A stretch of DNA of 64,000 nucleotides from Escherichia coli (GTDB taxonomy: Bacteria > Pseudomonadota > Gammaproteobacteria > Enterobacterales > Enterobacteriaceae): NCBI RefSeq assembly GCF_002854065.1, contig NZ_CP024147.1. One strand, given 5' to 3'. Positions 1 to 64,000 of this stretch are shown here, one piece after another. The position numbers were made by a program, and so were the translations under genes. Every line of letters starts with the position of its first letter. The first letter of the stretch is position 1. The notes beneath the pieces were generated by a model. It made no database searches. It had not been told where the DNA came from and saw only the letters and a program-made list of their open reading frames with translations.

Positions 1-889
1 TAATGACCAGTGAGCCACACACCATCACTCCGGCGGAAATGGCTGCGTAATCCTGCTGGCGGATGGCGTTAATTAACCAGCGCCCTAAACCCGGCCAGCT
101 AAAAACCATTTCGGTGATCATCGCCAGCGTCAGCATGGTGGAAAACTGTAAGCCCAGGCGAGGAATAACCGGCGGTAACGCGTTATGCAGAACGTGGCGA
201 CGCAAAATAGTAAAGCGCGACAAACCGCGTGTCGCCGCCGCTTTTACATAGTTCTGGTCATACACTTCGATAGTGCTGATACGCATCAGGCGGATCACTT
301 CAGTTGTTGGCGCAACCGACAGGGTGATCACGGGCAATATCATATGGCGGATTGCGCTCATGATCATTTCATCCCGCCATGGTGAGTCCGAAAGCCAGGC
401 ATCAATCAACGCAAAACCGGTAATCGGTTTCACTTCGTAGAGCAGATCGAAACGCCCTGAAACGGGCAACCAACCTAGCGTGAGTGAACAAAACAGTGTC
501 AATAGAAGCGCCAGCCAGAACACCGGGATTGAAAAGCCCAGTAAGGCGATGGCGTTGATCAAGTTATCCTGCCACTTATGGCGCGTAATCCCGGCAATCA
601 TCCCCACGGGGATGCCAACAATCAGCGCAAAACCGAAGGCGAGGATGCACAGTTCCATCGTCGCCGGGAAGACCTCTTTTAACTGTTCGGCAATTGGTTG
701 ACCGTTAATGCTGGAAACACCAAAATCCCAGTGGATCAGGCCATTAAACCAGAACACCCAAGCATTCCACAGTGACGCGCCTTGTAACGGCGCGTGTGGA
801 GTGAAATAGCTCAAGCTGAAGCCAACGAAGGTCAGCAGGAACAAGGTGACAATCAATAACAAAATGCGGCGTAAGGTGAAGATAATCAT
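1..889 (-). CDS. sapB: Peptide ABC transporter permease SapB; start codon at 889, C-terminal ~25 codons lie beyond the window start
   Basis: Reverse-strand translation from ATG at 889 gives [24 protein letters not shown]..., a hydrophobic permease I recognise as SapB; start overlaps sapA stop (operon arrangement). Confidence 0.85.
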
Positions 890-2529
890 GGTTTTTTCAC
901 CTCATCCTGTTTCTCGCGATACACCCCAGCAAAGGAGGCGTTACCAAACGGGCTAAGTACCAGACCTTTGATATCGTACCGATAGGCCTGCAAACGCAAT
1001 GACGACGCAAGCGGCAAAATGGGCAATTCCTGCGCCAGAATACTCTGCGCTTCGTCATAGGCTTCAATACGCGCCGCCAGCTGCTGCGAGGAGAGCGCCT
1101 TACGCAACACGCTGTCGAATTTCGGATCGCACCAGTGGGCGAGGTTGGTCTGTGAATGAATTGCCGCGCAGCTCAGTAACGGACGGAAGAAACTGTCCGG
1201 GTCGTTACTGTCCGTCGCCCAACCGGATAACGTCAGATCATGGCTCATATCCATCAACCGCGCCTCCTGAAAGCGACCTTCTATCGGCACAATCACCACT
1301 TTTACGCCAACCTGCGCCATATCCGCCTGAATCAGTTCGGCAGTTTTCAGTGGACTGGGGTTCCACGCCTGCGAACGTGTGGGCACCCACAGTTTCAGCG
1401 TTAAATTTTCCAGCCCCAACGACTTCAACTGTTCGCGCGATTTCGCCGGATTGTATTCAGTAATTTTAGCCTCGTTGTCATAGGCCCACGAGGCGCGCGG
1501 TAAAATAGAGGCCGCCGTTTCAGCCGTACCATAATAGATGGATTGCATCAGGCGCTGGTTATTAATCGCCAGTGCCAGCGCATGGCGGACAGCGGGATTA
1601 TTTAGCGGCGGTTTGGCGGTGTTAAATGCCAGATAGGCGACGTTCATCCCAGGACGCAGCGTTAAACGCAAGCGCGGGTCGTCACGCAAAATGGATAGCT
1701 GGCTGGCAGCAGGCCAGGCCAGAACGTCGCATTCACCAGTCAGGAGTTTCGACAGACGTCCGGTGCCGCCGGAGCCTAAATCCACCACTACCTGCGGCAT
1801 TAACGGTTTACCGCGCCAGAAGTCATCATGACGTTGTAGGCGAATAAATTGCCCGGCGCGGTATTCCGACAATTGATACGGACCGGTGCCGACCGGTTGA
1901 CGGTCGAGTTGCTCCTGGCGATCTTCTTTCTCTAACTTCCGGGCATATTCTGCCGACATGACCGAAGCATAATGGGTTGCGAGGTGCCACAAAAAAGAAG
2001 CATCCGGCTGGGCGAGTCGGAACTCAACGGTATGATTATCCAGTTTACGGACGCTTTTCACGTTATCGGCAAATTGCAGGCTGTCGAAGTAGGGGAAGTT
2101 GCTGCCGTTGACGTTATGCCACGGGTTGTTGCGGTCAAAAATTCGCTGGAAGGTAAACACCACATCGTCGGCATTCATTTTACGAGTGGGAGTAAACCAG
2201 TCGGTTTTTTGAAACGGAACATCGCGACGTAGGTGGAAGCGATAGGTCGCGCCGTTGTCGAGTACTTCCCAGCTTTCGGCAAGTTCTGGCATCAGGCGAT
2301 AGGTATAGGGATCGACATCCAGCAGTCGATCATAAAACTGGGCGGCAAGGGTATCGACAATTAACCCACTGCTCGCTTTGGATGGGTTAAAGGTGTTGAC
2401 TTGCCCGCTGACGCAATAGACAAAACCGCTGTCGCGGATATCAGCATGCGGGGGGGATTCAGGCGCGGCGATTGCCTGACCACTCACAAGTCCAGCAATC
2501 ACCAAAAGAGACGATAATACCTGGCGCAT
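886..2529 (-). CDS. sapA: Periplasmic peptide-binding protein SapA
   Basis: ORF track 547 aa with N-terminal signal peptide ([21 protein letters not shown]); length and sequence match my recall of K-12 SapA; sapB follows. Confidence 0.93.
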
Positions 2530-2840
2530 AATATTAAGGGATTTTATGTAAAGAGGCTATCTTACTAATATTTAATGACATTTGCCATTACCGTTTGTGT
2601 TCAGGGGTCGTAATGAGGGCCGTGTGGTTGGTCGTTGAACAGATGGCGTCGCCATCTGTTCAACATTCGTACCCGTGATTTCTCTATAACTATAACTCAC
2701 AGAACAACTTAGCGAGGAGCAGAGCGGTACGATCGTGAGAAACCCATTAAAGCACGCTGCAATGCGTGTCATTTTAACCGGATGCAGCGTGAACGCTTTA
2801 TCCGGGTAACGATACTGACCGATCGTCTGCAATTAAATAA

Positions 2841-3086
2841 TTACTCATTACCCCATTGATTCAAAAACTCTGCGATCTCATCAATGCGTACGGGATTAAT
2901 CCCCGCTTCAGCAGCCATTTCATGTTGGGCTTCTTCGCTGATCTCTTCATTGTTCATCAAACGGGTGAGCAGTAACTGGAAGTAGTGGGCCAGCGGTGTG
3001 CGTTCAGCCTCTGCGACAGGCTCTGCGCATTCGGTCGCGTACTCATCGGCAATATCAAAATATTTTAGCGGGATATCGTGGTTCAT
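2841..3086 (-). CDS. ymjA: Small conserved protein YmjA (DUF2543)
   Basis: ORF track 81 aa; position between sapA and puuP as in K-12; sequence recognised. Confidence 0.8.
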
Positions 3087-3171
3087 TATTTGCCCCTGGG
3101 GTTAATGCGCTAAGCATAAGGGCGGATGATAGCACTCGTGATCCGGGTCATACATCTTTTTATAGTTAATG

Positions 3172-3211
3172 GCGCGGCGCATTACCCTCAGGCAGGATAA
3201 TGCGCCGCGCA
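3172..3211 (-). terminator. Perfect 13-bp inverted repeat (gcgcggcgcatta / taatgcgccgcgc) just downstream of puuP stop; putative terminator
   Basis: Palindrome read directly; no strong U-tract follows, so terminator function is uncertain. Confidence 0.35.
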
Positions 3212-3219
3212 TCCGACTA

Positions 3220-4605
3220 TTACGTTTCGCTCACTGGCGTTCTGTCACCTTCGTACAGCGGCACTTTGCGATAGCGGCGGATCAGATACCACAAATATGC
3301 GCCGCCTAACGAAGCCCATACCAGACCGAGTGTCAGTGACGTTGACTCGAGGTTAACCCACAGCACACCCACCGTCAGCGCGCCAACCAGCGGCATCAGC
3401 AAATAGTGGAAGTGATCCTTCCAGCTTTTATTCATTCCTTTGCGCCGCCAGAAATGATTAAACACCGACAGATTCACGAAGGTAAACGCCACCAGAGCAC
3501 CGAAGTTAATTAACGCTGTGGCGGTAACTAAATCGAAGAACAGCGCCGACAACGCGACAATCCCGACCATAATGACGTTCAGTGCCGGAGTCCGCCATTT
3601 TGGGTGCACATAGCCAAACACGCGCTCCGGAAACACATTGTCACGCCCCATCACATACAGCAGACGCGACACGCTGGCATGTGAAGCCAGGCCAGAGGCT
3701 AACGTGTTCACAAACGTGGTGCAGAGGAAAATCGACTGGAAGAGCTTGCCGCCGACGTACAGCGCAATTTCAGGCAGTGCGGCGTCCGGGTCTTTAAAGC
3801 GGCTGATATCGGGGAAGAACAGCTGCATAAAGAACGACGCCGCGATAAAGATAACGCCACCATAGACCGCCGTCAGGAAGATGGCTTTCGGGATCACGCG
3901 TGCGGCGTCTGGTGTCTCTTCCGAAAGTGTGGTCACCGCATCGAAACCAAGGAAAGAGAAGCAGACGATCGTCGCCCCGGTAATAATCGGAATCAGATGC
4001 GCGTTCTCGCTGATAAACGGCTGAAGTGACCAGACGGTGCCAACGCCTTCTCCTTTATGCAGTCCCTGAACCACCAGGAAGATAAACACCACCATGATGG
4101 AGATTTGCACCAGTACAAACAGGGTATTGAAGTTAGCGACCAGGTTGACGCTCTTCAGATTCGCGGCGGTTAAAATGGCGACGAAGGTTACCACCCACAC
4201 CCACGGCGGCACTTCCGGGAAGAGGGCGGAGAGATAGATTTTCGCCAACAAAACGTTGATCATCGGCAAAAAGAGATAATCCAGCAGTGATGACCAGCCG
4301 ACCATAAATCCGACGTGCGGGTTAATCGACTTTTGCGCGTAGGTATAGGCCGAACCGGCCTCCGGAAACTGGCGAACCAGTTTGCCGTAGCTGATAGCGG
4401 TAAACAGCACGCCCGCCAGCGCCAGCAAATAGGACGCCGGAACGTGACCGTCGCTAATGCCGGAGACAATACCAAAAGTATCAAATACGGTCATCGGCGT
4501 GAGATAGGCCAGACCCATCATCACCACCTGCCACAATTTCAGTGATTTTCGCAGACGGGTTTTGCCGGGTTGCGCGGCAATATTCAGTGGTGAATTAATA
4601 GCCAT
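3220..4605 (-). CDS. puuP: Putrescine importer PuuP (amino acid/polyamine permease)
   Basis: ORF track 3220..4659; start trimmed to Met giving 461 aa ([12 protein letters not shown]...), the K-12 PuuP length; multi-pass membrane protein. Confidence 0.9.
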
Positions 4606-4907
4606 AATTGCTGCCTCCCCTGCGTAATAAGGTTTGCGGTCGTGTCGACCTGAAATCAAACCTGTTTAGCAAGGGAAGCAAAGGGGGCGGAGTCCAGTCA
4701 GTCGCAGGAGGGGCGCATACGCAGCCTCCCTCGCCATGCGGGGATTTAATCATCGGCATCATCTCATTTCCTCGTCACAGTCTTAATCGTTAACGGAAGC
4801 CCGTTGCCGCCTGCGCTCCATAACGCGACATCCGGGAAATGTCTGGATTACCAGCAAATGTCAGGCCTGGCTCCGCTCAGGCCGATGAAACAACCCCGCA
4901 AGGGGTA

Positions 4908-6308
4908 TTACGCGTTTTTCAACATCCACTCAATTTCTGTTTCTGTGATGAGGCGCTCAAACTGCAACAGCTCATCATTTTTACAGGCGTGATACACATG
5001 GCAAAACCGTTCGCCTAAATAGCGGCGCAGGTGATCATTCTCGATAAACTCACCCAGGGCATCGCTCTGGCGAATCGGGAAGGGTAAGCCATCCTGTTCC
5101 AGCCCGTTGCCTTCGACTTCTTCCTGCAACGGCAGCTCGTTATCAAGACCGTGCAAAATACCGGCAAAAATCGCTGCCATCACCAGATATGGGTTGGCAT
5201 CGGCACCCGCCACGCGATATTCCACGCGGTGATTATGGCGATCGCCGCATGGAATACGCAGGGCGACGGTACGGTTATTATGGCCCCACGACGCCTGCGT
5301 CGGTACATACATACCTGGCTGGAAGCGGCGATACGAGTTCACGTTTGGTGCCAGCAACGCCATTGATGACGGCATCAGGTCAATCATCCCGGCGAGCATC
5401 TTTTTCAGCAGCGGCGAATCTTCGCCTTCTGTGTCAGAAAGCACGTTCTCGCCACGATTATTTTGCATACTGATATGGATATGCATTCCGCTGCCCGCGT
5501 GCTCTTCATACGGCTTCGCCATAAAAGTGGCGTGCATCTTATGCTTTTCTGCCATCAGACGCACCAGGCGTTTTAGTGCCAGCGCATCATCGCAGGCTTC
5601 CAGCACGTTATCAGTATGGTAAAGGTTGATTTCAAACTGACCCGGCGAGGCCTCAGCGACCGCGCCATCTGCCGGAATCAGCTGTAACTGCGCCAGTTCA
5701 TCAATATCATTGAGCACGTCGGCGAAGTGGTTGAGGTTATCAACGGAGTAAACCTGGCTTTGTGTATTGCGGTCATCAGTGCCGGGCGCGCAGGGCGGTT
5801 GCAGATACCCTTCAGCGTCGCGCTGGCGATCCAGTAAATAGAACTCCAGCTCTACCGCTACGACCGGGAACAATCCGCGCTGGCGCAGCTGCTGCCACAG
5901 GCGGTTAAGAACGTTCCGCGGCTCAACGTCAAAGGGAGCGCCATCTTCATCGACCATGGTCAGGAGCATCTGACCGATAAACTCTGGATCGGCGGCAGAA
6001 GGGGTTAAGGAACCGAGAACAGGAACACAGGTACGATCCGGCTCGCCCATTTCCTGACCCAGACCTGCTTCTTCTACTACGTTGCCCAGAATATCCATTG
6101 CAAATACCGAGGCCGGGAAATAACACCCTTTCTCGAGCTTCTTCAGGCTTGAAACAGGAATACGTTTTCCACGGAAGCAACCATTCAAATCGGTAAGTAA
6201 AACATCAACATATTGCGTATTCGGGTAGCGCTCCAGGTAGCGTTTCACTTCCTGCGTAAAGGCGCTACCCCGCCTCTCTTCTGACTGCTGAACAAAGTTC
6301 TCTACTTC
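4908..6308 (-). pseudogene. puuA: Gamma-glutamylputrescine synthetase puuA, body of the gene, separated from its first 9 codons by IS1
   Basis: ORF track 4908..6248 (446 aa, glutamine-synthetase-like); in-frame upstream codons ...VENFVQQSEERRGSAFTQEVKRY run to the IS1 end at 6309; native N-terminus is on the other side of IS1. Confidence 0.85.
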
Positions 6309-6323
6309 GGTAATGACTCCAAC

Positions 6324-6827
6324 TTATTGATAGTGTTTTATGTTCAGATAATGCCCGATGACTTTGTCATGCAGCTCCACCGATTTTGAGAACGACAGCG
6401 ACTTCCGTCCCAGCCGTGCCAGGTGCTGCCTCAGATTCAGGTTATGCCGCTCAATTCGCTGCGTATATCGCTTGCTGATTACGTGCAGCTTTCCCTTCAG
6501 GCGGGATTCATACAGCGGCCAGCCATCCGTCATCCATATCACCACGTCAAAGGGTGACAGCAGGCTCATAAGACGCCCCAGCGTCGCCATAGTGCGTTCA
6601 CCGAATACGTGCGCAACAACCGTCTTCCGGAGCCTGTCATACGCGTAAAACAGCCAGCGCTGGCGCGATTTAGCCCCGACGTATCCCCACTGTTCGTCCA
6701 TTTCCGCGCAGACGATGACGTCACTGCCCGGCTGTATGCGCGAGGTTACCGACTGCGGCCTGAGTTTTTTAAATGGCGGAAAATCGTGTTGAGGCCAACG
6801 CCCATAATGCGGGCGGTTGCCCGGCAT
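6324..6827 (-). CDS. insB: IS1 InsB (expressed as InsAB-prime transposase by -1 frameshift)
   Basis: ORF track 167 aa recognised as IS1 InsB; overlaps insA in the -1 frame. Confidence 0.9.
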
Positions 6828-7021
6828 CCAACGCCATTCATGGCCATATCAATGATTTTCTGGTGCGTACCGGGTTGAGAAGCGGTGTAAGTGAACTGCA
6901 GTTGCCATGTTTTACGGCAGTGAGAGCAGAGATAGCGCTGATGTCCGGCAGTGCTTTTGCCGTTACGCACCACCCCGTCAGTAGCTGAACAGGAGGGACA
7001 GCTGATAGAAACAGAAGCCAC
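6746..7021 (-). CDS. insA: IS1 InsA
   Basis: ORF track 91 aa [43 protein letters not shown]... recognised as IS1 InsA. Confidence 0.92.
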
Positions 7022-7076
7022 TGGAGCACCTCAAAAACACCATCATACACTAAATCAGTAAGTTGGCAGCATCACC

Positions 7077-7103
7077 CTCTACTTCAACGATATTGGTTTC
7101 CAT
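7077..7103 (-). pseudogene. puuA: puuA 5-prime fragment: start codon plus first 9 codons (METNIVEVE) stranded upstream of IS1
   Basis: Reverse translation from ATG at 7103 gives METNIVEVE then the IS1 end; the same VE(N) codons resume at 6308, consistent with a 9-bp target duplication. Confidence 0.8.
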
Positions 7104-7314
7104 GATTCTTCGCCTTTGGTTTGTTTTCCGCTCGTTATCAAAGCGTAAAATATAATGACCACCATTCGAATCTGTATGCAAACTAAATGTTTGTCAAATG
7201 TTAAATTGAGTTTGCAAAAATGAAAACTCACTGCTAGATTGAAAAAATATTGAACATAAAGGTCATTTAAACCGCAGTAATGGCGATAATTTAGTCCACT
7301 TTGTGAGATTGAGC
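7104..7314. promoter_or_regulatory. puuA / puuD divergent control region with two similar A/T-rich motifs (AAAATATAATGACC 7147-7160; AAAAATATTGAACATA 7243-7258); candidate PuuR operators
   Basis: Motifs read directly; assignment to PuuR is inference from location only. Confidence 0.3.
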
Positions 7315-8079
7315 ATGGAAAATATAATGAACAATCCGGTTATCGGTGTCGTAATGTGCAGGAACAGGCTTAAGGGTCATGCGACCCAGACTCTGCAAGA
7401 AAAGTACCTGAATGCCATCATCCATGCAGGCGGCTTGCCAATTGCGCTGCCACATGCGCTGGCGGAACCGTCGTTACTTGAACAACTTTTGCCGAAACTC
7501 GATGGCATTTACCTTCCTGGTAGTCCCAGCAATGTGCAGCCGCACCTATATGGTGAAAACGGCGATGAGCCTGACGCCGATCCCGGGCGTGATCTTCTGA
7601 GCATGGCGTTAATTAATGCCGCACTCGAAAGGCGCATCCCCATTTTCGCCATCTGCCGGGGTTTACAGGAACTGGTGGTGGCAACCGGTGGTTCGTTGCA
7701 TCGCAAGCTGTGCGAACAGCCTGAATTGCTGGAACATCGGGAAGATCCCGAACTGCCGGTGGAACAGCAATATGCACCGTCGCATGAAGTTCAGGTTGAA
7801 GAGGGGGGATTGCTGTCTGCGTTGTTACCTGAATGTAGCAACTTTTGGGTAAACTCTCTGCATGGACAAGGGGCAAAGGTCGTTAGCCCACGGTTGCGTG
7901 TTGAAGCTCGCTCGCCGGATGGCTTAGTTGAGGCGGTTAGCGTCATCAATCATCCTTTTGCGCTGGGCGTACAGTGGCACCCGGAATGGAACAGTAGCGA
8001 GTACGCGCTTTCGCGTATATTGTTCGAGGGCTTTATCACCGCTTGTCAGCACCATATCGCTGAAAAACAGCGACTCTGA
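7315..8079 (+). CDS. puuD: Gamma-glutamyl-GABA hydrolase PuuD (class I glutamine amidotransferase-like)
   Basis: ORF track 7303..8079; start trimmed to MENIMNNPVIG giving 254 aa, the K-12 length. Confidence 0.9.
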   Translation: MENIMNNPVIGVVMCRNRLKGHATQTLQEKYLNAIIHAGGLPIALPHALAEPSLLEQLLPKLDGIYLPGSPSNVQPHLYGENGDEPDADPGRDLLSMALINAALERRIPIFAICRGLQELVVATGGSLHRKLCEQPELLEHREDPELPVEQQYAPSHEVQVEEGGLLSALLPECSNFWVNSLHGQGAKVVSPRLRVEARSPDGLVEAVSVINHPFALGVQWHPEWNSSEYALSRILFEGFITACQHHIAEKQRL

Positions 8080-8105
8080 CCACTACAGTTTAAGGAAATG
8101 CAAAT

Positions 8106-8663
8106 ATGAGTGATGAGGGACTGGCGCCAGGAAAACGCTTGTCGGAAATCCGCCAGCAGCAGGGGCTTTCACAACGTCGTGCCGCCGAACTCTCCGGGCT
8201 GACTCACAGTGCTATCAGTACGATAGAACAAGATAAAGTCAGCCCTGCCATCAGTACGCTGCAAAAGCTGCTGAAGGTGTATGGTCTGTCACTCTCGGAA
8301 TTCTTTTCCGAGCCGGAAAAACCTGATGAGCCGCAGGTCGTCATTAATCAGGACGATTTAATTGAGATGGGCAATCAGGGTGTGTCAATGAAGCTGGTTC
8401 ATAACGGTAAGCCGAATCGCACGCTGGCGATGATCTTTGAAACGTACCAGCCGGGCACAACCACTGGGGAAAGAATTAAGCATCAGGGTGAGGAAATAGG
8501 CACTGTACTGGAAGGTGAAATTGTTCTGACGATTAATGGTCAGGATTACCACCTCGTCGCGGGGCAAAGTTATGCCATTAATACCGGCATCCCGCACAGT
8601 TTCAGTAATACGTCGGCAGGTATTTGCCGAATTATCAGCGCCCATACGCCCACCACGTTTTAA
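8106..8663 (+). CDS. puuR: HTH-cupin transcriptional repressor PuuR
   Basis: ORF track 185 aa; XRE-type HTH (LSQRRAAELSGLTHSAISTIE) plus C-terminal cupin; synteny. Confidence 0.9.
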   Translation: MSDEGLAPGKRLSEIRQQQGLSQRRAAELSGLTHSAISTIEQDKVSPAISTLQKLLKVYGLSLSEFFSEPEKPDEPQVVINQDDLIEMGNQGVSMKLVHNGKPNRTLAMIFETYQPGTTTGERIKHQGEEIGTVLEGEIVLTINGQDYHLVAGQSYAINTGIPHSFSNTSAGICRIISAHTPTTF

Positions 8664-8812
8664 TCTTTTTGTTCTGTAAGCCGGGTAAGCGCAATGCGCC
8701 CGGCAATCCATAAAGAATGTCGCCAGAAATAAACGGGCATACGGCCCGGGGATCTCTGCGCCCTGACGTTCACAAACTGCATATATCTGATAGACGTGAA
8801 ACAGGAGTCATA

Positions 8813-10300
8813 ATGAATTTTCATCATCTGGCTTACTGGCAGGATAAAGCGTTAAGTCTCGCCATTGAAACCCGCTTATTTATTAACGGTGAATATACTG
8901 CTGCGGCGGAAAATGAAACCTTCGAAACATCCGATCCGGTTACCCAGGCACCGCTGGCGAAAATTGCCCGCGGCAAGAGCGTCGATATCGACCGTGCGGT
9001 GAGCGCAGCACGCGGCGTATTTGAACGCGGCGACTGGTCACTCTCTTCTCCGGCTAAACGTAAAGCGGTACTGAATAAACTCGCCGATTTAATGGAAGCC
9101 AACGCCGAAGAGCTGGCACTGCTGGAAACTCTCGACACCGGCAAACCGATTCGTCACAGTCTGCGTGATGATATTCCCGGCGCGGCGCGCGCCATTCGCT
9201 GGTACGCCGAAGCGATCGACAAAGTGTATGGCGAAGTGGCGACCACCAGTAGCCATGAGCTGGCGATGATCGTGCGTGAACCGGTCGGCGTAATTGCCGC
9301 CATCGTGCCGTGGAACTTCCCGCTGCTGCTGACTTGCTGGAAACTCGGCCCGGCGCTGGCGGCGGGAAACAGCGTGATTCTAAAACCGTCTGAAAAATCA
9401 CCGCTCAGTGCGATTCGTCTCGCCGGGCTGGCGAAAGAAGCAGGTCTGCCGGATGGCGTACTGAACGTAGTAACGGGTTTTGGTCATGAAGCGGGGCAGG
9501 CGCTGTCGCGTCATAACGATATCGATGCCATCGCCTTTACCGGTTCAACCCGTACCGGGAAACAGCTGCTGAAAGATGCGGGCGACAGCAACATGAAACG
9601 CGTCTGGCTGGAAGCGGGCGGCAAAAGCGCCAACATCGTTTTCGCTGACTGCCCGGATTTGCAACAGGCGGCAAGCGCCACCGCAGCAGGCATCTTCTAC
9701 AACCAGGGTCAGGTGTGCATCGCCGGAACGCGCCTGTTGCTGGAAGAGAGCATAGCTGATGAATTCTTAGCCCTGTTAAAACAGCAGGCGCAAAACTGGC
9801 AGCCGGGCCATCCACTTGATCCCGCAACCACCATGGGCACCTTAATCGACTGCGCCCACGCCGACTCGGTCCATAGCTTTATTCGGGAAGGCGAAAGCAA
9901 AGGGCAACTGTTGTTGGATGGCCGTAACGCCGGGCTGGCTGCCGCCATCGGCCCGACCATCTTTGTGGATGTAGACCCGAATGCGTCCTTAAGCCGCGAA
10001 GAGATTTTCGGTCCGGTGCTGGTTGTCACGCGTTTCACATCAGAAGAACAGGCGCTACAGCTTGCCAACGACAGCCAGTACGGCCTTGGCGCGGCGGTAT
10101 GGACGCGCGACCTCTCCCGCGCGCACCGCCTGAGCCGACGCCTGAAAGCCGGTTCCGTCTTCGTCAATAACTACAACGACGGCGATATGACCGTGCCGTT
10201 TGGCGGCTATAAGCAGAGCGGCAACGGTCGCGACAAATCCCTGCATGCCCTTGAAAAATTCACCGAACTGAAAACCATCTGGATAAGCCTGGAGGCCTGA
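8813..10300 (+). CDS. puuC: Gamma-glutamyl-gamma-aminobutyraldehyde dehydrogenase PuuC
   Basis: ORF track 8717..10300; start trimmed to MNFHHLAYWQDKA (495 aa); aldehyde dehydrogenase family. Confidence 0.9.
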   Translation: MNFHHLAYWQDKALSLAIETRLFINGEYTAAAENETFETSDPVTQAPLAKIARGKSVDIDRAVSAARGVFERGDWSLSSPAKRKAVLNKLADLMEANAEELALLETLDTGKPIRHSLRDDIPGAARAIRWYAEAIDKVYGEVATTSSHELAMIVREPVGVIAAIVPWNFPLLLTCWKLGPALAAGNSVILKPSEKSPLSAIRLAGLAKEAGLPDGVLNVVTGFGHEAGQALSRHNDIDAIAFTGSTRTGKQLLKDAGDSNMKRVWLEAGGKSANIVFADCPDLQQAASATAAGIFYNQGQVCIAGTRLLLEESIADEFLALLKQQAQNWQPGHPLDPATTMGTLIDCAHADSVHSFIREGESKGQLLLDGRNAGLAAAIGPTIFVDVDPNASLSREEIFGPVLVVTRFTSEEQALQLANDSQYGLGAAVWTRDLSRAHRLSRRLKAGSVFVNNYNDGDMTVPFGGYKQSGNGRDKSLHALEKFTELKTIWISLEA

Positions 10301-10301
10301 A

Positions 10302-11582
10302 ATGACCGAACATACCAGCAGTTATTACGCCGCCAGTGCGAATAAATACACGCCATTCGACACGCTGAATGAGTCAATCACCTGCGACGTTTGCGTGGTC
10401 GGCGGCGGCTATACCGGGCTGTCTTCCGCGCTACATCTGGCGGAAGCGGGCTTTGACGTAGTGGTTCTCGAAGCCTCACGCATCGGCTTTGGCGCCAGCG
10501 GACGCAACGGCGGACAGCTTGTGAACTCCTACAGCCGCGACATTGACGTGATCGAAAAAAGCTACGGCATGGACACCGCCCGTATGCTCGGCAGCATGAT
10601 GTTTGAGGGTGGTGAGATCATCCGCGAACGTATCAAACGTTATCAGATTGACTGCGACTACCGCCCCGGCGGTCTGTTTGTGGCGATGAATGATAAACAG
10701 CTCGCCACACTTGAAGAGCAGAAAGAGAACTGGGAACGCTACGGCAATAAACAGCTGGAGATGCTGGACGCCAACGCCATTCGCCGCGAGGTCGCCAGCG
10801 ATCGCTACACTGGTGCGCTGCTGGATCACAGCGGCGGGCATATTCACCCGCTGAACCTCGCCATTGGTGAAGCCGATGCCATTCGTCTCAACGGCGGACG
10901 TGTGTATGAGCTTTCTGCGGTGACGCAGATCCAGCACACCACGCCCGCCGTGGTGCGTACTACCAAAGGCCAGGTGACGGCGAAGTATGTGATTGTCGCC
11001 GGGAATGCGTACCTGGGCGATAAAGTGGAGCCGGAACTGGCGAAGCGTAGTATGCCGTGCGGCACGCAGGTGATCACCACTGAGCGGCTGTCAGAAGATT
11101 TAGCCCGTTCGCTGATCCCGAAAAACTACTGTGTGGAAGACTGTAACTATCTGCTTGATTACTACCGTCTTACCGCCGACAACCGTTTGCTGTACGGCGG
11201 CGGCGTGGTGTACGGCGCGCGCGACCCGGATGACGTTGAGCGTCTTGTGGTGCCGAAACTGCTGAAAACCTTCCCGCAGTTGAAGGGCGTGAAAATCGAC
11301 TATCGCTGGACGGGCAACTTCCTGCTGACCCTGTCGCGTATGCCGCAGTTCGGTCGCCTCGATACCAACATCTATTACATGCAGGGTTACAGCGGCCACG
11401 GCGTCACCTGTACTCATCTTGCCGGACGTTTGATTGCCGAACTGCTGCGCGGCGACGCCGAACGTTTCGACGCCTTCGCCAATCTGCCGCATTACCCGTT
11501 CCCCGGCGGGCGCACGCTGCGTGTGCCGTTTACCGCGATGGGCGCGGCTTATTACAGCCTGCGCGATCGTCTGGGCGTTTAA
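10302..11582 (+). CDS. puuB: Gamma-glutamylputrescine oxidase PuuB (FAD-dependent)
   Basis: ORF track 426 aa; N-terminal FAD-binding GxGxxG (VCVVGGGYTGLS). Confidence 0.9.
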   Translation: MTEHTSSYYAASANKYTPFDTLNESITCDVCVVGGGYTGLSSALHLAEAGFDVVVLEASRIGFGASGRNGGQLVNSYSRDIDVIEKSYGMDTARMLGSMMFEGGEIIRERIKRYQIDCDYRPGGLFVAMNDKQLATLEEQKENWERYGNKQLEMLDANAIRREVASDRYTGALLDHSGGHIHPLNLAIGEADAIRLNGGRVYELSAVTQIQHTTPAVVRTTKGQVTAKYVIVAGNAYLGDKVEPELAKRSMPCGTQVITTERLSEDLARSLIPKNYCVEDCNYLLDYYRLTADNRLLYGGGVVYGARDPDDVERLVVPKLLKTFPQLKGVKIDYRWTGNFLLTLSRMPQFGRLDTNIYYMQGYSGHGVTCTHLAGRLIAELLRGDAERFDAFANLPHYPFPGGRTLRVPFTAMGAAYYSLRDRLGV

Positions 11583-11619
11583 TTTCCGATTAACAGTGAA
11601 GAGTCAAAAGGTGTGAAAC

Positions 11620-12885
11620 ATGAGCAACAATGAATTCCATCAGCGTCGTCTTTCTGCCACCCCGCGCGGGGTTGGCGTGATGTGTAACTTCTTCGCCCAG
11701 TCGGCAGAAAACGCCACGCTTAAGGATGTTGAGGGCAACGAGTACATCGATTTCGCCGCAGGCATTGCGGTGCTGAACACGGGGCATCGCCACCCTGAAT
11801 TGGTCGCGGCGGTGGAGCAGCAACTGCAACAGTTTACCCACACCGCGTACCAGATTGTGCCGTATGAAAGCTACGTCACCCTGGCGGAGAAAATCAACGC
11901 CCTTGCCCCGGTGAGCGGGCAGGCCAAAACCGCGTTCTTCACCACCGGTGCGGAAGGGGTGGAAAACGCGGTGAAAATCGCCCGCGCCCATACCGGACGC
12001 CCTGGCGTGATTGCGTTTAGCGGCGGCTTCCACGGTCGTACGTATATGACCATGGCGCTGACCGGAAAAGTTGCGCCGTACAAAATCGGCTTCGGCCCGT
12101 TCCCCGGTTCGGTGTATCACGTACCTTATCCGTCAGATTTACACGGCATTTCAACACAGGACTCCCTCGACGCCATCGAACGCTTGTTTAAATCAGACAT
12201 CGAAGCGAAGCAGGTCGCGGCCATTATTTTCGAACCGGTGCAGGGCGAGGGCGGTTTCAACGTTGCGCCAAAAGAGCTGGTTGCCGCCATTCGCCGCCTG
12301 TGCGACGAGCACGGCATTGTGATGATTGCTGATGAAGTGCAAAGCGGCTTTGCGCGTACCGGTAAGCTGTTTGCCATGGATCATTACGCCGATAAGCCGG
12401 ATTTAATGACGATGGCGAAAAGCCTCGCGGGCGGGATGCCGCTTTCGGGCGTGGTCGGTAACGCGAATATTATGGACGCACCCGCGCCGGGCGGGCTTGG
12501 CGGCACCTACGCCGGTAACCCGCTGGCGGTGGCTGCCGCGCACGCGGTGCTCAACATTATCGACAAAGAATCACTCTGCGAACGCGCGAATCAACTGGGC
12601 CAGCGTCTGACAAACACGCTGATTGATGCCAAAGAAAGCGTTCCGGCCATCGCGGCGGTACGCGGTCTGGGGTCTATGATTGCGGCAGAGTTTAACGATC
12701 CGCAAACGGGCGAGCCGTCAGCGGCGATTGCACAGAAAATCCAGCAACGCGCGCTGGCGCAGGGACTGCTTCTACTGACCTGTGGCGCATACGGCAACGT
12801 GATTCGTTTCCTGTATCCGCTGACCATCCCGGATGCGCAATTCGATGCGGCAATGAAAATTTTGCAGGATGCGCTGAGAGATTAA
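11620..12885 (+). CDS. puuE: GABA aminotransferase PuuE (PLP-dependent)
   Basis: ORF track 421 aa; class III aminotransferase; synteny. Confidence 0.9.
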   Translation: MSNNEFHQRRLSATPRGVGVMCNFFAQSAENATLKDVEGNEYIDFAAGIAVLNTGHRHPELVAAVEQQLQQFTHTAYQIVPYESYVTLAEKINALAPVSGQAKTAFFTTGAEGVENAVKIARAHTGRPGVIAFSGGFHGRTYMTMALTGKVAPYKIGFGPFPGSVYHVPYPSDLHGISTQDSLDAIERLFKSDIEAKQVAAIIFEPVQGEGGFNVAPKELVAAIRRLCDEHGIVMIADEVQSGFARTGKLFAMDHYADKPDLMTMAKSLAGGMPLSGVVGNANIMDAPAPGGLGGTYAGNPLAVAAAHAVLNIIDKESLCERANQLGQRLTNTLIDAKESVPAIAAVRGLGSMIAAEFNDPQTGEPSAAIAQKIQQRALAQGLLLLTCGAYGNVIRFLYPLTIPDAQFDAAMKILQDALRD

Positions 12886-12913
12886 TACGCAGAAGCAGGG
12901 GCAACGCAATAAT

Positions 12914-12995
12914 GCCTGATACGCTGCGCTTATCAGACCTGCAAACGACGTATTGATTATGTATGCCGGATAAGGCGTTCACGCCGCATCCGGCA
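12914..12995. repeat. BIME: two REP palindromic units (gcctgatacgctgcgcttatcag; tgccggataaggcgttcacgccgcatccggca) between convergent puuE and pspF
   Basis: Classic REP sequences read directly; the second unit is a perfect palindrome. Confidence 0.75.
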
Positions 12996-13015
12996 AGTTG
13001 TATTGCCCAACTTCG

Positions 13016-13993
13016 CTAAATCTGGTGCTTTTTCAACAACGCGCGGAACTGATGATAGGTTAACCCCAGTAATTCAGCCGCGCGCTTCTGGTTATATTTC
13101 CCTTGTTGCAAACTGAGTTGCAGCAACTCTTTTTCCTGCTGCATCTGAAACTCACGTAAATCCAGCGGCAGTGTTGGAAGCGAGGTGGTTTCTGAAACGG
13201 CGATAGCGTCTTCAGGCGGACGCCGTTTAAAGGGATCAATAATGATGTCATCAAGCGGATAATCGCTGGTGCCGTGGCGATACACTGAACGTTCCACCAC
13301 GTTTTTCAATTCACGAATATTTCCCGGCCAGCGATAATTCAGCAATGTTTCTCTGGCGCGCTCCGTAAACCCCGGGAACAGAGGCAGCTTGATTTCCCGA
13401 CACATCTGAATGGCAAAGTGTTCTGCCATCAGCATAATGTCGCTTTCGCGCTCGCGCAGGGGCGGCAGTTGCACAACATCAAAAGCCAGGCGGTCGAGCA
13501 GGTCAGCGCGAAAAGTACCTTCATTGACCATCGCCGGGAGATCGGCATTCGTCGCGCATACCAACCGCACATTCACCTGCAACGGCTGGCTGCCGCCAAC
13601 GCGCTCCAGTTCACCGTACTCAATCACGCGCAATAATTTTTCCTGTACCATCATCGGTGCTGTAGCGAGTTCATCAAGAAATAGCGTACCGCCGTCGGCA
13701 CGTTCAAATCTTCCTGGATGACGTTTTTGCGCACCGGTAAACGCCCCCGCTTCGTGACCAAACAGTTCGGAATCCAGCAGATTTTCATTTAACGCCGCGC
13801 AGTTAAGGGAAATAAACGGCCCTTGCCAACGGGAGGAGAGATAATGCAGGCGGCTGGCGATCAGCTCTTTACCGGTGCCGCGCTCGCCGATGATGAGCAC
13901 AGGTTTGTCCAGCGGCGCGAGATGCGAAACCTGTTCCAGCACTTCGAGAAAGCTGTTCGCCTCACCGAGTAAATTATCTTTGTATTCTGCCAT
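13016..13993 (-). CDS. pspF: Sigma-54 enhancer-binding activator PspF
   Basis: ORF track 13016..14008; start trimmed to MAEYKDNLLGE (325 aa); AAA+ sigma-54 interaction domain (GERGTGKE) and C-terminal HTH. Confidence 0.92.
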   Translation of the reverse strand: MAEYKDNLLGEANSFLEVLEQVSHLAPLDKPVLIIGERGTGKELIASRLHYLSSRWQGPFISLNCAALNENLLDSELFGHEAGAFTGAQKRHPGRFERADGGTLFLDELATAPMMVQEKLLRVIEYGELERVGGSQPLQVNVRLVCATNADLPAMVNEGTFRADLLDRLAFDVVQLPPLRERESDIMLMAEHFAIQMCREIKLPLFPGFTERARETLLNYRWPGNIRELKNVVERSVYRHGTSDYPLDDIIIDPFKRRPPEDAIAVSETTSLPTLPLDLREFQMQQEKELLQLSLQQGKYNQKRAAELLGLTYHQFRALLKKHQI

Positions 13994-14087
13994 GATGAAA
14001 TTCGCCACTTGTTAGTGTAATTCGCTAACTCATCCTGGCATGTTGCTGTTGATTCTTCAATCAGATCTTTATAAATCAAAAAGATAA

Positions 14088-14828
<741 letters not shown>

Positions 14829-14881
14829 TAACATCCAGGCGGCGTCCGAAAGCGCCGCCGCTCATCGTCTAAGGAGTACTT

Positions 14882-15106
14882 ATGAGCGCGCTATTTCTGG
14901 CTATTCCATTAACCATTTTTGTGCTGTTTGTTTTACCGATCTGGTTATGGCTGCATTACAGCAATCGTTCTGGTCGCAGTGAATTGTCGCAAAGTGAGCA
15001 GCAGCGATTAGCGCAACTGGCTGATGAAGCAAAACGGATGCGCGAACGTATTCAGGCGCTGGAATCTATTCTTGATGCAGAACATCCGAACTGGAGGGAT
15101 CGCTAA
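14882..15106 (+). CDS. pspB: Phage shock protein B
   Basis: ORF track 74 aa, single TM helix; synteny. Confidence 0.9.
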   Translation: MSALFLAIPLTIFVLFVLPIWLWLHYSNRSGRSELSQSEQQRLAQLADEAKRMRERIQALESILDAEHPNWRDR

Positions 15107-15465
15107 TGGCGGGCATTAATCTCAATAAAAAATTATGGCGTATTCCACAGCAGGGCATGGTCCGTGGCGTCTGCGCCGGGATTGCCAACTATTTTGATGT
15201 ACCGGTAAAACTGGTGCGTATCCTGGTGGTGCTGTCGATTTTCTTCGGTCTGGCGCTGTTTACCCTGGTTGCTTACATCATTTTGTCATTTGCGCTTGAT
15301 CCAATTCCGGACAACATGGCCTTTGGTGAGCAGCTACCTTCCAGCAGCGAATTGCTGGATGAAGTCGACCGTGAACTGGCGGCAAGTGAAACGCGTTTAC
15401 GCGAGATGGAACGTTATGTCACTTCCGATACTTTCACGTTACGTAGCCGTTTCCGTCAACTGTGA
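15106..15465 (+). CDS. pspC: Phage shock protein C
   Basis: ORF track 119 aa; start overlaps pspB stop; TM protein. Confidence 0.9.
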
Positions 15466-15473
15466 GGAAAGTT

Positions 15474-15695
15474 ATGAATACTCGCTGGCAACAGGCCGGG
15501 CAAAAGGTGAAGCCTGGTTTCAAATTAGCAGGCAAGCTGGTACTTCTTACCGCACTGCGCTATGGCCCGGCGGGTGTGGCGGGCTGGGCGATAAAATCAG
15601 TTGCTCGCCGACCGCTGAAAATGTTGCTGGCTGTGGCGCTGGAACCGCTGTTAAGTCGGGCTGCTAATAAACTGGCACAGCGTTATAAAAGGTGA
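15474..15695 (+). CDS. pspD: Phage shock protein D
   Basis: ORF track 15462..15695; start trimmed to MNTRWQQAG (73 aa). Confidence 0.85.
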
Positions 15696-15769
15696 GGGGA
15701 GTTTCGCAAAAATTGTTAAATCTCAGGCCTATAATGGATGGCAATTTTCATCCATAGAAGGACGCTTAC

Positions 15770-16084
15770 ATGTTTAAAAAAGGCTTACTTGCTCTGGCAC
15801 TGGTGTTTTCACTGCCCGTTTTTGCCGCTGAACACTGGATCGATGTTCGTGTTCCAGAGCAGTATCAGCAAGAGCACGTTCAGGGGGCCATCAATATTCC
15901 CCTGAAGGAAGTGAAAGAGCGCATTGCCACCGCCGTTCCCGATAAAAACGACACCGTGAAAGTGTATTGCAATGCCGGACGCCAGTCAGGGCAGGCAAAA
16001 GAGATCCTTAGCGAGATGGGATATACCCACGTTGAGAACGCCGGTGGCCTGAAAGACATCGCAATGCCGAAGGTCAAAGGTTAA
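15770..16084 (+). CDS. pspE: Periplasmic rhodanese PspE (thiosulfate sulfurtransferase)
   Basis: ORF track 104 aa with signal peptide and rhodanese active-site Cys (VYCNAGRQS). Confidence 0.9.
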   Translation: MFKKGLLALALVFSLPVFAAEHWIDVRVPEQYQQEHVQGAINIPLKEVKERIATAVPDKNDTVKVYCNAGRQSGQAKEILSEMGYTHVENAGGLKDIAMPKVKG

Positions 16085-16101
16085 CAAATTACTTATTGAG
16101 C

Positions 16102-16131
16102 GGTGTAAACAACGCCGCTTATTCATTTGAT
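16102..16131 (+). terminator. Putative terminator after pspE (agcggtgtaaacaacgccgct then T-rich tail)
   Basis: Imperfect hairpin with G-U pair followed by TATTCATTTG; read directly. Confidence 0.4.
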
Positions 16132-16202
16132 AAATCAAAATTAACCCACATTATTATCTCCAGTATCTAATCCTTTCTACAGCTTTCTGGCACAGGACAG
16201 CA

Positions 16203-17600
16203 ATGAAGCGACTTAAAAATGAACTTAATGCGCTGGTGAATCGGGGTGTCGACAGACATCTGCGCCTCGCCGTAACCGGACTTAGCCGCAGCGGCAAAAC
16301 GGCGTTTATCACTGCGATGGTCAATCAGTTGCTCAATATTCACGCCGGAGCACGCTTGCCGCTGTTAAGCGCGGTGCGTGAAGAACGGCTGCTGGGCGTA
16401 AAACGCATTCCCCAGCGTGACTTTGGCATTCCGCGCTTCACCTATGATGAAGGGCTGGCGCAGTTATATGGCGATCCACCTGCCTGGCCAACGCCAACGC
16501 GCGGCGTCAGCGAAATTCGCCTGGCGCTACGTTTTAAATCGAACGATTCGCTGCTACGCCACTTTAAGGATACCTCCACGCTGTATCTGGAGATTGTGGA
16601 TTATCCCGGCGAATGGTTGCTCGACCTGCCGATGCTGGCGCAGGACTATTTAAGCTGGTCGCGCCAGATGACGGGCTTACTTAATGGTCAGCGCGGCGAA
16701 TGGTCGGCGAAATGGCGAATGATGTGCGAAGGGCTGGACCCGCTAGCGCCTGCCGACGAAAACCGGCTGGCAGACATTGCCGCCGCGTGGACCGATTATC
16801 TCCACCACTGTAAACAGCAGGGGCTGCACTTTATTCAGCCTGGGCGCTTTGTCTTGCCGGGGGATATGGCAGGTGCGCCCGCGCTGCAATTCTTCCCGTG
16901 GCCGGATGTCGATGCCTGGGGCGAGTCCAAACTCGCGCAGGCCGATAAGCACACCAATGCCGGAATGCTGCGCGAGCGGTTTAATTATTACTGCGAGAAA
17001 GTGGTGAAGGGGTTCTATAAGAATCATTTTCTGCGCTTTGACCGCCAGATTGTGCTGGTGGATTGCCTGCAACCTCTCAACAGTGGGCCACAGGCATTTA
17101 ATGATATGCGTCTGGCGCTGACGCAGCTGATGCAAAGTTTCCACTATGGGCAGCGTACCCTGTTCAGGCGTTTGTTTTCGCCGGTTATCGATAAGCTATT
17201 GTTTGCTGCCACTAAAGCGGACCATGTGACCATCGATCAGCACGCCAATATGGTTTCATTGCTGCAACAACTAATTCAGGATGCCTGGCAAAATGCGGCG
17301 TTCGAAGGGATCAGCATGGATTGCCTGGGGCTGGCGTCAGTTCAGGCGACCACCAGTGGCATTATTGATGTTAACGGTGAGAAAATCCCGGCGCTGCGCG
17401 GTAATCGACTTAGCGATGGCGCACCGCTCACTGTTTATCCTGGCGAAGTTCCCGCACGTTTGCCTGGTCAGGCGTTCTGGGATAAGCAAGGCTTCCAGTT
17501 TGAGGCATTTCGTCCGCAGGTGATGGATGTCGACAAACCACTACCGCATATTCGTCTTGATGCTGCGCTGGAATTTTTAATAGGAGATAAATTGCGATGA
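16203..17600 (+). CDS. ycjX: Uncharacterised P-loop NTPase YcjX (DUF463)
   Basis: ORF track 465 aa; Walker [10 protein letters not shown]; sequence recognised as YcjX. Confidence 0.9.
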
Positions 17601-18658
17601 CCGAACCGTTAAAACCACGTATTGATTTCGACGGTCCGCTGGAGGTCGATCAGAATCCAAAATTCAGGGCGCAGCAGACCTTTGACGAAAATCAGGCGCA
17701 AAATTTTGCCCCGGCCACGCTCGACGAAGCGCAGGAAGAAGAGGGGCAAGTCGAAGCGGTAATGGACGCAGCGTTACGTCCGAAACGCAGCCTGTGGCGC
17801 AAAATGGTGATGGGCGGGCTGGCTCTGTTTGGCGCAAGCGTTGTCGGGCAGGGTATACAGTGGACAATGAATGCCTGGCAAACTCAGGACTGGGTGGCGC
17901 TGGGTGGATGTGCCGCTGGGGCATTGATTATCGGCGCTGGCGTAGGTTCTGTGGTAACAGAGTGGCGGCGCTTATGGCGCTTGCGACAGCGCGCCCATGA
18001 ACGCGACGAAGCGCGTGATTTATTGCATAGCCACGGAACCGGCAAAGGCCGCGCATTTTGCGAAAAACTGGCGCAGCAGGCGGGCATCGATCAGTCACAT
18101 CCGGCGCTGCAACGCTGGTATGCCTCAATCCATGAAACGCAAAACGACCGTGAAGTGGTCAGTTTGTATGCGCATTTGGTCCAGCCAGTTTTAGATGCCC
18201 AGGCGCGGCGCGAAATCAGCCGTTCGGCAGCGGAATCAACGTTGATGATTGCGGTCAGCCCGCTGGCGCTGGTGGATATGGCATTTATCGCCTGGCGCAA
18301 TCTGCGTTTGATTAATCGCATCGCCACGCTGTATGGCATTGAACTGGGATATTACAGCCGTTTGCGCCTGTTCAAGCTGGTATTGCTGAATATCGCTTTC
18401 GCCGGAGCCAGCGAATTGGTGCGCGAAGTGGGGATGGACTGGATGTCGCAAGATCTCGCTGCTCGTTTGTCTACCCGCGCAGCTCAGGGGATTGGTGCTG
18501 GGCTTCTGACGGCACGACTCGGGATTAAAGCTATGGAGCTTTGCCGCCCGCTGCCGTGGATTGACGATGACAAACCTCGCCTCGGGGATTTCCGTCGTCA
18601 GCTTATCGGTCAGGTGAAAGAAACGCTGCAAAAAGGCAAAACGCCCAGCGAAAAATAA
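17597..18658 (+). CDS. ycjF: Uncharacterised inner-membrane protein YcjF (DUF697)
   Basis: ORF track 353 aa; start overlaps ycjX stop (ATGA); hydrophobic segments. Confidence 0.9.
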
Positions 18659-18717
18659 TACAATATCGGGTGCTGACCGGATATCTTTACGCCGAAGTGC
18701 CCGTTTTTCCGTCTTTG

Positions 18718-18735
18718 TGTCAATGATTGTTGACA
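18718..18735. promoter_or_regulatory. TyrR box-like palindrome TGTCAATGATTGTTGACA overlapping a TTGACA -35 hexamer in the tyrR promoter
   Basis: Matches TGTAAA-N6-TTTACA architecture with symmetric G/C; located ~70 nt upstream of tyrR start; consistent with known tyrR autoregulation. Confidence 0.5.
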
Positions 18736-18805
18736 GAAACCTTCCTGCTATCCAAATAGTGTCATATCATCATATTAATTGTTCTTTTTTCAGGTGAAGG
18801 TTCCC

Positions 18806-20347
18806 ATGCGTCTGGAAGTCTTTTGTGAAGACCGACTTGGTCTGACCCGCGAATTACTCGATCTACTCGTGCTAAGAGGCATTGATTTACGCGGTATTGA
18901 GATTGACCCCATTGGGCGAATCTACCTCAATTTTGCTGAACTGGAGTTTGAGAGTTTCAGCAGTCTGATGGCCGAAATACGCCGTATTGCAGGTGTTACC
19001 GATGTGCGTACTGTCCCGTGGATGCCTTCCGAACGTGAGCATCTGGCGTTGAGCGCGTTACTGGAGGCGTTGCCCGAACCTGTGCTCTCTGTCGATATGA
19101 AAAGCAAAGTGGATATGGCGAATCCGGCGAGCTGTCAGCTTTTTGGGCAAAAATTGGATCGCCTGCGCAACCATACCGCCGCACAATTGATTAACGGCTT
19201 TAATTTTTTACGTTGGCTGGAAAGCGAACCGCAAGATTCGCATAACGAGCATGTCGTTATTAATGGGCAGAATTTCCTGATGGAGATTACGCCTGTTTAT
19301 CTTCAGGATGAAAATGATCAACACGTTCTGACCGGTGCGGTGGTGATGTTGCGATCAACGATTCGTATGGGCCGCCAGTTGCAAAATGTCGCCGCCCAGG
19401 ACGTCAGCGCCTTCAGTCAAATTGTCGCCGTCAGCCCGAAAATGAAGCACGTTGTCGAACAGGCGCAGAAACTGGCGATGCTAAGCGCGCCGCTGCTGAT
19501 TACGGGTGACACAGGTACAGGTAAAGATCTCTTTGCCTACGCCTGCCATCAGGCAAGCCCCAGAGCAGGCAAACCTTACCTGGCGCTGAACTGTGCGTCT
19601 ATACCAGAAGATGCGGTCGAGAGTGAACTGTTTGGTCATGCTCCGGAAGGGAAGAAAGGATTCTTTGAGCAGGCGAACGGTGGTTCGGTGCTGTTGGATG
19701 AAATAGGGGAAATGTCACCACGGATGCAGGCGAAATTACTGCGTTTCCTTAATGATGGCACTTTCCGTCGGGTTGGCGAAGACCATGAGGTGCATGTCGA
19801 TGTGCGGGTGATTTGCGCTACGCAGAAGAATCTGGTCGAACTGGTGCAAAAAGGCGTGTTCCGTGAAGATCTCTATTATCGTCTGAACGTGTTGACGCTT
19901 AATCTGCCGCCGCTACGTGACTGTCCGCAGGACATCATGCCGTTAACCGAGCTGTTCGTTGCCCGCTTTGCCGACGAGCAGGGCGTGCCGCGTCCGAAAC
20001 TGGCCGCTGACCTGAATACTGTACTTACGCGTTATGCGTGGCCGGGAAATGTGCGGCAGTTAAAGAACGCTATCTATCGCGCACTGACACAACTGGACGG
20101 CTATGAGCTGCGTCCTCAGGATATTTTGTTGCCGGATTATGACGCCGCAACGGTAGCCGTGGGCGAAGATGCGATGGAAGGTTCGCTGGACGAAATTACC
20201 AGCCGTTTTGAACGCTCGGTATTAACCCAGCTTTATCGCAATTATCCCAGCACGCGCAAACTGGCAAAACGTCTCGGCGTTTCACATACCGCGATTGCCA
20301 ATAAGTTGCGGGAATATGGTCTGAGTCAGAAGAAGAACGAAGAGTAA
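18806..20347 (+). CDS. tyrR: Aromatic amino acid regulator TyrR
   Basis: ORF track 18779..20347; start trimmed to MRLEVFCEDRLGL (513 aa); ACT-PAS-AAA+-HTH architecture. Confidence 0.93.
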   Translation: MRLEVFCEDRLGLTRELLDLLVLRGIDLRGIEIDPIGRIYLNFAELEFESFSSLMAEIRRIAGVTDVRTVPWMPSEREHLALSALLEALPEPVLSVDMKSKVDMANPASCQLFGQKLDRLRNHTAAQLINGFNFLRWLESEPQDSHNEHVVINGQNFLMEITPVYLQDENDQHVLTGAVVMLRSTIRMGRQLQNVAAQDVSAFSQIVAVSPKMKHVVEQAQKLAMLSAPLLITGDTGTGKDLFAYACHQASPRAGKPYLALNCASIPEDAVESELFGHAPEGKKGFFEQANGGSVLLDEIGEMSPRMQAKLLRFLNDGTFRRVGEDHEVHVDVRVICATQKNLVELVQKGVFREDLYYRLNVLTLNLPPLRDCPQDIMPLTELFVARFADEQGVPRPKLAADLNTVLTRYAWPGNVRQLKNAIYRALTQLDGYELRPQDILLPDYDAATVAVGEDAMEGSLDEITSRFERSVLTQLYRNYPSTRKLAKRLGVSHTAIANKLREYGLSQKKNEE

Positions 20348-20352
20348 GCGCG

Positions 20353-20387
20353 AATATGCCTGATGGTGCAACACCATCAGGCATATT
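20353..20387. terminator. 16-bp perfect hairpin (aatatgcctgatggtg / caccatcaggcatatt) between convergent tyrR and tpx; likely bidirectional terminator
   Basis: Palindrome read directly; flanking U-tracts are weak. Confidence 0.5.
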
Positions 20388-20390
20388 AAC

Positions 20391-20897
20391 TTATGCTTTC
20401 AGTACAGCCAGAGCTGCTTCGTAATCCGGCTCGGTGGTGATTTCATCCACCAGCTGACTGAAAATCACATTGTCATTTTCATCAATAACCACAACGGCAC
20501 GCGCTGCCAGACCTTTCAGTGGGCCATCAGCAATTGCCACACCGTAGGCTTGCAGGAATTCAGCGTTACGGAAAGTGGAGAGGGTGATAACGTTGTTCAG
20601 ACCTTCTGCGCCGCAGAAACGAGACTGGGCGAACGGCAGATCGGCAGAGATACACAGCACAACGGTGTTGTCGATCTCGGTTGCCAGTTGGTTAAACTTA
20701 CGTACTGATGCGGCGCAAACACCGGTATCAATACTCGGGAAAATGTTCAGCACTTTGCGTTTACCCGCAAACTGACCGAGGGTGACGTCAGACAGATCTT
20801 TTGCCACGAGAGTAAAAGTCTGCGCTTTGCTACCCGCCTGCGGGATGGAGTTGGCGACTGTAACCGGGTTGCCCTGGAAATGAACGGTTTGTGACAT
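20391..20897 (-). CDS. tpx: Thiol peroxidase Tpx
   Basis: ORF track 168 aa; peroxiredoxin with catalytic Cys in VPSLDTPVCAT-like context ([12 protein letters not shown]). Confidence 0.93.
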
Positions 20898-21015
20898 GAT
20901 TATCTTTCCTGTTTACATATAGTTAACGTCACACCTAGTTTATGCTAACTGTCAATAACACAGCAAACGCTATTTGCGCTTAATCCGCAGACCACTGCGA
21001 CAACAAGGAGTAAAG

Positions 21016-31958: not shown

Positions 31959-32152
31959 AGGTCTGCTCAAGCCGTAATTGATATTTGTCAATTTTAACAT
32001 CTTTTTAGGGAGCAAGTAAGTCTAAGCAAACCTTAACAGCAGAGAATTCCGATATTAGATGTAAATATATGTCTATCTATTTGAAAACCCTTAAGTTGTT
32101 AAGGGTAACTTTACATAAAAGTGTGAACAAGCTGGCACAAATTGTTTAATGT

Positions 32153-32668
32153 TTACAGCAAAAGATAACCTTCGTGGCGCAATAACCACTCTTTTCGCTG
32201 AACTCCGCCTGCATATCCGGTCATGGTGCCGTTTCGGCCAATAACCCGATGGCAAGGTACGACGATGCTGATGGGATTCGATCCGTTTGCCGCACCAACG
32301 GCACGCGCCGCGCCAGGGCGGCCCAATTGTTCAGCCAGTTGGCCGTAATGCATTACCTGCCCGCAGGGAATGGTGCGTAGTGTTTTCCAGACTTCGCGCT
32401 GAAATGGCGTCCCCCCTGTGGCAGTGGGAAGCGTATCAATAATGCTAAGATTACCGGCAAAATAATCACGAAGCTTGTCGCTTAAACCGCCTGGGTTGGT
32501 GGCAGAAATGCGCTCATAGCCTTCTTTGCGATAATGGATGTCCAGAAGCTGCACCATGCGTTCGCTGTACTCTTCCCATTCAACCGCCCGCAGACGAAAT
32601 TGCTCATCGCAAATCACCCACAGTGGACCCAGTGGCGTGGCAATTTTTTCTTCAAGTAATCTCAGCAT
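32153..32668 (-). CDS. ogt: O6-alkylguanine-DNA alkyltransferase Ogt
   Basis: ORF track 171 aa; active-site motif PCHRVIG. Confidence 0.92.
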
Positions 32669-32678
32669 CCGTTCTCTC

Positions 32679-32747
32679 TTAAGACAAACGTGGGTAAATC
32701 CCCGGACCTATCGGCAGACCAACAAGATACCACGCCAGCAACATCAG
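32679..32747 (-). pseudogene. abgT: Residual 3-prime end (22 codons + stop) of abgT, truncated by IS1
   Basis: Reverse translation [26 protein letters not shown] runs from the IS1 end to a stop 10 nt before the ogt start; abgT is the K-12 upstream neighbour of ogt. C-terminal identity is from synteny, not exact recall. Confidence 0.55.
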
Positions 32748-32802
32748 GGTGATGCTGCCAACTTACTGATTTAGTGTATGATGGTGTTTTTGAGGTGCTC
32801 CA

Positions 32803-33078
32803 GTGGCTTCTGTTTCTATCAGCTGTCCCTCCTGTTCAGCTACTGACGGGGTGGTGCGTAACGGCAAAAGCACTGCCGGACATCAGCGCTATCTCTGCTC
32901 TCACTGCCGTAAAACATGGCAACTGCAGTTCACTTACACCGCTTCTCAACCCGGTACGCACCAGAAAATCATTGATATGGCCATGAATGGCGTTGGATGC
33001 CGGGCAACCGCCCGCATTATGGGCGTTGGCCTCAACACGATTTTCCGCCATTTAAAAAACTCAGGCCGCAGTCGGTAA
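32803..33078 (+). CDS. insA: IS1 InsA
   Basis: ORF track 91 aa, same protein as copy 1. Confidence 0.92.
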
Positions 33079-33500
33079 CCTCGCGCATACAGCCGGGCAG
33101 TGACGTCATCGTCTGCGCGGAAATGGACGAACAGTGGGGATACGTCGGGGCTAAATCGCGCCAGCGCTGGCTGTTTTACGCGTATGACAGGCTCCGGAAG
33201 ACGGTTGTTGCGCACGTATTCGGTGAACGCACTATGGCGACGCTGGGGCGTCTTATGAGCCTGCTGTCACCCTTTGACGTGGTGATATGGATGACGGATG
33301 GCTGGCCGCTGTATGAATCCCGCCTGAAGGGAAAGCTGCACGTAATCAGCAAGCGATATACGCAGCGAATTGAGCGGCATAACCTGAATCTGAGGCAGCA
33401 CCTGGCACGGCTGGGACGGAAGTCGCTGTCGTTCTCAAAATCGGTGGAGCTGCATGACAAAGTCATCGGGCATTATCTGAACATAAAACACTATCAATAA
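32997..33500 (+). CDS. insB: IS1 InsB
   Basis: ORF track 167 aa, same protein as copy 1. Confidence 0.9.
33054..33060 (+). promoter_or_regulatory. IS1 A6C slippery motif (AAAAAAC) for programmed -1 frameshift producing InsAB-prime
   Basis: Motif read directly in the insA/insB overlap; mechanism is established IS1 biology. Equivalent motif is present in copies 1 and 3. Confidence 0.6.
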
Positions 33501-33515
33501 GTTGGAGTCATTACC

Positions 33516-33656
33516 GGTTCGTAGCTGACTAAACGTGAGTTCTTGCATCAACAGTCGCGCCGCGCTATTGGCATAAATTAACTGTTCCTCAAAGGGCGAA
33601 ACGATCCAGACAGGACTGGTGAGTAAGTCCAGGGTATTGAAGTTGTGCGTAATCAT
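33516..33656 (-). pseudogene. dgcM: Residual 5-prime end (~47 codons, MITHNFNTLDLLTSPVWIVSPFEEQLIYANSAARLLMQELTFSQLRT) of diguanylate cyclase dgcM (ydaM), truncated by IS1
   Basis: ORF track 33435..33716 runs into IS1; the portion outside IS1 resembles the DgcM N-terminal PAS region as I recall it; divergent from zntB as in K-12. Confidence 0.6.
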
Positions 33657-33889
33657 TGAGATCCCATTATTTTTATCAATTTTTGTTGCTATCCGATCGC
33701 AAAAAAGCCACATCATATGATCAGATAATTCTGATAATGATAGACGCTATTTAACACTTCACACGGTTTGTATACGGAAAAGCATTTTGCTTTTTGTATT
33801 CAATTTAGACAGAATTTTATTAATCATTTCAGGGTAATGGGGTGATGAGATGTTGCGTAACAGGGCCAGAAGGCTAGACTACAAAATAA

Positions 33890-34894
<1,005 letters not shown>

Positions 34895-34940
34895 CAAAAG
34901 CAATTTTTCCGGCTATCTGTATACAAAAACGCCGCAAAGT

Positions 34941-34954
34941 TTGAGCGAAGTCAA
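34941..34954. promoter_or_regulatory. FNR-binding site TTGAGCGAAGTCAA centred ~42 bp upstream of fnrS
   Basis: Close match to TTGAT-N4-ATCAA; class II spacing to the sRNA 5-prime end. Confidence 0.6.
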
Positions 34955-34989
34955 TAAACTCTCTACCCATTCAGGGCAATATCTCTCTT

Positions 34990-35111
34990 GCAGGTGAATG
35001 CAACGTCAAGCGATGGGCGTTGCGCTCCATATTGTCTTACTTCCTTTTTTGAATTACTGCATAGCACAATTGATTCGTACGACGCCGACTTTGATGAGTC
35101 GGCTTTTTTTT
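34990..35111 (+). ncRNA. fnrS: FnrS small RNA (FNR-activated, Hfq-dependent)
   Basis: Sequence gcaggtgaatgcaacgtcaagcgatgggcgttgcgctccatattgtc... recognised from memory as FnrS; ends in hairpin gacgccgactttgatgagtcggc plus T8; lies between zntB and dbpA as in K-12. Confidence 0.85.
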
Positions 35112-35168
35112 GCCTGTTATTTATCAGCGTCTACCCTTTAAGAGTCCACCCAATGACCGGAGGGAAAT

Positions 35169-35342
35169 ATGACGACACTTATTTATTTGCAAATTCCTGT
35201 CCCTGAACCGATTCCTGGCGATCCTGTTCCAGTTCCCGATCCGATCCCTCGCCCGCAACCCATGCCTGACCCACCACCCGATGAAGAACCGATTAAATTG
35301 TCGCATCGTGAGCGTAGATCTGCGAGGATACGCGCCTGCTAA
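35169..35342 (+). CDS. Candidate small proline-rich protein (57 aa) with strong Shine-Dalgarno, immediately upstream of dbpA
   Basis: ATG at 35169 preceded by GGAGGG at suitable spacing; translation MTTLIYLQIPVPEPIPGDPVPVPDPIPRPQPMPDPPPDEEPIKLSHRERRSARIRAC; below the ORF-track size cutoff; no homology evidence available to me. Confidence 0.3.
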   Translation: MTTLIYLQIPVPEPIPGDPVPVPDPIPRPQPMPDPPPDEEPIKLSHRERRSARIRAC

Positions 35343-35371
35343 CTTTGCGTCGATGACCACGAGAATAGATT

Positions 35372-36745
35372 GTGACCGCTTTTTCTACCCTGAATGTTTT
35401 GCCTCCCGCCCAACTCACGAACCTTAATGAGTTGGGTTATTTAACCATGACGCCGGTGCAGGCCGCCGCGCTTCCGGCGATCCTTGCCGGAAAAGATGTT
35501 CGCGTGCAGGCGAAAACTGGCAGCGGCAAAACGGCGGCTTTTGGCCTCGGCTTGTTACAGCAAATTGATGCGTCGCTATTTCAAACCCAGGCTTTAGTGC
35601 TGTGTCCTACGCGTGAACTGGCGGATCAGGTGGCAGGTGAATTGCGTCGGCTGGCGCGTTTTCTGCCAAATACCAAAATTTTGACGTTGTGCGGTGGTCA
35701 ACCGTTCGGTATGCAGCGTGATTCGTTGCAACATGCGCCGCATATTATCGTGGCAACGCCGGGCCGTTTGCTGGATCACCTGCAAAAAGGCACGGTATCA
35801 CTGGATGCGCTGAATACTTTGGTGATGGATGAGGCCGACCGCATGCTGGATATGGGATTTAGCGATGCCATTGATGATGTCATCCGTTTTGCGCCGGCAT
35901 CTCGACAGACGCTTCTGTTTTCGGCAACCTGGCCGGAAGCCATCGCCGCAATCAGCGGACGAGTGCAACGCGATCCTTTGGCGATTGAAATTGACTCAAC
36001 AGATGCTTTGCCACCCATTGAACAACAATTTTATGAGACATCCAGTAAAGGCAAAATTCCTCTGTTGCAACAGTTATTAAGCTTGCATCAGCCATCCTCT
36101 TGCGTGGTGTTTTGCAATACCAAAAAAGATTGCCAGGCTGTCTGCGACGCGCTGAATGAAGTAGGGCAAAGTGCATTGTCATTACACGGCGATTTGGAGC
36201 AACGCGATCGCGATCAGACCCTGGTACGTTTTGCTAACGGTAGCGCCCGTGTACTGGTCGCGACTGATGTTGCTGCGCGTGGTCTGGATATTAAATCGCT
36301 TGAGCTGGTGGTGAACTTTGAGCTGGCGTGGGACCCTGAAGTTCATGTACATCGCATCGGTCGTACAGCTCGTGCAGGAAATAGCGGTCTGGCGATCAGT
36401 TTCTGTGCTCCGGAAGAAGCACAGCGGGCCAATATCATTTCTGACATGTTGCAGATAAAACTTAACTGGCAAACGCCGCCAGCTAATAGTTCCATTGTGA
36501 CGCTGGAAGCAGAAATGGCAACGTTGTGTATCGATGGCGGGAAAAAAGCCAAAATGCGCCCGGGTGATGTATTAGGTGCACTGACAGGAGATATCGGGCT
36601 TGATGGCGCAGATATAGGCAAAATCGCCGTGCATCCGGCGCATGTCTATGTCGCGGTCCGTCAGGCTGTTGCTCATAAAGCATGGAAACAGTTACAGGGC
36701 GGGAAGATTAAAGGAAAAACGTGCCGGGTGCGGTTATTAAAATAA
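35372..36745 (+). CDS. dbpA: ATP-dependent RNA helicase DbpA (DEAD-box, 23S rRNA-specific)
   Basis: ORF track 457 aa, alternative (GTG) start; motifs AKTGSGKT and DEAD (VMDEADRM). Confidence 0.92.
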   Translation: MTAFSTLNVLPPAQLTNLNELGYLTMTPVQAAALPAILAGKDVRVQAKTGSGKTAAFGLGLLQQIDASLFQTQALVLCPTRELADQVAGELRRLARFLPNTKILTLCGGQPFGMQRDSLQHAPHIIVATPGRLLDHLQKGTVSLDALNTLVMDEADRMLDMGFSDAIDDVIRFAPASRQTLLFSATWPEAIAAISGRVQRDPLAIEIDSTDALPPIEQQFYETSSKGKIPLLQQLLSLHQPSSCVVFCNTKKDCQAVCDALNEVGQSALSLHGDLEQRDRDQTLVRFANGSARVLVATDVAARGLDIKSLELVVNFELAWDPEVHVHRIGRTARAGNSGLAISFCAPEEAQRANIISDMLQIKLNWQTPPANSSIVTLEAEMATLCIDGGKKAKMRPGDVLGALTGDIGLDGADIGKIAVHPAHVYVAVRQAVAHKAWKQLQGGKIKGKTCRVRLLK

Positions 36746-36793
36746 TGAAATGTTGAATTGCCGGGTGCAAGAGTAAACATCTTATTCGGGATT

Positions 36794-36863
36794 GCCGGAT
36801 GCGACGCTGGCCGCGTCTTATCCGGCCTCCATAAGAGTAGCCCGATACGCTTGCGCATCGGGC
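36794..36863. repeat. REP elements (gccggatgcgacgctggccgcgtcttatccggc and cccgatacgcttgcgcatcgggc) between convergent dbpA and ttcA
   Basis: Palindromic REP consensus read directly. Confidence 0.75.
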
Positions 36864-36873
36864 GCTATCCTGG

Positions 36874-37809
36874 TTATTTCACTTCAACCACATTCAGCCG
36901 TAACTCATCCAACTGATTTTCATCTTCTTCTGGCTGCCAGCCCGCCGGTTGTAGTGGGATCTCTTCGCGATCAAACGCCAGATCACCCCCGTTAACCACT
37001 TCAGAACCGTGGGTGATGCCTTTGAAATCGAACAGGTTGGTATCGCACAGATGCGACGGCACCACATTCTGCATCGCGCTGAACATCGTCTCGATACGCC
37101 CTGGATAACGTTTATCCCAGTCACGCAACATGTCAGCAATCACCTGACGTTGCAGGTTAGGCTGTGAACCGCACAGGTTGCACGGAATAATGGGGAACGC
37201 TTTTGCATCGGCAAATCGCTGAATATCTTTCTCGCGGCAGTAGGCCAGCGGACGAATAACGATATGTTTGCCATCATCGCTCATCAGTTTCGGAGGCATA
37301 CCTTTCATCTTGCCGCCGTAGAACATATTTAAGAACAGCGTCTGCAGGATATCGTCACGATGGTGACCCAGCGCGATCTTCGTCGCCCCCAGTTCCGTTG
37401 CGGTACGATAAAGAATACCGCGACGAAGGCGAGAACACAGTGAGCAAGTGGTTTTGCCCTCTGGAATCTTCTCTTTCACGATACCGTAAGTGTTCTCTTC
37501 AACAATCTTGTACTCAACGCCCAGCTTTTCAAGATACTCGGGCAGAACGTGCTCCGGGAAGCCCGGTTGCTTTTGATCGAGGTTAACAGCCACCAGCGAA
37601 AAATTGATTGGCGCGCTTTGCTGCAAATTGCGCAGAATCTCCAGCATGGTATAGCTGTCTTTACCCCCGGAGAGGCAAACCATGATGCGATCGCCTTCTT
37701 CAATCATATTGAAGTCAGCAATGGCTTCGCCCACGTTACGACGCAGGCGTTTTTGTAATTTGTTCAGGTTGTATTGTTCTTTCTTGCTAATTTCTTGATT
37801 TTGCGACAT
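36874..37809 (-). CDS. ttcA: tRNA 2-thiocytidine synthetase TtcA
   Basis: ORF track 311 aa; PP-loop SGGKDS and CxxC pairs. Confidence 0.92.
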
Positions 37810-37984
37810 TTAAAAGCGACTCAATTCGTTATATGGCATCAGAAGAGTATGCGTCATGCCGGAACGCCCAGCATAAGAAATCTGATATAAAAACTGTGGC
37901 GTGTATGGTACGGATTAGAGAGGAAAATGTCAGCACATTTGCGAAATGAATCAAAAAGCCCGCAGCAATGTGCGGGCGTTAGTG

Positions 37985-38500
<516 letters not shown>

Positions 38501-38525
38501 TTAGATCAAAGGAGGAATAATAAGC

Positions 38526-38551
38526 AGAAAAAGCCCGCCATAACAGCGGGC
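38526..38551 (-). terminator. Rho-independent terminator of ompN (gcccgc-N7-gcgggc followed by U-run on the minus strand)
   Basis: Hairpin plus A5 on plus strand immediately 3-prime of the ompN stop. Confidence 0.7.
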
Positions 38552-38559
38552 AGGAGGAT

Positions 38560-39693
38560 TTAGAACTGATAAACCAGACCTAAAGCGACAATATCATCGG
38601 TAGAGATGCCGTTGGCAGCGTAGAAACTGTCATCTTCATCCAACAGGTTGATTTTATAGTCAACATAAGTGGACATGTTTTTATTGAAATAGTAAGTCGC
38701 GCCAACATCGGCGTATTTAACCAGATCTTTATCATCAACACCTGCCGGGTTGTCTGCACCACCGGCAGCGTGCAGGTCACGGCCTTTAGACATCAGGAAA
38801 GAGACTGCCGGACGCAGACCAAAATCAAACTGGTACTGTGCAGTGACTTCAAAGTTCTGGGTTTTGTTCGCAACTGCATAATCGCTGTCGCCAAACGGGG
38901 TCATATTACGCGTTTCTGAATACATGGTTGCCAGGTAAATATTGTTAGCATCGTATTTTAGCCCAGCAGTCCACGCGTCTGCTTTATCACCACCCGCCGC
39001 AGTATGGTTAACCTGGTCATTGGTGCGGTCAGAAGAGGTGTATGCCGCACCAGCGCTAAAGCCCATGCCTAAATCATATGTTGTGGAAAGACCCCAGCCG
39101 TCACCGTTTTCATGGCGAACATCACGTCCGTTGTTGGTGCCTTCCTGACCATTACTGGCACCTTCGTTGTTACCTTGATACTGCACCGCGAAGTTCAGAC
39201 CATTTACCAGACCGAAGAAATCAGTATTACGATAAGTCGCGACGCCATTGGCACGACCAGTCATAAAGTTGTCTGCATTGGTATAAGAGTCACCGCCAAA
39301 TTCAGGCAGCATATCGGTCCAGCCTTCGATGTCGTACATTACGCCATAATTACGTCCGTAATCGAAAGAACCGTAATCTGCAAATTTCAGTCCGGCAAAT
39401 GCCAGACGGGTCCATGACTGGTTTTTTGAAGATTCAGTGTTGTTTGCCTGAATATTGTATTCCCATTGACCGTAGCCAGTAAGTTGATCGTTAATTTGGG
39501 TTTCGCCTTTAAAACCCAGACGCGCATAGCTCTGGTCGCCATCTTTCGCTGAATTATCAGAAAAATAATGCAGGCCATCAACTTTGCCATACAGATCTAA
39601 TTTGTTGCCGTCTTTATTATAAACTTCGGCTGCATGTGCAGCACCTGCGGCGATCAGGGCAGGAATTAAAAGTGCCAGTACTTTGCTTTTCAT
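38560..39693 (-). CDS. ompN: Outer membrane porin OmpN
   Basis: ORF track 377 aa; signal peptide, porin fold ending ...LGLVYQF. Confidence 0.92.
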
Positions 39694-39920
39694 TGAATAA
39701 ATCCTTTAGTTATTTTATTTGCCTTTTATCCCCATTTCGGGGAGTGAAAACATCCTAAAGGAGAAGTTCAGTTAGCCGATAAATATCATTTGTTACGCCT
39801 TAAGTAAAACCTTAATCAAATAATTCCTCTGAAATGATAATAAGTCTGGTGAATGTATCGAAGATAATACATACAAAATAAAAATTATACTTTTTATTTT
39901 CTATACGTTATTCTGCGCGG

Positions 39921-40029
39921 GTTATATGCCTTTATTGTCACAGATTTTATTTTCTGTTGGGCCATTGCATTGCCACTGATTTTCCAACATATAAAAAGAC
40001 AAGCCCGAACAGTCGTCCGGGCTTTTTTT
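39921..40029 (+). ncRNA. micC: MicC small RNA (OmpC translational repressor)
   Basis: Sequence gttatatgcctttattgtcacagattttattttctgttgggccattgcattgccactg... recognised from memory; terminator gcccgaacagtcgtccgggc + T7; lies between ompN and pfo as in K-12. Confidence 0.85.
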
Positions 40030-40057
40030 AGAATTGGATAATCCTTATCCAGAGCAT

Positions 40058-43000
40058 TTAATCGGTGTTGCTTTTTTCCGCTTTTCCGGCCATTTGTGCC
40101 AGGAAGTCATAGCGTTTTTGCAAATCAGCTGCAGCATCTTTCCATAACTGTTCTGCCACTTCTGGCTGCTGCGAATTCAGACGACGGAAACGTTGCTCGT
40201 GAAGTAACGTTTCTTCCAGTGCTTCTGACGGCGGGCGTGAATCCAGCGCCAGCGGCAGTTTGCCTTCATCGGCACGACGCGGATCGAAGCGATATAGCGG
40301 CCAGAAGCCGGTAGCTGTGAGTTGGCGCATCTGGTCATGGCTGAGTGCCAGATCGTAACCATGCTCTTCACACGGGCTATAAGCAATGATCAGCGATGGT
40401 CCCGGATACGCTTCCGCTTCCTGAATCGCTTTCACCGTCTGGTTCAGTTGCGCGCCGAGAGAAATCTGCGCCACATAAACATGACCGTACATCATCATAC
40501 TGACGCCAAGATCTTTACGCGCTTTACGTTTGCCGTGCTCGCCAAATTTAGTTACTGCACCCAGCGGTGTCGCTTTCGACGCCTGACCACCGGTGTTGGA
40601 ATAGCATTGCGTATCCAGCACCAGAATGTTGACGTTTTCCGTCAAACTCAATACATGATCCAGACCGCCAAAGCCGATATCGTAAGCCCAGCCGTCGCCA
40701 CCAATCAGCCAGATTGATTTTTCTACCAGTGCATCTGCGTCACGCAGCAGTTCATGTGCTTCGGCAACATCGTTGAGTTGCTGGCGTAAAGCTGCGACCT
40801 GTTCTCGACGAACCTCTGGCGTAGCGTCTGATTTCAACGCCGTCAGTAATTCCGCCGGGATTTTATCGGCAAATTGATCCAGCAGACGCAGCACGCGGAC
40901 ACGGTGTTGATCGACCGTCAGGCGGAAACCAAGGCCAAATTCGGCATTATCTTCAAATAGAGAGTTCGCCCATGCCGGCCCACGACCGTTGGCATCGGTG
41001 GTATACGGTGTAGAGGGCAGGTTACCGCCATAAATTGAAGAACAGCCGGTGGCGTTAGCGATCAACATCCGGTCGCCATAGAGCTGAGTCAGCAATTTAA
41101 TATACGGCGTCTCGCCACAACCGGAGCAAGCACCGGAATATTCAAACAGCGGTGTAATCAGCTGCGATGTACGAATATCAATACGTTCCAGTTTGCTACG
41201 GTCTATTTCTGGCAGGTTGAGGAAGAAATCGTAATTGATTTTCTCTTCTTCGACATGTTCCAGGCGAGACATCATATTGATGGCTTTAATCTCTGGATTC
41301 TGACGGTCTTTCGCCGGGCAAACTTCGACGCACAGGTTACAACCGGTGCAATCTTCCGGTGCCACCTGCAAGACATATTTCTGCCCGCGCATATCACGCG
41401 ATTTCACATCCAGCGAATGCAGGCTGGCAGGGGCGTTTTCCATCGCTTCAGGCGGCACCACTTTTGCGCGAATAGCTGAGTGTGGGCAAGCGGCAACGCA
41501 GTGGTTACATTGGGTACAGAGTTCCTCTTTCCAGATGGGGATCTCTTCGGCGATATTGCGTTTTTCCCAGCGTGTAGTGCCCATCGGCCAGGTGCCGTCT
41601 GGCGGCAGCGCCGAAACGGGGAGGGCATCACCAAGCCCGGCGAGCATCGCAGCGGTTACGGTTTTCACGAAATCAGGGGCGGCATCGGAAACCACTGGCG
41701 GTCGATTGGCGCTGTGCGGATTTACCGGTTGCAACGGAACTTCTTCTACGGATTCACGCGCCAGCGCCAGAGCCTGCCAGTTGCGCTCCACCAGATCCTG
41801 GCCTTTGCTACTGTAACTTTTGGCAATCGCACCCTGCAATTCTGCGAGGGCGCTATCGCCAGGCAGAATTTGCGTCAGATGGAAAAAAGCCATCTGCATG
41901 ACGGTATTAATACGGGCCGCCAGGCCACATTCGCGGGCGATTTTCGCTGCGTTAATCACATAGAAGCACGCTTTTTTCTGGTTTAACACGGCCTGAACTT
42001 CTTGCGGCAAGCGCGACCACACTTCATCTGCGCTGTACGGCGTGTTGAGCAGGAAAATGCCGCCAGGTTTTAAACGCTCAGCCATCTGATATTTATCGAT
42101 AAACTGCAACTGGTGGCAGCCAACAAAATCAGCCTGGGAAATGAGATAAGCGGAACGAATCGGCTGTTCGCTCACTCGAAGGTGAGAAACCGTCAGACCG
42201 CCCGCCTTTTTGGAGTCGTAAACAAAATAGCCCTGTGCGTACCACGGCGTGGAATTACCGATAATCTTGATATTGTTTTTGGTCGCGGAAACGCTGCCAT
42301 CACTACCAAGGCCATAAAACAAGGCTTCCAGTTTCGCCGAGTTTGGCAGGGTGTTTTCCGGCAACGGCAGTGACAGATTGGTCACATCATCGTAAATACC
42401 AACCGTAAAGCGCGCTTTCGGTTTAGCCGCGTTGAGCTCGGCAAATACCGCCAGTACACAGTCCGGGCCAAATTCTTTGGATGAAAGACCATAGCGCCCA
42501 CCAATGACACGGGGCAGAGTTTCGCGCTCGCCATTATTAAAGGCTTCTGCCAGTGCGGTCATTACATCCAGATAGAGCGGTTCTGCCTGGGCACCGGGTT
42601 CTTTGGTTCTGTCCAGTACCGCTACGCTGCGTACGGATCCCGGCAGAGCTTGCAGCAAGTGTTTGGCGGAGAAGGGACGGTACAGGCGAACTTTCAGCAC
42701 GCCAACTTTTTCGCCACGGGTTAGCAATTCATCAACCACTTCTTCACAGGTGCCAATGGCAGAGCCCATCAGGATAATCACCCGTTCCGCTTGCGGATGC
42801 CCGTAATATTCAAACGGCTGATACTGACGACCTGTCGCGGCAGAGAAATCATTCATCGCCTGTTCAACATGGTCATAGACCGCGTTGTACCATGGGTTGG
42901 TGGCTTCGCGAGACTGGAAATAAGTGTCAGGATTGGCGGACGTACCGCGGATCACCGGATGTTCCGGGTTGAGCGCCCGGGCGCGATGAGCATCAATTTC

Positions 43001-43582
43001 GGCCTGCGGCATGAGATCAAGAATAGTGTCATCGGCCAGCGGGACAATTTTATTGATTTCGTGGGACGTACGGAAACCATCAAAGAAATGAATAAATGGC
43101 ACGCGGCTTTTCAGCGTCGCGATGTGCGAAATGAGAGCAAAGTCTTGCGCTTCCTGGACGTTTGCCGCACACAACATCGCGCAACCCGTCTGGCGCACCG
43201 CCATGACGTCGGAATGATCGCCAAAAATAGAGAGTGCATGTGTGGCAACGGTACGTGCCGCTACATGCAGGACAAACGGTGTGAGTTCGCCTGCCAGTTT
43301 GTACAGCGTCGGGATCATCAGCAGCAAACCCTGCGATGACGTAAACGATGTTGAAAGGGCACCCGTCTGCAAAGCGCCATGCACGGTAGCGATAGCACCC
43401 GCTTCCGACTGCATTTCAACCACGCGTGGTGTGTCTCCCCAAACGTTCTTCAAGCCGTTTCCGGCCCAGGCATCAGCCTGTTCTGCCATCGTGGAACTGG
43501 GGGTAATAGGGTAGATGGCGATAACTTCACTGGTGCGAAACGCCACCGAAGCAACCGCGCCATTACCGTCAATAGTAATCAT
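40058..43582 (-). CDS. ydbK: Pyruvate:flavodoxin oxidoreductase (YdbK / Pfo)
   Basis: ORF track 1174 aa; two 4Fe-4S ferredoxin motifs (CTQCNHCVAACP, CTGCNLCVEVCP) and TPP domain. Confidence 0.95.
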   Translation of the reverse strand: MITIDGNGAVASVAFRTSEVIAIYPITPSSTMAEQADAWAGNGLKNVWGDTPRVVEMQSEAGAIATVHGALQTGALSTSFTSSQGLLLMIPTLYKLAGELTPFVLHVAARTVATHALSIFGDHSDVMAVRQTGCAMLCAANVQEAQDFALISHIATLKSRVPFIHFFDGFRTSHEINKIVPLADDTILDLMPQAEIDAHRARALNPEHPVIRGTSANPDTYFQSREATNPWYNAVYDHVEQAMNDFSAATGRQYQPFEYYGHPQAERVIILMGSAIGTCEEVVDELLTRGEKVGVLKVRLYRPFSAKHLLQALPGSVRSVAVLDRTKEPGAQAEPLYLDVMTALAEAFNNGERETLPRVIGGRYGLSSKEFGPDCVLAVFAELNAAKPKARFTVGIYDDVTNLSLPLPENTLPNSAKLEALFYGLGSDGSVSATKNNIKIIGNSTPWYAQGYFVYDSKKAGGLTVSHLRVSEQPIRSAYLISQADFVGCHQLQFIDKYQMAERLKPGGIFLLNTPYSADEVWSRLPQEVQAVLNQKKACFYVINAAKIARECGLAARINTVMQMAFFHLTQILPGDSALAELQGAIAKSYSSKGQDLVERNWQALALARESVEEVPLQPVNPHSANRPPVVSDAAPDFVKTVTAAMLAGLGDALPVSALPPDGTWPMGTTRWEKRNIAEEIPIWKEELCTQCNHCVAACPHSAIRAKVVPPEAMENAPASLHSLDVKSRDMRGQKYVLQVAPEDCTGCNLCVEVCPAKDRQNPEIKAINMMSRLEHVEEEKINYDFFLNLPEIDRSKLERIDIRTSQLITPLFEYSGACSGCGETPYIKLLTQLYGDRMLIANATGCSSIYGGNLPSTPYTTDANGRGPAWANSLFEDNAEFGLGFRLTVDQHRVRVLRLLDQFADKIPAELLTALKSDATPEVRREQVAALRQQLNDVAEAHELLRDADALVEKSIWLIGGDGWAYDIGFGGLDHVLSLTENVNILVLDTQCYSNTGGQASKATPLGAVTKFGEHGKRKARKDLGVSMMMYGHVYVAQISLGAQLNQTVKAIQEAEAYPGPSLIIAYSPCEEHGYDLALSHDQMRQLTATGFWPLYRFDPRRADEGKLPLALDSRPPSEALEETLLHEQRFRRLNSQQPEVAEQLWKDAAADLQKRYDFLAQMAGKAEKSNTD

Positions 43583-43855
43583 ATGACACCCTTACATTGC
43601 GCAAATGAGGGGCGCACGAAATTGCTGCGCGCCCAGTAGTAATCTTTCAATTTTAGCAAATGGCTTTCTTCTGCATTTTCGCTTTTGTGTCCCCCACATC
43701 AGAGTAATGAATGTTTTGATCAAACAGAGGGCAAAAAAATAGCCATAAAAAAGTAAAAATGCGGGGCAACGCGCAGGACAGCTCTCGACGCCGCCCTCTG
43801 TGCTGCCTATTATTTATGGCGGTGTCGTTTGGCTTGAAGATCAGAGGAAGAAGAG

Positions 43856-44122
43856 ATGCGAGCAGCGTTTTGGGTAGGGTGTGCCGCTTTATTGTTGTCG
43901 GCGTGTAGTAGTGAGCCTGTTCAGCAGGCGACTGCGGCGCACGTAGCGCCAGGTTTAAAAGCGTCGATGTCCAGTAGTGGAGAAGCAAATTGTGCAATGA
44001 TCGGCGGTTCGCTTTCTGTTGCCCGTCAACTGGATGGTACGGCGATTGGGATGTGTGCATTACCCAACGGCAAACGCTGTAGCGAACAGTCACTTGCCGC
44101 CGGGAGCTGTGGCAGCTATTAA
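43856..44122 (+). CDS. ydbJ: Lipoprotein YdbJ (DUF333)
   Basis: ORF track 88 aa; lipobox LLSAC. Confidence 0.85.
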   Translation: MRAAFWVGCAALLLSACSSEPVQQATAAHVAPGLKASMSSSGEANCAMIGGSLSVARQLDGTAIGMCALPNGKRCSEQSLAAGSCGSY

Positions 44123-44541
44123 TTCATTAAATCCGCCAGCTTATAAGTTAATGTCTGTTTCGCGGTCGCCAGCGTTAACTGGTTCGCGGTCAGATCCACT
44201 TGTGCACCTTCTTTCAGCATTTCGCTAATGGTGTTATCGAGTTCATTAAGCTGCGGGTTAGCGCACATCATACGGGTCATTGCCAGCCCTTTGGCTGTCA
44301 GTTCACCATTAGACAGTTTGCCTTCACCGCTAAAGCGGTTACACATGCTGCCGGAAATCATCATTTTTTCACCAAAGCTGATTTCTGGCGGATTTTTATC
44401 GCTGGTCACGGGCTTACCGTTTACGCTTTCCAGCACAAAGCGATGATGCTGTAGCTGTTCTGGCGTAACAGCAATTTTGTCATTACTTACACATCCCGCC
44501 ATCAGCAGGCTTAGCGCAACAAACGCGGCTACTTTCTTCAT
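44119..44541 (-). CDS. hslJ: Heat-inducible lipoprotein HslJ
   Basis: ORF track 44119..44553; start trimmed to MKKVAAFVALSLLMAGC (140 aa); lipobox. Confidence 0.9.
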   Translation of the reverse strand: MKKVAAFVALSLLMAGCVSNDKIAVTPEQLQHHRFVLESVNGKPVTSDKNPPEISFGEKMMISGSMCNRFSGEGKLSNGELTAKGLAMTRMMCANPQLNELDNTISEMLKEGAQVDLTANQLTLATAKQTLTYKLADLMN

Positions 44542-44651
44542 TGTGGTTCTCAATTACAGTTTCTGACTCAGGACTATTTTAAGAATAGAGAATGAAAGGT
44601 CATTGGGGATTATCTGAATCAGCTCCCCTGGATTGCAGGGGAGCGGCAAGA

Positions 44652-45641
44652 TTAAACCAGTTCGTTCGGGCAGGTTTCACCTTTTTCCAGATTGCTTAAG
44701 TTTTGCAGCGTAGTCTGAGAAATACTGGTCAGAGCTTCTGCTGTCAGGAATGCCTGGTGCCCGGTAAACAGCACGTTGTGGCAGGCGGACAGGCGACGGA
44801 ATACGTCATCCTGGATCACGTCGTTGGATTTATCTTCAAAGAACAGATCGCGTTCGTTCTCATACACGTCCATACCCAACGAACCAATTTTCTGATTTTT
44901 CAGCGCTTCAATTGCTGCCTGAGAATCAATCAATGCACCGCGACTGGTATTGACGATCATCACGCCATTTTTCATCTGATCGAAGGCGGCTTCGTTCAAC
45001 AGATGGTAGTTTTCCGGTGTCAGCGGGCAGTGCAGAGAGATAACGTCTGATTCAGAGAACAGGGTTGGCAGATCGACATACTCCACACCGAGTTCCAGCG
45101 CCGCTGCACTTGGATACGGATCGAACGCCAGCAGACGCATACCAAAACCTTTCAGAATGCGCAGCATCGCCACACCGATTTTACCGGTACCGATAACGCC
45201 TGCCGTTTTGCCATACATAGTAAAGCCAGTCAGACCTTCTAGAGAGAAGTTGGCGTCACGGGTACGCTGATACGCGCGGTGAATACGGCGGTTCAGCGTC
45301 ATCATCATACCGATGGCGTGTTCAGCAACGGCCTCTGGATCATAGGCTGGAACACGGACTACTTTCAGCCCCAGTTCTTTTGCCGCGTCAAGGTCGACGT
45401 TATTGAAACCGGCACAGCGCAGGGCGATATATTTAACGCCGTGCTTTTTCAGCTCTTCCAGCACCGGGCGGCTGCCGTCATCGTTTACGAAAATACATAC
45501 TGCTTCGCAGCCATTGGCAGTTTTAGCGGTTTTTTCCGTCAGCAGAAAGTCAAAAAATTCCAGCTCAAAGCCAAAGGACTCGTTCACCTGTTGCAGGTAC
45601 TTCTTGTCGTACTGTTTTGTGCTATAAACGGCGAGTTTCAT
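44652..45641 (-). CDS. ldhA: Fermentative D-lactate dehydrogenase LdhA
   Basis: ORF track 329 aa; D-2-hydroxyacid dehydrogenase NAD motif GVIGTGKIG. Confidence 0.95.
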   Translation of the reverse strand: MKLAVYSTKQYDKKYLQQVNESFGFELEFFDFLLTEKTAKTANGCEAVCIFVNDDGSRPVLEELKKHGVKYIALRCAGFNNVDLDAAKELGLKVVRVPAYDPEAVAEHAIGMMMTLNRRIHRAYQRTRDANFSLEGLTGFTMYGKTAGVIGTGKIGVAMLRILKGFGMRLLAFDPYPSAAALELGVEYVDLPTLFSESDVISLHCPLTPENYHLLNEAAFDQMKNGVMIVNTSRGALIDSQAAIEALKNQKIGSLGMDVYENERDLFFEDKSNDVIQDDVFRRLSACHNVLFTGHQAFLTAEALTSISQTTLQNLSNLEKGETCPNELV

Positions 45642-45848
45642 AAGACTTTCTCCAGTGATGTTGAATCACATTTAAGCTACTAAAAATATTTTACAAAATT
45701 TCAAATTTAATTGAAAGCTATGGCGATATTGAAAAATTCATCAACAACTATGCTTAGTGTAGGCGCAACCTTCAACTGAACGGTTAAACATGCCACAATA
45801 CCCGTATTGAATGCTTAATTTTTCGCTAAATCAGGATATTAACTACCC

Positions 45849-48488
45849 ATGCTGGGTAAATATAAAGCCGTTCTCGCGCTGTTATTACTGATTATTCTTG
45901 TGCCGTTGACGCTGCTGATGACGCTCGGGCTGTGGGTTCCCACGCTGGCGGGCATCTGGCTACCGCTCGGGACACGTATTGCATTAGATGAAAGCCCACG
46001 CATTACGCGTAAAGGTTTAATCATTCCCGATCTCCGTTATCTGGTGGGAGATTGTCAGCTTGCGCATATCACCAACGCCAGCCTTTCACATCCCAGCCGC
46101 TGGTTATTGAACGTCGGCACGGTAGAACTTGATTCTGCTTGTCTGGCGAAATTGCCGCAGACGGAGCAATCGCCAGCTGCTCCAAAAACCCTCGCGCAAT
46201 GGCAGTCCATGCTGCCTAACACCTGGATCAATATTGATAAACTGATTTTTTCTCCCTGGCAGGAATGGCAGGGAAAACTCTCTCTCGCATTAACCTCCGA
46301 TATCCAGCAACTGCGTTATCAGGGCGAAAAAGTTAAATTTCAAGGCCAGCTGAAAGGGCAACAACTTACAGTCAGCGAACTGGATGTCGTCGCGTTTGAA
46401 AATCAGCCGCCGGTTAAACTGGTGGGGGAATTTACTATGCCGCTAGTGCCGGATGGACTTCCTGTAAGTGGTCATGCTACTGCGACGTTAAACTTGCCGC
46501 AGGAACCGTCACTGGTAGATGCCGAGCTGGACTGGCAGGAAAATAGCGGGCAATTGATTGTGCTGGCACGGGATAACGGCGATCCGTTGCTCGATTTGCC
46601 GTGGCAAATTACGCGTCAACAATTGACCGTAAGCGATGGTCGCTGGAGCTGGCCGTATGCAGATTTTCCTTTGAGTGGCCGACTGGGTGTCAAAGTCGAC
46701 AACTGGCAGGCAGGGCTTGAGAACGCTCTGGTCAGCGGACGACTGAGTGTGCTGACCCAGGGGCAAGCGGGTAAGGGCAACGCGGTGCTTAATTTTGGCC
46801 CAGGAAAATTAAGCATGGATAACAGCCAGCTGCCTCTGCAGCTGACCGGTGAAGCGAAACAGGCGGACCTCATTTTATATGCCCGTTTACCTGCGCAGGT
46901 AAGTGGAAGTCTGTCTGACCCAACGCTGACCTTTGAGCCAGGCGCGTTACTTCGTTCAAAGGGAAGAGTCATCGATTCGCTGGACATCGATGAAATCCGC
47001 TGGCCTTTAGCGGGTGTAAAAGTCACCCAACGTGGTGTTGACGGACGTTTGCAGGCCATTTTGCAGGCGCATGAAAATGAACTGGGCGATTTCGTGCTGC
47101 ATATGGATGGGCTGGCGAATGATTTTCTCCCTGACGCTGGCCGCTGGCAGTGGCGCTACTGGGGAAAAGGGAGTTTTACACCGATGAATGCCACCTGGGA
47201 TGTCGCAGGAAAAGGTGAGTGGCATGACAGCACGATTACGCTGACCGATCTCTCCACCGGTTTCGACCAGTTACAATACGGTACGATGACGGTAGAAAAG
47301 CCGCGATTAATTCTCGACAAGCCCGTCGTCTGGGTACGTGACGCACAGCATCCCTCCTTCAGCGGCACGCTGTCACTGGACGCCGGGCAAACGCTGTTCA
47401 CTGGCGGCAGTGTGTTACCGCCATCAACCTTAAAATTTAGCGTCGATGGGCGCGATCCGACGTATTTCCTCTTTAAAGGCGATTTACATGCTGGTGAGAT
47501 TGGCCCGGTTCGGGTAAATGGTCGCTGGGACGGTATTCGTCTGCGCGGTAATGCCTGGTGGCCTAAACAATCACTGACTGTATTCCAGCCGCTGGTGCCA
47601 CCCGACTGGAAGATGAACTTACGCGATGGTGAACTGTATGCTCAGGTTGCATTTTCTGCTGCGCCTGAACAAGGATTCCGCGCGGGAGGGCACGGCGTGT
47701 TGAAAGGCGGTAGTGCCTGGATGCCAGATAATCAGGTTAACGGTGTCGATTTTGTCCTGCCTTTCCGTTTTGCCGATGGAGCCTGGCATCTGGGGACTCG
47801 CGGCCCCGTTACGTTGCGAATTGCCGAAGTGATTAATCTGGTGACAGCGAAAAATATTACGGCTGATTTGCAAGGGCGTTATCCGTGGACTGAAGAAGAA
47901 CCATTGCTGTTGACTGATGTTAGCGTCGATGTGTTAGGCGGTAACGTGCTGATGAAACAATTACGTATGCCGCAACATGACCCGGCGCTGTTGCGGCTGA
48001 ATAATCTCTCATCCAGCGAACTGGTTAGCGCCGTCAATCCGAAACAATTTGCCATGTCCGGGGCATTTAGTGGTGCATTGCCGTTATGGCTGAACAATGA
48101 AAAATGGATTGTCAAAGAGGGCTGGTTGGCAAACGCGGGGCCGATGACGCTGCGTCTGGATAAAGACACTGCAGATGCGGTGGCCAAAGACAATATGACC
48201 GCTGGAACTGCCATCAACTGGTTGCGTTATATGGAAATCAGTCGCTCATCAACAAGGATTAATTTAGATAATCTCGGTGTGTTAACCATGCAGGCCAACA
48301 TTTCGGGCACCAGTCGCGTCGATGGTAAAAGCGGTACGGTAAACCTTAATTATCACCATGAAGAGAATATTTTTACGTTATGGCGCAGTTTACGCTTTGG
48401 CGATAATCTCCAGGTATGGCTGGAGCAGAATGCCCAGCTACCGGAAACTGGCTGCCCATCAGGAAAAGAGTGTGAGGAAAAACAATGA
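45849..48488 (+). CDS. ydbH: AsmA-like large envelope protein YdbH
   Basis: ORF track 879 aa with N-terminal TM anchor; synteny. Confidence 0.9.
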   Translation: MLGKYKAVLALLLLIILVPLTLLMTLGLWVPTLAGIWLPLGTRIALDESPRITRKGLIIPDLRYLVGDCQLAHITNASLSHPSRWLLNVGTVELDSACLAKLPQTEQSPAAPKTLAQWQSMLPNTWINIDKLIFSPWQEWQGKLSLALTSDIQQLRYQGEKVKFQGQLKGQQLTVSELDVVAFENQPPVKLVGEFTMPLVPDGLPVSGHATATLNLPQEPSLVDAELDWQENSGQLIVLARDNGDPLLDLPWQITRQQLTVSDGRWSWPYADFPLSGRLGVKVDNWQAGLENALVSGRLSVLTQGQAGKGNAVLNFGPGKLSMDNSQLPLQLTGEAKQADLILYARLPAQVSGSLSDPTLTFEPGALLRSKGRVIDSLDIDEIRWPLAGVKVTQRGVDGRLQAILQAHENELGDFVLHMDGLANDFLPDAGRWQWRYWGKGSFTPMNATWDVAGKGEWHDSTITLTDLSTGFDQLQYGTMTVEKPRLILDKPVVWVRDAQHPSFSGTLSLDAGQTLFTGGSVLPPSTLKFSVDGRDPTYFLFKGDLHAGEIGPVRVNGRWDGIRLRGNAWWPKQSLTVFQPLVPPDWKMNLRDGELYAQVAFSAAPEQGFRAGGHGVLKGGSAWMPDNQVNGVDFVLPFRFADGAWHLGTRGPVTLRIAEVINLVTAKNITADLQGRYPWTEEEPLLLTDVSVDVLGGNVLMKQLRMPQHDPALLRLNNLSSSELVSAVNPKQFAMSGAFSGALPLWLNNEKWIVKEGWLANAGPMTLRLDKDTADAVAKDNMTAGTAINWLRYMEISRSSTRINLDNLGVLTMQANISGTSRVDGKSGTVNLNYHHEENIFTLWRSLRFGDNLQVWLEQNAQLPETGCPSGKECEEKQ

Positions 48489-48670
48489 AAATAGTGATAG
48501 CCGCGTTTGCGTCCTCTTTTATGTTGGTTGGTTGCACGCCTCGCATTGAAGTGGCTGCGCCGAAAGAGCCAATCACCATTAATATGAACGTTAAAATTGA
48601 GCATGAAATCATCATTAAAGCGGATAAGGACGTTGAAGACCTGCTCAAAACCCGTAGCGATCTATTTTGA
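48485..48670 (+). CDS. ynbE: Small lipoprotein YnbE
   Basis: ORF track 61 aa; lipobox LVGC; start overlaps ydbH stop. Confidence 0.85.
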   Translation: MKIVIAAFASSFMLVGCTPRIEVAAPKEPITINMNVKIEHEIIIKADKDVEDLLKTRSDLF

Positions 48671-48674
48671 GGTG

Positions 48675-49001
48675 ATGATGAAAAGAACATTACTCATAGC
48701 TGTATGGGCCATTGGCCTGATGAGCGACAGTGCAATGGCTTTAACCCTGAACGAAGCCAGAAGTCAGGGGCGGGTAGGTGAAACGCTTAACGGTTACCTG
48801 GTGGCGCTACAAACGGATGCCGAAACACAGGCATTAGTAAAAGATATTAATGAAGCTCGTAACCATAGTTATCAACAACTGGCAAAGCAAAATAATGTAT
48901 CCACTAAAGAGATAGCCAAACTGGCTGGACAAAAGCTTGTTGCTCGCGCGAAGTCGGGGCAATATGTTCAGGGAATTAATGGTAAATGGTTGCGCAAATA
49001 A
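48675..49001 (+). CDS. ydbL: Periplasmic protein YdbL (DUF1318)
   Basis: ORF track 48597..49001; start trimmed to MMKRTLLIAVWAIG (108 aa) with signal peptide. Confidence 0.85.
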   Translation: MMKRTLLIAVWAIGLMSDSAMALTLNEARSQGRVGETLNGYLVALQTDAETQALVKDINEARNHSYQQLAKQNNVSTKEIAKLAGQKLVARAKSGQYVQGINGKWLRK

Positions 49002-49408
49002 ATTATAGTTGGCTACAAAATGTATCTATTAATGATCTTTTACAGTATTTAAACTGACGTTAGCATGCTTAATTACCGTGGGTATTTCTACAAAAACCTT
49101 ATATATCCTTCCCTTAAATAACAAATCATTACCAATATATATGTAATCACAAAATATATATGCAGCGTCAATGAATTATTAGTGTGTTTTTGTTTTTTGT
49201 CGTTAATTTTTAGATTGAAGTGAGTTTTTTGTGGAATATAATTCCATCAACTGTTTTTTTGTATGCTTTTACTTGCCTGATTTTAATATTGATTTTGTGA
49301 ATTATATAAGCATTTCTTTATTGCTTATTTCACTATGAATATTTACTACGATTTATCTTCAAATTCTGCATGGCTTGTTACGCACGGTCTAGATCTAAGG
49401 AATTTTAT

Positions 49409-52400
49409 ATGCAAAGGAAAAAATTATTGTCTGTTTGTGTTGCCATGGCGTTAAGTAGCCAGACATGGGCTGCGGATACTTCAATACCCGACTCAACCGA
49501 AAAAACACGTAAGTCCAGTAAGATAACATGTCCGGCAAATATTCATTCCCTGAGCAAAGAGCAGCTAGAAAATTTATCCGCGGAGTGCAGAGAAAATAAA
49601 GATAGTGCAGTTTTACCATGGGCAGCTGCAGGTCTTGCTGCAGTAGCTACGGGAATTGCTATATATACCTTAAGTGACGATGACAATCACCACCATAATA
49701 ACTCCCCAGTTCCGGATGATGGCGGTGATACGCCAGTTCCGCCAGACGACGGCGGTGATACGCCGGTTCCGCCAGATGACGGCGGTGATACGCCGGTTCC
49801 GCCAGATGACGGCGGTGATACGCCAGTTCCGCCAGATGACGGCGGTGATACGCCAGTTCCGCCAGATGACGGCGATGATACGCCGGTTCCGCCAGATGAC
49901 GGCGGTGATACGCCAGTTCCGCCAGATGACGGCGGTGATACGCCAGTTCCGCCAGATGACGGCGGTGATACGCCGGTTCCACCAGATGATGGCGGTGATA
50001 CGCCAGTTCCAGACGACGGCGGTGATACGCCTGTTCCGCCAGACGATGGTGGCGATACCCCGGTTAAACACGATCCTGTCGTCTATAAAAATGACGTAAC
50101 CTGGGATCAGGACGCGAAAACCGTCAAAATTCGCGAAACCACCTTTACCTACAGCCAAAATGCCGATGGGAGTTACACCTTAACCGCGCCTGATGGCCTG
50201 ACGACGATAGTCAAGGGCTGGACAGTCCATGACGACAGCAACACCGTCATCTTTGATGGCGTAAATACGGCAGGTGGCATCACCTGGAGCTACGACGATG
50301 ATGGGCTCATCCATATCACTAAAGAGGCCGGTGTCGTTGTTGATGGCACAACCGGAACTGCGATTGATTTTGGTAATGCGATCATCACCGATCAGGGCGG
50401 CAATACGGCGCTGAATGGCGGTACTGTCATGACGGTTGAGGGTGACAACATCACCCTCAACAACGACGGTAAAACGACCGCCATCGGCGAGGGTTCGGTC
50501 GTTGGTATCCTTACTGGTGACGATATCACTATCAATAACAACGGCGAGACGGAAGTTGACGGCGGTACCGCAGTAATCATCAATGGCGATAATGCTACGC
50601 TGAACACTGCGGGCGACTCGACCATCACCAATGGTGGTACGGGTAGCCTTATCAATGGCGATAATGCGCGGGTCGATAATCAAGGTACCATGAGCGTTGA
50701 CGGTGAGAATTCCACTGGCTCGAAAATTGTCGGTGACGGTGCCACCATCAAACAGGAAGGCGACTTATACGTAAGCGGTGGTGCGCACGGTATTGACGTT
50801 GACGGCAATGATACGTTCGTTAGCAACAAAGGTAATATTACGGTCATCGAAGATAACTCTATTGGCATGCTGCTTGATGGTGATGGCGTCAGCGTGATCA
50901 ACATGGGCGACCTCAATGTTGGTCAGGCCGCAGCGGGTGAAAATGCCATTGGCATTCAGATCGACGGTGATAATGCGACATTTGTTAACGTTGGTGATAT
51001 TTCCGCGACCAATGCCGGAACCGGTGTCAGCGTTGCTGGGGATAAAGCTAATATTTCACTCGCGGGTGGGTTAGACGTTGGGGATTTCTCCACCGGTCTT
51101 GATGTCTCTGGCAATAATAACAACATGACGCTGGCGACTTATGAGCTGAATGTGACAGGGCAAAAAGCGACGGGTGTTAATGTTTCGGGTGATGGCAATA
51201 CGATTGAAATCGCAGGCAGCATTCTGGTTGATAAAGATCAGAAAGCCGATAATGCGCAACCTTACTTCTTTAATCCCTCAACCGGCGTAAATATCAGCGG
51301 TAATAACAATGACGTCACGCTGGATGGTCAGTTAACCGTTGTTGCTGATAGCGAAACCACTACGCGTTCCTATGCAAGTTACGACGGTGCTCAGGAGCAC
51401 ATTGCGGGTATTGTTATTGCTGGCGATGACAATACCTTCACGCTTAATGGCGGTGTCCATTTTGTCGGTGAAAAAAATGTCATGGATGATGGCTCAAAAC
51501 CTGCCGCATCTCGTCGTGGTATCGGAGATACACCGCTTATGAGCGTTGATGGGCATTCCTCAGTCTACCTCAATGGTGAGTCAACCATCAGCGGTGAGTT
51601 CCCGCTGGGTTTCGAAAATCTCATTCAACTGAGTAATGGCGCGGAGCTGGAGATTGGCGCTGACGCAACGTTTGATATGAGTGATGTGGATTCTTTCACT
51701 TATTATTATCGTGTAGCGTTATCCACTATTAGTATTGATTATGGTGCGAAGGCGACAAACAACGGTGAAGTGGAACTGAAAAATATCGGTTTTGCGGCTG
51801 CCTGGAATAAAGATTCAACGGTAATCAATAACGGATCCATTGGCCTGGCGATGTACGATTTTGGTACCGACCCGGCACCAAAAGTCTTTGACGTTGAATA
51901 CGGTGGGATTGGCGTTAACAATGGTACCATGACCACCAAAATGATGAATCAGCACAGTGTGCTGAATTATCCGGCAGAGTGGAACTTGTCTGATGGTACC
52001 TCTTTCAATAACAAGGCATTAGGGCTGACAGGTATGCTTGCCAGCTACTCGTCATCCATTCTGAACGGCGAAACGGGCATTATTGATATGTATGGCCGTG
52101 GCAGTGTAGGGATGCTAGCCATCGATAAATCAACCGCGGATAACGAAGGGCAAATCACCCTGGATACGCTGTGGGTTGATGAAAATGATGAAACATCGCT
52201 GCGTAATAATGTTGCAAATAGCACGGCGAAAGATTTCGGTGTGGGAATGGCTTCAGGTACCGATGCCTATAATGGGGCATTAACTAAAGCCACGGCAACC
52301 AACCACGAGAATGGTGTGATTACTGTCTACAACGCCGGTGCGGGGATGGCGGCGTATGGGAATACTAATACGGTCATTAACCAGGGAACCATCAACCTGG

Positions 52401-64000: not shown

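Follow-up and report, generated by a model that had tools for sequence, protein, structure and literature searches.

The stretch of Escherichia coli DNA analysed here (64 kb in all, hereafter the window) carries a large autotransporter gene between ydbL and pdxI, the features of which are collected in Table 1. The reading frame opens with an ATG at 49409 (MQRKK...) that is preceded, 8 nt upstream, by AAGGA, and the RefSeq CDS starts of strains with identical flanking sequence coincide with that ATG. Because pdxI lies downstream of ydbA in K-12 as well, the beta-domain DNA is 94% identical to that of K-12 derivatives, and the BigA_N, BigA_beta and Autotransporter domains are all matched, the naming of the gene as ydbA in a preliminary description made from the sequence is borne out, and the ORF is evidently an intact orthologue of K-12 ydbA whose N-terminal part represents an allele divergent from that of K-12. 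The matches to PF25784, PF25783 and PF03797 are those expected of BigA/YdbA and classical (type Va) autotransporters, and the C-terminal residue of the translated protein is Phe. With the NCBIfam model auto_BigA (NF033178) the protein scores 1077 bits, under the cut-off of 3400, and it is therefore best regarded as a relative within the BigA/YdbA family and not as BigA itself. Its relatives go by the RefSeq names 'pectate lyase-fold' or 'beta strand repeat-containing', and no solved structure is related to the protein by sequence.

Table 1. Features of the ydbA locus, with nucleotide positions in the window and residue numbers in the encoded protein.
Feature	Residues	Position	Strand	Basis
ydbA-type BigA/YdbA-family classical autotransporter gene, intact	1954 aa + stop	49409-55273	+	ORF list, translation, Pfam
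Putative Sec-type signal peptide (MQRKKLLSVCVAMALSSQTWA/AD)	1-21	49409-49471	+	Read from sequence
Cys loop (CPANIHSLSKEQLENLSAEC)	41-60	49529-49588	+	Invariant alignment columns
Ala/Gly-rich hydrophobic segment, conserved (SAVLPWAAAGLAAVATGIAIYTL)	66-88	49604-49672	+	Hydropathy, alignment
Acidic/His-rich junction (SDDDNHHHNN)	89-98	49673-49702	+	Sequence
Tandem array, acidic proline-rich linker	99-219	49703-50065	+	TRF, repeat search, ORF frame
BigA_N small beta-barrel domain (PF25784), directly after the array	224-304	50078-50320	+	Pfam i-E 5.5e-32
BigA_beta sandwich domain (PF25783)	1523-1606	53975-54226	+	Pfam i-E 6.4e-24
Autotransporter beta-domain (PF03797)	1729-1925	54593-55183	+	Pfam i-E 8e-18

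The linker of this protein is encoded by the sole tandem repeat in the window, for which TRF reports 49715-50065 with a period of 30, 11.8 copies, 91% matches and a score of 562, and within which a repeat search of the window finds 150-nt blocks recurring at exact 30-nt spacing. Read in codon register from 49703, the array consists of 12 units of 27 or 30 nt followed by a 9-nt partial unit, the unit peptide being (T/S)PV(P)PDDG(G/D)D, in agreement with the in-frame array of twelve 30-bp units that had first been described. The leading unit, designated A, is the 27-nt SPVPDDGGD; it is followed by nine 30-nt units of TPVPPDDGGD, one of which, at 49850-49879, reads TPVPPDDGDD through a GGT to GAT change, then by a 27-nt unit without one Pro codon (50000-50026), and at the 3' end by a final 30-nt unit and the partial TPV. 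All remaining differences between the 30-nt units are synonymous third-position changes, numbering 0-6 nt per pair with a mean of 2.2. The preliminary account of the differences, namely wobble changes, one Gly to Asp replacement and one 3-bp deletion, is accurate for the 30-nt units and the deletion but overlooks the leading unit, which adds a Ser for Thr and a second missing Pro codon, and which falls only partly inside the interval of 49715-50067 originally given to the array. The G+C content of the array is 63.6%, as against 50.1% for the window, and the minus-strand ORFs that run across it (49659-49982 and 49670-50158) are stop-free artefacts of the G+C-rich repeat.

The array encodes 121 residues, of which 37 are Asp, 35 Pro and 23 Gly, with a net charge of -37. 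When a natural 2-unit allele (240 aa) was modelled by AF2 from an alignment of 17 sequences, confidence was high for the neighbouring BigA_N barrel alone (pLDDT 83-96) and low for the linker, and the model is most readily understood if the linker is, as is most likely, disordered.

The position of the linker is shared by BigA/YdbA-family autotransporters of E. albertii, Citrobacter, Superficieibacter and others, in which the common architecture runs from putative signal peptide through Cys loop, hydrophobic segment, polar/His patch and linker to BigA_N. For finding these relatives an exhaustive search of representative proteins with aa 1-99 was more useful than a homologue search with aa 1-330, which returned 14 proteins, mostly fragments. 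Family members keep an acidic, mostly proline-rich linker at the position of the array, built from differing units such as the 7-residue DDGGNTP or those of PVD or PxPD type, and a few linkers are merely Gly/Asp-rich. The E. albertii orthologue possesses a 27-bp unit encoding nine residues (DDGGNVTPP) in 3-16 copies, protein length following copy number exactly; its linker is thus variable in copy number as in the window ydbA, whereas the length and sequence of the units differ between relatives. The K-12 ydbA allele, for its part, has a short degenerate linker without the array, and a long array is therefore not essential to the BigA/YdbA family. The diversity of units also bears on the idea that the linker binds divalent cations, whereby DDGGD motifs and the adjoining His run would chelate Ca2+, Mg2+ or a transition metal, for instance in LPS bridging, with the number of copies setting capacity. 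The abundance of Asp, the strong negative charge and the conservation of a His-rich patch just upstream of the linker are what one would expect of such a function, but the idea is drawn purely from composition, relatives with PVD or PxPD units do without the DDGGD motif, and no Pfam or NCBIfam metal-binding repeat was matched; we regard it as extremely improbable.

Comparison of strains reveals extensive length variation. The window-type N-terminal allele is present in 373 of 5426 complete E. coli genomes (about 7%), and the unit tallies given for it are samples, about 110 of the 373 records being listed. In those records array size runs from 2 to 18 units and changes by whole units only: outside O157:H7/O55:H7 there are 2, 10, 11, 12, 13, 14, 15, 16 or 18 units (n=53, matches listed), and within O157:H7/O55:H7 there are 2, 4, 5, 7, 8 or 9 (n=56, matches listed), with 7 in most O157:H7 genomes among the matches listed. 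A second ydbA allele has 4, 7, 8, 9, 10 or 11 units (n=46, matches listed). The entire range of 2 to 18 units is found among strains whose 678-nt flanks are 100% or 99.9% identical, and whole 27- or 30-nt units are the sole differences between 15 sequenced alleles, giving a spacer that spans about 20 to 180 residues between strains with the frame kept; an 18-unit strain has an intact ORF of 2014 aa. Copy number in complete genomes therefore varies without loss of frame, as had been proposed, and the invariance named beforehand as grounds for abandoning that proposal was not seen. A phase-variable on/off contingency locus can be rejected, since the units are 27 or 30 nt, lie inside the CDS, and leave every allele in frame. 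Unit strings such as AOTOUCV, AOTOTOUCV, AOOTOUCV, AOUCV and AOTV reveal local duplications and deletions, and in one 2-unit allele the second unit fuses 5' sequence of unit O to 3' sequence of unit V, a chimera that marks a crossover within the unit.

The encoded peptide is far more constant than its copy number. Across 22 distinct 30-nt unit variants, polymorphism affects 9 of the 10 third positions, as compared to 2 of the 20 positions that are first or second in their codons (Fisher p = 3.5e-5), and because the variants differ almost exclusively at third codon positions, the peptide unit is evidently kept by purifying selection. The two ydbA alleles encode the same TPVPPDDGGD with consensus units that are distinct at 4 synonymous sites; because each allele bears its own synonymous signature, the pattern points to concerted evolution and so supports homogenisation of the units. 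The preliminary description had suggested either recent expansion or homogenisation, and it is the latter that these allele-specific codons favour, the presence of 8 distinct sequences among the 12 units of the window array speaking against any very recent burst.

Whether length itself is under selection can be judged from the genes in which the array varies. In O157:H7, ydbA carries one common in-frame premature stop that removes the beta-domain, and the array is variable all the same, so the variation in length is driven by mutation. The same observation weighs against a reading in which the array is an evolvability device for adaptive length or antigenic variation, copy changes being selected for escape from antibody or for reach of the N-terminus past O-antigen or capsule: with the beta-domain lost to a premature stop, selection on surface display cannot act on the O157:H7/O55:H7 array, yet it is equally variable. 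Many length alleles with identical flanks, and a peptide unit held by purifying selection, would be expected under such a reading, and there is precedent in the proline-rich repeats of pertactin, which has 13 alleles by repeat number (PMC8931430), and in the altered stress tolerance that accompanies changes in tolA repeat number (PMC3477136). Intact ydbA genes, however, tolerate anything from 4 to 18 units, and copy number is the same in sibling isolates, making adaptive variation unlikely. The narrower proposal that short arrays occur only in broken genes, and that long ones are hence selected, was rejected: in the window-type allele arrays of 10 or fewer units sat in disrupted genes, but the second allele has intact CDSs of 5730, 5820, 5880 and 5940 nt with 4, 7, 9 and 11 units, respectively, lengths set apart by exact multiples of 30 nt. 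No change in copy number was seen among sibling or derived isolates in the collection, including three lab-derived mutants (955 nt in each) and several O157 sets each from a single study; these comparisons point to a modest rate of change, too low for a fast contingency locus.

The region upstream of the linker is well conserved. The putative signal peptide, with a basic n-region, a short hydrophobic core and a TWA-A site, is kept in 17 of 17 aligned homologues; a lipoprotein signal was rejected on sequence, as the Cys at position 10 is too early and is preceded by Val in the window protein. The family alignment shows no variation at C41, P42 or C60, W71, G75 and A78 of the hydrophobic segment are nearly invariant, and homologues carry a His-containing polar stretch at the place of the acidic/His-rich junction. 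As first described, the array is situated after the hydrophobic segment and ahead of the passenger, but the N-terminus of a classical autotransporter is its distal end, and the word 'stalk' applied to the array would for that reason be apt only if the hydrophobic segment were anchored. Low-complexity sequences beside an anchoring segment, such as the TonB proline-rich spacer and the Ser-Asp stalk of staphylococcal ClfA, are thought to give reach across the envelope or beyond it and to tolerate changes in length. Their anchors are established, being an inner-membrane helix in TonB and a sortase link in ClfA, whereas anchoring of the YdbA N-terminus is putative only and topologically problematic.

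The hydrophobic segment could provide such an anchor if it held the N-terminus in the bacterial membrane or the translocation pore, so that the linker would span the envelope much as in TonB and set the slack of a passenger fixed at both ends. The Kyte-Doolittle mean of the segment over 19 aa is 1.86, above the classical threshold of 1.6, but on the Hessa scale the sum comes to +2 to +4 kcal/mol (about +2.5), which disfavours insertion, and by these two measures the segment would be a borderline membrane helix. The segment and the Cys loop are kept in 44 family clusters, always at the extreme N-terminus, and a proline-rich linker follows directly, as it does after the TonB anchor. Nevertheless, a stop-transfer helix after cleavage of the signal peptide would keep the 1850 residues beyond it inside the cytoplasm, contrary to what an autotransporter requires, and in the AF2 model, where residues 1-106 are mostly below a pLDDT of 60, the segment falls below 40 and is not built as a helix. 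The literature searched yielded no support for such a tether, and it is very unlikely. An alternative that we also consider improbable, if somewhat less so, casts the N-terminal module, with its disulfide loop and a fusion-peptide-like segment, as a hook borne on an acidic polyproline tether of variable length at the far end of the passenger, lodged in a target membrane or in the cell's own envelope. If that were true, repeat copy number would set the reach of the module, a module lodged in the bacterial envelope would leave the passenger held at both ends, and the architecture would be one undescribed for classical autotransporters.

The more probable explanation is that the array is a coding minisatellite, which provides a disordered acidic proline-rich spacer in an intact autotransporter and drifts in length by whole units. 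The spacer would link the BigA_N barrel, and the long passenger after it, to a conserved N-terminal module made up of the putative signal peptide, the 20-residue Cys loop, the hydrophobic segment and the His-rich patch. The allele patterns suggest that units mispair out of register, through replication slippage and/or RecA-mediated unequal exchange, and the same out-of-register pairing may homogenise units within a lineage. Length would be only loosely constrained by selection, as would suit a flexible tether that does not depend on one exact length. In the literature searched, no experiment shows expression of the YdbA protein, the location of its N-terminus, or a phenotype from linker length, and ydbA is not linked to tandem repeats, matches to ydbA together with autotransporter being incidental mentions.

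A coding minisatellite of this kind has a counterpart in tolA (Zhou, Michiels & Aertsen 2012, PMC3477136), likewise an in-frame, polymorphic array in an E. coli envelope-protein gene that changes by whole units and encodes a spacer domain that separates an N-terminal segment from a functional domain. In 234 strains the tolA array comprises 8-16 copies of its 15-mer, and contractions occur at a frequency of 6.9e-5, mostly in a RecA-dependent manner (PMC3477136); the 2-18 copies of ydbA cover a wider range. The tolA 15-mers encode a periplasm-spanning, alpha-helical domain rich in Ala, Lys and Glu, in contrast to the Pro/Asp/Gly-rich and probably disordered product of the 30-nt ydbA unit, and frequency, RecA dependence and phenotypes have been measured for tolA, whereas ydbA is known from sequence comparison. 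Pertactin of Bordetella (PMC8931430) resembles ydbA in being a classical autotransporter with alleles distinguished by how many short proline-rich repeats they carry, and its repeat regions R1 and R2, which have a loose structure, change slowly, from strain to strain and not within an infection (PMC8931430). The pertactin repeats are of 3-5 residues and lie in beta-helix loops (R1) or near the C-terminal end of the beta-helix (R2), whereas the 10-residue units of ydbA precede the first folded domain of the passenger and adjoin a hydrophobic N-terminal module that pertactin does not have.

The array is real, but it is an ordinary coding minisatellite, and current understanding is not overturned by it. 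Its stability among siblings and variability among lineages, including within O157:H7, make it a possible slow typing marker. Among the loci used for O157 MLVA, one study counted 7 repeats at Vhec5 in every isolate and 6-9 at Vhec6, and that the ydbA array is one of the MLVA loci is only a lead. The array offers a clean natural case of a coding minisatellite that combines concerted evolution with a peptide under purifying selection and a freely varying length. It further draws attention to an unstudied aspect of BigA/YdbA proteins, a conserved N-terminal hydrophobic module carried on an acidic, mostly proline-rich linker of unconstrained length, and the natural alleles of 2 to 18 units would provide a ready series for probing the role of that linker.

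The repeat array near the start of ydbA lies in an ORF that begins at the same ATG as the RefSeq CDS of strains with identical flanks. Because the encoded protein possesses three Pfam domains (BigA_N, BigA_beta and the autotransporter beta-domain) and yet scores 1077 bits against an NCBIfam auto_BigA cut-off of 3400, it is a member of the BigA/YdbA family and not BigA itself. The neighbouring genes, assigned through an identical-flank strain with agreeing ORF coordinates, are ydbH, ynbE and ydbL upstream and pdxI downstream. Since pdxI is also found directly downstream of ydbA in K-12, and the beta-domain DNA is 94% identical to that of K-12 derivatives, the window gene is an intact orthologue of ydbA, which in K-12 is interrupted by IS2 and IS30. 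The upstream neighbourhood differs among strains, with ydbL preceding ydbA in the window and paaY immediately upstream in K-12. The 30-bp array is absent from K-12 ydbA, the first fragment of which carries a different tandem repeat inside the passenger (294 bp, 3.2 copies, 90% identity) that is absent from the window gene.

Head-to-tail repetition is evident by eye between 49,400 and 50,400, 150-nt blocks recur within the array at exact 30-nt offsets, and the TRF program finds no other tandem array across the 64-kb window. An in-frame reading bears out the preliminary description of units differing at wobble positions, by one Gly-to-Asp change and by one 3-bp deletion, to which must be added a leading unit that has Ser for Thr and is also one Pro codon short; the remaining differences are, without exception, synonymous third-position changes. 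The resulting 121-residue peptide (37 Asp, 35 Pro, 23 Gly, 13 Val, 12 Thr and 1 Ser) has a net charge of -37. The array is 63.6% G+C as compared to 50.1% for the window, and the long ORFs that overlap it in other frames or on the other strand are not likely to be genes, but rather stop-free runs arising from the G+C-rich repeat.

Features of the ydbA region and of compared loci (window positions unless residues or a locus are named)
Feature	Position	Strand	Detail
Gap between ydbL and ydbA	49002-49408		408 nt
ydbA ORF	49409-55273	+	1954 codons
Module between signal peptide and array	49529-49702		C-P...C loop (20 residues), ~22-residue Ala/Gly-rich hydrophobic segment, His-rich acidic patch; family-conserved
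Array, codon register	49703-50065
Array, TRF	49715-50065		period 30, 11.8 copies, 91% matches, score 562
Leading unit			27 nt, SPVPDDGGD
Nine units			30 nt, TPVPPDDGGD; one with GGT to GAT (Gly to Asp) at 49850-49879
Shortened unit	50000-50026		27 nt, one Pro codon fewer
Array end			last 30-nt unit and partial TPV
Overlapping ORF	49659-49982	-
Overlapping ORF	49670-50158	-
Overlapping ORF	49674-50099	+
BigA_N	aa 224-304		directly C-terminal to array; Pfam 5.5e-32
BigA_beta	aa 1523-1606		Pfam 6.4e-24
Autotransporter beta-domain	aa 1729-1925		Pfam 8e-18
O157:H7 orthologue, locus L004	6040-11754
O157:H7 orthologue, locus L005	6040-11607
K-12 region compared with the gap, locus L017	1-1892
K-12 ydbA fragment 1, locus L017	2553-3506		holds the 294-bp repeat

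That copy number differs among strains, as had been proposed from the window sequence, is borne out by public genomes. When the array flanks alone (345 + 333 nt) were used to query 5426 complete E. coli genomes, window-type flanks were found at one locus per genome in 373, separated by a variable distance, and among the listed records that match the window at 100% or 99.9% over the 678 flank bases, unit number runs from 2 to 18. Among the records listed, the 53 from outside the O157:H7/O55:H7 lineage have 2, 10, 11, 12, 13, 14, 15, 16 or 18 units, with modes at 13 and 15, and the 56 from within it have 2, 4, 5, 7 (35 records), 8 or 9. Relative to the window, all 15 alleles compared have whole units inserted or deleted and no other difference. 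The sharing of one copy number by related strains of a single study, and by lab-derived siblings, argues against random assembly error and shows the rate of change to be modest.

With one letter for each distinct unit sequence, the window array reads ABCCDECDDFGH, the 18-unit array of strain GPEC1446 reads AOCOCOCOPDQCDDRSGH, and O157:H7 arrays read AOTOUCV (7 units), AOTOTOUCV (9), AOOTOUCV (8), AOUCV (5), AOTV (4) and AH (2), the second unit of the last being chimeric, its 5' part derived from unit O and its 3' part from unit V. Judged from their sequences, these strings and the chimera are what local duplication and deletion through out-of-register pairing would produce. Units would be gained and lost by replication slippage, by RecA-mediated unequal exchange, or by both, and either route is feasible because exact out-of-register matches within the array, reaching 59-89 nt, are long enough. 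The two closest known cases are pertactin, an autotransporter with two variable proline-rich regions, R1 and R2 (PMC8931430), and the intragenic repeat of tolA, the only measured E. coli analogue, which contracts at 6.9e-5 in a largely RecA-dependent manner (PMC3477136).

The peptide encoded by the unit is under purifying selection: among 22 distinct 30-nt unit variants, 17 of which encode exactly TPVPPDDGGD, polymorphism affects 9 of the 10 third codon positions as compared to 2 of the 20 first and second ones (Fisher p = 3.5e-5). A second N-terminal allele, found in 142 genomes and with flanks 100% identical to those of strain EP91A in nearly all, encodes N-terminal flanks whose protein sequence shares about 62% identity with that of the window. 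Its consensus unit encodes the same peptide with synonymous differences at four sites (ACA/ACG, CCT/CCA, CCA/CCG and GGT/GGC), and this allele-specific signature on a common peptide argues for concerted evolution under purifying selection. The pattern within the window array, where interior units are most alike and edge units most divergent, fits the same process. Homogenisation, one of the two processes initially suggested, is supported in this form; the array is not the product of a very recent burst, since its 12 units in the window comprise 8 distinct sequences.

Array length also varies where the gene is disrupted. A single in-frame stop, common to a 7-unit and a 2-unit O157:H7 strain and corresponding to codon 1012 in the former, divides the N-terminal part from the beta-domain, so that continuing variation there is mutation-driven and does not require selection. 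RefSeq records this orthologue as two ordinary CDSs without a pseudogene label, variously named proline-rich domain-containing, beta strand repeat-containing or hypothetical. The idea that short arrays are confined to broken genes was rejected, as array length varies among intact genes as well: EP91A-type alleles have 4, 7, 8, 9, 10 or 11 units among the records listed, with uninterrupted CDSs of 5730, 5820, 5880 and 5940 nt, and the 18-unit strain has an intact ORF of 2014 aa. The linker tolerates lengths of about 20-180 residues. Because the unit is a multiple of three, the array is no phase-variable contingency locus. It is instead a real and well-behaved new case of a known feature type, the coding VNTR, the defining features of which it possesses. 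No description of it was found in the literature searched; the O157 MLVA locus Vhec5 had 7 repeats in every isolate of one study, and 7 is also the commonest O157:H7 copy number among the records listed, a lead that the two may be the same locus.

More widely, 2531 of the 5426 complete genomes possess the ydbA beta-domain, and the N-terminal region exists as several sharply divergent alleles (window type in 373 genomes, EP91A type in 142, and others including the K-12 type), which suggests that the 5' end of the gene evolved as a mosaic or by recombination. When residues 1-99, which precede the array, were searched exhaustively against 1.84 billion cluster representatives, only 44 clusters matched, in all 44 at the extreme N-terminus. 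Long family members share an order of signal peptide, Cys loop, Ala/Gly-rich hydrophobic segment, polar patch (often His-rich), acidic linker and BigA_N; C41, P42 and C60 of the loop are invariant, and W71, G75 and A78 of the hydrophobic segment nearly so. Named members come from Escherichia, Citrobacter, Budvicia, [Enterobacter] lignolyticus and Superficieibacter. The linker consists of 10-aa units in the window, of 9-aa units (DDGGNVTPP) in E. albertii and of 7-aa units (DDGGNTP) in a further E. coli protein; Citrobacter protein P0037 and the relatives P0043 and P0051 have PVD or PxPD repeats, a few members have short stretches rich in Gly and Asp, and K-12 YdbA has a short, degenerate linker behind the same N-terminal module. 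The E. albertii array (orthologues P0017 and P0057-P0070) is independent, with a 27-bp unit at the same position, and 14 full-length cluster members have 3 to 16 units, protein length being exactly 1796 + 9 x (units - 3). What is conserved thus seems to be a need for an acidic, mostly proline-rich spacer of no set unit or length.

In three database proteins (P0009, P0012 and P0013), the module gives way to unrelated sequence, either directly behind its hydrophobic/His region or a few residues inside the linker: a PF24421/PF24489 C-terminal part, which we take to resemble a phage tail-related protein, an MscS-like C-terminus (PF21082), or the array read out of frame. Such fusions suggest that in some genomes a rearrangement or frameshift has its junction in the repeat or close to it.

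No solved structure is sequence-related to the protein. AF2 models the adjoining BigA_N barrel confidently and the linker with low confidence, from which we infer that the linker is disordered or polyproline-II-like. Classical autotransporters have the N-terminus at the far end of the passenger, and the linker would therefore tether the Cys-loop/hydrophobic module to the passenger tip rather than raise the passenger off the cell. A second hydrophobic stretch behind a cleavable signal peptide is unusual in autotransporters. The segment is a borderline membrane helix (Kyte-Doolittle mean 1.86, summed Hessa scale +2.5 kcal/mol), and a role as envelope anchor is unlikely because stop-transfer in the inner membrane would leave the passenger in the cytoplasm. 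More intriguing than the array itself is this conserved N-terminal hydrophobic module, carried on a linker without length constraint, and the natural 2- to 18-unit alleles would allow module and linker to be tested.
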